From positions 82,338,001 through 82,402,000 of the forward strand of contig NC_045696.1 in assembly GCF_009834535.1 (NCBI RefSeq): a DNA stretch of 64,000 nucleotides, in the 5' to 3' direction. This DNA is from Camelus ferus. Taxonomy: Eukaryota. Shown here piece by piece: positions 1 through 64,000 of this stretch. The notes beneath the pieces were generated by a model, which did not search any database, was not told the DNA's origin, and saw nothing but the letters and a program-made list of their open reading frames with translations. The number at the start of each line of letters is the position of its first letter. Position 1 is the first letter of the stretch. A program made the position numbers and the translations under genes.

Positions 1-13710: not shown

Positions 13711-14859
13711 CTTGTCGCATTTAGGTGCTCAGAAAGTCCTTGATATCACGATTCTAACATCCAGTTCGCAAACATTTGAAAGTAATGTTAATGTAACTTT
13801 TAACGGAATAAAGAGATTTTTAAAGAAGGGAAAATAACCACATGTCCAATTGAACAGTGCTAACTATTTCAAAAGTTGGAATTTGCGTACACTTTTTCCA
13901 AAGCCCTTCAGGGCACCCATCAGTTGCCCTTCTTTTGAGTTTACTTTCTTCTATGGAAAAGAAGTGTTATATACTAGTTTATTTTCTCCGCATTGCGGGG
14001 CTGAGAGTTCAAGGAGAATTTCCGGGCTTTAGCCGGCTACAAAGGGGCCCGCAGCCCTTGGGTCCCGGAGTCCCGCTCCCGCAGCGGCGCGCAGCCCCAA
14101 ACTCTACAGCTGTTAATTTAGCTAGTGAGAAAGCGACCCTTTCAGCCTCTGGTGGAGCGTAGGGTAGCTTTTCAATTTCCTCCTGTGCTTTTGTACATGC
14201 TTTAGACAGTATTTGTTTAAAAATCTTCTACAAGGTGTGCAAAATTGAGAGGCTAAAAAAAAAAAAAAAAAAGAAAAAAAATCAAACACCGAAACGCACT
14301 TTTTGGCACGCAGTGTGCACACATTTTTCTAACCCTGAACTCCATATGACCTAAGAAATACCATTTTTTTTTTCCTGCAAAGAGGCAGACACGTTCTTAT
14401 GCCTAAAAATCAGAAGTTTTTAGCGAATAAGAATGAGCTTCCATATTACACTGAGGTGGGGGTGGGGGTGGGGTGGATAACCGGATGTAATTGCTAAAAA
14501 AATTTTAAAGTGAGATTCTACCATTTTGGTTTTGAGTACATTTTGCTTACAAACCACGGGAAAGAAACACAACAAAGTATTTGTCCAGTATATATAGAAA
14601 TAATAAAATTATTTAAAACTCATTTGAAATCCTAACACTTTTTTCTTTTTAGAAGTTGACGAGGGTTTCACAAATCCGGATAGTGCCTCGCGTTCTGCAA
14701 CTTTCCCCTGCCATCTCTCCGCCTTCTTCCAGTTTCAAGGGTGCGTTTCAGAGCTTCTCGCAGGCCCCTGGACAGACATTTATTAATCAGAATTTAATGG
14801 CTTTGAGAAATGAAACTTTTTTCCTGATATTCTCGGATTCCAGGAGGTGGGGAGTGGTC

Positions 14860-15350
14860 CAGCCTAGGTGAGACGCAATCGTGGGTGGCACTTTAGAACG
14901 CACGGGCGTCCACAGAGTTTACCGGCCTGGGGCTCTCCTGTTTCCCGGCCCGCACCTGCCGGGCTCAGGCCCCGCGGGGCCGCGTCGTGGCCTCTGTGAC
15001 GCGGCGTTCCAGGCTGCCGGCCCTCGCACTTCACTTTCCACTCTCCCGGCTCAGCTCGCAGCCAGGGCAGCCGGGCGGCAGGAGGCGGAGGCGGCGGCGG
15101 CGGCATGAGCTACTACCAGTTACCGGTGGTGATAGACAACGGCTCAGGAATGATCAAGGCGGGCCTGGCTGGTTCCCGGGAGCCTCTGTTTGTCTACCCA
15201 AACATCACTGGCCGCACCAAAAGCCAGACCAGTGCAGCCGAGCGCGCGCAGGAAGTATTCGTGGGGGACCAAGCGCAGGAGCGGAGGAACTCGCTTTCCA
15301 TCAGGTATCGCCCTCTCCCGGCAGGCAGAAACCGCGTGGAAGGGAAGGAG
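14860..15350 (+). promoter_or_regulatory. ACTRT3 CpG island / 5' region
   Basis: High CpG density, with a GGC-repeat leader immediately before the ATG at 15105. Confidence 0.75.
15105..15304 (+). CDS. ACTRT3: Actin-related protein T3 (ARPM1) exon 1
   Basis: MSYYQLPVVIDNGSGMIKAGLAG (actin phosphate-1 motif DNGSG..KAG). Donor CAG|GTATCG. 200 nt. Confidence 0.93.
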
Positions 15351-15886
15351 GGACAGCCCAGAGAGGGAAGCAAGGGTGAGAGAAAGGGTAAAGAAGCGAG
15401 GATGGGAAGTTTCAGCCAGCCGCCGTTACTGCAAACGCTGGAGCCACAAATCTGAGTGTACCAAAACAAACATCTACAGGGTGAACAGTATTGCTCTCTG
15501 TGTCTATACAAATGTATTCAAATGAATACAGTCATGGTTCGTAAAATACAAGTTCATTTAAGAATATTACTTAATTATGGTACCTTTGTCATTTGGGTTC
15601 TTTTTCCCAATTAACTTATATTAAATTTATATTTATGTGAAGATCCCTCCCCCCTTTTTTTAAGTCAAAAAGGGTAAAGGGGGAGGGAGAACAGAAAGCA
15701 ACCAAAATTGCCGAGGAAGTTAGCTGTGCTAATTTTTGCTGGCAGTTAAACTTTTCTCTGAGAGGTTTTGGCTGTCACTGCCCATAAAGGGTTACTCGTA
15801 ATAAATATGAGGATTAACCCAGGCTAGAAGAGAATAGAAACTGGAAAAATTAAAGGCTGCCATCTATCTTATTGCTCTTGCTACAG

Positions 15887-16805
15887 ATACCCAGTGGAGC
15901 GTGGTCTCATTACTTCCTGGGGGGACATGGAGATCATGTGGAAGCACATCTATGACTATAACCTGAAGCTAAAGCCCAGTGATGGCCCAGTTTTGATTAC
16001 AGAGTCAGCACTGAATCCACTGGCCAACCGGCAACGTGTCACTGAAGTGTTTTTTGAGCATCTGGAGGTTCCAGCCTTCTATATGTCCATCCAGGGGGTG
16101 CTAGCTCTCTTTGCTGCTGGCTTCACTACTGGCTTTGTGCTGAATTCAGGTGCTGGGGTCACCCAGTGCGTGCCCATCTTTGAGGGTTACTGTCTCCCTC
16201 ATGGTGTCCAGCAGCTAGATCTGGCAGGCCTTGACCTCACCAACTACCTCATGATGCTGTTGAAGGACCATGGCATCATGCTGCTTAGTTCTTCTGACAG
16301 GAAGATTGTCGCAGACATTAAGGAAACCTCTTGTTATGTGGCAATAAACTTTGAGGAGGAAAAAGCCAAGAAAGCTGACTGTATAGAGAAGGTTTACCAA
16401 CTACCCGATGGGAAGGTGCTCAGACTCCATGACCAGCTCTTTCATTGTCCAGAGGCTCTCTTCTCTCCAAGTCTCGTGCACCTTGAAACCCCTGGCATTG
16501 ATAAGATGTGCTTCAGCAGCATAATGAAATGTGATACAGATCTGAGGAATTCCTTTTTCTCCAATATTATCCTTGCTGGGGGATCGACCTCTTTCCCTGG
16601 TTTGGATAAGAGGCTGGTTAAGGATATAGCAAAGGTGGTGCCTGCCAACACCCCTGTGCAGGTTATAGCGCCCCCAGAAAGGAAAATATCAGTGTGGATG
16701 GGAGGCTCTATTCTTGCATCCCTGTCTGCCTTCCAGGACATGTGGATCACTGCAGCGGAATTTAAAGAAGTTGGACCCAACATAGTACACCAAAGATGCT
16801 TCTGA
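15887..16805 (+). CDS. ACTRT3: Actin-related protein T3 exon 2
   Basis: Acceptor CTACAG|ATAC. YPVERGLITSWGDME...PPERKISVWMGGSILASL...IVHQRCF*. Joined CDS is 1119 nt = 372 aa. Position between MYNN and TERC matches human synteny. Confidence 0.95.
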
Positions 16806-17049
16806 ATACAGATGACATGGTTAGAAGAAAATGTTTTGAGTATATGTGACAGAAATCTTTGGATATTATATGTTCCTGGGAGAACAGAAAATATTTCAAT
16901 TATTAGAATGTCCAGGTCTCTGTTGTGTTTCTGTAATGGGGGGCGGAAGGAATAATGGTGAAGCAGTCAAATAACACTTATTGAGTAGAGCCAAATTAAA
17001 TGCTAGAGGAGACATTATTCTTGACCCTGGGGATCTTTCATTTCCCTTG

Positions 17050-17810
17050 GAGAGAGAACAATTTGTGGTACAATATGATATGTGCCAAATGAGTGATAAA
17101 GATTTAAGTTTGTTGAAATTTATGGAAAGAAGGTTGCTAAGAGGGAAGATTTCATAGCAGAGGTATGCCATCAGGTGGCATTAGGATGGGTGTGGGGGGT
17201 AAAACAAAAGGCAGATATTCAGAAAAGCATAATGGAAATGAGTAAGAAGCTAGATATGAAGATGCACAAAGCATATTCAAGGCATGTTTAATACATTAGT
17301 TTTGTTAAAATGAAGAGCCCATATGAAGCAGACTAAAAGCAATGACTAGGAAGGTAAATTAAGGCCAGTGACTGAAAGGCTTTGTGTTAAATGTCCTACA
17401 GGCAAAAGGAAAATCATTAAAGGCTTAAAAGCAGGAGACATAGGGAAATTAATGTGAATGTGGTGATAGTTTGGAGGATAAATTGGACTAGGAAGACCCT
17501 GCAGATTCAGTGATCAGTTTAAAAAGTTATTAGTCTAGATATAAAGCAGTCAAGACTTATACTTAAAATTATAAGCAATAGGAATTAAAAATAAGAAATT
17601 AGGAAAAACTGACAAGTCTTGGTGCCTATTAATTATGAAGGGGAAAGAAGGATCTGCAATGACCTGAGTAGCTGAGAGAATGATGGCAGTGTTGATATAA
17701 CTCAAAGTATTTAGTGTCTGCTCTATGCAAAGCACTGTGCTAAGTGCATTGAGTGCTAAATCAGGAGTCAGATTGTGTCCTTGAGCAGCCAGCAGTCTAG
17801 TGTAAGAGGT
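17050..17810 (-). mobile_element. L2 LINE fragments
   Basis: Purine-rich degenerate L2 antisense sequence, including TATTTAGTGTCTGCTCTATGCAAAGCACTGTGCTAAG. Confidence 0.5.
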
Positions 17811-19779
17811 GACATTCATACCTTAATTATAATAATACAGGATAAAAAGTGATTGTGTCCTAAGAGAAGTATAAAGTGGGAAAATATTCATAAGAGGGAA
17901 TATATCTTGAGGGCTCAGGGAAGACTTTCTGATAGATTTGGCTTTGGGGCTGGGCTTGAAGGACAGATGGAATCTAAACCTAAGAGTGTTCTTCCTTCTG
18001 AATTTAGGGGCAGCACATATGGGTTCAGATTCAAGCACTACCACCTACCAGCTGCATGATTGAAACAAATTGTTTAAACATTCTGAAGATCAATTTCTTT
18101 ATCGATAAATGGGGTTGCTAATCCTAATCCCTGTCTGTCTCACGGGGTCATCATGAAATTCAAATGAGACAATGTCTCTCTACAGGCACGTTTACAATGT
18201 TATTTTTTGCTTATAGAATTAGAGAATTTATATGTCCAGCTCATGCTACTTCCTCCGAGGAGTCAGAATCTATCACTTGTGTCCTTCAGCACATTTATAT
18301 TACCTGTATTTCTCTTGACCACTTGATGTAGCCTTATCTTTTGGTTTGCTTGTCTTTTTCCCTTATTAGATATGTTCTTAGAAGACAGGGATTGTGGGCT
18401 TTCTCTTTTCATCTCTAACCCCCTTTCATGATGACTTCTATAGTACAATCTCAGTATGTATGCAGATGTATAGAATTGGACAGAAGCACACTACTGGCAG
18501 AGGCAACACTAGGGCAAGGGCTCTAAGGTATAAAAATGAGCATGTACAAGCAGCTGGAAGTAATTCAGTTTGGCCTGAGTTTGTGAAGAGGTGCATTTCC
18601 TCCCCATTTTAGTGATTGTAAGCAAGACTGGATAAGGTGTAGAAAATGGTTATCTAAGAGAAGTTTAAACAGTTGATGCTGCACTCACTAGATTCACAAG
18701 CACTGTAGAGAGAATGATCCCAACCCTCTCACTTTAGAATGCTTAAATTGCTTTTTTTCCTAAAATGTATGGTCATGGCTAACAATACATTTAATTTAAC
18801 CATATATCTAACTTAAACTTCAACAGCCCAGAGAGATGGGCAAGACAAGTAGTATTCCCATTTTACAAATAAAGAAATTGAGATTTAAAGAGGTTAAGAG
18901 ATTTAAGGTGATCTACAAAGTAGCTTGCTAGATTAGGCGGGCAAAACAATCCTTAACTGTGGTTTCTTAGGGAGTTAACCCAACAACTAGCCTAGAATAT
19001 TCTGTATGGACTCTAGCCTCTTCTTCAGGGTCATAATAGATCCTTTTCACATGGTAATCTAGGGAAAGAAAAAAAAAAAAAGCGAAAATTCCGTTTAGTC
19101 ATATTTTTCCTTATCCTAAGTCGTATCAGACCAACCTTCATGACATTTTACTTTTCTCTCAGGTCGAGGCAACAACAGCAACAAATCCAAGGAAGTCCAC
19201 CCAATTTAACGGGTTCAACTTCTACGATCAGCCGGTTACATGAAAAACAGCATTGTACCGGCCAATATAAAAAAGCTACGATTTATGTGCACTGCTCTTT
19301 TTTTTTTTTTTTTTAAATGTAATCACAATGCTACATTAACGCGTTCAATGATTGAAAAGCCTTTATTTCCTAATAAAAGGGAGATTCAGTCCTCAAGTTA
19401 AAATTAGGAATGAAATAGTTCCTCACGTGTAATAAAAGACATCCTCTGCTCAAGCAGTTGAAGAGAAGGCTTTCTAATGAGAAGCGAGCAGATAAGAAAC
19501 TCGGAGGCAGGCAGCCCAACGAGCTGAGTCAAGATTTTGGTTTAGTTGGTGCTGCTTGGGAATCTATTTTCGTAAATATCTCTAACAAAAATGTTATCAA
19601 AAAAGAATCACTGTTTTGCGTCCCTGGCCCTAAAATTTTTCTACGAGCTCCTTTTTTTTTTTTTTTAAGATAGTTACGTGTATCGCGCCTGCTCTAAACA
19701 GCACTCAGAAGCAATCAGGTTACAAGTCAACACGTCGAAAGAAAATTCAAATCTTCCGCTAACGAACGTGAGGGAGGAG

Positions 19780-19930
19780 CGGCGGCGATTGCCCTCACGC
19801 CCCGAAACAATTTTTGAAAAAAATTTTTTGCGAGGCCCGGCTCTCGCGAGAGCCGCGGCGGGCGGGCCTCAGCCAATCGGCGCAGGCGGCGGCCACTTCC
19901 TTTATAAGGACACGCAGCCGGCTGCGCGGC
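19780..19930 (+). promoter_or_regulatory. TERC Pol II promoter
   Basis: CCAAT at 19873-19877, ETS CACTTCC at 19894-19900, TATAAG at 19903-19908 (~-28), GC boxes, and TCTCGCGAGA at 19842-19851. Confidence 0.9.
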
Positions 19931-20370
19931 GGGTTGCGGAGGGTGGGCCCGGGGGCGGTGGCGGCCATTTTGTACCTAACCCTAACTGAGAAGGGCGTAG
20001 GCGCGGCGCTTTTGCTCCCCGCGCGCTGTTTTTCTCGCTGACTTTCAGCGGGCGGAAAAGCCTCGGCCTACCGCCATCCACGATTCAGTCTGAAGTAAAC
20101 AAAAAATGTCAGCCGCTGGCTCGCTCACTACTCCCGGGAACCTGCGGTGGCTCGCCCGCCCAGCCCCCGCGCCCGCCTAAGGCCGCGGTCTGCCCGGGGC
20201 TTCTCCGGAGGCACCCATTGCCGCCGCGAAGAGTTGGTCTCTGTCAGCCGCGGGTGTCTCGTGGGCCAAGGCGAGGCTCTGACCGCAGGGAAAGGAATGG
20301 AGCGGGTACCCGCGCGCGGTGCGCTTCTCTGAGCTGTGGGACGTGCACTCGGGACTCGGCTCAGACACTT
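19931..20370 (+). ncRNA. TERC: Telomerase RNA component (~440 nt)
   Basis: 5' GGGTTGCGGAGGGTGGG. Template CTAACCCTAAC at 19976-19986. Pseudoknot strands GCTGACTTTCAGC at 20037-20049 and AAAAAATGTCAGC at 20101-20113. CR4/5 P6.1 AGAGTTGGTCTCT at 20230-20242. H box AAAGGA at 20291-20296, CAB box TGAG at 20330-20333, ACA at 20365-20367 plus 3 nt. Confidence 0.98.
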
Positions 20371-21316
20371 GCAGCCTGAGGAGCTGCTGGGAGGTCTCCA
20401 GTCTGCTTTCTCACTGGAAGGAGGGCTCCTTTTGTGCGCGCCCGTCTTCCCTCGCCTGTGGACCTCCAGACTTGCAGATTGTACCAGGGTGCGTGCAAAT
20501 AAATTGTCAGGACACGTGGCGGCACCCCCGAAATTGGTCCAAATGAATGGGCAGTGAGCAGAGTAGCCAGCTAGCCACTCCTGTTTTTGTCTTAATCCCC
20601 TTCCTCTGGTTTCATTGCCCTTTATCTTTGTATTGCAGCGTCGTTTCTGCTCTGCGGATTTTCTTAATGTTTTTTCCTTCCCCGGAGTAGATCCCGACCT
20701 GTCCCCTCAGTTGGGCGTGGAAGAGCAGTGGGGGGGGGGGGGAGATAATTAAACATTTCATAAGTATTTGTTAGCTAGGCTTGTGTTCTCAACACAGTGG
20801 AAATTATGTTCCTTAGGGGTTGTTGCTTTTCATGTTTGCCTCCGTCTTTGGATGCAGAGTATTAAGTGGTGAGAGAAAAGAAGTTTATGAAGAAATACAT
20901 ATACCCCATTTTCCAAATAATTGGGCCAGATTTCTTTGCCAAAAGGTGGGGGGAAGCTAAAGGCACATTAGATTAAAGGAAACAACCAATAGGCCATTCT
21001 GCCCACTCATCCACAAAACCTAACTTCCAGGTTGATGTGAGGATTCATCCGAAGTCAGTGCCTTCACTTCCTTAAGACAGCTATTCTCGCGGCAGTTGCT
21101 GGGATAGTAGCCAGCAGCCTGAATTATAAAGACAAATGATCAGTGTGATACCCTGCTGGGCTCTTGACCCGACAATGGAAGGGGTAAGTCAGGAGGACCA
21201 GGTCAGTAAATGTATGAACGTGTAGGTCTACAGCATCTCAGCTTGTTACCTGAAGTAGGTCCCTCAGTATCGTCTAACAAATATAATTCTTAGCTCTCAG
21301 TTAAGAAATGTGAGAA

Positions 21317-21431
21317 GTGGGGGTATAGATCGGTGGTAGAGCACATGCTTAGCATGCACAAGGTCTCAGGTTCAATCCCCAGTGCCTCCATTAAAGACAA
21401 AACAAAACGCTTACCCCCTCCCCCCAAAAGA
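21317..21431 (+). mobile_element. Vic-1-like SINE with TSD
   Basis: tRNA-like head and C-rich/A-rich tail. TSD AAGAAATGTGA at 21303-21313 and 21432-21442, at a TT|AAGA L1 endonuclease site. Confidence 0.85.
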
Positions 21432-21953
21432 AAGAAATGTGAAAAAAATTGTAATGCACTGTTTCTGGTAATTTTCTCTAAATAAGAAGGAAAAAAAAAA
21501 TTCCCAGCAGCGAGGTTCTAGTTCTGATTTTGCTGAAGACTTTTCTAGATTCTTGAAGTTACTCAGCTAGCTTCACTAAACTTCCATTTACGAAGAAAGT
21601 GGTCTTTTAAGATCTCTTTTGAAGTTGGTCAGGGTTCCTTGAACTACAAATAAATAGATGTCTTTTGTTCCTGCTCCACCTAGTGGTATTTCTGCTTCTC
21701 CACATTTACAAAATTTGGTGGAACTGGACCTGAGGCAAGGATGGCCACCTACTGGGGGTACTTATTTTTCTCTTCTTTAAAAGGAAAATAGTGATTTAGT
21801 AAACGCAGTTTAAAGAAAGACCACAGCTGTTTTCTAATTCTTATACTTGACAAAATGTCATGTAAACATTCCAAAGGAAAACATTCTTTCCAGTATTATG
21901 AACACTTGAGGTATTCTTTCTGTTTTGGCAGAATGATTCTCTTCCTTAAATTA

Positions 21954-22027
21954 CATAATTTTGCAGTAAGAAGGGACCACAGAGGTCCTCCATAATTTTG
22001 CAGCAAGAAGGGGCCACAGAGGTCCTC
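21954..22027. repeat. 37-bp direct tandem duplication
   Basis: CATAATTTTGCAG(T/C)AAGAAGGG(A/G)CCACAGAGGTCCTC x2 with 2 mismatches. Confidence 0.95.
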
Positions 22028-22413
22028 CAGTGAGATAATTTACATGAGAGCCTTCTGTAGATAGTAAATCATTATGGCAAACGTGACTTTTTATTGCTAC
22101 AAGAATTAAGTCCTAGCAGATGAAGAAACTGCATTGCCTAAGTTAATTTTTTACAGAGTTAGGACCAGCAGCTAGGCCTCTGAATTGCCAAGTCTCGTTT
22201 TCTGTTTACTATGTGGCACCTTAAAGCTGTGTTGGCTTCCCTGGGAAAGATGATGAGCGTTAACTCCACGATCGTTTTCTGGTTTAAAATTAAACATCCT
22301 CAATGGTTACTTACCTGTGAGCTCAGTTTCCATTTCCTGCTCCCCTCCCTCCACGACCTTCGATATGATTCTGTGCTGGAAAGTCCAGTGTGTGTTTCAC
22401 TATTTTACAAGTA

Positions 22414-23064
22414 TGCTTGATTCTTGTTATTTGTGGTAGTTATGTTCTGTAAAGTCACTATAAACACTGAATTAGTGAATATGGAACCATTTCTCCTAGG
22501 GGAAGTACAGGATTAGGTTCCTGAGAGCCTCTAGTCACAACGTTTTCATCTACTGATCAATGTATAGTCTTGTTTTATGTGTATTTCTGTTTAAAGACAC
22601 CTTATTTAATATACATTATTTATTGATTAACGTTGAACTCATATCCAACGGCACTATAGCTCTTGCCTGTACATAAGCTTACCTACACGTGTATTTTCTC
22701 TGTAAGTCATGTCACAGCCTTCTTGCACTTAGGAATACCAGACAGCACTTCAGCACTATGCTTTGGGGTCATTTTAAACAGCAAGATCACCAACAAGAAG
22801 CACAAAAATGAAAAAAAAAAAGTGCTACTAAATAGATAACAAAAATGGTATGTGTTTACAGTGTTCTTTTTGGAACATGTAGGCAGAGTGTCACCTTGTT
22901 CGACCTCAGCTGGGAACTTCTGTGTCAGGTGACTCAAATTTTTCACTGCTCTGCATGTGTCTATGAATGACTAAAAAGCTGTAGGTATTGATTTTGGGGT
23001 TACACATAAATTTTAGTAGGTGAATTTACAAATATGGAATCTGCAAATATTGAAGGTCGACTAT
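22414..23064. mobile_element. MER82-like TcMar-Tigger DNA transposon, near full length
   Basis: Starts TTGATTCTTGTTATTTGTGGTAGTTATGTTCT..., ends GCAAATATTGAAGGTCGACTATA. Ends are degenerate inverted repeats. ~650 bp. Confidence 0.75.
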
Positions 23065-23898
23065 ACTTCAAGGTCTGTGTGACACCTGTACCTGAGAGAG
23101 ACTGCAGGTGTCCACATGGCCCCTGAAGTACTTGAGGCTTATTTCATGCCTTTTAGATTACTTAAACAAGTAATTTGCAAAGAGTTTTAATGCGGGAAGG
23201 GGAAAGTGAAGTTTGAAAGTAACACTGTTTGTCTCATGTTACTTATTTTCAGTTACTTATGTTGAATTTCAAATAATAAAGGAGAATGAGAATTCAAGCT
23301 CATGAAGGAAGCTATAGCTTTAAAAATACTGAGAAACATGGGTTTTGTTCTGTCTTTAGAATGAAAGGCTTCTAAGGTCCTGGGCTGGCTATAGTTTTTG
23401 ACTCTGAGGGTGATGTGAGTTTTAATATAGCTTGTCCTGGTTCTTCTGGTTCTGCAGTCAAAAATTCCATATTAGCCAGGCTCAATACATAAGCGACAAA
23501 TAGATGGTGGATGCACCCACACTCACACAATGTATAGAGGAAGAGTGGTTTTAAGTTAAATTAAGGTGAGAATGAAATGACAGAAGGTGATTGTCATTTC
23601 TTCCCCACTTATTATTCTTTTAAGGTACTAATGTGTGATGGAAGTAAAAAGCAGCAAAAATACCCAAGGCTTAGGCCGAGATTTGCAAATTTAAATATCT
23701 GCAGCGGGGAATCATGCCAAGAATAAGAAAATAGACTGCGGAGATGGTGGGAGGAATGTCCCTTTTAAAGGAGCAGCAGCCTTGTGGGATTGGAGGCCTA
23801 AAATTGCACATATTTCAGGGGGAGACAAAAAGTTTAGGTTTTTATGTGAACACTGATTTAAAAATGTTGATAGCTAATTTAAAATAAAATTTAAATAT

Positions 23899-24586
23899 TG
23901 TGGTGTATAATAAAGAATTTGGCTTTTATTCCTGAGTCCCATGAAGTAGCTTGTGTACCCTTGGAATTTCCTGAGTCATAGAGGTGTGTTTCTTATTCAT
24001 GGTGGGCCCTTCAGGCCACACCTAATAGCTTATAGGATGACCTAGGATAGGGGCTGGTCACACCAGCAAGACCTCCAGGAGAGGAGAGCGGCTAGAGACC
24101 GAGTTTTGTGACCAATGAGTCAATCAAGCGTGCTGATATAGTGAAGTCCCAATAAAAACTCTGGACAATTTGAAGTTGGGAGGCATTTTCCTGGTTGGCA
24201 GTACTCTGTATTGTCATGTGTTAATGTATTGGGAGGACAGTGTGGTCCTGAGGACACAGGAGAGAACAAGGAAAGCTTTACTTTTGGGACCCTCCCAGAC
24301 CTCACCCTATGCATCTCTCCCTTTGGCTGGTTTGGATTTGAATCCTTTTGCTGTAATGAAACTGTAATCTTAAGTATAGGACTTTTCTGAGTTTTGTGAG
24401 TCATTCTAGTCAATTATCTTACCTGAGGGTGTAGCTAGCTGAATCATAGCCAGTTGGTCAGAGGTGAGGATGGCTTGGGGATCCCAACTTTAAGCTGGTG
24501 TCTGATGTAAGGGCAGTCTTGAGAACTGTGCCCTTAACCTGCGAAGTTGGGCCTAACTTGGGTGTTGGTGTCAGAAGTCATTACAC
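23899..24586 (+). mobile_element. MER21-like solo LTR
   Basis: TGTGG...TTACA termini, CCCTTGGAATTTCCTGAGT and GGGGCTGGTCACACCAG blocks. Similar to the fragment at 27560. Confidence 0.7.
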
Positions 24587-26689
24587 CAGGCCACTCAAAA
24601 AACCTTTTGAGGAAAAATCTGGCCCATTATAGGCTACTAATCTGTGACCTTTGACCTAGGCAAATTCAGTGATACCTGAAGTCAGGAATGATTTTCACAG
24701 AAGTATGGGAGTTTGTGCCATCCCACCAGTTAAAGTCCTGTGTAACATAATTGTATTTGAGAGAAGGCTATGCTCTTAGCATCTTTTATAGGCCCCTGGG
24801 AATATCACTAAAGACAGAAATTGCAGAATATAACTTTAATAATATTCTGAAAATATAACTGGATCTCCTTCCCCACATAGAGGACCTAGGACACCTAGGA
24901 CATTTGTTCCTGTGGATCTGCCTGAGGGAAAGACCTGTCCTTCAGTGTCCATTCTGTTAGATACTGATAGGGCTGTGAGGAGACTTATACCATCAGTTGG
25001 GGGAGTTAAGGCCATTTCTCCCATAACCTTCCTCCACCCTGATTTATCTCCCATCTTAGAAAGTCATCAAAGTGTGCAGTATCTTCATTTATGTTGCTCA
25101 AATTCTCATTTCTTCCTTGAGAGAAAAGGAAACAGGAACAAATGGTCAAACATTTTTGGCTCATGCTCTGACCTGGCCAAGGGAATCTAGTATAAGTTGC
25201 CCAACTTCAGATTCTGTATTTGTCAAATAGATATACTAAGACTTACCTTAAATGTTTTTATTAAAGAGGTAGGTCTTATTCTCATAGTTTGCAGGGAATG
25301 ATTTTATAGCACTCTAATGGGAGCATTGTGGCTACTCCAGCAGAAAGTGGTTTTGATTTGTGTTGGGTATATATGGGTCAGGGATGTGTGAGTAAGGGTG
25401 GCGATGCTGGTCAGTTTTTTAATGTAACACTAATTACGAACTTGATGCACATCTGTAATAAGATACGTTGTTCTAGATGTTTACTATCCTATATTTTGTC
25501 TTGAGGGCTGTAGGTTACTTTGGTGATATTTATGTGTATACCATGGCTATGTTAGAAATGTTAAAATGTATAATTATAGCTATTAAAAGCAATTTTAGGA
25601 AAATCTATCAGAAAAAAATACAGCAGTGAAGAAATAAAGGTACTGAATTTTTTATGTCAATTTTTGAATTGATATTATAGCTAAAATGAAAAGCATTATT
25701 TATACATACCATTTGCAGGAAATAGTTGCATTCATCTCACAATTGTTTAGAATGTAAGTAGCTTACTAAAGTGAACCAAGTGACTTATTTTCAACCTTGG
25801 AAGAAAAACTCAATTAAAGCTACAATTGAACTGTAATGGCACCAAGGAGTTCAACTTGACCTCATATACCAGATGATAATCATCTTTCAAGTGTACAAAC
25901 AAGGAAGCATAGTTATCAAAGAATGAGAAATACATTTGTTCAAAGATCATTTACTGCTTTAACAAGAGGTGAAAGCTTGCCAGAAATGTATAAACACCTA
26001 ACACGGTGCTATTCATAGGCTTAACATGTTCAAAGACTTGGGGGGCAATTTAAAAATATCTTTGAAGTCGTGGGTATTCATCATCATATCTAATAATGCT
26101 TACTTTCTAGAGCCTCTCTCTAAGGAGGGCAAAGCAATTTATCTGACTTATTTTCATGACATCCTTGTGAGATAAGGCAACTACCATTATCTCCGTTTTG
26201 CAAATGGAGAAACTAAAGCACTGGGAGGTAAAAATCACTTGAAGAAGGTCAGTAGCAGGCCCAAGAATTTAAACACACACATCAAAGCTTTTAACTCTCA
26301 TTTTAGTTTAACTACAGAAAACTAAACAAACAAAGAATTAAAAAAAAAATAAGCATCTCATACTTCTTTTTATTTTTAAGTTAAAGAATAATTAATGGTC
26401 AATCGTTTTTTTCTTGTTTACCTTGGAAAGGAAAACTAAAATCAGACTTTTCACAATAGGTAGAATGTTACTACACTGGAATATATGAAATATTTGTAAA
26501 GCTGGGACACTCATTCAACAAATGCTTCCTACATGCCTAGTCTGTAACATGTTACATTGTTCGGGATGTTGAGACTTCAAAGGTGAAAAACACATTCCCC
26601 ATCCTTAGAGGATTTCCTGGAGAGTAAGATTATATAAGCAGATTATATATTGCAGTTCAATATTATGGAAATTTAACTAAATTCTTCAT

Positions 26690-27522
26690 TTTATTCCCCA
26701 AATTCTTTCTCGATTTTCCCATCTCTGTATGTGCCACTGCCTTACACCCACTGCTTAAACCAATAATCCAGACATCATCCTTAATTCATTCTCCCCTCAC
26801 CCCACCATATCCTCTAGTCTGTCTTGTAAACATACCCTGAAGTTTTTAAGTCTAATTCATTCCATTGCCACCACCATAATCCAGTTCACCATAGTCTCCT
26901 GCAAAGACTTTCTGACTAGTCTGCTTCTTATCTTGTCCCCTACTCACCACCAAATCGTTCTTCACAAATGCAGCCAGAGTGAGCTTATTAGAATGCAAAC
27001 AGAACCATGTTTCTTCTCTATATAACCCTTCAATGGTTTTACATTGCACTTGGAATAAAATCCAAAATTCTTATCAAGATTTGCATGATCTGGTCCCTCC
27101 TTACCTCTCCAACCTCATTTTAACCCCTCTTCTCCTTTTGTACAGTGCTATAGCCACCTGGGCCGCCTCCTTTCAGTTTCCAGGATTTACTAAGCTCTTT
27201 ATTACCTAAGGTCCTCTTCTTAAATTGCTCTGTCCCGACACTTGCAGTTTTTGGCACCTTCTCTTCTTCACCTCAATTTTGATACCACCTCCTTGGAAGC
27301 CTCTCTAACCCCCTTTTAAAGCATCTCTCCCTTCCTAGTATGACATTATGTTGGTTACCTTCATACCTTGTTTTTCTGATTTATAATAATTTATTTGCTT
27401 TTATCTGTCTTTTTACTGGGTCATAAAAATAGCAGCAGAGATCAAGCCATTTACCTCATTGATATATCCCTACTGCCTATTACATAATAGGTACTCAATA
27501 ATTATTCGTTGAATAAATGAAC
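26690..27522 (+). mobile_element. L2 LINE 3' portion
   Basis: Pyrimidine-rich L2 body ending ATAGGTACTCAATAATTATTCGTTGAATAAATGAA. Confidence 0.7.
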
Positions 27523-27559
27523 GAGTGCTGTTAGGACAGAGGACAATGGCTTACTGAGG

Positions 27560-27830
27560 TGTGATATTGTGATTTATATTAAGAAATATATATTTGGTCT
27601 TCCCCATTTCTGGCACAGAGCTCTTAAAACCCTTGGAATTTTCTAAGTGCTAAGAGTAATAAAGATGTCTTGATATTCATAACAAACTCCTTTTAGCCAC
27701 ACCTGAGTTTATGTTAATAAGGTGGCATTTGGAAAAGCAGCTTAAAACTGGGGGCTGGTTGTTAGAGGAATCAACTAGGTGATTAGGGGGTTGAAACTTT
27801 CAGATCCCTCACCTTCCCCCGACTCCTCCA
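27560..27830 (+). mobile_element. MER21-like LTR 5' fragment
   Basis: TGTGATATTGTGATTTATATTAAGAAATATATATTTGGTC...AAAACCCTTGGAATTT...GGGGGCTGGTTG. Confidence 0.7.
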
Positions 27831-28259
27831 CGTGAAGTTAGAGCCTATCGGTCATGTGCAGGGGATTCCTTCATTCTTCTAATACTCAAATAACCCTTTG
27901 TTGAATACTTCAAAATAATTATTTTATTAGTACAAAAACACTGCATTGTAGCTACTATTATCTGAATTGTAGATAGAATAAAATTGAAGGTGAGCAAAGT
28001 CTGTGATCCCTTCCCTTAAGTAATGCTGCCTCTGTACTTCCAACTTCCCTATGCCACATGTTACTTACTTAACTTTTCTCCTTTCCACTCTTTAATGGGT
28101 GGGGTACAAGGGGATGAAGATAGCACTGAAGTTTGGAGTATTAGCCTGAGTGTCTGACCTGATTTCTCCTTTGGGAGCCCTCCACTGTTTTAATTACAGT
28201 GCTTGTGTGTTCTTAACTTAAAAACCAACTCTTACGTTCCGATAAATGTGAATGTAGTT

Positions 28260-28386
28260 GGGGGAGGATATGGCCCAGTGGTAGACTGCATGCACAGCAT
28301 GCACAAGGTCCTGAGTTCAATCCTCAGTACCTCCATTAAAGATAAAGAAATAAATAAAACTAATTACTCCCCCCACCAATAATAAT
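28260..28386 (+). mobile_element. Vic-1-like SINE
   Basis: GGGGGAGGATATGGCCCAGTGGTAGA...CTGAGTTCAATCCTCAGTACCTCCATTAAA...TAATTACTCCCCCC. Confidence 0.85.
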
Positions 28387-30284
28387 TTAGTAAAGGGGAG
28401 GCTATAACTTCATATGTAAAATCTGGACTGGCCTAGAGAAATCAGTATTGTCTCCTAAAGTAGAAAGAACGGTTAAATTGAGCGATAAAATATCTGGGTT
28501 TAAATCTATATTTTGTCACATAGTTTCTTAGTGACCTTGAGCAATTCACTTAAACTTAAGCCTCTGTTTTCTCATCTCCAAAATGAAGTTATTGATACCT
28601 GCTCTAACTCACAAAGATTTGTAAAGATTAGGTTAGGCAAACCATGTGAAAGTACATTGTTATGCAAATCTAAGTTATACAACTTCCTTCCTTGGAAGAA
28701 ATATTTTGAGCCATCTCTTCATGTCCTGAGAATGAGAATAAAGAAAATTCATCTAAATCCGTGAGGATGGCCTGATCCTGATATTAGAGAGGAATCTTGG
28801 GCAAGGTATGAAATATAAAGAATGATCTAAAGAAGACTTTCATTCAGTTAAATTCAATTAACAAAAGCCTTTAATTAATGAAGATTAATTTTTAAATTTT
28901 CTGATTCTGACTCCCTAAAATAAATTTCTTGCATTTATCCTGAGATGAATATGGTATCCACAAATGTGTGTTTTGTGGCCCCAAGTGGTAAATGTGAGGA
29001 TGATGGCAGAGGGAAATACGGAATGGATGGAGTCCTTGATGGTATTGTTGTACTACTATTTTGACTTGCTTTAGAAATCTCCTACTACTGGTCTTTGTTA
29101 TATGATATTATACATTTCTTTATTGTTTGAGGCTCTTTCAGTTGGGTTTAACTGTTACTTGCAACCAAAAGCATCCATACTTTGACTTCTACTAATCTTA
29201 CATGAATGAGGTAATCTCAGTCGTTTATTCTCATCAAAAATAGGCTTTTACAGCAGATCTCTGCACTTTTTCTGTCTAGAACTAACGCCCAAAGGCACAG
29301 GGCTTCACAGAAGCAGCACACAGCAGAAAACAGATGAAAAGCAAAAGTCTATGTTCTAAAATCAGAAATTCACCTACCCCACTTACTTTATCTATTCTGC
29401 TGAACTCCTGATAATCAATTCTGGTTGCCCAAACTTGGATATATTTATGCATTTTGTTTTCTCTGTTGGCCTCCTTGAACTTGACTATATATTGTCTATG
29501 TGACCTCTGCTTCTATTTGACTTTTCCTGTTTGTCTAGACTCCTACCTAGAGCTGGCCTCTCTTAAACGATTCTGTCCTAATGCCATCCCTACCCCAACA
29601 TGATGCACCCTTATTTTTGAGCTTAGCCTTAAACCGTATGAGGAGCATGAGTCATAATTTTTGCTGAATTGATCATACAAATGTTTTATCTTTCCCTCTG
29701 CTTCTACCTCTGAATTCCTCACAATACGTGTAGCTTAGAAAACCACCAGCAACAGAACCCTGCGGGACTGGGAGTCCTTCATTAAATCACACATCCCATT
29801 TTTTCCCCCTCTTGTGTGAGTCTTGAGACTGGCTTATTCTAGATTCTCCTTAGGTTGCCCAGTTGTAAACCTTGGCCAGCTCCTCATTCTCTTATACTGT
29901 CTGTCTCTGATACACTCCCTGCCCATCTTAATCTAAGTATAAACAGCCTCATCTTCTCTAGATTCTCAGTTCTATTCAGCCCAGCTTCTCTTTTCCTTAC
30001 TTGATAACTGGCATAATTATTCATTTCATACCTAGGAATCCTACCTGTCCTGTATTCAAGTGAAGCAGGAAATTATTATTCTGGTGCTACCCTGAAGTCA
30101 TTAAAAGACTACAGAAATCTACACATGAGAGAAAATGACATATACATATAGAAGAGTTAATTTACCAAGTTTCACAGTTGAAGACAGTAGTGCGAGATTC
30201 AACCCTGTCCATTTGTTCCAAAGTCTGATCTGCTAATCACCATGCTTTTCATTTCTTACTTTTAAAATGGTAATAAAATCATAC

Positions 30285-30982
30285 TTAGCTTGAAAAATAG
30301 GTCTTAAAAACTAAACATACACTTACCATAGGATCCCACAGTCACACTCCTGGATATTTATACCAGAGAATTAAAAACTTAAGTTTTTATAAAAACCTGT
30401 ACATAAGTGTTTATTGGAGCATTATTTTTAATAGCCAAAAAAACTGCAAGAAACTAAACTGTCCTTTACTGGGTGCATGGTTAAACAAACTGTGGTACAT
30501 CCATACCATGGAATATTACTCAGCAGTAAAAAGGAACCACTGATACTTGCAACAGCTTAGATACATCTCAGGCATTATGATAAGTGAAATAAGCCAGTCA
30601 CACAAGGTCACATACTATATAATTCTACTTACATGGCATTCTAAAAATGACAAAATTATAGAGATGGAGATTCATGGTTGCCAGAAATAGGGATGATGGA
30701 GGGAAGTAGGATGGATGTATCTGTGAAGGGGTAGCATGAGGGATACCTTTGTGAAATAGTTTCATGTCTTGGTTGCATTGGCAGCTACACAAGTCACATT
30801 TGATAAAATGACAAAGAACCATACACATTGTACCAGTGTCATTTTCCTGATTTTGATATTGTGCTATAGCTACGTAAGATGGTCCTATTAGAGAAAATGG
30901 TGAGGGGTATATGGGACCTCTCTGTACTATGTGTACAACTTCTTGTGAATCTATAATTATTTCAAAATAAAAAGCTAAAAAA
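30285..30982 (+). mobile_element. Old L1 (L1MB/MC-type) ORF2 end and 3' UTR
   Basis: AAACTGTGGTACATCCATACCATGGAATATTACTCAGCAGTAAAAAGGAA, ending GAATCTATAATTATTTCAAAATAAAA. Confidence 0.85.
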
Positions 30983-33900
30983 GGCCTTATTGTCTTTCAT
31001 CTTCTTCCCTACCCCCTCTTCTCCAATTCAGCTAGTCACTCAGCCAGAGACCAGCTAATGCTAGACTGTTATTTCCCTCCACTCAGATCTAACCAGTGTT
31101 GATGTTCTATTCATTCCACCCTTGAGTGTGCATCTCTCCAGTCTTGCTGTTTTCCCACCCTCTCTGTTTCTGCTCTGTGTCAGACCCTCTATTCTGACCT
31201 TTTGCAATCACTCTCATCCTGGCCTCCTGTCCCCTACCTATCTTTTACAGTGCTGGTGACTTCATTAAATTATAAATCAGATCCTGTTACTTCTCTGCCC
31301 AAGAACAGTTGGTGGCTCCCTGATTCCCGCAGCTTCAAATCAGCTCAGCATGGCAAACAAGAGCCTTCAGTTCCTGTTCTCTGCTCCTCTTAGGAGCTAT
31401 AAATCTGCATGTACTGGAGGCTTGTCTTCTCCCCATTTTTGGTAGATTCGTAGATGGCTTGGCACGTCAGAGTTAGCACACCAGAACAGGCTGATACCTA
31501 CCTTCCTGTCAAGGCCACGTCTCTGTCCAGGAAGTATTATGGTGCAGACATGTTCCCTGTTCCCTAGACCATTATGGGGCCGAGCCTTTTTCTACTGGGA
31601 TGCTAGCTGTGGGGCAGGTGGGCCATCTACTCAGAGCCTAACCTGTGGAATAATGAGAGTTTAAGGGATTACAGACACTCCACCACTTCTCTTCTCATAA
31701 ACTGTTTCCCTGTAATGTTTGTTTCACACCTTCCCTATACTGGGTATATATGCCTGGGACTCCTCTGCATGACATTTCTTCCCTAGACTCACCTGCTGAT
31801 GCTTGCTGAGCATGTGGTATCCAACAATGATCGGTAGTTCTCAGAAAGTGTATCCTCTGCTGGTTCACATACTATTCAGTTTTTTATCCCCTGAAACTTC
31901 CAATTCTTGCCGTGTTGCCCAAGTAGAAACAGATCTGTTATTTTTCATTTTATGTAGCGCTTCTTTGTTTCTCTGTCAGGGAACTTCTTACATTGTTTTG
32001 TAAACCCAGCTGTGAGATTACTTCCTTTTCATCTCACCTAGGCTTTGAGGCTCTTTGAAGGATGGGCTGGTGTGTCTTTTAGCTTTGTAATTCTGATGCT
32101 TGTGAGAGCCTTCCACATGGCTGGTGTTTAGTACACATTTGTTAAAAGAGCAAGTAAATGGTGACCTGTGTGAGAGCACCTTAAAAATAGTAAATGCTCT
32201 ACTAATGTTAGTTATGATGGAGATACCTTAGGGAATCCAGCAAAATAAGCCATAATGGTTGGGACCAGAATTGTTGATATAGCAAAATCAATTAACAATT
32301 TTTAAAAACATTAACTTCTCTACAGACACACACACACATATACACACCATACATGCTGGTGGTGTGTAATCAGCTTTCATGTTTGGATTAACACACTGCA
32401 AGGATTAAAGGTCTCTTTCTTTTCATTGACATTCATGTTGGGGGCTTGCTCGGCACCATCCACACATCACGCTTCACATCTGCTTCTCTCCAGCGTGAGA
32501 TAGCTGACACAGGACGTCATGTGGTGCTTGGCTGTTGACAGAGTTAAATAAATACTCTTTAAAGGGAGAAATACTTTTCTATGTGCAAAAACAACTGAAT
32601 TCAGCCACCAAATCATTTCCCCCAGCTCATCACCAGCCACCAGAAAAATGACAGGTCATTCTTCACATTGATGGATCTGGAGACTCAGAGCTCTGTCTCT
32701 CCTTACTAGTAAGAGAGTTTTACTGTTCCTGGGTTTTCTGGCTGCGATGCACTGCTTTTGTAGTAGCTTTTTGCCCTAAAGGGGCTTTCTGCTTAAGTAT
32801 ATACTATTAGAGGCCTCAAAGAAGGCTAAGTGTTAACTACCCTACTTTTCGAAAGAAAATTTATTTGTAGCTAAATCTAATGTTAAAAACTGACTTTACC
32901 TTAAGCACTTCTAGTGGCTTTATGAGAAAACCAAGAAAGTAAATTAATCTATATCTTAAGTTAAACTTTGAAATGAAGATAATTAAAAAGGGATAATTTA
33001 TTTATAGTTCTTCTTCACTGTAGTATCTAAAATTGTGAGCCAAATAGAAACCGAGAAAACAATGATTTACTTTCAACTTTTAATCAAACATAAGAATAAT
33101 TGCATGTAGCAATTTTTCTGATTTTAAGGAAGAAAGTTTTCTGGTTTTGTTATACTTTCTATTCTCTGTAGTTTTCAAGCAACTTTATGAATACTAAATC
33201 CTACTTTCATAAAACCAGTTTTTTTTTCTGTTGTAATTTTATAATCTGTCAAAACCTTAAGGCTGAAAACTTTTGGCTTAGTCATTTTATTTTTTCTCGA
33301 CAGTAGATGGCAATATCTGTTCACCTGTAGCAAAAACCTCAATCACAGTAATGACTGTAGACTTAGATTTTTTTTCCTACCCCACTGTGGAGTAAAATCA
33401 GTCTATTTAAAATCGTAACACTGAAGACAGAAACAATTTGCATGCCACTATAATCTTACTTTTAAAACTTTGGTTGAAGGGGTACAAAAGTATATGAGTA
33501 GATGAGAACTATGCCTTCTTTCACTCCAGGGTAGAGAGGCTGGCAGGTCCAGAAAAGGCGGCAGGATTCAGTGAACAAAGAATGGAGAGGTAGACAGTCC
33601 GTGGCAAAAATGAGAGAGGTTAAGCTAACAAATTGGAGCTAGTTCTGTTAAAATTTATGCTCAGATCCTGTTACATACTCATAAAGGCTTTTTGCTTTTT
33701 TTGTTTGTTTGTTCAATTTCAAAATGTGGTTTTGCCTAGAAATTTTTAAACTTCATACATTTTTATTTTTGAGAAAGAAAATAAAAAATGCAGAAATAAA
33801 ACACTGCCAGTTTTGTACCCAAGGCCCATGTTTACACTTCCCTTCTCAAGGAAGTAAGGAGGTAGGGGGTCAAAACCAGTATTTGGGAGAGGTTTCCTTT

Positions 33901-36791
33901 AGATCTAACCTTCCTTCTGATCCTCTCAACCAGAGCAGTCACATTTCTTATAATGGATTTCTAATATTTGAGGAAATGGCTCCACAGCTTCAAAAATTTT
34001 TTAAATTGCAACTGATGGCCTAACAGAATAGCTGCTTTACAGCTTCTACAGCTTTACTTCTGTGATAAAGCAATAAACAAGCTTTCTTAAAGACAGGGGG
34101 TAACATGTAGTTGTAGCCTCCTTAACATCAAATATCATCTGTACCTTTGGAAATTTTAATGTATAGTATCGTGCACTCTGAAGTGGGAAACATATTGAAG
34201 TATTCTTTATCTTTTACTCTAGGAATTTCCATAATGAGTGTTATCTTCATTAAAATCTACCTTCAAACAAATTAACATTTAGTACTAATTTGATTGCTTA
34301 TTGGCTATAACTTTCTGTTTTGTATTTTATAATAAGTTGTCCTTTTGCCAAAATAGTTCCATTGATAGTTTGCTCTTTGGATTACTGTGGCTGGGAAAAC
34401 AGCTGTTTTCAGATAGGACTGCTGGGAAGCATGGCAAGAGTCTACTACTGTACCCACAAGCATCAAGCCATAGACAGAATACAAAGGAAAAGAAAAAGTG
34501 GCTCACGCTTGGTATCAAATAGGTTTAGCTTCCATGACATCATAGTGATCAAGACTTCAGATGTTTTAATGGCCCATATTAATATTGGGCCAATTTTCAT
34601 TAAAAAAATGACTGTTTCCTTGTTTCTGTGATTGACAATCAGCCTCTCAGAATCAATATATCTGATTATAGTCCTTTTGGATTCTTTTTTTAAAGTGGTT
34701 CACTTTAAGTAGCTGGATAAATAAATGAAATAAATGTTTTGAGGAGCCAAGGAGAAATACGATATAATCTCTTTCTAGGTCAGTCTGTGTTGGTGACTGT
34801 TGATTTCAGTAGAAAATTCCTTAGGATTCTGGAGATGTACAGCAATACTTGAATTCCTATTAGAGGACAGGACCCATGGTAGTCTGTCTGTCTCTCTCAT
34901 TATTTAAGAAGGTTATGGAATATGTGGTTAGCTGAACACAGTAACTGCATAAATAAATTAACCACATTCCATGAAGTTTTGATGGGTTTATGGTCAAATG
35001 AAGGAAATTATCTTGGCTATTTCTTGGTGGATCTTTCCCATAGAGTGTGGCTATGCTTCTCTCTTTATTTCCTGTGAAGTGATGGGTTTCACAGTAGAAG
35101 CTTACCTATTTTTAGGATCACTGGACATCTGGCCGGTTTTGCTATTTATGATAAGTCTTCCTTCAGGCAAAGAACTAAATTTCATGATTTCTTTTATCAC
35201 GTTAAAGTGCCTGTAAACTAATGCATTATAGGATCTACTATACAGAGCTGAGGAATGTCTACAGTGTATATGTATATCTATGTATTTTTCATCACAGGAA
35301 GCAGCTTGAATTTCTTTATAATACATGAAACTCTCATCTCTCTTTTTCACCTGGTTTTATGGCCTCTACTATGGCACAAAGAAAAGTGTGACCCTAGAAA
35401 CAGGCCTTATGATTGTAAGCTCCCCCACATCAGAATACATTAAAGGTTCAATTTAATATTATGCATCTGTAGGCAGCTTTGAACAAACAGAGCGTGATGG
35501 TTATGAGTATGAACTGGTAAAGCCTGTTAATTTCACTTCCTTTCCATTCATTCTTATCTCAAATTCTCCAAGGTGGGATTTTTATCTGCATGTTTCCAAG
35601 AAGGTGTTCAATTAATAACAGAAAAGAATTAAAGCTGATATGATCATTTCATGTCTTAATTTAACTCTTTTAAATAGACAGCCAGGAAGAAAAAGAACCA
35701 TTTTCACATTTATTTGTTTTTTTTATTCCAGGTTTTCTCCCATTGTATTTGTCGTGTTATAGATTTAATATTTTCCCCTCAGTAATTTATCACAGTAATC
35801 TGGTATTTGATCACTTACCCATGTAGCATATACCAAATTTAACTTTAGGTGAATAATATTTGAAATGTTAATTTGTAATCTGTGCAGAGCTTACGCAAGC
35901 CACAAGCACCCTCTCTATTCAGAGCAACTATCTCCTGTTAAGGTGTCCCCATTTGATACTTCTTACATATCATCCTTCCCAAGCTTTCTCCTCTAACCTC
36001 AAATTGTTACCCTTCTGTCCGCCTTGGGTTCTAGGCCCTCTGGATTCTGCTTTTAGCTTTTCTCGAGCTGTTAGAGAGCTGGAATGAAAGAGAGCTAGTG
36101 CAGTCAACATGCAGCCAGGTCACTCCATCCTTTGAGACTTAATTAAATGGGCTCAACCCCTCACCCCATATGTAGTGGGAAAGGAGGCATCCCTTGACCC
36201 CACCTCAATCCACGCCATTTCTGAGGATTGTTGGGGGAGCTTATGCTCTGATCAAGGCCTTTCTGCTTCTGGAAATCTTCTCCACTGAGCATTTGTTCTA
36301 CTCTCTGTATTTCCTGTCTGCTTTTGTATGTGTCTTCTTTCTGGACATCACTCAGATCCCTTCCCTGACCAAAGTCCTGACAACTCAGGGCTATGTGTGA
36401 GATCTTATAGAAGGTTTGGCCACAAAGCCATGCAAAGCACTTACAACTAAATTTCAGATACTTCTGTTCTTAAAAGCCCCTGGCCATGCTGCCTGTGGGC
36501 AGTTGCAGTGTTCTCGACTGGAAGAAGGACCCGGGGCTCCCTTTCTCCCTACTTCAAAGTTTGCTCTTTTTCTCTGACTGATATGTGCTCCCAAACCTCA
36601 CAAATCCTTGTCTGTTCTTATGCACAATAAGTTTGCTTCTCTGGTCTTATTCCTGCCTAGTTAATGGTTTAATCCTTTTCTAGAGATATTTTCATGTTTA
36701 TAGGGGATAAATTTGAGGAATTGGCTGACTTCTCAAATAGACTACTTGTGGGCCCCTTTGGTGAGATGCATCTGACTAGGAGAACCTGTTT

Positions 36792-36846
36792 ATTTTTATT
36801 TTTTTAATATATTTTTTATCTATTTTTTATTGAGGTATAGTTGATC
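36792..36846 (-). mobile_element. Extremely 5'-truncated L1 terminus with TSD
   Basis: Reverse complement TCAACTATACCTCAATA plus a degenerate poly(A), flanked by AGGAGAA(C/A)CT(G/T)TTT at 36778 and 36847. Confidence 0.65.
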
Positions 36847-37799
36847 AGGAGAAACTTTTTAACCCCACAAATTGTATCATAAAGGCCACCGATTTCTCCA
36901 TTTTTCTACCTGTCTTGTGTTCTTATTTTTTCCTCTGCAAGCATATGTATCTATAGGAATGTGGAGACATTCAAAGGACAGAGAGTTCATAATGAAGGTA
37001 GATTTTAAGTAGATGTCTGTGCTCAACTATTTATAAGCATTATTTTATTTAATTAAAAACCCTATGAGAAATCTATTGTGTGACAGGAAGCAGTCCCCTT
37101 TGAAGTAACTCACCCAAGGTCACATAGGCAGTGGATTCAATCTAGATGGGCGTTACTCCAAAATCCTGTGCCCTTCACCACTAGGCACCAAGGAACTTTT
37201 CTCCATACGTAAGTTTATTACATTTCTTCAAGGACAGAAGTCCATTGACTTTAATGTGCCATTTTTCCCCCTAGCCAGTAAATATAGCATTATGTTAACA
37301 CACACTATTTCTTTATGTGTGAACAAGAATCCATTTGTTGTGGGATATGTTAGTCATGTGACAAGTTTAAACCAATGATAAGGGGTTGAGATAGTGTACT
37401 ATTATCTAAAAATTAACCTCCAGTCCTTTATAAATATGTATTTTGTATGTGTAGACAATATTATATAAAATCTATTTTCCTTTTTAATCTTCCTGTACCT
37501 GCCTCAGTATCAAGAGGGATTGGTATATTCAAGATATTTGGAAATGTTTTACTTGCTAAATTAGAGTAATGTGATGAACTTTATGTTAAAATTAAATATG
37601 AGAAAACAATTACTATTTCTAATTTAAATATAATTGCCTTTATCATGGCTCTCCTAAAAATAGGGATTGTTACAAATACATTTACAAAGTCATTTCATGG
37701 TATAAAAGGTTTATTACCAAATAATTCATAGAGAAAAGTTGTTCAATTAAAGTTTAGTTTAAAATTTTCCAGTAGGTGATGCATTTTCCAGTAGGTTAA

Positions 37800-38765
37800 A
37801 AAATCCAAAGTTATGAAAAGGTATGTAGTGAAAATTCTCCTTCCCACCTCTGATCTTCCCTTGTATTTCCTGCAACGCATCCCTTCTTTTTCAAGCAATC
37901 ATTGTTCTATTTTTATGCATTTAAATGTATATTCATATTTCTCCCTCTCATACATAAATATTTGCACATTTAAATACTCTCATGTATGTTGCTTTCTTTA
38001 CTTAATAATGTGTCATGGAACTTTTCCCATGTCATTACATAAAGATTTTTTTCCTTTTCTTTTCAGATGAATAATATTCAGTTGTATAGATGTACTCAGT
38101 CCCCAATCAAAGAATATTTGGCTGTTTTCAATCTTTTACCCTTTTAAACTGTTTCAGTGATTAGCTTTTTGTCATTTTGCATTTATGTGAGTACATCTGT
38201 AGGAAGTGGAATTGTTGGATTAAAGAATATATGCACTTATAATTTCAATAGATATTATTCAATTGCCCTCCATAGAAATGCAACTAATTTATAATATAAG
38301 CAATATAGGTACAAGAGTTCCTATTTACCTACAGTCATGCCAATAAAGTACTATCAAACTTTGGTTTTAGAGGGTGGGGAGGGTTAAATTTGGACCTCAG
38401 GATTTGTAGATACTAACTACTATAAATAAAATAGGTAAATAACAAGGTCCTACTATATAGCACAGGGAACTACATTGAATACCTTGTAATGGCCTATAAT
38501 GAAAAAAGAATATGAAAAGGAATATATATGTGTATGTATAAATGAATCACTATGCTATACACCAGAAATTAACACAACATTGTAAATTGACTATACTTCA
38601 ATAAAAAAAAACAACAAAAAAACTTTGTTTTTTGCCATTTTGGTAAGTGAAAAATGGCATCTTAGATATGTATTATTTTAAATTTTCCAATTATGAATGA
38701 GCTAAGCTTCTTTTCATATATTTAAGACCAACTTATATTTCCTCCTCTGTGACCTGTCACATACT
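37800..38765 (-). mobile_element. Old L1 (L1ME-type) fragment, interrupted by a younger L1
   Basis: GGAAGTGGAATTGTTGGAT...AAAATGGCATCTT, antisense L1 ORF2-end motifs. Confidence 0.6.
38370..38619 (+). mobile_element. Young lineage L1 3' end with poly(A) and TSD
   Basis: AACAAGGTCCTACTATATAGCACAGGGAACTA...GACTATACTTCAATAAAAAAA. TSD AAACTTTG(G/T)TTTT at 38356 and 38620. Confidence 0.9.
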
Positions 38766-38785
38766 TTGTCCATAATTTCTATGGA

Positions 38786-38798
38786 GTTGTTGTTGTTG

Positions 38799-38857
<59 letters not shown>
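38786..38857. repeat. Compound microsatellite (GTT)6(ATT)18
   Basis: Read directly from the sequence. Confidence 0.95.
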
Positions 38858-39481
38858 TTCTTATCAGTTACTATTCAGGAGATTAGTCTGTCATACATGA
38901 TACTTTCCCCAGCCCCACTCCTTGGAGGTAACCACTATTAATAATTTGAGTTTGGAATAAACATATAGATTAGTTTGGTGTCATTTAAAATTTTTCCAAA
39001 TTGCTTTTTCCTATCTAGGAATGAGGTCTGCCTTGGGTTTTTTAAACCTCATTTATTATTTTTGTTTGTTAGTTTTATTATTGTGTTTACAGTGGTCTTG
39101 AACATTTCTCATTATGCTTATTTCTAGATATTTTATGGATTTTTATTGTGACTATTTTCTTTTTGGTCCAGAAATATCCTATCATCTCTGTCTAGTTCCA
39201 TGTCCTAGTGTTCTGGTATGTCAGTCCATCACTCTGTAATTGTTCTGAATTTTTGGAGGGAGGGAATATTCAGCCCCACATAGCCATGGGTGGCTGAAGA
39301 AGAATAAAAGGGAAAAGCCAGCATGACTCTTATTTATTTCTGTCAAGTTGAGGAGTTTCATTCCCTTGTAACATTCTGTGATTTGGAAGGAAAGGTTCCA
39401 ACTTTAAAAGTATCATTCCTTAATATGAAAGGACTAATCAATACCTAAGATGAAAATGCAGTACAGACATTCCAGTTTACT

Positions 39482-39542
39482 TCAAATGTGTTAAAATGGG
39501 TCAAATGTGTTAAAATGGGTTAAGAGTTAAAATGGGTTAAGA
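39482..39542. repeat. Short nested tandem duplication
   Basis: TCAAATGTGTTAAAATGGG x2, then GTTAAAATGGGTTAAGA repeated. Confidence 0.85.
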
Positions 39543-39872
39543 TAGTGATTTTAAAGTTTTTCCTTGGATTAATAGGTTGTAAAAATAGAATTATTTTAAT
39601 AAAATCAAGATCATCTCCAATGATTATATTTCTAAGAAATTATCCCTTTTTAAAAGAAATGTAAGCCTTACTTTTACTCTAAATAACATGTTTTGGTCAG
39701 TAAAAACCTATACCAAGTTAGTGCTATGCACTAGGACATTCTCCACTCTCAGAACTAGTGAAAAAAAAAAAAACCAAAACCCATGACATTATGATTTTTA
39801 ATTGGTCAGATGATCACAGTTAAAGCAATTTCTTATTCCCTGGGAATGCTTATGTATTAAAAAACAAGTAAA

Positions 39873-40025
39873 GGGGGGAGGGTATAGCTCAGTGGTAGAG
39901 TGCATGCTCAGAATGCATGAGCTCCTGAGTTCAATTACCAGTACTTTCATTTAAAACAAACAAACAAACAAACAGACCAAATTACCTCCCCAACAAAACA
40001 AAGCAAAACAAAACAAAAAAATAAA
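39873..40025 (+). mobile_element. Vic-1-like SINE
   Basis: GGGGGGAGGGTATAGCTCAGTGGTAGAG...(AAAC)n...ATTACCTCCCC followed by an A-rich tail. Confidence 0.85.
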
Positions 40026-42479
40026 GACAACAATACACTTTTGGATATGGCAAATTCTTATGCTTATCAGCACCTATTCAGCCTAATTTATTAATTCATA
40101 ATATATATTATGTTTCCATAAGCAGCTATAGATTTCTAAGGTTTATGCCACACCTTTTAGTTTATATTAAATAGTAGTTGCCAAGAAGTTTTTATTTGTT
40201 ATTTAAAAAATCACCTGTGATAGTGTGAATTATAGATAAGTTGTCCTTTTATTGTTGCCTTTTCCTTCTTCTTTTGAAATTCTTTGTACTGGGGATTTGT
40301 GATCAACCCTAGCTTTCCTCATGGTCCATTGGGTATGCCCTTGTGCTCACTATGTTGAGAACATGTTTTTCTGCAAGTGAATGATCAGGGTGCAAGGATG
40401 TGGCTTCTGTGCATCAAAACATGGTAGCAGGTTTCATGATTTATCTGATGGGAAATTTTCTCTGGAGGAGCAGTGTTGATGATGTCTCTCTAATTCAGCT
40501 ACCTCTGCTTCATTGAACACAACTAAACCAGATTTCAAAGCAAATGGGAGACAATGTGGTAAACTGCAGCCAGAAAGACAGCTCTTGAGTATTCCTGACC
40601 AAATAAAGGCCTGACAAAGAAGAATATGTGTTGACAGCATTTCTTAGGACATGCTTCAAGGATCACATTAAAACATTTCCACAGGGTACAGGCTTCAATC
40701 AGCAGAAGATGTTCTTGTATCCCAAGTACCATAGGGTCGAGTTCTCCAATGACCCCAGCACAGCAACCAATATAGGAGCTGCTAGAGTAATTAAACAGAT
40801 TTCATTAAGTGTCAGCAAAAGCTCGTGGGCAGCTATTAGACAAACTTTTATGCACTATTATAGTCAGGTCCGTCCAAAAACATCCAGGCTAATCTAATTG
40901 AATTGGATATTGAAGTTAAGAATACATTTATTAAAAGGGAGGACTTGTTTTTCTGCCCTAGATGACACTGTTTTAAGAAATTCTTCTATTTCATTCAATT
41001 TATGAGATATATAAGTGGCTGGGATAAATTCTCCCAAGGACACTTTTCAGAGAAATGCATATACTCTCTTCTAGTTTTACTGACTTTGGATTCATATTCA
41101 CCTAATGTTAATTATCTACTATGTTAGGAATTGAATTCTAACAAACCGTAACAGCTATTGTTCTCTGAATTTTATAGTTGAGAAAAGAGGGACTTAGAGA
41201 GGTTAAATAATTTACCCAAAATCACACAGACAGTAAATGGGAATAAACCCAGGCTGAATCATGCAAGTTGATTATATTCCCTTTTTACATCAGTTTTATT
41301 ATGTATTTTTAAAAAGCAGTTGGCATTACATCAGACGTGTATTATACTCATGTCATTAGTGAAGCCTCATTCTATTTGATGTGAAAAATGTTTATGCTAA
41401 TCACACTTAATAGGGATTTGTCCTGAGAGCAATAAAATTCTTTTCCTACCCAGTTAGCTCACTATATATATTTTCCCATTGCTCTTACCAGTGTGGAAAA
41501 GATGAAAACAATGTGAATATGAAGCATTTCCCCCAAAGACAACAAGGTGGATTATTTGGATTGTGGCCACTAGCTTACAGTACTACTCAGAGTTCACAGC
41601 TTTTATTCTCCCTTCAAAACTTGTGGGGCCCTGGGGAGAAGCATGAGAAGTAGGAACATGTATAATTGCAGTGGCATGTAAAGTCTAAAATTTGAGAGAT
41701 AATAGCTTTGGTTTCTCTTAGAGTTGCTTTGGGTTTGTTTGATGGTATCTCCCTCTTATTTTAGTCTTGAGAGTTCACTGAACTCAGAACACTGAGAAAA
41801 CACTGCCCATTCCCCACCTTAAACCATCCTCCAGTTAATAATCTTGAATAGAAAATTATCTTAAAAACTTCAGAGAAATAATTCTCCAGTTTCTCTGGTG
41901 ACCTATGCAGTCCAGTGTGAGTAGTTTTTGAAAAATTAAACAGTATCCAGAACAGTATCTAGCACATGATCAGCACTTGATAAATGCTTGGTGAATGAAA
42001 GAATTAAACATAAATCCATTTGTTATCCTCAGAGGAGATGGAAAGGCAAGAAGGCTCTTTGCAAAATTGAGATAAATTGAGACTAAGAGGGAAAATTGGA
42101 TTGAAATCAGACTAAAGTGGGAAAGAATGCCCTTCATCTGTATTGGCTTTTGGTAAAAAAACAAACAAACAAAAATTTAAAGCCAAATTATTTTAACAAC
42201 AGTAAGAAGAAAATTAATTTTAGTAGTTTTGTGATTCATTATAAATCACTATTAAGCTGACCTGGTAGGAGTGTAACAACAAATGGCATAAAGGACAGTA
42301 ATGGGAAAAAAAATACTGTATATAATTATTAGACTTGATGGAAGGAAATACCACTTTGGAATCTTATATCTCAAGCCTAAGCTTTGTATACACAAAAAGG
42401 TCCAAAGCTACATAACAACAGAATTGAAAAGTGATCTATGATGTAAATTACTAAACAATTCAGAGTCTAACCCCTGAGA

Positions 42480-43900
42480 AGCGTATGTGTGGTATAGAAC
42501 AAAACAGCATAGCAAAAGAGTTCAGAATAAAGCTGACATTGAAACTAATTGACTGAAGAAGAGACAGAACTTATAGTCTGAATCTAACCATGTTATTTGA
42601 CTGTCAAAATTTTAAAGTCAGCATTCTACAGAGGGTTTTGATAGGACCTCAAATTTCATAATGTAATATATATTCAAAATATCCAGAATACAATCCAAAA
42701 TTACTCGACGTATGAGGAACAGGAAAATGTGACCAATTCACAAGTGAAAATACAATCAACAAATGCCAACCCTCAGATGACCCAGATTGTGGAATTACCA
42801 GACTTTAAAGCAGCAATTATAATCATCCTCCATAAAGTGAAACTGAACACATTTGAAATGAATGAAAAGTAGAAAATTTGACGAAAGAAATAGAAATTAT
42901 AAACAGAAGAGCCAAACTGAGATTTCATAGTTGAAAAATACAGTGAGTGAAATAAAAAAAAAATTCACTGGATGGGTTCAATGGCAGAATTGAGATGATG
43001 GAAGAAGGAGTCAGAATTTGAAGACTGATCAATAGAAATCACCCATAGTAAAGAACTGAGAGAGAAAAGGCTTTTTTTTTTTTTTTTTAAAGCAGACCAT
43101 CAGTACTTATGGGACAATATTTTAAGATATAACATGTACATTATTGTGGTCCCAGAAAGAGAAGAGAGGAGATTGATGCAGAAAAAATATTTGAGAAATA
43201 GTGGTTGAAAACTTTCCAATTTGGTGAAACACATAAGGTTACAAAATAAACTCAAAGAAAACCACACCAGACACATTATAATCAAACTGTTGAAGACCAA
43301 ACGTAAAGCAAAAAAATCTTAAAAGCAGCCAGAAAAAATAACACATTACACAGAGCCTAGAAGACAGTGGAATAACATCTTTAAAGTGCTTAAAGAAAAG
43401 AATTGTTAACTGAGAATTCTACATCTAGTGAAAATATCCTTCAGGAATAATGGGGAAATAAAGATATTCTCAGAGGGAGAAAACTAAGAAAATTCATTGC
43501 CAGCAGGCCCGCTCTAAAAGAAACGATAAAGGAGGTTCTCCAAGCTAAAGGGAAATGATTCAAGAGGGAAAATTAAGATGTTAAAAATAAAGGAAGAACA
43601 AACTCATGTTTGGGTAAATGTAATAGCGTATTTTTCCCTCATAAATTCTTTAAAATTTTTATGACTATTGACAGCAAAAATGTAAGACTAGTAGGGATTT
43701 CAATGTATGTAGATGTCATAAATGGCAATCACAACGTAAAAAGGGGGAAGGCTAAAGAGACAAGTAATTGTAAGTCTGCTTCTACATTTTACTTAAAGTG
43801 CTAATATTAATTCTAAATGGATGATTATAGGTTAGGCAGGCATATTGTACCCTCTATAGGCTGTATACCCCAAACAGTGAATTTTACTGTCTGTGAATTT
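42480..43900 (+). mobile_element. Old L1M 5'/ORF1 region, degenerate
   Basis: L1 ORF1 C-terminal-like GAGAATTCTACATCTAGTGAAAATATCCTTCAGGAAT...AAATAAAGATATTCTCAGA, with many stops. Confidence 0.8.
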
Positions 43901-44309
43901 GAAACCCAGGGTACTTTAAGGACTTTTATAAATCATTGAATTTGAAAGGAAAAAAGATAAGAGGAGATTAAGATTTTGAAGTTTTGTAGCATTTGTTGAG
44001 AAGGGGAAGTTTCATTAACTCAAGCATGAGACGTATACAAGTTCTTACTCTGAAATCAATGATTTATCCTCATATTCTCACCACAGTCTACATGGTTTCA
44101 ATATTCTTCAAATTCAGCTCAATAAAAGCATCTGGCAGTTGGCTTTGCACACCTGGCCGGATAACTAAGTAGTGTTATCATAGCCTCCCATTATCATAGC
44201 CTCAAGAAGGTCTGCAATGAAGCATTTTATGATGTTTTTCTTTTTGACTTTGGTTTCTAGTGACCTTTATTCCTCAGTTTTCCTGAGGATTGAAAAATTG
44301 TTTGGGAAG

Positions 44310-45110
44310 ACACTTGAAAAAGATAATGCTGAATTAATAACTTAAACCATAAAATAGGGTAAACGCTAAGTGGGTCAAAGACTTAAGTGTAAAAAAGTAT
44401 GCTAGTACAAGGAAAAACATGATGAGTTCCTTTATAAACATTGAATGGGGAAAGCCTTTTTATGATTCAAAATTCAGAGGCCATGAAAGAAAAGATTTTG
44501 ACAAATTCAACTACATATATAAAAACTGTAGCAAAAACAGCACAAGAGGTCAAAAGACAGTGAAAGTATTTGCTGCTCATAACACAGAAAGAGGGCTAAA
44601 TTCCTGAGAACTTCCATAAATTGAGTAAGTCCAACAACTCAATAGAAAAATAGGTAAAGAACAAGAAGAGACAGTTTGCAGAAAAAGAAATGTGAATTTC
44701 CCTTCAACTTATGTCAAATTGCTTAACCTCACTCATCAAAAGAAAAACACAATTAAATCTCTAGTACTGGACTTGAAGGAAGGGAAACAAAAGGTTTCAT
44801 CTCTACATAGAGGAATTTGGCAATATCTAGCAAAATTTCTTTGACCAAGAAAAAAAAAAAAAAAAGGACTACACAAAGGTATTCTTTGCAGCACCATTTG
44901 TAATAGCAAAAGAAATACTGGAAACAACCCAAATGGCCATCAGTTAGAGAATGGTTAAATAAAATATGGTATATACACAAAATGAAGTACTAAGCAGCTG
45001 AAAAGGAATGAGGACTATCTCTATATACTGTTATGAAATGGGCTCCAGATATATATTAAGTGCAAAAAACAAGGTGGATAAAAGTATATATATTACATGC
45101 CACTGTTTAT
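44310..45110 (+). mobile_element. Old L1ME-type ORF2 3' fragments
   Basis: GGAAACAACCCAAATGGCCATCAGTTAGAGAATGGTTAAATAAAATATGGTATAT. Confidence 0.7.
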
Positions 45111-45195
45111 CTAAGGAGATATATGTGTGTGTGCGTGCGCCCTTTTGCTTTGCTTATAAACATGCATATAAAAAAACCCCAACAACATTAGAAGC

Positions 45196-45668
45196 TGTGG
45201 TAGGAAGAATTCTAGGATGGCTCTCAATATTCTGGCTTCCTAGTATATACGCCTTGTATCATCTCTTCCTCTTGAGTGTGGGTGGGATTGGTCAATATGA
45301 TGCTCTCCTGCTGGCCTGGAAGAAAGAAAATAGCCATGTTGTGGAATGCATATTGGAGGAAGCCATGTTGCTAGGACCTGAGGGAGGTCTCTAGTAGCTG
45401 AGAGTGAACCCAGGCCAACAGCCTGCAAGGAACAAGGACCTCAGTCCTATAACCATAAAGAATTGAATGAACTTGGAAGATGACCCTGAGCTCTAGATGA
45501 CTGCAGTCCTGGCTGAGATCTCGATTTCAGCTTTGTGAGCCCTGAACAGAAAACTCTGTTACACCCTGCTCAGGCTTCTAGCCCATAGAAATTATGCGAT
45601 AATACATGTACTTTGTTTTAAGTTACTAAGTTCGTGGTAATTTGTTAGGCAACAATAGAAAACAAACA
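45196..45668 (+). mobile_element. MLT1-type MaLR solo LTR
   Basis: TGTGGTAGG...AAGGACCTCAGTCCTATAACCATAAAGAA...TAAGTTCGTGGTAATTTGTTAGGCAACAATAGAAAACAAACA. Confidence 0.8.
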
Positions 45669-46439
45669 GAAGCATAAACCAAAAGCTTCAGAAAACTTGG
45701 TAGTAAAGGGAGAGGGGTGGAGAATGAAACTTTTATGTTTGTATTTGTCTTTATTTTGTTTTGAATTTTAAATCGTGGAAATATATTTATCTATGCTAAA
45801 ATTAAATAAAAAAGAAACCAAACAGAAAAATAACCCAACAGCTGAGCACTGAAGAGTTTCTGAGCACAGTTCAGGGCTGCTAATGTACACAGTTCTGCTC
45901 CATCTTAAGTCCTCTGAACTCTGCAGAATCTAATACACAGAATGATATAACTCACATACTGCTCACCTTTGTGTGCCACAGAACAGTTCCTCGGGGTGAA
46001 CAGGATGTACCAACAGCCAGAGAAAGGTTGAGTGTGGAGGTGAAGTCTTAGCATCCTTGAGGAACATGCAGAAGAGGACATCAAAGCATAGAGATTCTGC
46101 CATTGAGGAAATGTCTCCTTACATCCTTTGAAATGACACTTCCCTTCCTACTATAGAACAGGTCACTCTCCAAGAGCCATGCTCTTACACTTCCAGAAAT
46201 ACCTTCTGTCTGTTCTCATCAAAGACTATACTTTTGAAATAGTTTGATAATATTCATTCATCCAGTATCAGTTATAAATATGGGCAATGGGGGAGAAGCC
46301 AATGGAGAAAGGGAAATAGATAAAACAAGATCCCAAAGTAAAATAACGCATAACAGGAAAACTATACAAGCAAGAATGGCACCTTTGTCAGAGATAAAAT
46401 CAGAACAGGTAAAGATAGAAACAAATCAGAAAATTGAGA

Positions 46440-46930
46440 GGATGCTAAGTTCAAGACCCTTGGTTACAAGTACAGAAATGTGATTAAAACTGGCTTAAGT
46501 AGAAAAGATAATTTATTGGCTCATATAATTACAATGTCCTGTGGTATGACAACTTCACAATAGGCAGATCTAGGGCCTCTAGGATGCCATCAGGACCAGA
46601 ACTTCTTTCCTCTGGCTTTTTGTTAGGCAGGCTCTTCCCTTGTGGGGCAAGATGAGGGCTTATAGCACCAGGTTTGTTTCTTTACAGATTAGCAATCCCC
46701 AAAGCAAAAGAAAGTTATTTTCTGCATTATAGTTCTGACAAAGGTTTTATTGGTCTGGCTCAGCTCACATGCTCATCCCTGATTGTTTACTGTGCCTGGA
46801 CAGCCAGGCCTGAGTCACATACTCAGCTTTGGAGGAGATGGAGGCCAGCCCACTGGAGTTACATGGAGTCAGGGTGGGAGAGGAGCTGGTCCTCAAAGGA
46901 AAATTTGAGTGTACTGAATCTGGGAAGGTA
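46440..46930 (-). mobile_element. Old MLT1-type LTR
   Basis: AAACTGGCTTAAGTAGAAAAGATAATTTATTGGCTCATATAATT, a typical antisense MLT1 tail. Confidence 0.6.
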
Positions 46931-48169
46931 AAAGCAACAGATACCCACTGTAAGGGGGGAAGTTTGGGGACTATGAACCTGATCAACATGAAAAGAAGAG
47001 GGTTAACAATTCATCTACAGGGTGCAAGGAAAACAGGAGGAAAGGACATTAGGAAGTAAAGGGAGAGGAAAACATTTGGTGTCAATGCAGTGGGAGTCTA
47101 CAGAGATTAGTAAAATAATCATTGAGCAGCCCTGAGGGCCCAATTAAAGTTAGATAGTGTGGATTTGTCATTAAGTCATTAAACTTGATTTTCCATAGAC
47201 TCATAGCAGGAGGGAAGAAAGGACATTTTACTGTAGCTTTCCCAGGACTAGAGATTGGCCTAAGGGTGGGGAGAAATCAGGTGCTAGCAAAGTCATGGTT
47301 AAGATGGGGTCCAAGCTGAGGTGTGACAGAAGGGAAACTAGCTGGTGGCTGGTGGATGAAGAATTGGGGGGGGGTGTCAAAGGACTGAAGGTCATAAGGC
47401 AGATAGAAAGCAGTTTTAGCAGGAGCAGTGGAGTGTAGATGATGAAGGACATGTGTTCTGGAGTTGCAAGATATGTAGGTCGCACAGAGACAGAGAACAG
47501 AGAGCCCTAGCTCTCAGGGTACTGTTGCAGGTTGGGTTCTTGGGGAGCAGGGTCTGAAATGGAGTGAGGAGTGCAAAGGGCTTACTGAGGAGTGAAAACC
47601 AGTGAATGAAGAAAGGAAAGAGTAGGACTGGCCAGGCGGAGCCATCAGACCATGACACAGACCTGACAAACCCTTTGTCTTCCAGACCAGGAGCTCCAGA
47701 ATGCCTATTAGAGCAGTCCTCTGTTGAGTGGGAATGGCTAGGCCCTGGAACCACCATCTTGCTTAGTCCTTGGCTTTGGCCATATGGAAAAGAACGTGAA
47801 CTCCCCAGAGAGCTGGGGCTAACAGCGGAAGGCTATCGGCTAATTGCACTCTTCACAGCTGGTAACTATTCCTCGCTTGAAGGGGAATCTGAGTGTTCCT
47901 ACCCAGGTATCTTTATGCAAATTAGAAAAATGCATCTCCTCTGGGAGTCCACGACCCTGGGGGTACTTGGCTTGGTGAACATAAGGAGACTCTGGCCATA
48001 TTTGGAGGCGAGGGGCGGCACCCCTACCTCGGGGCACACACAGCTCTGTACCAAGGAACACAGCTTGGTAAGAAGAGCAGCCCCCGTTCACTCCTTCATA
48101 TGGGTGCTTTGGACAGTGTGCAAACTGCAAGGCTAAATGCAGTGACCCTGATGGACAGACTGTGAAACT

Positions 48170-48720
48170 GATGATTGTAGCAGCTACCCCCACTTTCCTT
48201 CTCAGCAGAACCCAGAAGATATCCTCTTTGTCCCCAAGCAGGGGAAAGTGAGCTCCTCCTGGGTCTTGAATGATCTTAACCAATAATGGTAATCCCATCC
48301 TCTTTGCCACGGATTGGCTCAGGAATTCAGGTTTAAACCAATTGCTTTGTATGTTCCCTGTTTCTGGTCCAGGGGTGGGAATATGACCTAAATGGGTCCA
48401 ATCAGACATGATTGGAGGAGAGTTCCCACCTCTGCCCCTCACCTGCACTGGGACAATAGCAAGAGAACATGTGGTGCCAGTTGCTTCTGGCAGCCATTCT
48501 AAACTCTTGAGGAAGCCAGACTTTGGATTGAGTTTACAGAGTAGGGAGATGGAAAGAACCTTGGTCCTTGGATCCTGCATGGCATTGTTGAGCTTCTCAA
48601 TCATGCAGCCCTAAAGTCTGGTCCAGCCTTAATTCCTATTATATAAAATAAATACCCTAATCAGTTAAGCCAGCCTGAGTTGGGGGCTTAGATTCTTGCA
48701 GCCAAGTGTCCTGACTGACA
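48170..48720 (+). mobile_element. ERVL LTR (LTR16/LTR33-like)
   Basis: TGATCTTAACCAATAATGGTAATCCCATCC...ATGACCTAAATGGGTCCAATCAGA...TTCTTGCAGCCAAGTGTCCTGACTGACA. Confidence 0.6.
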
Positions 48721-50645
48721 CTAGGGTATTAGAGGAGTTATCAGAGCAGTTAAGCTGGGAGGAGCCCCAGAGTGATGGTAAAGGAAAAAGTGAATGGGTC
48801 GCTTTTGGTTAACATCATGGAGTAGGGTGGCAAACTTTCCTTGAAGTTGGTAGACAGTGGTGATATGGACAGGGGGAACTATAAAGAGAGAGCAAGAAAT
48901 TTTGAAAGAGGAGTGCTGCTTGGGGCTGAGAAACAATATATAGAGTTATTAAAAGTATGAACTCTGGGCTCAGAATGCTTAAGTTCCAACCAAAGGTGGA
49001 AGCCAGAGCCAGAGCTCTACCATTTGATCATTGTATCACCTTTGGCAACTTCATTTCTCTGGACCACAATTTCCTCATCTCTTAAAGGGAAGTTGTAAGG
49101 ACAGAATAGGATAATTATTTATCAGGTACTTAGTACATATTAAGCTCAATAATTATTGCTTTAAAAGATGATATCAGATGAATGGAGACTGTTTCTCAAC
49201 AAAAATCACTCTGTTGACCCCAAACTCTAGACTGTTTTGTATCCAGGAAAAAAGCTAAGGGATTGGGATAGAAGAGCTGTAAATGCTCTTCTTGTGGTAG
49301 TGAGAATGGGGAAAAAGTAAATTTATGGAGTTTGATTTTGCCTCTCCTGTCTATGGATTAGAAGTCGAGAAACGCCAGGTTAGAGCCTCTGGAGATGCAG
49401 GAGGAGCAGGCCTCTGCCTTTGTTTATCGCGGAGGGTGGAACGGAGGTGCAGGAGTGTGAGAGCATGGTAGGGGGCTGCTGTGGAATGGGGGAATTGGGT
49501 AACAGTTCAGGAAGTGGGCTGGAGGATCATGCAGATGGGAGGCAGAGGCCAGGGTGATTAACAGGGAGCCTGAGTGTTGGAGGACTTGATAGACTGACCA
49601 CATCCCGAGCTCCAAGGAGATCAGAATGATAGAGGGGGCCTTGGCTCAGGCACTGGTGGAGAACACCCACCCTAATGTTAGTGACTAGGGATAGCCTACA
49701 GAAGGGGAACACATCTCCCATTTAAAGGGAATGTATTTTGTTTTTCTGACTTTGTTCAGGCTGTGCTAATTTGCAAGGCAGAGACCTTCAGTGTCTGAAG
49801 TAGCATCTACCCCGGGAGCTTGCAGGGCCGTGGGGCCAGCTCCCAGGGAAGGAAAGCTCATGCTCCTTTCTCCTCTCGGGACCCGTGGTTAATGCGCTGC
49901 CAGGTCACTAGCAGTTTGTAATCGTGTTTGTGTCCACTGTGGTGAGTCCCCCAGGGAGATACGGGAATTCCAGAGACAGTGGTGCTGCCAAGCTGTGTGT
50001 GTCCAGAGGTCATTCCGCTGCTCTGCTTGGGGTCAGAGAAGTAGGGAGAAGAGTCTGGTGGACATGGAGTGCCGGCATGAGAGCATTTGCCAAGATCAAA
50101 ATGTTCCCCATCGCTGCAAGCAGATGAGATCTTGGAACCTGGAATCACACAGTCGTGGCTCCAGCAGGGCTTCTGGCAACAGCCCCAGTGTCTTCAGCTA
50201 CAGACACCACCTCTGTGAATGCCAAGAAAAGCAAACACAGGCCCCAGATCTCCTGTTGCACCAACTGGAAAGAAGCCCGCAGTTGAGGAGCTGAGCTGAG
50301 GACTGTCTTCCCATAGCTCTTGATTTTCCACCATTCTTCCCCCATCTGAATCAAGCAAACAAACAACATACTTGTAATAAAATTCACAGGTGTGGCTGGT
50401 TTATATGCTAGGATTCTCTTGTGATCAAATTCCCTGTAGGACTCCAGGATAAAATGGTGAATAAAGCAGGATAATGCAGTGTGTCCCAGATGTTTGACAC
50501 TCAGGAGGGAAGGAATCCTGGAAACACAGAGATTTCATTCCAGCCCTGGGAGCTGGTTCTTTTCAGTGGCCAGGATGGTGTCACTCAAATACCCTCCAGC
50601 CAGCTTCAGCCAAATATTTGCCAAGTTTCTTCTCATAGTGATAAA

Positions 50646-50681
50646 GGTGGGGGTGGGGGTGGGGGTGGGGGTGGAGGTGGA
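50646..50681. repeat. (GGGGGT)n G-rich repeat
   Basis: GGTGGGGGTGGGGGTGGGGGTGGGGGTGGAGGTGG. Confidence 0.9.
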
Positions 50682-50779
50682 GATGATTCTATAAAGCTGA
50701 AAGAGCAAGGAAATAAATGCCATCTTAAAGTCCTGGCCTTCCAAGATTGGCAAATAAGATCAGAAATACATCTGGGGAA

Positions 50780-50954
50780 CCGCTGCCCCCTCTCTCTCCC
50801 TCTTCAGAGATGGTCCACACTCTGTCTATGGAGTGTGTACCTACTTTTAATCTGAGCACTCAACCCCCACACCTTGTGGCCTTTCTCTTGCCTTTCAATG
50901 TATCTCTCTGAATAAATCTACCTTTACTCAAAAAAAAAAAAAAAAAAAAAAAAA
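50780..50954 (+). mobile_element. Polyadenylated LTR-like retroposed insertion with 18-bp TSD
   Basis: TSD AGAAATACATCTGGGGAA at 50762-50779 and 50955-50972. AATAAA at 50911-50916. A-run at 50930-50955. Confidence 0.85.
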
Positions 50955-52556
50955 AGAAATACATCTGGGGAAGAAGCTTTTCTCAGGTTTAGGAGAAGAA
51001 AAGTAGAATTAATAATAGCCAGAGTGATAATAAGCTACCAAGAAGGGGAAAATAGCCCGAGTTTACCAAAGAAAATTGTGAGCCACTGATGGCACAAGTA
51101 TGAGTGGGGAATGTGAGATTTAAGGAGTCTGAATTTCTTGAAAATGAACTGTGGGTGGTTGGTGACTCAAGTCTTCAGATATTCCAGACTTTACTTTCCT
51201 GATTCAATAGGGTTTAATCCTATTTTCAATCAGTGGCTGAATTTCTAGATAGAGGTCAGTCAACATATGAGTTTTGGTCATATTTCACGTGTGAGGCATT
51301 GGGTTTCCTCTGGATTATTTCTGAGAGCCCTCCTCTGTTAGTGCTTTTGTGAGCCCTGGAGACCCTTCTGCCACCAGTCTCTCCCATTCTCTCATTTGTC
51401 CTCCATACCCCATCATACTGTCCAAAATACTTCTACTTCATACTTAGGCAGATTTTCAAGTATGTAAAAATATAAAGAGAATGTTCCAAAAGACCACCAT
51501 ACCCATTTTGCAGCTTCAACAATTATCAACATTTTGTAAATCTTCCTTTTTACCCCTTATTTCAAAGCAAATCCCAGATATTATATCCTTTTCATTCTTT
51601 AACGTATTTTTTACATTGCTACTTCCATTCAAAAATCATGTTTCCTTGTTTGTTTGAAAAATTTATTGTGAAATGTAGATATAAAAGAGTGTTTTAAATG
51701 CATAGGAATGCTTAAAATAAAACAAACAAAAAATAAAACAAGCATTCATATACTTACCTCCAATCTTAAGAAAAAGAACATTTATCTTTTTTTTTTCAAA
51801 AAAACAAAGATGGAATTTGACTTGTAGATCCTATGACGATAGTAAACTAGCACCTATTCTTGGCTCCCTCCCCTAAAGTCACCTCACATAAACTAGAGAA
51901 GTGAGTACATCATTGCTGCTGCCATCACCCCCAGAAACACTGGACTCTCAGTTCTGCCACATCCACCCTGAATAGTCAGACTGTCCTTGCCTCTGTGCAT
52001 CATCCCCTTGAGGTATAAAAATCCTGGGTTAGAGCATCTGATTGGCCAAGGCTAGATCACATGACTGTGCCCTGCCTGGGAATGGAAATCGGCTTCCTTG
52101 CTGATGACTCTGATGGTAGGAGGGGGCCCTGCCTTCATTCCTTTTATATTTTCCCCCAATGGGAAGGAGATTTAGATACTGAGCACAAAAAGGTAAAAGT
52201 CCATTGTATCAAGTGTAGATCTCTGTCAGGCCAGTCTTCTGAGCTCCAATTGGTACATCCAACATCCAACTTCTCACCACCATTTCGCTGTTCCCCAGGT
52301 GTCTCAGACTCAGCATATTCAACTCTGAGCCTGTCATCTTTCCTCAACTCCTTTTCTTCACCTCCTTTCTTTTACTTGGTGAGTGGCATTGCCACTCCCC
52401 AGTTCCCCAAATCAGAAACCCAGAGGTTATCTGGGAATTCCCTGATATCTTCCATATTTAGTTTTAACATCTTTTGAACGTATCTCCAGCCCACTTCCTT
52501 TGTCTCTATGTTCCCTGCCTGGTTCAGATCCTCAGCATCCTTTACCACAGTGGCTT

Positions 52557-52940
52557 TGTCTTAGTCTGGGTTTCTCCAGAAGCAGATACTGAAATAAAAA
52601 CAAGTAATTTATTTCAGAGGTGAAGTACACAGGATAGGGGAATGGGGATGTGCGACAAGGAAGAGAAAGCAGCCAAAAGGTCTTTTATCAAGCTGGCTGC
52701 CAATGTGGGCATCTGGAGCTTAATCCCATTGGTGCCAGCCCTCAGTCTCTGGTTGAGGGTGTGGCTGGAGCATGAATTCTCTGACACTTGGAGGTGTGGC
52801 AACAAAGTGAGCTGCAGCAGCAAGAGAAAGCTCTCAGGTGTGGAAATGCAAGTGCTGGCAGTTGGAGGACTGATGGTATGCACCAAATTTCTAGGGTTAG
52901 GCCCTGGTGGCATGTGATACAGGCCTTTAACTGTCCTATA
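52557..52940. mobile_element. Old MaLR/ERVL-like LTR
   Basis: TGTCTTAGTCTGGGTTTCTCCAGAAGCAGATACTGA terminus, apparently inserted within L2 sequence. Confidence 0.5.
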
Positions 52941-55713
52941 TTGTACCCTTCCCACTTACCCAATTATCTATTTTTCAGCCAGAGTGATATTTCTAAAATT
53001 GCAATCTGATCATGGCATGGCTCCATTGAAAATCCTTTTGAGGCTTTTCAAAGCTTTCTGTATAAGATTCAAATAATTTAGCAAAGCATGCAAGCCCTTT
53101 TCTTCATCATTTGTCTCTTACTTACCTCTTCAGTCTGATGTCTTACTACCTCCTCTTCCTATCCTCTCAAGATACTGTTCCATTCTTAATGAACCACTTG
53201 CACTTCGTTAGAATGTGCCACAGTCTTTCACGGTTCTGTACCTCTACAAGTGCTGGCTCCCTCCTTGGAATGCTCTTCCCGGCTCCTCTGCCAGTCTCCT
53301 TCCAGACTATGGAGCAGCTGAGCACGTGGGGCTCTGGGTAGACTACCAGAGTTTTAATCAGAGCAGAGAGAGAGGGGAGCAGAAGTATCCATATACCTAC
53401 ATATATATATGTGTGTTCCTTGTAAGACTTTATCCTGAAAATGTGTCCTGCTGCTAATAAAATAAAAATAGAAATGGAAAATGACTGAATTAGACTATCA
53501 AAACCAGTGCCATCAAATATTTGAATCATACAAATAACTCTCTTAGTTCAAATTCCTCACTGCTCACCAAGCAACCTTCTGGTTATAATATGATTTAAAT
53601 ATTAACTGCCTGCAGGGAAAGTGTGGGCCATACCAAAATGAGCATTCTTTTGTGTGTCGTAGTCATATTTTTTATTTAAATGAATAAAATTGCATTATGA
53701 TTTACATGTCAGTCCCCTGTGTATTTGGTTATCATGAAGTAGTCTCATTGAGCCTGTTAACTCTGGTGCACTGTGGAGATCAAATTTTTGAATCTGTAAA
53801 GCCAAGGACCATACACACCTTTGAGGACTGTGATGTCACCAAGGCAATGCCCACATGTTAGTTAGGTAACAAGCCAGCTGGTTTTCTTATGGCAACACCT
53901 GCTATTATTCTTCTTTTTAGTGTATAATGATTCAGGCCCACCTAATTGTTGTTGATTTATTGATTTACAAGCCATGCTTTAAACATACCACCTTTGGTGT
54001 CCAAAAATGTTGCCAGTAGGTGTCAGAAGGACTTTTTGTGTGTGTGCCTTACTTTTCTGTTAGTGGTTATATGTGGAACTATATATATAAGCCATGAACA
54101 TCTTCTCATTCAATTTTCTCTTTGACCTATGTATTTTTGAGGCTGCTGATTGAATAGGCTGCACTGCTGAAAAGAATTTATCTTGGACAATATGCAAGCT
54201 GGGTGATTCACACAGACTGACTCTGTGGCCTTATCCAACGAGTCAGCCTAGACAAAATGATTGAATCCTAGGTTTAAGAATAAAAGGATTCTATTTTTCC
54301 AAAAAACCTCATGTAGTAGAGAGTGTTGCAGGGGAAGATTAATCTTCTATGATTAAGTAGTTCCATAGGGATGTTAAACTAATAAGTGTCAAAAAATTAG
54401 AAGAATAATTGTTTCAGGTTAGTAATATGTGGTTCTATTCACTCATTTTGTGCAAGCTGAAGAATGTCTAAATAAAATGTCACCCGTCCACACTTTAAGT
54501 AAGTTATATTATTAGCTCTAAATATCTATCCTGAGAAGTTTGTGCTCTTAAACATATTAAATAAGTCCATACTAAACTCAGCTTAGAAGGTAATTCAAGA
54601 AAGATCATCTCTCCTGATTAGATGTGGAACAGAAAACATTTGATTTGCAACAACTAATTTGATGTTCTATATCTTGGTTTACCAAACAAGAACTTGATCC
54701 AGAATTTGATATATGGAGTGTAGCCACCTTTCAGAAGAGATACCCTTGAGCAGATAAAACCCTCCCACTCATGGTCCTCTTTCTCTTTCCTTTTCCTCGG
54801 GCTGGATGCAGATAATGATGCCCTGAAGAATGGCAGAGCCACAGTCTGGAAGAAGCTTGGGTCCCTGAATTACCATGTGGAGGAGACCCAAGGCACTGGC
54901 TTAAATTCCCTACTGGGACTGTTTTAGAAGTAAAAATAAATATTCTATTGTTGGAGCCATTACTTGCTTTTTGTCATGCCAATTAGTCTACCCTAACTGA
55001 TATGTTATGAGAAATAGAATGTGTGAAGTTAATGATATCAGAGGGACATAAGAAGTCACCAGGACTCTGAGATGAAATAAAAAAGCAAGGAGAGGGGAAC
55101 TTCAACATGTTTACAAAAGTGGGAGTTTGACCAAAAAGAATTAAATTTTGGTAAATGCAAACAGTACATGCATCATTCCTGTTTACGCTGGTGCCCATCT
55201 CATATTATAATTTGAGAACAATCACACAAAAATGAAATAAATAGACATTAGAGGTCTAGCGTGCTCTTGTTCTAGCTAGATTTACCTGCAGAAAATGTCT
55301 AGAGTAGGGTGGAGTGGTAGTGGTTGTGCTGAGACAAAAGATGGAGTGAAACAGGAAAGAAGTTGAAGAATGTATAAAAAGGTTAATTTGAGCCTGCATG
55401 TTTGTGATATTGGTAGGAATACTGAGGGTTTGTTTAGCAATAGACTTTGGCCAAAGTCACTGAAGATAATAAGCCACACCATGCCATGTCCCCCTGGTCA
55501 TCATGATGGACTTTGCTGTCAAGGATGGACCTTGGGCTAGAAAATGATGACTCTCCTGGTGATCTATGTAAACTGGCCTGGGATTGTGGCATTTGGGGCA
55601 GCTACTGCTTGGATAGCCATCTGTACTTCCAGGAGGATGGGCCCACTGAGGGGTAGTGGAGTGGCACAAGGAGGCAACAGTATGATACATTTTTAAAAAT
55701 AGCCACTTTCTTA

Positions 55714-56165
55714 TACATTTATTTATTTATTTAGAAATACTGTCTTTTTTAAATTGAAGAATAGTTAATTTACAATGTTGTGTTAGTTTCATGTGTACAG
55801 CAAAGTGACTCAGTTATACATATATCTATTCCTCTTCAGATTCTTTTCTATTATAGGTTATTAAAAGATATTGAATATAGTTCCCCATGCTATACAGTAG
55901 GTCCTTTTTGTCTATTTTATGTATAGTAGTGTGCATCTGTTAATCCCAAGCTCCCAGTTTATCCCTACCCCCTTTCCCCTTTGTAACCATAAGTTTGTTT
56001 TCTATGTCTGTGAGTCTATTTCTGTTTTTTAAATAAGTTTTTAAGATTCCATGTATAAGTGATATCATATATTTGTCTTTCTCTGTCTCATTTACTTCAC
56101 TTAAAATGATAATCTCTAGGTCCATACATGTTGATGCAAATGGTATTATTTCATTCTTCTTTATT
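55714..56165 (-). mobile_element. Lineage L1 3' end with TSD
   Basis: Encodes an L1 ORF2-tail-like peptide (MDLEIIILSEVN..EKDKYMISL). T-rich tail. TSD TAG(C/T)CACTTTCTTA at 55700-55713 and 56166-56179. Confidence 0.9.
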
Positions 56166-57896
56166 TAGTCACTTTCTTACTTAAGGACATGTATATTTTC
56201 ACTCTTTTGCTAGTACAAACAATCCTTCAGTGAGCAACCCTGAATTTTAATATGTCTTTCTGCATGGGATATGAGTGTATCTGAAGGTAAGTTACTAGAT
56301 GTGAAATGTATTTGACTTTTTAAAAATTATATAATTTTTGCTATTAATTTTCTTAATCTCTCAATATTTTAATAGTTAAAAAAGCAATAAAATTATATAA
56401 CAGGATCATTTGGCAGGAAGTAACAAAAAACCCAGCTCCCAGTTATTAAGGAAAATAAAAGGAACAGTATGGTGACTTCAGGCTTGATTTAGTCAGTGGC
56501 TCAACAGTGTCTCAGACTGAGGCTGTCTCCATCTCTCCACTTTGTATCACAAGCACATGCCTAGATCAGTCATTGTGAGGGGAATTGGACCATCATCATG
56601 GTCTTAGACCAATCAGGACTCATCTTCTAGGGTTTAGGTAGGACCAACCTCCCTGATGCAAAAGGCAAAGGAAGGAAAGCACATACCTATAAGCAACCCA
56701 GGTTCTATAAGAATGGGAAAAGGGAAGAATGGTTGTTGGCTAGACATCTCACAATGTTTACTACAGATTATGTTTGCTATGTCTTCTTTCAGAAAAATCT
56801 GCTTTTAACATACTTCAAAATTGGATTTCTTATCCATTTTGAGTAATATTTCTATCAATATGTAATGGTGATATTATTGAACTGTTGATAACCACATATA
56901 CAGCCACAGCTGTATATTCAAAATAAGGTTACTTCCAGTTTAAGGGATTAATACTAACATAGGTTTAAAAGATATTTTTAAAAACCTTTCCTGTTCTTTT
57001 GAAACCAGGTCACTAAATCTCTCTTATAATGGTTGCAGCTGAAAGACCAAATTTGTATACGAGAAATGTTGTTTTAAGTTTGTAAATCTTTATGTTGATT
57101 TAAAATGGAAATACTTCTGCTTGTATGCTAACTCATATTGTATTGGCCAACTCATATTTTAAAATGCTAATTTGGCCTTGAAGATTTATTCATACATTTT
57201 TTGAGTAGACAAATGCTGCACATTAATTAAATTTGACTTACAGACAGCTTATTGGCTTCATGTAGGTTCAAAAATTTAAATGCTATTTTTCATTATAGCT
57301 GCAGGCTCTCATGTCTACTCATTGCAAACTGTGGCTAATTTAACCCTTTGTTTTGGTGTTTTAAAGACATTAATTATCTCAGAGGAAGAGGAAAGGGAAC
57401 ACTGTAGAATTAAAAGTGTAATAGAAACAACTGAGGTGTAGGATATGGTTGGGAAAGTTTCAAAACCGGAGTCCTTTGTCCACTGATAAAGAGATTTCTG
57501 GGAAAGGCTTTGTTTTCCCTCCTCTTCATTCTTCTTCTTCCTTCCTCCTGTCAGGAGGCATAAGGCTCGAGATGAAGCTGCTCCCTGGCAGCCTGGAGAG
57601 ACAAGCCCTATGTTAGTGATGGTGAAGATATTTGGAGCTAGAGCCTGGGTGGCTCTGAATTGCCAATCTCTGGCTCTAATTTGGGGAAGAATCTTACACT
57701 GTTTAGTTAAGCCACTGTAAGTGGATTTTTTATTTGGATGTAGCTAAATGCCATTCTGATACGCCTGCATCTTAACTGATAGTCCTGCTCAGACTACTAT
57801 CTCCTCAAAGGTAGAGCCTAGGCCCTTATTTCTGAACCCTGACTATACCTAATGTTTGGTACATAGTAAATATTTCCTCTAATGCTAAAAATGGTA

Positions 57897-58005
57897 TTCA
57901 GTGGTAGAGTATGTGCTTAGTGTGCATGAGTCCTGAGTTCAGTCCCTGGTACCCCTATTAAATAAATAAATAAACCTAATTACTCGCACCCCCCCCCAAA
58001 AAAAA
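57897..58005 (+). mobile_element. Vic-1-like SINE, 5' end degenerate or truncated
   Basis: TCAGTGGTAGAGTATGTGCTTAGTGTGCATGAGTCCTGAGTTCAGTCCC...TAAATAAACCTAATTAC...CCCCCAAAAAAAA. Confidence 0.8.
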
Positions 58006-59289
58006 CCTCTTAAATCTGTTTCAACTCTGAGATTTTATGGTTTTATTCTGTTAACCACTTATGGTGTTTGCTCTCACTCCAGCCTATACCCTCCTCCTGA
58101 GCCATTCTATTGCATGCCATTTTAAAGGAACCCCCAAACTGAGAAGCAGAGGTTGGTCTCCACTTCTCAGTAATATGGGTTAGTGCTGAAATTACCTTCC
58201 TTGCTTAATAAACTTCTAGCCATTTATCCACATTTGTTCTTGTTTCCATTTCGTACATGGGACCTGTAAAGACTTTTCAACATGAGACTGAAATTTTAGA
58301 TTCCTTTGAATGTGGTTTCACTCAGAAAACACTTAAAACAATAATTTTGACTTAGGAATTTAATATATTAACAGCTGCCGGTGTTAGTCATCAAATTTGC
58401 CTCCTTGAGAGGCTGCCCTGGGCCTCAGGTAAAATTCATCATCCTCCTAGATAAAAATGCATTTCCTTAGACCCTGACTTGTGCCCCAGGGGACCGATCA
58501 GGCTGATGGTGATGATTATTGTAATGAGCAGTGATTACTGTTGGCTGAACACTGATTCCAGAATTTCTGAAGTCAAAAAGAAAGAAAAACATATCCAGCT
58601 ATTATTACAGCAGGGAAGAGAACTTGATTCCATAAGACGTTTGTTGTTTAACTCCCATTAACAGTAAAGGATTATACATGTGCATTTCTCACTCATCAAT
58701 AGCTTCAAAGAATTCAAAATGGGCATCTCCCAATTAGTTTCTGAAAGCATAAGTAGTGTTATCACTCAGAAGGAGGCAAAATTAATGTCCTTTTATTAAA
58801 AGGAAGTTCAGTGGAAAAATAGTCACTTCTTAAATTAACCATAGAAGAGCTTTTACACTATGAGAAGTAAGGACCAGAACACTTAGATCATCACTAAAAT
58901 TACTCCAAGTCATAGATGATGATGGGTTAAACATTCACAAAAAAGAAGAAAGAAGTCCCATGAGTTGGTGGCTTCTTGTTGAGCTGGAAGAACATGGAAT
59001 ATATAATTCAAATTTCTCTGGGCCATGTGACTTAGTCAAAGAGCCCTAGATGTTAGAGCTAGAGCTAAATTAGTGACTATACTCACCAAATTTCAAACCT
59101 CTTCAAAGGACATTTGAAAAAGCCAGTAATACTTACCTGTGCAACCCAGGCACTACCCTTAAAGATGAGGTATTGTTTTTAGACTTCCTCAGAATTTGTC
59201 TCACCCAAAGGCTTTTCCTTATTGAACTAATCCCTAGAGATGATCTTTTACAGTTGCTCTACCTATCCTTGAAATGTCAACTAAAATCA

Positions 59290-60600
59290 CTTCATTTGTT
59301 GAACAAGTGCCATGAAGAAAAGAAAACTAAGTAACATAGTAAAAAGTGATGGGTTGGATGGTGGCTGCTATAGAATGAATGGTCAGGGAAAGGAAGTGAC
59401 TTTTGAGCTAAGCTAAGAAGGAGCTGGAAAACAGAAGTTCTAGGAGGTAAATGTTTTAGGCAGACCGAGACATGAAGACTTCAAGATTTTTCTCGAGTAC
59501 AGAGTGACTAGGGAATGTACAGGAGCCCCCTATGCTGGAACAAAGGTGGGAGTGGCTGAGCGGGGCTGATCTGAAATGAGGTTTGATGAGTAGGCAAGGG
59601 TCAGATCAGACAGGCCTTAGGAAAGAATTAGAATATATTCTAAGTGGAAAGCTGGTGGATCATGACCTGATCTCATCTATGTTTTTAAAAGACAAATACA
59701 TTGTTGTGTAGAAAATGGATGCTGTTAGGTAAGAGAGGAGATGTAAGACTGTCAGGAGGGTGTTGGGTTAAGTCTCATTGAAGAATGATGGCAATTAGAC
59801 TGGAGTGATAGGAAACGGAGAGAGGTGAGTGGATTCAGGATATATTTTGGAAGAACAGCCAACAAAACCTGATGAATTTCACATAGGGTATGTGGGAAAG
59901 GGAAGAATCAGGGCTTGAACTGAGTGGATGATGTTGTCATTTAGTGAAATGGGCAGACTGGAGAAGGACCAGATTATTTTGTGGAGTTAGGAAAAAAGTT
60001 GTGGACATATTAAGTTTAAGGTTCCTCTTAGATATCTCAGAAAATTTGTTTGGAAAGTGAAGCTGAATTTGTTAATAATGTTTTTACTGGATTATTGAGG
60101 AAGTGGGGAGAGACACCAAAGACAACCTTTTTAAAGTTTTAAATTGAAGAGAAGCAGTGATATGATGTGATAGCCAAGATGAATGTGGAGTTCAGGAAGG
60201 TTTGTTCTGTTTTAAGATAGAAGATACTGCAGCATATTTGTAAACTGTGGGAAGAAGTTGGCAATGCATTCCTACAAAGGGAAGAATGAAGTACCTCAAA
60301 ATGCAAGAGAAGAAGAGCTCAAGAGAAAACTGGAGGGTTGAACTTTGGGGGGAGCACTATCACTTCATCCACAGCCAAGAGAGGGAGGGTAGAAAGAGTG
60401 TGACTATGGGTGTGGGTGATTTTGTAGATTTGGAGGTTGGAAAATGAGGAATTCCCTATGATACCTGCATTTTCCCAGTGAATTATGATGCAATGTCATC
60501 AGCCAAGAATGGTGGGGAGGGGAAGGGAATATAGGAGATTTGGGGGAGAGAATAGAAGATGTTGAGGGGGAACTGAAAATCTGAAAACATAATAGTTTCT
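59290..60600 (-). mobile_element. L2 LINE fragment
   Basis: Purine-rich antisense L2, e.g. GAGAGGTGAGTGGATTCAGGATATATTTTGGAAG and GGACATATTAAGTTTAAG. Confidence 0.7.
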
Positions 60601-63298
60601 GAACTGTGCTGTGTGCCCAACTCAGATTTGTGATCACGGACTTACAGTTAAAACAACCAACATGGTTGGTTACATGTTTTTCCCTAGGAATCTTCTGGAG
60701 GTCTAGTCCAGACATGGAGTAGTTGTAGCAGTGAGTGTACTGGTGTTAGGGGACTTCACCACGTGAACATGATGGGGGTGGGGTGGGGAAGACCAAGTGT
60801 TGGCCCATGATTATAATGATGGACCATGGGAATCTGGATACCAGGACATGGTGATGAATGGTAAAAAAGCAGTTGGATTGACCGAGCAAGTATCTCTATG
60901 AGGGCAAAAACTTATTGTGAAGAGGGTACTTGTGTAAGTAAGTGGGAGTCATCTGGGAAGCTCTTAACACATAGGGTTGTTCATGCCCCACTTCTAAAGT
61001 TTCTCATTTCATTGTTTGTGATTGGAACTTCAGCATGAGTGTTTTAAAAGAGCTTTGTAGGTGATTTAGGTGCAACTCTGATTAAGAACCACCATGTCAC
61101 AGGAAGATGGACCATCAGTTCATGCTTGAGGACTGAGTGGTTAGCAGATAGAGGGGTCCACAGACCTACTGTTGGTTGTGTGTGGCCTGGGAGCGATCTG
61201 GGAATGCACAAGGGTTTCCTCCTCCCCTGATTGGTGTCCAAGAGGGAAAATTTGAATGTAACTACGGTAGATATCAACTGAGATGATAATCCCAGCTGTT
61301 AATGTGAGTACGTTTCCATTGTTGCAAACATGGACCCCGGGGCTCTCTAAGCTTGCAGTGGTGAGACAGCCTGAGAGAGTGAACGACCCTCCTACCAGCG
61401 TGGCCCAGCCCTGTGAGGACCCTCTCAAAGCATCCTAGTCACAGGTGCTCTGAGGTGGTTCATGAGACCTCTCCTCTCTTTCAATGTGGAGGAATAAATA
61501 TCACCCTTGTGTGTGTATGGTCAAAAGTGATAAAAGAAAACAATAGCAAAGCCACCCAAAGTGCAAATTCCCAATCACCCTCTTCTACCCATTTTACAGA
61601 TTAAAAACATGACAAGGTGTCACTTATGGCTTAATAAGATTAAAAGAATTTTTAAAATACTAAACAAAAATATCATGACGGAAGAGTTTCAGAAACAGTC
61701 CTATAAATAGCAAAGTGCTTTTGTGATACACAACCCTGGTTCCTTGTCTTGTTGAACTTTGCACCCAGGAGTTGGCCAGGGTCACCCCAAGAGCCAGCAG
61801 AAGGCTAGCTTCATGTAAGGTCACATATGGATGGGCCCTTCTGCACTGAATCCTTCTAGGTACAGGAACCAGAGAGGTAAGCACCTAGGTTACAGACTCA
61901 GCACTGAGCCTCTTACCTGTGTGGCTGTGAAATAACCAAGTGGCAGAAAACAGATGTGAAATCAAAGAGAACTCAGGAAAGATGCCATGTAGTGTTCAGC
62001 TATGGGTGAGCCTGAAAGTTAGGAGCACCAAGTAAAGTCAAATGTAGCCAAAGAACTCACAGAGCTTTCTTAAGCAGGGCTTTCACTGCTCAGTCCCATA
62101 ACTGTGAAGGCAGTAGGGTGAGCAGCAGCTCGACGGAAAAAAAAGTATAAACATTTTATAAGAAAATAAACTGTGAGGCTTTTAAAATGTTAAAGGATGC
62201 TTTCTGTTGGTTTTAATCTAAAATAGAATTTATCAAAAAGAAATGAAAATGATCAGTCTCCAGAGGGGTAAACTAAAGGGTAAATTTGAATATAACTACA
62301 GTAAATATTCACTGGGATGATAATCCTAACTGTTAACATGACTACATTTCCTTTGTTACAAACATTTGGTTTAACTTAATCCTCAGAATATATTAATGCC
62401 AAAAGGAATCTCATTGACAAGAGCTAATGCATTGGTTACTCTTAAAACTATCCCTTTTTAACTGTTGACTTACTGGTAGTGTTCGTCATGGGAAAGACTA
62501 TTTTTATTGCCATTGTTATCAGTCTCAGTGAAGTTCAGAGATATTTGCTTGTAGTCACTGTAGCTTATTCCTTTGCTGGTTAGAATCCACATGTGTGAAC
62601 AAGAGACGCAGAGGTTCGGGTGATGCTATATTTCTATCTGATGACAGCATGACTGTGATTGGATCCTTTGAAAAATGTTTGGCTGGGCTTCCAATCCAGA
62701 TTCTTTTGACTAAAGCCAACAGGCAAAAAGAAGCAGAAACAAAAGGCACAGTGAACTCATTAAAAATGTTTTTTATATGATAAGCCTTGCAAGGCAGTGT
62801 GAGTGAGGGCGATGTGGTGGGTAGGGGCTCTCCAACACTTCCCTCCAGCTTCTGGGATACTCTCACAACTCAGGTTGGCAAGCATCTCTCAACATCTCAG
62901 AACCATTAAAGAAACAAAGCAGAAAGAATCACAAGGCTCCCTCAAATCTAGCATTTCAATGAAATAATATAACATGGTAGAAAGACCTTTGGGCAAAAAG
63001 AGATTCAGGAAAAGCAGGTTCAGCCAACAAATAGAAAAGTCATCTCGGTTAAGACATTTCCTTTCAGGGCCTTGGTTTTCTAATCTGTAAAAAGAGAGAG
63101 GTCTAGCATATCAAAGGTTTGCAAATAGTGCTTTTCTGGACCCTTCAGGAAAGGAGTAGATGGGGGACCCTACCAAGAATACTGTTTTAGGTATTGGAGT
63201 TTTCTCTACTGAAAGATTTCTACTATCAAAACATTTCACAAACTGCTAGATTAGATGTTTTTTAAGGTCTCTTTGAGAATTAATACTTTGAATTCACA

Positions 63299-63810
63299 GC
63301 AGTGGTTTCCAAATTTTTTTTGTCATGCATACTAATCAGTAAAAAGATTTTGCCATGTATTTCCAAAATAAATATTCAAAAATTACATATGTGTATTACT
63401 GTAAAATATATCCCTTATAACGCGTTTCCCCCCAAATGGAAATGTCAGAAGAGATAAAGATGAAACTTTTAAAGTCAATCATAAATTTGTGTTTTGACAA
63501 TTAACGCCTTTCATCATCAATAATGATACTTTTATTATTTTACATTATTAATATTAATGTTAAAGCTCTTCGTGAGAGTAAATATGCATACATCATTTCT
63601 GATTTGTTGGTCATTGTTTTTAACATTACTGCATGGTTCTTGCTAATTTTCTAATACAATAGTAGGGCTTCTGGTAGATCTTCAATATTAATAGTACTTT
63701 CTGTCAAAAATTAAATAAACAATCTACAGCTTTAGGATTTTCTGAATGATTCAAAGATCACAAAAAGTTGAAAGATAGTAAATTCAATGTTCTTAATTCC
63801 AGATAAAAAA
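63299..63810. mobile_element. Probable hAT-Charlie DNA transposon fragment
   Basis: CAGTGGTTTCCAAA Charlie-type terminal repeat followed by an AT-rich body. Confidence 0.4.
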
Positions 63811-63844
63811 AAATTCACTCTGGCTAGTTTATGCAGAAACATTT

Positions 63845-64000
63845 AATTAAATCTATAGATTGGTTTGGGTAGTATGAACAATTTAACAATACTAATTCTT
63901 CCAATCCATGAACACGGGGTATCTTTCCATTTATTTGTATCATATTCAATTTCCTTCATCAATGTCTTATAGTTTTCAGAGTACAGGGCTTTCACTTCCT
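63845..64000 (-). mobile_element. L1 ORF2 fragment running off the window
   Basis: ATCTATAGATTGGTTTGGGTAGTATG...TTCTTCCAATCCATGAACACGGGGTATCTTTCCATTTATTTG. Confidence 0.85.

Follow-up and report, generated by a model that had tools for sequence, protein, structure and literature searches.

A short polyadenylated insert in a camel genome, probably an L1-mediated retrocopy of RNA from an aged high-copy LTR

Introduction

In the LTRs of endogenous retroviruses (ERVs), U3 contains a TATA-like promoter and R a poly(A) signal (PMC11359688), and ERV integration leaves a target-site duplication (TSD) of 4–6 bp (PMC13756887). The TSDs of L1 insertions peak at 14–16 bp, and RNAs mobilized by L1 in trans likewise have long TSDs (PMC2912911). 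A small insert in the window analyzed here, a 64-kb stretch of camel DNA to which all positions refer, combines features of both worlds, since its body looks like the end of an LTR while its borders look like the work of L1. It therefore raises the question of which RNA was copied, by what route, and whether the copy is an isolated event or one member of a mobile family.

We take the genes of the window to be the MYNN-ACTRT3-TERC cluster. Vertebrate telomerase RNA lies at 19944–20370, and the open reading frames within 3092–20370 include minus-strand BTB/zinc-finger exons, presumably MYNN, and an actin-like gene at 15000–16805, presumably ACTRT3. The insertion is found about 30 kb beyond TERC.

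Architecture of the insert

The insert is delimited by an exact 18-nt direct repeat, and the 64-kb window contains no other exact 18-mer direct repeat with a spacing of 50–1000 nt, the rough chance of finding any such repeat in the window being ~0.002. Between the two copies lie a 150-nt body that begins with CC, an AATAAA signal 13 nt ahead of the body's end, and an uninterrupted run of 26 A residues (50930–50955). Because the right TSD copy begins with the last A of this run, the junction can be parsed either as A25 with an 18-bp TSD or as A26 with a 17-bp TSD. The features are as follows.

50760–50765, minus strand: L1 endonuclease-type nick site, TTCT/GA (YYYY/RR pattern), from the sequence
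50762–50779, plus strand: left 18-bp TSD copy, whose junction with the body is crossed with 0 differences by X14 and X12 contigs
50780–50929, plus strand: 150-bp body of a high-copy LTR-like repeat, most likely the 3′ portion that includes R and runs to the cleavage site; the LTR identity is inferred
50816–50837, plus strand: small hairpin within the most deeply covered part of the repeat family, from folding and coverage
50911–50916, plus strand: AATAAA polyadenylation signal, 13 nt ahead of the cleavage point between C and A, from the sequence
50930–50954, plus strand: poly(A) tail of 25 nt (26 counting the first base of the right TSD), from the sequence
50955–50972, plus strand: right 18-bp TSD copy, from the sequence

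The TSD, the 150-bp body, the spacing of the AATAAA, the A tail and the hairpin all agree with the original prediction, as does its central claim that a polyadenylated RNA was inserted here by L1-type target-primed reverse transcription (TPRT), which is borne out by the combination of TSD, tail, AATAAA and nick motif. The insertion is thus an L1-type event. Two details fit this reading less well: the bottom-strand nick site, 5′-TTCT/GA-3′, is two transitions away from TTTT/AA and so is not the best consensus, and the TSD, though within the ~7–20 bp of L1 insertions, is longer than the 5–15 bp quoted for the L1 retrocopies of HERV-W that are discussed below. An integrase-made solo LTR is ruled out by the CC start, the 18-bp TSD and the A tail.

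The hairpin has a perfect 7-bp stem, and none of 200 shuffles folds as well as the body as a whole (z = −3.44). The body's two ends are predicted to pair, 50803–50810 with 50904–50911, forming an 8-bp helix that touches the first base of the AATAAA. No tandem array was found within the body. An internal duplication appeared plausible from aligning one half against the other, but 415 of 1000 shuffles scored as well, so that the evidence for the tandem units described below comes solely from joints in other members of the family.

Patterns for the A and B boxes are absent from both strands of the body, in line with what had been predicted, and each of two control SINEs gave one box (A in one, B in the other); this rules out a Pol III SINE as defined by SINEBase (PMC3531059). 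There is no tRNA or Rfam match over the body. The stated dissimilarity to the window's L1 3′ ends also held up, as comparison with both of these ends gave no similarity beyond what 54 of 300 and 190 of 300 shuffles achieved. The window has no second copy of the body: the best sensitive score was 44, against 35–42 for 4 shuffled bodies, and this match (~54780) is a pyrimidine-rich patch of a different repeat. A suspected likeness to 61300–61600 scored 27, which is background. The stretch at 54700–55000, which we take to be the end of an old MaLR-type LTR, is unrelated to the body except for the pyrimidine-rich patch.

Other repeats of the window were noted in passing. ARAGORN and Rfam tRNA calls at 6060–6130, 21319–21390, 28263–28335 and 39878–39949 are the heads of SINEs, which together with 57899–58005 make up a single family of short, tRNA-derived elements with A-rich tails. 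These presumably correspond to the camelid vic-1 SINE. A genuine tRNA gene seems to lie at 13638–13710 (minus strand, Val-AAC, 65 bits). Vic-1 is listed as a simple SINE of camels (PMC3531059). An 89-nt stretch occurs twice, at 61243–61331 and 62277–62365, with 83% identity and ~1 kb apart, and a (GGTGGG)5.8 microsatellite with G-quadruplex-like sequence lies at 50646–50680, ~80 bp upstream of the insertion, where the left-flank contigs end.

A parent repeat of very high copy number

Four of 24 public runs were aligned to 50690–51170 at 80% likeness. X14 and X12 are DNA, with organism labels A and B, respectively; X15 consists of RNA contigs, and X24 of raw single-cell RNA reads, of which about 1 in 100 were sampled. 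X14 had the lowest share among the 14 runs that hold the locus well. The A-tail region was excluded from the run alignments and 19 X24 loose-end rows there were dropped, which places the 3′ ends of other copies outside the view.

The body was covered by 2022 contigs in X14, 3104 in X12 and 462 in X15, and by 198 reads in X24, whereas its flanks were covered by single contigs. When contig depths are summed, the maximum over the body is 10,673 times (X14) and 12,779 times (X12) the right-flank depth; these ratios are inflated by overlapping contigs and tandem units and do not represent a copy number. The body thus belongs to a very high-copy repeat, with a family size roughly of the order of 10^3–10^4 copies, that is, thousands, so that its parent sequence is present elsewhere in the genome as a high-copy family.

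These numbers bear directly on the simplest alternative, the tip of an ordinary processed pseudogene made from a single-copy cellular mRNA, which had been named beforehand as the finding that would overturn the ERV reading, or else an assembly artefact. The TSD, tail and AATAAA would look identical for any mRNA retrocopy, but the 2022 and 3104 related contigs exclude a single-copy mRNA as parent, and the junction was confirmed in two DNA runs, which makes this alternative barely credible. A host mRNA whose 3′ end lies within an LTR is a different matter and falls under the L1-retrocopy reading preferred here. The body is therefore neither an L1 tail, nor a Pol III SINE, nor the tip of a single-copy mRNA.

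Pattern scans for family copies returned nothing from the metagenome_contigs (0 and 0) and genome_contigs (0) collections, and 1 and 0 matches from viral_contigs, where the one match (L001) is a 19-mer shared by chance with unrelated AT-rich DNA.

An old family and an insertion filled in both DNA runs

The original prediction had described the LTR as young and the insertion as possibly polymorphic, and neither description found support. Of the 2022 X14 contigs, 205 were 99% or more identical to the body, 538 were 95–99%, 784 were 90–95% and 495 were below 90% identical, such that 1279 fall below 95%; the same bands in X24 held 3, 17, 81 and 97 reads. The body itself carries decayed TG or CA at four CpG-type sites (50805/6, 50811/2, 50816/7 and 50875/6), where both states occur in the family, and it keeps one CpG. 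At 50814 and 50860 it differs from 93–98% of the family depth. The parent family is old, not young, and the pure A tail beside so worn a body points to fairly recent copying of an RNA that came from an old locus.

Regarding the allele state, the left junction is crossed by one X14 contig (50690–50811), with 0.77 of the depth of the right flank, and by one X12 contig (50690–50813), with 0.85; both match the window there without a difference, and neither run showed a joint skipping the body. On the other side, right-flank contigs stop 20 (X14), 15 (X12) and 23 (X15) letters to the left of the TSD, and these extra letters, though hidden themselves, presumably represent the A tail. In both DNA runs, which bear two different organism labels, each allele looks filled, as far as contigs, which can drop variants, reflect this, and X14 or X12 may itself be the source of the assembly. 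The shares of the 14 best-holding runs span only 0.85–0.90, and the lowest of them, X14, is filled, which hints that all 14 are filled, although a list ranked by share would conceal samples with an empty allele. The small word shares of runs X16–X20 were set aside as no evidence.

The perfect TSD is compatible with considerable age. Assuming 1.5–3e-9 substitutions per site per year, an 18-bp TSD would survive 5 My unchanged with a probability of about 0.58–0.76, so that it does not date the insertion closely, and we rejected it as proof of youth.

Two further observations concern the right flank. One base of the window is missing from the right-flank contigs, at 51032 in X14 and X15 and at 51034 in X12, either because the assembly is in error or because the assembled animal carries a private allele. 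In X15, a 325-nt RNA contig with a depth of 5.9 starts at the A tail and spans the right flank (50968–51170), with the left flank empty; it could be DNA carry-over or local transcription.

LTR-like family layout and the probable source RNA

Several traits of the other family members point to an LTR. Within the run contigs, joints either go back 36–90 nt or skip 48–62 nt, which shows tandem-unit variation among family members. Six of the eight longest X14 records listed reach 50790 or further left, one of them being the locus's own junction contig. The five X14 pieces from other copies extend 48–71 letters leftward and then stop at near single-copy depth; the upstream sequence is probably shared repeat, because a unique flank would give kilobase contigs such as the 4.8-kb right flank. 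The upstream loose ends contain an A-rich, TATA-like box in X15 (4 contigs, agreement 0.57), X12 (10 contigs, 0.69) and X14 (25 contigs, 0.46), all being low-agreement summaries among the 24 of 278 loose-end rows listed. A TATA-like box followed ~150 nt later by a poly(A) signal corresponds to the U3-R layout of an LTR. We thus infer that the family is an ERV LTR, presumably of the ERV1 class, whose ends the body appears to us to resemble, and that the body ends at the R/U5 border.

The RNA data add a direction. At 50860, the first mate lies on the minus strand in 133 of 137 X24 reads. The family is transcribed from one strand, and this would be toward the tail if the library is stranded in the usual manner, a direction conditional on the library chemistry. 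Likewise, the 36 first mates that aligned imply poly(A) sites near the body only if the library is of the 3′-tag type.

A parent outside the LTRs was also considered, such as the 3′ end of an uncatalogued, high-copy LINE-like element copied by L1. The view of the family stops short of U5 and the TG...CA ends, which leaves some room for this explanation. Against it stand the lack of similarity to the window's L1 3′ ends, the TATA-like box shortly upstream, the AATAAA 13 nt from the end, the tandem-unit variation and the ERV1-like appearance just mentioned, and we consider it highly improbable.

If the parent is an LTR, its RNA could have been of two kinds. We favor an RNA longer than the copy, 5′-truncated during insertion. 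The best rival would be a full-length copy of an R-only RNA, running from the TATA start of a solo LTR to its own poly(A) signal ~150 nt later, with the L1 mechanism unchanged. Solo LTRs are at least tenfold commoner than proviruses (PMC13756887), and the TATA-like box starts ~22–25 nt upstream of the position matching the body's first base, being placed before 50787 in X15 and before 50865 in X12, in the frame of the second unit, with A-rich sequence at the equivalent place, before 50790, in X14. Transcription is expected to start ~28–33 nt downstream of a TATA box, counted from the beginning of the box, and by this spacing the body starts ~4–8 nt too early. Moreover, X24 reads extend past the body's start, 21 of them by a median of 62 letters left of 50802 and 13 by a median of 80 letters left of 50807, no site was found where many molecules begin, and the agreement of the loose ends is just 0.46–0.69. 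We accordingly regard an R-only source as possible but unlikely.

The remaining alternative concerns not the RNA but the status of the copy: the body may be a member of its own non-LTR retroposon family, akin to SVA or SINE-R, with hundreds to thousands of tailed, LTR-derived L1 insertions. The great abundance of the repeat and its one-strand transcription would suit such a family, and the HERV-W group, where 135 of 213 loci are L1 retrocopies (PMC5016936), illustrates that a large share is possible. However, other copies continue upstream into shared TATA-like sequence rather than ending near 50780, the body has no internal promoter and is spanned by one repeat family rather than being composite, and its difference from 93–98% of the family depth at two positions argues against a single young master for most copies. 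This makes a dedicated family very unlikely, and the body is probably a single accident rather than part of a new mobile-element family.

Discussion

Taken together, we consider it probable that the insert is a one-off, L1-mediated retrocopy of an RNA that was polyadenylated in an aged, high-copy, ERV-type LTR. A Pol II transcript would have been cleaved and polyadenylated 13 nt after the AATAAA, between C and A, in an LTR copy that had already aged. The source RNA was most likely longer than 150 nt, either a proviral transcript or a host transcript ending in the LTR, and the copy would then be 5′-truncated. L1 ORF2p would have nicked the target at TTCT/GA and primed on the poly(A) tail; 150 nt would have been reverse-copied and the ends rejoined, leaving the 18-bp duplication. 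Having no promoter part, the insert is incapable of copying itself again. R-U5 at the 5′ end and internal retroviral sequence are absent from the body, but a length of 150 nt is expected for a 5′-truncated or R-only copy, and so their absence is silent on a proviral source.

The closest precedent is given by the processed pseudogenes of HERV-W, in which the 3′ LTR is cut to U3-R and followed by a poly(A) tail, with a TT/AAAA site and a 5–15 bp TSD, and for which an earlier data set gives 0–0.5 kb as the commonest length class of the retrocopies (PMC5016936). The camel insert shares with them probable LTR sequence ending at a poly(A) site, the tail, a TT/AAAA-type site, a long TSD and mobilization by L1 in trans, and many HERV-W retrocopies are likewise short. 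It differs in its camelid lineage and LTR family, in its mere 150 nt without internal retroviral sequence and in the length of its TSD. HERV-W retrocopies, furthermore, spread at about the same time as the proviruses, whereas the body seems to derive from an already aged LTR, and they make up two-thirds of their family, as compared with the one camelid copy known. By analogy, the insert may be regarded as a very short, minimal HERV-W-like processed pseudogene, and its membership among ERV processed pseudogenes is probable, granted the putative LTR identity and R/U5 border. The L1 route is not automatic for ERVs, since platyrrhine ERV-W made no such retrocopies (PMC6995185). Among human ERV groups, the processed-pseudogene route is treated as peculiar to HERV-W (PMC5537654).

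Other systems resemble the insert in part. The analogy originally drawn with the SINE-R portion of SVA holds in that both have a poly(A)-tailed end, LTR-derived in SVA and probably so in the insert, and are mobilized by L1 (for SVA, PMC2912911 and PMC5753468), but SVA is a composite, multi-copy family with source elements, whereas the body is not composite and one insertion is known. HERV-W processed pseudogenes provide the nearer match. Primate retro-DNAs, in which L1 sporadically re-inserts pieces of old repeats (PMC11195612), likewise consist of an old-repeat piece taken by TPRT from a passing transcript, with a tail, a long TSD, 5′ truncation and no self-sustaining family; their cargo is a promoterless DNA transposon, in contrast to a probable LTR end that brings along a poly(A) signal. 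The sequence itself probably stems from a solo LTR, from which the body differs in lacking a TG start and U5, in its 18-bp rather than 4–6-bp TSD and in its poly(A) tail.

We found no paper on camelid LTR retrocopies in the literature searched, which lies outside most subscription journals and Repbase Reports, and passages from the main texts of two camel repeat surveys mention no such copies (PMC8605555, PMC6675863). Passages of PMC5753468, PMC10194239 and bioRxiv 10.64898/2026.04.29.721355 hold nothing specific to the insert, and searching papers for motifs of the body retrieved only an unrelated shRNA target.

On its own, the single copy matters little, since L1 copies any polyadenylated RNA and ERV retrocopies have already been described; the route of insertion is known, and the camelid copy adds an instance to it. 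Its end does, however, show where an abundant camelid repeat probably has its poly(A) site, and the copy offers a non-primate example of a route that has been reviewed as peculiar to HERV-W among human ERVs (PMC5537654). A more far-reaching idea, which we think quite unlikely, is that L1 has many times copied short polyadenylated RNAs given off by this camelid LTR family, RNAs that may be R-only and start just behind the TATA box of solo LTRs. If true, camelids would harbor a population of SINE-like LTR retrocopies, ~150 nt long and derived from Pol II transcripts, and would be a second mammalian lineage, beside the catarrhines with HERV-W, in which an ERV family spread substantially via L1. 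PMC5537654 and PMC6995185 leave open which properties suit an ERV RNA to being copied by L1, and if many such copies exist, camelids would provide an independent lineage in which to address this question.
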